Below are positions 1 through 5,879 of a stretch of DNA of 5,879 nt, in pieces (within the stretch, counting starts at the first letter, position 1; each line of letters opens with the position of its first letter). The notes beneath the pieces were generated by a model, which was not told the origin of the DNA, did not search any database, and saw nothing but the letters and a program-made list of their open reading frames with translations. Source of the stretch: Candidatus Helarchaeota ASGARD archaeon Hel_GB_B (GTDB lineage: Archaea; Asgardarchaeota; Lokiarchaeia; Helarchaeales; HEL-GB-B). The stretch covers positions 1 through 5,879 of the forward strand of contig SUPR01000162.1 of NCBI GenBank assembly GCA_005191425.1, given 5' to 3'. The position numbers were made by a program, and so were the translations under genes.

Positions 1-489
1 AATATATATGAAGTAATTGGGCCATTATTAGTTGTTGGATTTGGGACTTCAGTGATGGGGCTTTTTCTCGACCCATTAATAGTAGATGTAGCAGATGTAG
101 ATGAATTAAGGACAGGGGTACGCAGAGAGGCTGCTTATTTTGGAATTAATGCCTTGATAACTAAACCAGCTGAATCGTTCGCTGCTATATCCTTAACCAG
201 TTTACTCGCTTTATTCTCGTTTGTCCAGCCCATTATTGATGAACATGGAAACGCTATTCCACAACCCCAACCACTATCTGCAATATTTGGAATTAGATTT
301 GTTATGAGTTTGTTTCCAATTATTATCGTTATTATTAGCACCTTATTTGCGTATTTCTATCCGCTTGATGGGAACAAATACAAAAAAATGAAATTGGAAA
401 TCAAAAAACTCCATGAACAAAAAGAGAAAGAGCTTGTAAAAAAACTCGCAAATAAACAAATAATAAACCCCGACGATTTGGAAGGATGA
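1..489 (+). CDS. MFS transporter, GPH / Na+:melibiose symporter-like (MFS_2) family, C-terminal part (5'-truncated by window edge)
   Basis: Frame 1 is open from base 1 (NIYEVIGPLLVVGFGTSVMGLFLDPLIVD...) to TGA at 487-489, so the track start at 52 is internal. It contains the GPH loop motif DVADVDELRTGVRREAAYFG, hydrophobic helices, the closing IRFVMSLFP...YPL segment and a charged cytoplasmic tail. Confidence 0.9.
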   Translation, partial: NIYEVIGPLLVVGFGTSVMGLFLDPLIVDVADVDELRTGVRREAAYFGINALITKPAESFAAISLTSLLALFSFVQPIIDEHGNAIPQPQPLSAIFGIRFVMSLFPIIIVIISTLFAYFYPLDGNKYKKMKLEIKKLHEQKEKELVKKLANKQIINPDDLEG

Positions 490-764
490 TATTTAATATT
501 AATCATGCCCACTATTGTCTTCAATGCAAATAAAGTGCCTTCTCTTTTATAGTTAAAACCTGGGTAGGTTAATTAATTTGTATTTTTTAATTCCGATAAA
601 GCGGTAAAGAATTTCCATTATAATCTATTTATTTGGTCGTTAAATTATTTTTTTCTAAATAGTATCCACGTAAAATGTATTCTAGGAATTTCATTACCAC
701 TTATTTTTAACGTAAAAGATTTTAAACATAATTGAAGGGTCTGCTCTGCATAAAATAAGTTAAA

Positions 765-998
765 TCATGGTAATTCTTAGTATGTAAAGTTAGGACAAAT
801 TATAAAAATATTAAAATAGAGATGAAGGTTTACAATTGAGAATTTTAGCCTCTTGATAATAACTATATTTAGAAATTTTGATATATTTCTATTCAATATT
901 CTTTATATCCTTTAGATATATCGACTTTAAGGAATTTTTCCTGATAGTAATTTTCTGAAGAAAAAATGAAATTATTTATAAATTTTTATGGGATAACG
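765..998 (+). repeat. Degenerate non-coding direct repeat, copy A (upstream of the protease gene)
   Basis: 783-840 aligns without gaps to 3827-3884 at 43/58 identity (hand count). The copies share exact TTTACAATTGAG (829-840 / 3873-3884) and exact CAATATTCTTTATATCC (894-910 / 3937-3953) at offsets 65 and 64, plus a further similar block at 969-998 / 4014-4043 (offsets 140 and 141). Outer boundaries are approximate. Confidence 0.75.
894..910. promoter_or_regulatory. Conserved 17-mer with TATA-like core (copy A)
   Basis: CAATATTCTTTATATCC is identical at 3937-3953. It reads TTTATAT on the + strand and GGATATAAAG on the - strand, so orientation is ambiguous. Confidence 0.35.
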
Positions 999-1129
999 GA
1001 ATTTGAAAAAAGTCAAATTATTAAAATTTGGTATAAAATTAGGAATAAGATAAAAAGGTAAAGTAAAAATAGTAATTAGAGAGATATTGTGCCATTTAAT
1101 AAGGAAAAAAGCATAGGGATTTTAGAAAG

Positions 1130-2431
1130 ATGAGCGAGGGAATAGTAGAGATAGAGAGTAAAATATTAAGTAGTGCCGACCCATTTAGGTGTGCTATTAG
1201 CTTAATAAAAGAGAAGATTAAAGAATTAGAGGGCTATACGGGTTCGTATTGGGTCGTATATTGGGCAGATGTAGATAATCATTATGCTGGGGACGGAAAT
1301 TTAATTATAAATGAGGACTTAGAGATTTTCAGGGATATGCTGAGGGATGTTAAAGGAGGGACGCTTTTTTTAGATATAACAAGTCCGGGTGGAAAGGTTG
1401 ACGCAGCGGAAGCCATAATTTCATATTTAACATCAAAATTTAAAAGTATAAAAATCGTTGTTCCACATATTGCAAAATCAGCGTCTACTTTATTATGTCT
1501 TCTTGCTCGAGAGATATATATGGGTGATTATTCATTTATTGGTCCAATTAGTCCTCTTGTAGGTAAAGAAAATGAAGATGCAGTCCACAAAATAGAGGAA
1601 TTCAGATATATTGAATCTCTATTTAAAAAAACAGCTTTTGAGTTGTCCAAAATTGTGAGCGAGAAATTGCCTGAAAAGATAAAAAAAGATACTCAAGGTC
1701 CAAATGGGTTAGAAAACAATTTAGATAATATAATTTCAGAAAATATAGCTAATAATAAGGAAAGTATAGAGCAATTTTCCGAATTATTCTCAAATTTAAT
1801 GGCGTCAATTTATATGCCAATATTAAAAATGGAGTATCCATTGTATGAAGCAGAAGAGGCATTGAGAATTATCAGAGAGGTCGGGTTGAAAGCGTTTAAA
1901 TGGTCAAATAGATTTAATAAAGTAATAAATGATGAGGAGCTTACTAAGATTATTGATAATTTGTTAAGAAAAGACGATAGACCAATCAGACATACAAAAT
2001 ATATATCAAAAAAAGAAGCAAAAATTATCGGACTTAATATTATAGACCTTGAAGACCATAAAAATGTGGAGAATAACGTGATTTATATTCAAAACGTATT
2101 ACGAGTATTGAACTCAAATTATAATATTATAAAATTTGTAATAGCAGGTAATGGTCAGTTTAGATTCACTATAGAGAAGAAAATAGGATTCAACGATTCT
2201 ATTAACAAAAATTTTACGGGCAATATTAATCATTTGAAGGCTCAAGAATTTATAAATTACGCGCATACTAGTATAGATAAAACCTTTTCAAGGTTTTTGC
2301 CTTCAATTTCTTCGAGATTAGCGGAAAAAAGTTCTATTAATGATAAAATAACTGATGTTAATAAAATTCAACTCCAAAAAATGATAGAACTATGGGATAA
2401 TGAATATGACGATATCTGGGACGACTTATAA
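1130..2431 (+). CDS. SDH-family Clp-fold serine proteinase (SDH_sah/DUF114-like), divergent, with helical insertion and C-terminal extension
   Basis: 433 aa ORF with family motifs in the expected order: TSPGGKVDAAEAI, IVVPHIAKSAST (nucleophile Ser117, codon 1478-1480), EIYMGDYSFIGPISP (family GPIDP; Asp replaced by Ser141), and RHTKYISKKEAKIIGLNI (His288, codon 1991-1993). Confidence 0.85.
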   Translation: MSEGIVEIESKILSSADPFRCAISLIKEKIKELEGYTGSYWVVYWADVDNHYAGDGNLIINEDLEIFRDMLRDVKGGTLFLDITSPGGKVDAAEAIISYLTSKFKSIKIVVPHIAKSASTLLCLLAREIYMGDYSFIGPISPLVGKENEDAVHKIEEFRYIESLFKKTAFELSKIVSEKLPEKIKKDTQGPNGLENNLDNIISENIANNKESIEQFSELFSNLMASIYMPILKMEYPLYEAEEALRIIREVGLKAFKWSNRFNKVINDEELTKIIDNLLRKDDRPIRHTKYISKKEAKIIGLNIIDLEDHKNVENNVIYIQNVLRVLNSNYNIIKFVIAGNGQFRFTIEKKIGFNDSINKNFTGNINHLKAQEFINYAHTSIDKTFSRFLPSISSRLAEKSSINDKITDVNKIQLQKMIELWDNEYDDIWDDL

Positions 2432-2533
2432 AGTTGGAGGTCCCTTTTATAGATTTCTCAGTTATTTATTAGCGAGTAAAAAAAGTCCAAGCGTTATGAT
2501 TTGTATCATATAAATCGTTAGCCGTTTCTAATT

Positions 2534-2550
2534 CTCTTTTTGCCTCTTTT
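2534..2550 (+). terminator. Possible archaeal oligo-T terminator after the protease gene
   Basis: Pyrimidine tract CTCTTTTTGCCTCTTTT about 100 nt after the stop. Weak evidence in AT-rich DNA. Confidence 0.25.
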
Positions 2551-2600
2551 ATCTAATCTTGTGATCGATTCATTTCTAAAAAATGATTGAATAAGTTTAT

Positions 2601-2633
2601 GAAAACATATATAAATAAGAAATTAACGAGGTG
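2601..2633 (+). promoter_or_regulatory. Putative archaeal BRE/TATA element and SD-like motif of the wHTH gene
   Basis: Purine-rich GAAAAC followed by TATATAAA (2608-2615), about 25-30 nt upstream of ATG 2640, and GAGGTG at 2628-2633. The TATA spacing would give a near-leaderless transcript, so the two signals may not both be functional. Confidence 0.45.
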
Positions 2634-2639
2634 GTAATA

Positions 2640-3143
2640 ATGGTAGAAGAAGAAATTCAAATCAACAAGATTTTCGATTCAGATTTTAGTGAAAAATATG
2701 ATATAGGGCTGGAGGAATTTATTTTAGTTTTTCTTAGATCATTTGAAAATGATATGATCAAAGGTAAGACGCGATTTCAGAAATTAATATATTTAATAAA
2801 TAAGGAACACAAGATATTTAATGAATTAAATTATTACAGATATTATTATGGGCCATATTCTGATGCTTTAGAAGATGCGCTTAGAAATCTTAGGATAAAT
2901 AGGTTAATAGATGAACGGACCACATATTTTGATGATACGGGTTTAAATTTTCAAATAGATTTAAAATTATCGGAGAAAGGAATTCAAAAAGCTGAGGAAA
3001 TAAAACAAAAATTAGGAGAAAAATTTGGACCTTTGGAAAAAATTATAGAAACTACAATAAAAGAGAATAATTTTCATAGTATGCCTTTAAAAAAACTTCT
3101 TAAAATAGTTTATGAAAAAGCAGGGTATAGTAAAAGGATTTAA
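2640..3143 (+). CDS. YwgA / Panacea (DUF4065, SocA-like) winged-helix protein, candidate antitoxin or regulator
   Basis: Contains IKGKTRFQKLIYL and YYRYYYGPYSDALEDALRNL, matching the G.T..QKL.YL ... Y.YGPYS..L...L..L signature of this wHTH group. ATG 2640 is preferred over the track's GTG 2631 because GAGGTG (2628-2633) is an SD-like motif 6 nt upstream. Confidence 0.78.
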   Translation: MVEEEIQINKIFDSDFSEKYDIGLEEFILVFLRSFENDMIKGKTRFQKLIYLINKEHKIFNELNYYRYYYGPYSDALEDALRNLRINRLIDERTTYFDDTGLNFQIDLKLSEKGIQKAEEIKQKLGEKFGPLEKIIETTIKENNFHSMPLKKLLKIVYEKAGYSKRI

Positions 3144-3722
3144 TGAAAGGTAATTAAATATTTTACAGACGTGTTAATAATTGGAAAAATCTGTGAGAGA
3201 GAAAATAAAACATTAAAGGACTTATTAGATAAAAATTTAGGTGTGAATTTATTCGCCAGAAATTTATAAAAAAGGTTATTATCATCACAAAGAAATATAT
3301 TATTAGAGGACCAGAGAGTAAAAAGTTTTATGGATAAGAATAAGCCATATTTATACGATAAAAAAATAGAATTAATTCAAGATTTGAATAAGGATATTTC
3401 TAATTTTTCTGAAATTACAAATTCGACGGATTTAAACCGGAATTTACCATATATTTTGATAGATATACCAAAAATCAGAAAATTTAAAGATATAGAATTT
3501 GTTATTGCAGATCCGGATTATCCTGAAAGTGAAGAAGTTAGAAGTCTGAAATATGTGGGACGAATATTAAGAAATTTAGACCCGAAATTTGAAATTATCC
3601 CAACTATTGCGTATGTTTTCGTTCAAAATAAAGATAACATGCATTTAATTGAAAAAATAAAGGAAGAGGTAATTGCATTTTTTAGAGATAGGTTCAATAT
3701 ACCTAATTTTTGGAAAAATTAA
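3143..3722 (+). pseudogene. Remnant of a SAMHD1/COG1078-like HD-superfamily dNTP triphosphohydrolase (C-terminal half only; HD domain absent; internal stop)
   Basis: The frame of ORF 3330-3722 extends upstream to 3147 as KVIKYFTDVLIIGKICERENKTLKDLLDKNLGVNLFARNL*KRLLSS, with one TAA at 3267-3269. The (L/F)TD...LKD...RNL(Y/F)K pattern resembles the HD-associated region of SAMHD1-like enzymes, and the later ILIDIPK ... SL...L ... AYVFV fits their C-terminal lobe. No HD catalytic motif was found. ATG 3143 overlaps the upstream TAA but encodes only MKGN*. Confidence 0.65.
3330..3722 (+). CDS. Residual 130 aa ORF (C-terminal lobe of the HD phosphohydrolase remnant); independent expression uncertain
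   Basis: Intact ORF in the track. It is the distal part of the longer interrupted reading frame described above. Confidence 0.4.
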   Translation: MDKNKPYLYDKKIELIQDLNKDISNFSEITNSTDLNRNLPYILIDIPKIRKFKDIEFVIADPDYPESEEVRSLKYVGRILRNLDPKFEIIPTIAYVFVQNKDNMHLIEKIKEEVIAFFRDRFNIPNFWKN

Positions 3723-3763
3723 ATAATTAGAGTTTTTACAAATTTCATTGCTATAATTTATGA

Positions 3764-3770
3764 TTTTTTT
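3764..3770 (+). terminator. Possible oligo-T terminator after the wHTH / HD-remnant unit
   Basis: T7 run about 40 nt after the TAA at 3720-3722. Weak evidence. Confidence 0.25.
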
Positions 3771-3806
3771 AAAATTGGTATTTAACAGAAATATCAAGTC
3801 CATTTC

Positions 3807-4043
3807 TCATGGGAGGTAGAATTAATTGTAAAGTTTAAGTAAATTAAAGTAATTTTAAGATAACAATGAATATTTACAATTGAGTATCCCAATTTTTTGT
3901 AGTATTTCTATTAAATAATATTTATTAAAGTTTACCCAATATTCTTTATATCCCCAAAAATATGCTTTAGCATTGAAGAGTATTTCTTATTTTGGACCTA
4001 TGAAAGAGGAGTAAAATCATTTAAATATTTTATCGAGTAAACG
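3807..4043 (+). repeat. Degenerate non-coding direct repeat, copy B (upstream of the LRR gene)
   Basis: Colinear partner of 765-998, with the same conserved blocks and near-identical spacing. Confidence 0.75.
3937..3953. promoter_or_regulatory. Conserved 17-mer with TATA-like core (copy B)
   Basis: Identical to 894-910. Confidence 0.35.
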
Positions 4044-4103
4044 ATAAAAAATTCTAGAAATGGTTTAGATTATGAAGTATTATTTACAAGGAAGAGATAG
4101 TTT

Positions 4104-5879
4104 ATGAGTTTTGATTTTAATGGGGAGCCGATATTGCAAGAGCAATTAGAGGCTTTGAAGGAGTTGGAGGGTGTATTATTAGAGAAGTTAAAGTTATCAG
4201 ATAACTTAAAATATAATAATTCAGTTATTATTCAAGATAATAGGGTAATTAAGGTTAGATGTTGTTGTTCGGAGGATAGTGGTCCGATCAATATTCCGGA
4301 AAGTATTAAGTACCTGAGGGATTTAAGATATTTAGAAGTGGACTTTAGAGGTCATTTAACAAATTTTGAAAGCATTAGATATCTTGAAAATTTGGAAACG
4401 TTGAGGGTAATAAATGCGGACCTTGATATAATTATGGGCACGATTGAGGAGTTGCCCAATTTAGTTAATTTGGCATTAAGTAAAATGAAAATAAAGGAGT
4501 CATTTAACAATATTGTCAGGGTAAAGAAATTAAAGAAAATAGAGTTAATAGATAATGGACTGGAGAAAATTCCAGAAATAATTTTTGAGCTTGAAGGGTT
4601 AGAGGAGTTATCCGTCATATTCAATAAGATCAGGGAGGTCCCCCCAGAAATTTCAAGGTGCAAGAGTTTAAGAAAGTTAAATTTACGAGTAAATAAGATT
4701 AAAGAGATATCTGAAACGATTAAAGGACTAAATAATTTGGAAGAATTGAACTTAAATGGAAATAGAATTGAAAGAGTAAATAAGGCAATCACTGAACTAA
4801 AGAAGTTAAAAGTATTGAACTTAGATTTTAATTTGTTAAAAACATTACCTGAGGAAATCCTGGACATGCGATCACTTGACGAAATTAACGTCAGATATAA
4901 TAAATTAAAAATTGTATATCAACCGGTGCACATTATTCAGCGATATTTGGAGGGTGTGCCCCAAGATTTACCGGAACACGAAAGGCTATTTATTGCGAAA
5001 TTATTGTCGCTGGTCGAGGAAAAATGGGACAAGAAATCATCAGTTGAATTTGTTATAGAAAATGGACACGTTATTAAATTTCAAATTAAAGATTCGACCT
5101 GGAGACCAAAAATTTATGCTTTACCAGAGGAGTTTGAGAAGTTAGAATATTTAAGAAGTTTTAGCGCAAATTCGCCGGGGATCACCGTTCCAATTTTAAA
5201 ATTTCCAGATAATTTATTTAAAGAAATGATGGACGAACTTAAAGAGTTAAACATACCTGATAAGGAAAAGGAATTTATAATATATATTAAGCCGTTTATC
5301 CCTTCATTGAAAATAATAGAAGATGGGAAAAAAGTAGAGTCAAAGAGATACGTTTTAATAAAGGACGGGCACGTCCATGAAATTTACTTCAAAGATCTTT
5401 CAAATTCGCGCTATTTTGAGAGGCACCCATTAATTTGTAATTTAAAATTTCTCAAAACGCTAATTTGGAAGGAAAATAAATTAAAAGAAATCCCGGAAGG
5501 AATTGAAAATTTAAGCACTTTAGAGAAATTGGACCTGACGGAAAATAAACTTAAAAATCTACCGGATTCCATTACAAAACTCCACAGTCTTAAAACCTTA
5601 ATAATTTCAAAAAACCCAATTAAGTCGCTCCCGGAAAACTTCGGGGACTTAAAGGAACTAGAAAAGTTCTATTTTTCAAATACAAATTTGAACAGCCTCC
5701 CAAGTTCATTTAACGACGTGGTATCTTTAAAAGAAATTGAAATGATAGGGGTTTATTTGTTTGAAATTCCAGAAATTTTAATTCAATTAAACCTAAAGGA
5801 ATTCTTGAAATATTCAATACCAGACGCAGAAAAAAAAGCACTTTCCGCGCTGTACATTTTGAGCTACGATGAATATAAT
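4104..5879 (+). CDS. Large modular leucine-rich-repeat protein (3'-truncated by window edge; at least 592 aa)
   Basis: Manual translation from ATG 4104 (in-frame TAG at 4098-4100, AAGGAAG upstream) is open to base 5879: MSFDFNGEPILQEQLEALKELEG...LSYDEYN. It carries many 23-aa LxxLxLxxNxLxxLPxxI repeats. It is absent from the ORF track, presumably because there is no stop codon inside the window. Confidence 0.95.
   Translation, partial: MSFDFNGEPILQEQLEALKELEGVLLEKLKLSDNLKYNNSVIIQDNRVIKVRCCCSEDSGPINIPESIKYLRDLRYLEVDFRGHLTNFESIRYLENLETLRVINADLDIIMGTIEELPNLVNLALSKMKIKESFNNIVRVKKLKKIELIDNGLEKIPEIIFELEGLEELSVIFNKIREVPPEISRCKSLRKLNLRVNKIKEISETIKGLNNLEELNLNGNRIERVNKAITELKKLKVLNLDFNLLKTLPEEILDMRSLDEINVRYNKLKIVYQPVHIIQRYLEGVPQDLPEHERLFIAKLLSLVEEKWDKKSSVEFVIENGHVIKFQIKDSTWRPKIYALPEEFEKLEYLRSFSANSPGITVPILKFPDNLFKEMMDELKELNIPDKEKEFIIYIKPFIPSLKIIEDGKKVESKRYVLIKDGHVHEIYFKDLSNSRYFERHPLICNLKFLKTLIWKENKLKEIPEGIENLSTLEKLDLTENKLKNLPDSITKLHSLKTLIISKNPIKSLPENFGDLKELEKFYFSNTNLNSLPSSFNDVVSLKEIEMIGVYLFEIPEILIQLNLKEFLKYSIPDAEKKALSALYILSYDEYN
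4293..4913 (+). repeat. LRR block 1: nine 23-aa (69 bp) repeats
   Basis: aa 64-270, from IPESIKYLRDLRYLEVDFRGHLT through VPPEISRCKSLRKLNLRVNKIKE to LPEEILDMRSLDEINVRYNKLKI. Confidence 0.85.
5427..5765 (+). repeat. LRR block 2: about five 23-aa repeats
   Basis: aa 442-554, e.g. IPEGIENLSTLEKLDLTENKLKN, LPDSITKLHSLKTLIISKNPIKS, LPENFGDLKELEKFYFSNTNLNS. Confidence 0.85.

Follow-up and report, generated by a model that had tools for sequence, protein, structure and literature searches.

SAMHD1, a dNTP-hydrolysing HD-domain enzyme, is restrained by allosteric nucleotides. In the Clover system, dNTP depletion serves as defence through the dGTPase CloA, which is paired with CloB and restrained by p3diT, a nucleotide signal that an NTase produces (PMC12265719), and among the references of that paper Tal et al. 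(2022) stands for a stand-alone anti-phage dGTPase. On the side of small neutralising proteins, PanA antitoxins neutralise their toxins (PMC8832971), and the C-terminal domain of DarG is described, in a passage of the same paper, as binding and inhibiting its toxin directly. A pairing of PanA with an "HD domain-containing protein" (CDD YdhJ) is already on record there, as predicted toxin cluster pT33/T34, marked as not tested (Kurata et al., 2022; PMC8832971, supplementary file 2).

The locus described here lies in a window, by which we mean the whole stretch of DNA that was analysed, that constitutes an entire 5,879-nt contig of an Asgard MAG of 3.54 Mb (93.7% complete). Positions 2640-3722 of this window are, very probably, the relic of a two-gene module in which a YwgA/DarG-C/Panacea-like wHTH protein was paired with a SAMHD1/EF1143-type HD dNTP triphosphohydrolase. 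As in the catalogued PanA pairs, a small Panacea-type protein and a COG1078-type HD phosphohydrolase would be tightly coupled in such a module, as predicted antitoxin and toxin; the listed pairs, however, are from Firmicutes and have the toxin first, whereas the window copy is from an Asgard archaeon, has the partner first, scores below the cut-off for Panacea and carries an HD gene that is truncated and dead. The locus is a degenerate copy of an already catalogued pair, here in an Asgard host and in the partner-first order. The preliminary description of this DNA had announced an uncharacterised SAMHD1-like module whose intact relatives should be findable, and the relatives were indeed found, but the pairing itself had been seen before, in the Panacea dataset (PMC8832971).

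Other known systems resemble one half of the locus or the other. DarTG (7YK3) is similar in that DarG-C is the top solved-structure, PADLOC and NCBIfam match of the wHTH protein, but the window has neither a macrodomain nor DarT, and the partner is an HD hydrolase. B. subtilis YwgA (P71046, E 5e-4) is the top Swiss-Prot structural match, and ywgA adjoins ywfO in Bacillus, presumably as a pair comparable to the tight HD-then-wHTH arrangements that we find in L033, L041, L047, G312 and G335; YwgA is nevertheless only 18% identical in sequence to the wHTH protein, and the gene order in the window is reversed. Clover offers a likeness of principle, an HD dNTPase effector held by a dedicated partner gene as is proposed for a window-type pair, although CloA is Dgt-type and the restraint proposed for the intact pair would be a protein clamp.

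The wHTH gene and the frames behind it

The small protein carries the family motifs GKTRFQKLIYL and YYYGPYS. Its score against SocA_Panacea (PF13274) in Pfam is 20.4 bits (E 1e-3), under the gathering cut-off of 25.7, which its homologue P0004 likewise does not reach (21.6 bits). DarG models match it better, with E values of 4.8e-8 in PADLOC and 2.8e-6 in NCBIfam, and both do so via the C-terminal, toxin-binding part of DarG. The AF2 model of the protein, built with 18 homologues in the alignment, has a pLDDT of 90; among solved structures it is matched best by DarG-C in 7yk3 (E 8e-4, TM 0.56-0.59), behind which the MarR/PadR regulators rank, and among Swiss-Prot models YwgA is followed by DarG (1.4e-3). 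Among the ESM Atlas neighbours there are clusters that are 100% PF13274 (TM 0.64-0.70). The protein is fairly called YwgA/DarG-C/Panacea-like at the superfamily level, as had been proposed from the letters alone, with a Pfam score that stays below the threshold for membership. Its polymorphism (0 N : 2 S) was rejected as evidence of selection, considering that six of the seven comparison loci had been retrieved by exact protein identity. The window has no RNA genes according to scans for Rfam families and tRNAs.

The coordinates of the features are collected in Table 1. The wHTH stop belongs to a TAATG (3141-3145) with AAGGA ahead of it at 3134-3138, the ATG at 3143 encodes only MKGN*, and the frame that begins at 3147 contains one TAA before continuing into the ORF that ends at 3722, 191 codons altogether. 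These were the statements of the preliminary description about the sequence, and all are correct on re-reading; absent from it was the fact that the remnant frame is the wHTH frame as well, with TAA TGA between the two. The spacer of 61 codons ahead of the ORF has at most one stop in just 0.6% of spacer shuffles, so that the openness of this frame, in sequence of 29% GC, is unusual and beyond what chance would readily give. The nonsense codon itself sits in an A/T run, TTTATAAAAAA (3263-3273), that resembles an archaeal TATA box.

Table 1. Features of the wHTH-HD locus, in window coordinates
Feature	Position	Strand	Description
GAGGTGG Shine-Dalgarno	2628-2634	+	ATG of the wHTH gene 5 nt further on
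wHTH ORF	2640..3143	+	167 aa, intact; YwgA / DarG-C-terminal / Panacea-like superfamily
Predicted deletion junction	3141..3158	+	wHTH stop TAA, in-frame TGA and vestigial ATG; from comparison with the intact L012 gene
Upstream HD remnant	3147..3329	+	untranslatable; corresponds to P0005 residues 306-366; R-x-L-[YF]-K motif with nonsense codon
TAA nonsense codon	3267..3269	+	at Tyr346 (TAC) of P0005; codon-by-codon comparison with the intact L012 gene
ORF, 130 codons	3330..3722	+	corresponds to P0005 residues 367-494, the extreme C-terminal part of the HD protein; 42% identity

Farther upstream lies an SDH-type ClpP-like protease gene, which was considered as a part of the module and rejected, as it is not beside the wHTH gene in L011, L012 or L016. 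Across haplotypes this gene shows 11 N : 1 S and, in one strain, a TGA at codon 172, a sign that the neighbourhood is decaying.

Origin of the downstream frame

An exhaustive HMMER search (phmmer, 1.84 billion representative proteins) yielded a sole real relative of the remnant, the 496-residue protein P0005, residues 309-494 of which align with remnant residues 4-190 (E 4.2e-38). When the TAA is read through, 3147-3719 is 39% identical over 187 residues, with one gap, to the C-terminal 186 residues of P0005. This protein has the Pfam domains HD and HD_assoc_2 and keeps the H..HD..D residues, and its matches in the PDB are Aquifex 2hek (1e-38), E. faecalis EF1143 (2o6i, 8e-34) and SAMHD1 (3e-21); to the PADLOC dGTPase model it is matched weakly (5.8e-7) and in the HD motif region only. 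Since P0005 is nearer to the enzymes of bacteria (E values of 1e-38 to 1e-30) than it is to SAMHD1, there is no special link here between Asgard archaea and eukaryotes. The resemblance to SAMHD1, EF1143 (2O6I) and 2HEK that P0005 shows in its domains and metal-site residues extends to the remnant in the retained R-x-L-[YF]-K motif, but the window copy is without the entire catalytic domain, and there is no SAM domain.

When searched directly against Pfam, NCBIfam, PADLOC and PDB sequences, neither the remnant nor the 130-codon ORF gave a relevant hit, and the remnant directly matched neither HD_assoc, HD_assoc_2 nor any PDB chain. The same C-terminal region of P0005, searched alone, likewise has no direct match, and a word-index search with the 130-codon ORF retrieved this species' own copies only. 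In the AF2 model of P0005, the HD domain is confident and residues 300-496 are poor (pLDDT 30-60). Thus, of the profile evidence to which the preliminary description had looked for its SAMHD1-like segment, a direct HD_assoc match in 3147-3719 did not appear, and the link to HD_assoc_2 and SAMHD1 holds transitively, via P0005. Profile alignment places the R-x-L-[YF]-K motif of the remnant family over SAMHD1 YRNLFK, where the window reads R-N-L-stop-K with the TAA at the Phe; the SAMHD1 segment that the preliminary description had quoted occurs letter for letter when the profile is aligned to PDB 5ao0_A, just where it had been placed. By its homology to P0005, then, the 191-codon frame represents the final third of a predicted SAMHD1/EF1143-type HD phosphohydrolase gene, which upholds the original suggestion.

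How much of the gene is missing can be read from the same comparison. Homology to the HD gene restarts by codon 5 of the frame (3159), BLASTP residue 5 corresponding to residue 310 of P0005, and the 61 codons before the ORF's ATG, taken alone, match P0005 residues 310-366 (E 3e-9) colinearly with the downstream part. Relative to the intact homologue, the HD gene has lost about 305 N-terminal codons (about 0.9 kb) together with the original spacer. The preliminary description was right that the HD domain had been deleted, but its "several hundred bp" must be corrected to about 0.9 kb; its Tyr-to-TAA change agrees with the codon comparison, which has a conserved Tyr, encoded by TAC, in the intact homologue. 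The region that carries H79, H124-D125 and D213/D216/D221 in P0005 is missing not only in the window but throughout the assembled genome; a search of that genome (93.7% complete) with P0005 found matches only at residues 292-494, and HD_assoc_2 had no match in it. As a candidate member of the SAMHD1/EF1143-type family (COG1078), the window copy shows the C-terminal homology and lacks both the catalytic residues and a full-length frame. Judged from its coding content, the window locus can make no dNTPase, and none is predicted elsewhere in the assembled genome.

We propose that a deletion of about 0.9 kb took the spacer and the first 305 or so codons of the HD gene, all metal-binding and catalytic residues included; that the 191 codons left behind then gained, or had before, a TAC/TAT-to-TAA change within the R-x-L-[YF]-K motif; and that the partner wHTH gene stayed whole, as an orphan. 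Pairs of this kind usually decay by loss of the enzyme with the neutraliser retained, and a lineage that loses the enzyme could retain a neutraliser that does no harm.

Intact pairs in relatives and their possible function

Three JGI contigs encode P0005, each with a 170-aa gene whose end lies 26 nt ahead of the HD gene; at locus L012 the small gene occupies 9462-9974 and the HD gene 10001-11491. The product of this neighbouring gene is 48% identical to the window wHTH protein (E 5e-41). Of 400 genomes from the phylum, 95 are matched by a profile of the small protein, and among the best 30 small-protein loci an HD gene is directly attached in three more Asgard genomes. The wHTH gene precedes the HD gene by 11 nt in one (G062), and the HD gene comes first in the other two, overlapping the wHTH gene by 10 nt (G312) and 7 nt (G335). 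With these and the P0005 loci, the intact wHTH-HD pairs that the preliminary description expected in Asgard genomes have been located. A scan of species-representative genomes further revealed tight HD-first pairs in a Fischerbacteria MAG, an uncultured bacterium and an alphaproteobacterium (L033, L041 and L047), and a looser bacterial case of HD plus wHTH in a Nanopelagicales MAG (L034).

The association has clear exceptions. In a genome of the same genus (G001), the small gene is followed by a GNAT gene 317 nt downstream, and there is no trace of HD; a further close wHTH homologue has no HD neighbour either (L011; P0004, 60% identical to the window wHTH protein); and in G032 an LmuB-like ATPase gene comes after the small gene, again with no HD neighbour. 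Such close homologues (G001, L011, G032) indicate that the small protein is not tied to the dNTPase. Among 17 more distant wHTH loci, another gene begins no more than about 15 nt past the end of the wHTH gene in ten (in some cases overlapping it) and stops immediately ahead of it in four more, the partners being HD, PIF1-like helicase, TrmB, LmuB-like ATPase and, for the most part, unannotated proteins. The tight two-gene operons with varied partners by which the Panacea superfamily is recognised are therefore found among the relatives, and in the window the partner is broken. Viewed from the enzyme's side, such an HD gene is present in 16 of 60 relatives, with a wHTH partner adjoining none of the 12 HD loci fetched, and the HD proteins of other relatives match P0005 at residues 30-300 only. 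The preliminary description had staked its reading on wHTH homologues being linked to HD genes; this linkage is real and recurrent, but non-obligatory.

What, then, would an intact pair do? By analogy with the antitoxins of the DarG and PanA type, the small protein would bind and restrain the predicted dNTPase, and its release would lead to dNTP depletion. We give this clamp an even chance.

About as likely as the clamp, and on its own a possibility falling just short of even, is that the intact module serves housekeeping control of the dNTP pool, with a YwfO-type enzyme and the wHTH protein as its transcriptional regulator or subunit, in which case the window would record the loss of a dispensable metabolic gene. 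This alternative concerns the function of the intact pair and leaves the anatomy of the window as it stands. YwfO-type enzymes may be housekeeping, and a YwfO homologue is kept in a minimal Mycoplasma genome (PMC4993169), which weakens a toxin reading. The L012 pair, moreover, lies outside any defence island amid metabolic genes (CCG, NUDIX, FAA hydrolase, OsmC), and the winged-helix fold of the partner is common to MarR/PadR regulators. The top structural matches of the partner, however, are protein-binding antitoxin domains and not DNA-bound regulators, and its relatives stand in tight operons with many unrelated partners, a Lamassu-like ATPase among them. The patchy spread of the enzyme, together with the missing partner at the 12 HD loci fetched from relatives, also argues against a housekeeping role, as does the setting of the window copy, a variable region with PIN-MazE, transposase and RAMP genes. 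A search of the literature found no paper on the function of YwgA, nor any on Asgard archaea and SAMHD1.

The truncated copy in its population and what it means

The arrangement is by no means confined to one assembly. Loci L005-L010 (from JGI, ENA and NCBI assemblies) and L053 (JGI) have the same arrangement at >99% identity, without indels and with the TAA present, and Logan contigs from three hydrothermal-vent runs of different studies extend across the junction or the stop: those of runs X1 and X3 cross the junction without indels, and the TAA is found in those of X1, X2 and X3; across these independent assemblies and runs, 3141-3329 is alike base for base, save for one SNP at 3308. The check for an assembly error at the junction or the stop, which the preliminary description had called for, comes out in favour of the sequence, with seven further contigs and the contigs of the three runs in agreement. 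Within the population sampled, the truncation has gone to fixation. A metagenome scan with the remnant alignment turned up a single additional truncated copy, L053, and no intact relative any closer.

The relic that we favour carries only one stop and no frameshift over its 191 codons, in a genome of 29% GC, and polymorphism in the ORF 3330-3722 amounts to 5 N : 6 S (pN/pS 0.19), against an expectation of about 82% non-synonymous changes under neutrality (P 0.008). On these grounds the fragment may be young or still constrained, and not simply dead. The SNPs are clustered, six of them falling within 3439-3458 and another three within 3533-3554, a pattern resembling two recombination tracts, so that the N:S count may reflect selection that preceded the truncation.

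Constraint would also be expected if the 130-codon ORF had been kept as a stand-alone C-lobe protein, started at an internal Met downstream of the TATA-like run and perhaps serving the wHTH protein as a partner to bind or as a decoy. We regard this as unlikely. Its ATG (3330) does align with the conserved internal Met367 of P0005, the ORF is unbroken in all eight haplotype sources, the C-terminal 190 or so residues are specific to the wHTH-linked subfamily, and the deficit of non-synonymous changes is in its favour; the SNPs that make up this deficit, however, are not independent. Unlike the wHTH gene, moreover, the ORF has no strong Shine-Dalgarno, no confident fold is predicted for it (Atlas pLDDT 0.38, in keeping with the poorly modelled C-terminal region of P0005), and the 1.84 billion representative proteins contain no homologous stand-alone protein beyond the species' own copies. 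Less likely still is a more elaborate scheme in which the wHTH protein and the 130-residue fragment would cooperate, the fragment, as a decoy or co-factor, supplying the surface by which the lost dNTPase had docked and the wHTH protein guarding against incoming intact modules (anti-addiction), while the intact Asgard pairs would be protein-clamped nucleotide-depletion immunity.

A chance opening of the frame 3147-3329, or a misassembled junction, with the ORF 3330-3722 an unrelated orphan, has next to no probability: neither the ORF nor the read-through directly matches a Pfam, NCBIfam or PADLOC family or a PDB chain, but this reading is ruled out by the homology to P0005, colinear even in the upstream codons alone, and by the agreement of independent contigs and runs across 3141-3329.

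Taken as the relic of a wHTH-dNTPase module, the locus is by itself a pseudogene of little importance, and what it offers is a lead to the intact archaeal copies, namely P0005 with its 170-aa neighbour and the pairs in G062, G312 and G335. On the origin of the eukaryotic SAMHD1 it is uninformative, since the enzyme is nearer to bacterial homologues. Asgard archaea carry a SAMHD1-like predicted dNTPase with a DarG-C/Panacea-like partner, in both gene orders, and such pairs extend from Bacillus (YwfO-YwgA) to candidate phyla; the pair is gained and lost quickly. If the small protein is indeed a clamp on the dNTPase, it would represent a third way of restraining nucleotide-depleting immunity, beside the allosteric nucleotides of SAMHD1 and the p3diT of Clover.

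Repeats and genes around the wHTH-remnant pair

The intact winged-helix (wHTH) gene, the C-terminal remnant of the SAMHD1-like HD dNTPase gene and the upstream SDH-type ClpP-like protease gene together form a block enclosed by two direct repeats, one lying 5′ of the protease gene and the other 5′ of the leucine-rich repeat (LRR) gene, with the exact boxes TTTACAATTGAG and CAATATTCTTTATATCC common to both. A search of the genome found no third long copy. Duplication of a promoter or operator region could account for these repeats; alternatively, they could be a recombination footprint left by insertion of a cassette. In its complete contig, the LRR gene encodes a product of 1,509 aa with LRRs throughout, and the surrounding 158-kb contig also carries RAMP, PIN-MazE and DDE transposase genes; the region is therefore variable and defence-flavoured.

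Features of the locus and of related loci
Feature	Location	Orientation	Remarks
SDH-type ClpP-like protease gene	window 1130-2431; L005 (JGI contig, near-identical strain) 8491-9792		433 aa
Direct-repeat pair	window 783-953 and 3827-3996	colinear	~170 nt each; ~70% identity; 3,044 nt spacing
LRR gene	window 4104-5879; L005 11465-15994		3′ of remnant
NUDIX-family gene	L012 (intact wHTH and HD dNTPase pair) 11704-12438	- strand	convergent with intact HD dNTPase gene
wHTH homologue locus	L036 2210-5360		G032 contig 2, Promethearchaeota MAG
wHTH gene, then GNAT gene	L016 497-2001	both same strand	G001 (same genus)

Variation among near-identical strains

Polymorphisms in the protease gene comprise 11 non-synonymous versus 1 synonymous change, and in the JGI strain the gene is broken at codon 172 (TTG to TGA); it looks to be under relaxed selection. 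Comparison of the near-identical strains further revealed short, dense SNP tracts at window 727-783 (nine within 57 nt), 3439-3458 (six within 20 nt) and 3533-3554 (three within 22 nt). Since the SNPs bunch in this manner, the tracts suggest gene-conversion patches whose donor was a more divergent allele, which was not recovered.

Partners and forms of the wHTH family

At the locus with the intact pair, the NUDIX-family gene that converges on the HD dNTPase gene may encode a second nucleotide-pool enzyme. Across Asgard family f13, the wHTH domain lies within ~320-aa ORFs in 29 of 31 genomes (e.g., loci L061, L067 and L071), some with a second, weak wHTH match, meaning that the family also occurs in fused or duplicated form. 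In the Promethearchaeota MAG, the homologue is flanked by an overlapping 234-aa unannotated gene and a 662-aa LmuB-like SMC/AAA ATPase gene, a possible Lamassu-like defence operon having a Panacea-like component. The closest genomic relative, G001, retains the wHTH gene with no trace of an HD gene; a 227-aa GNAT acetyltransferase gene follows 317 nt later, and the wHTH partner may have been swapped in this genome.
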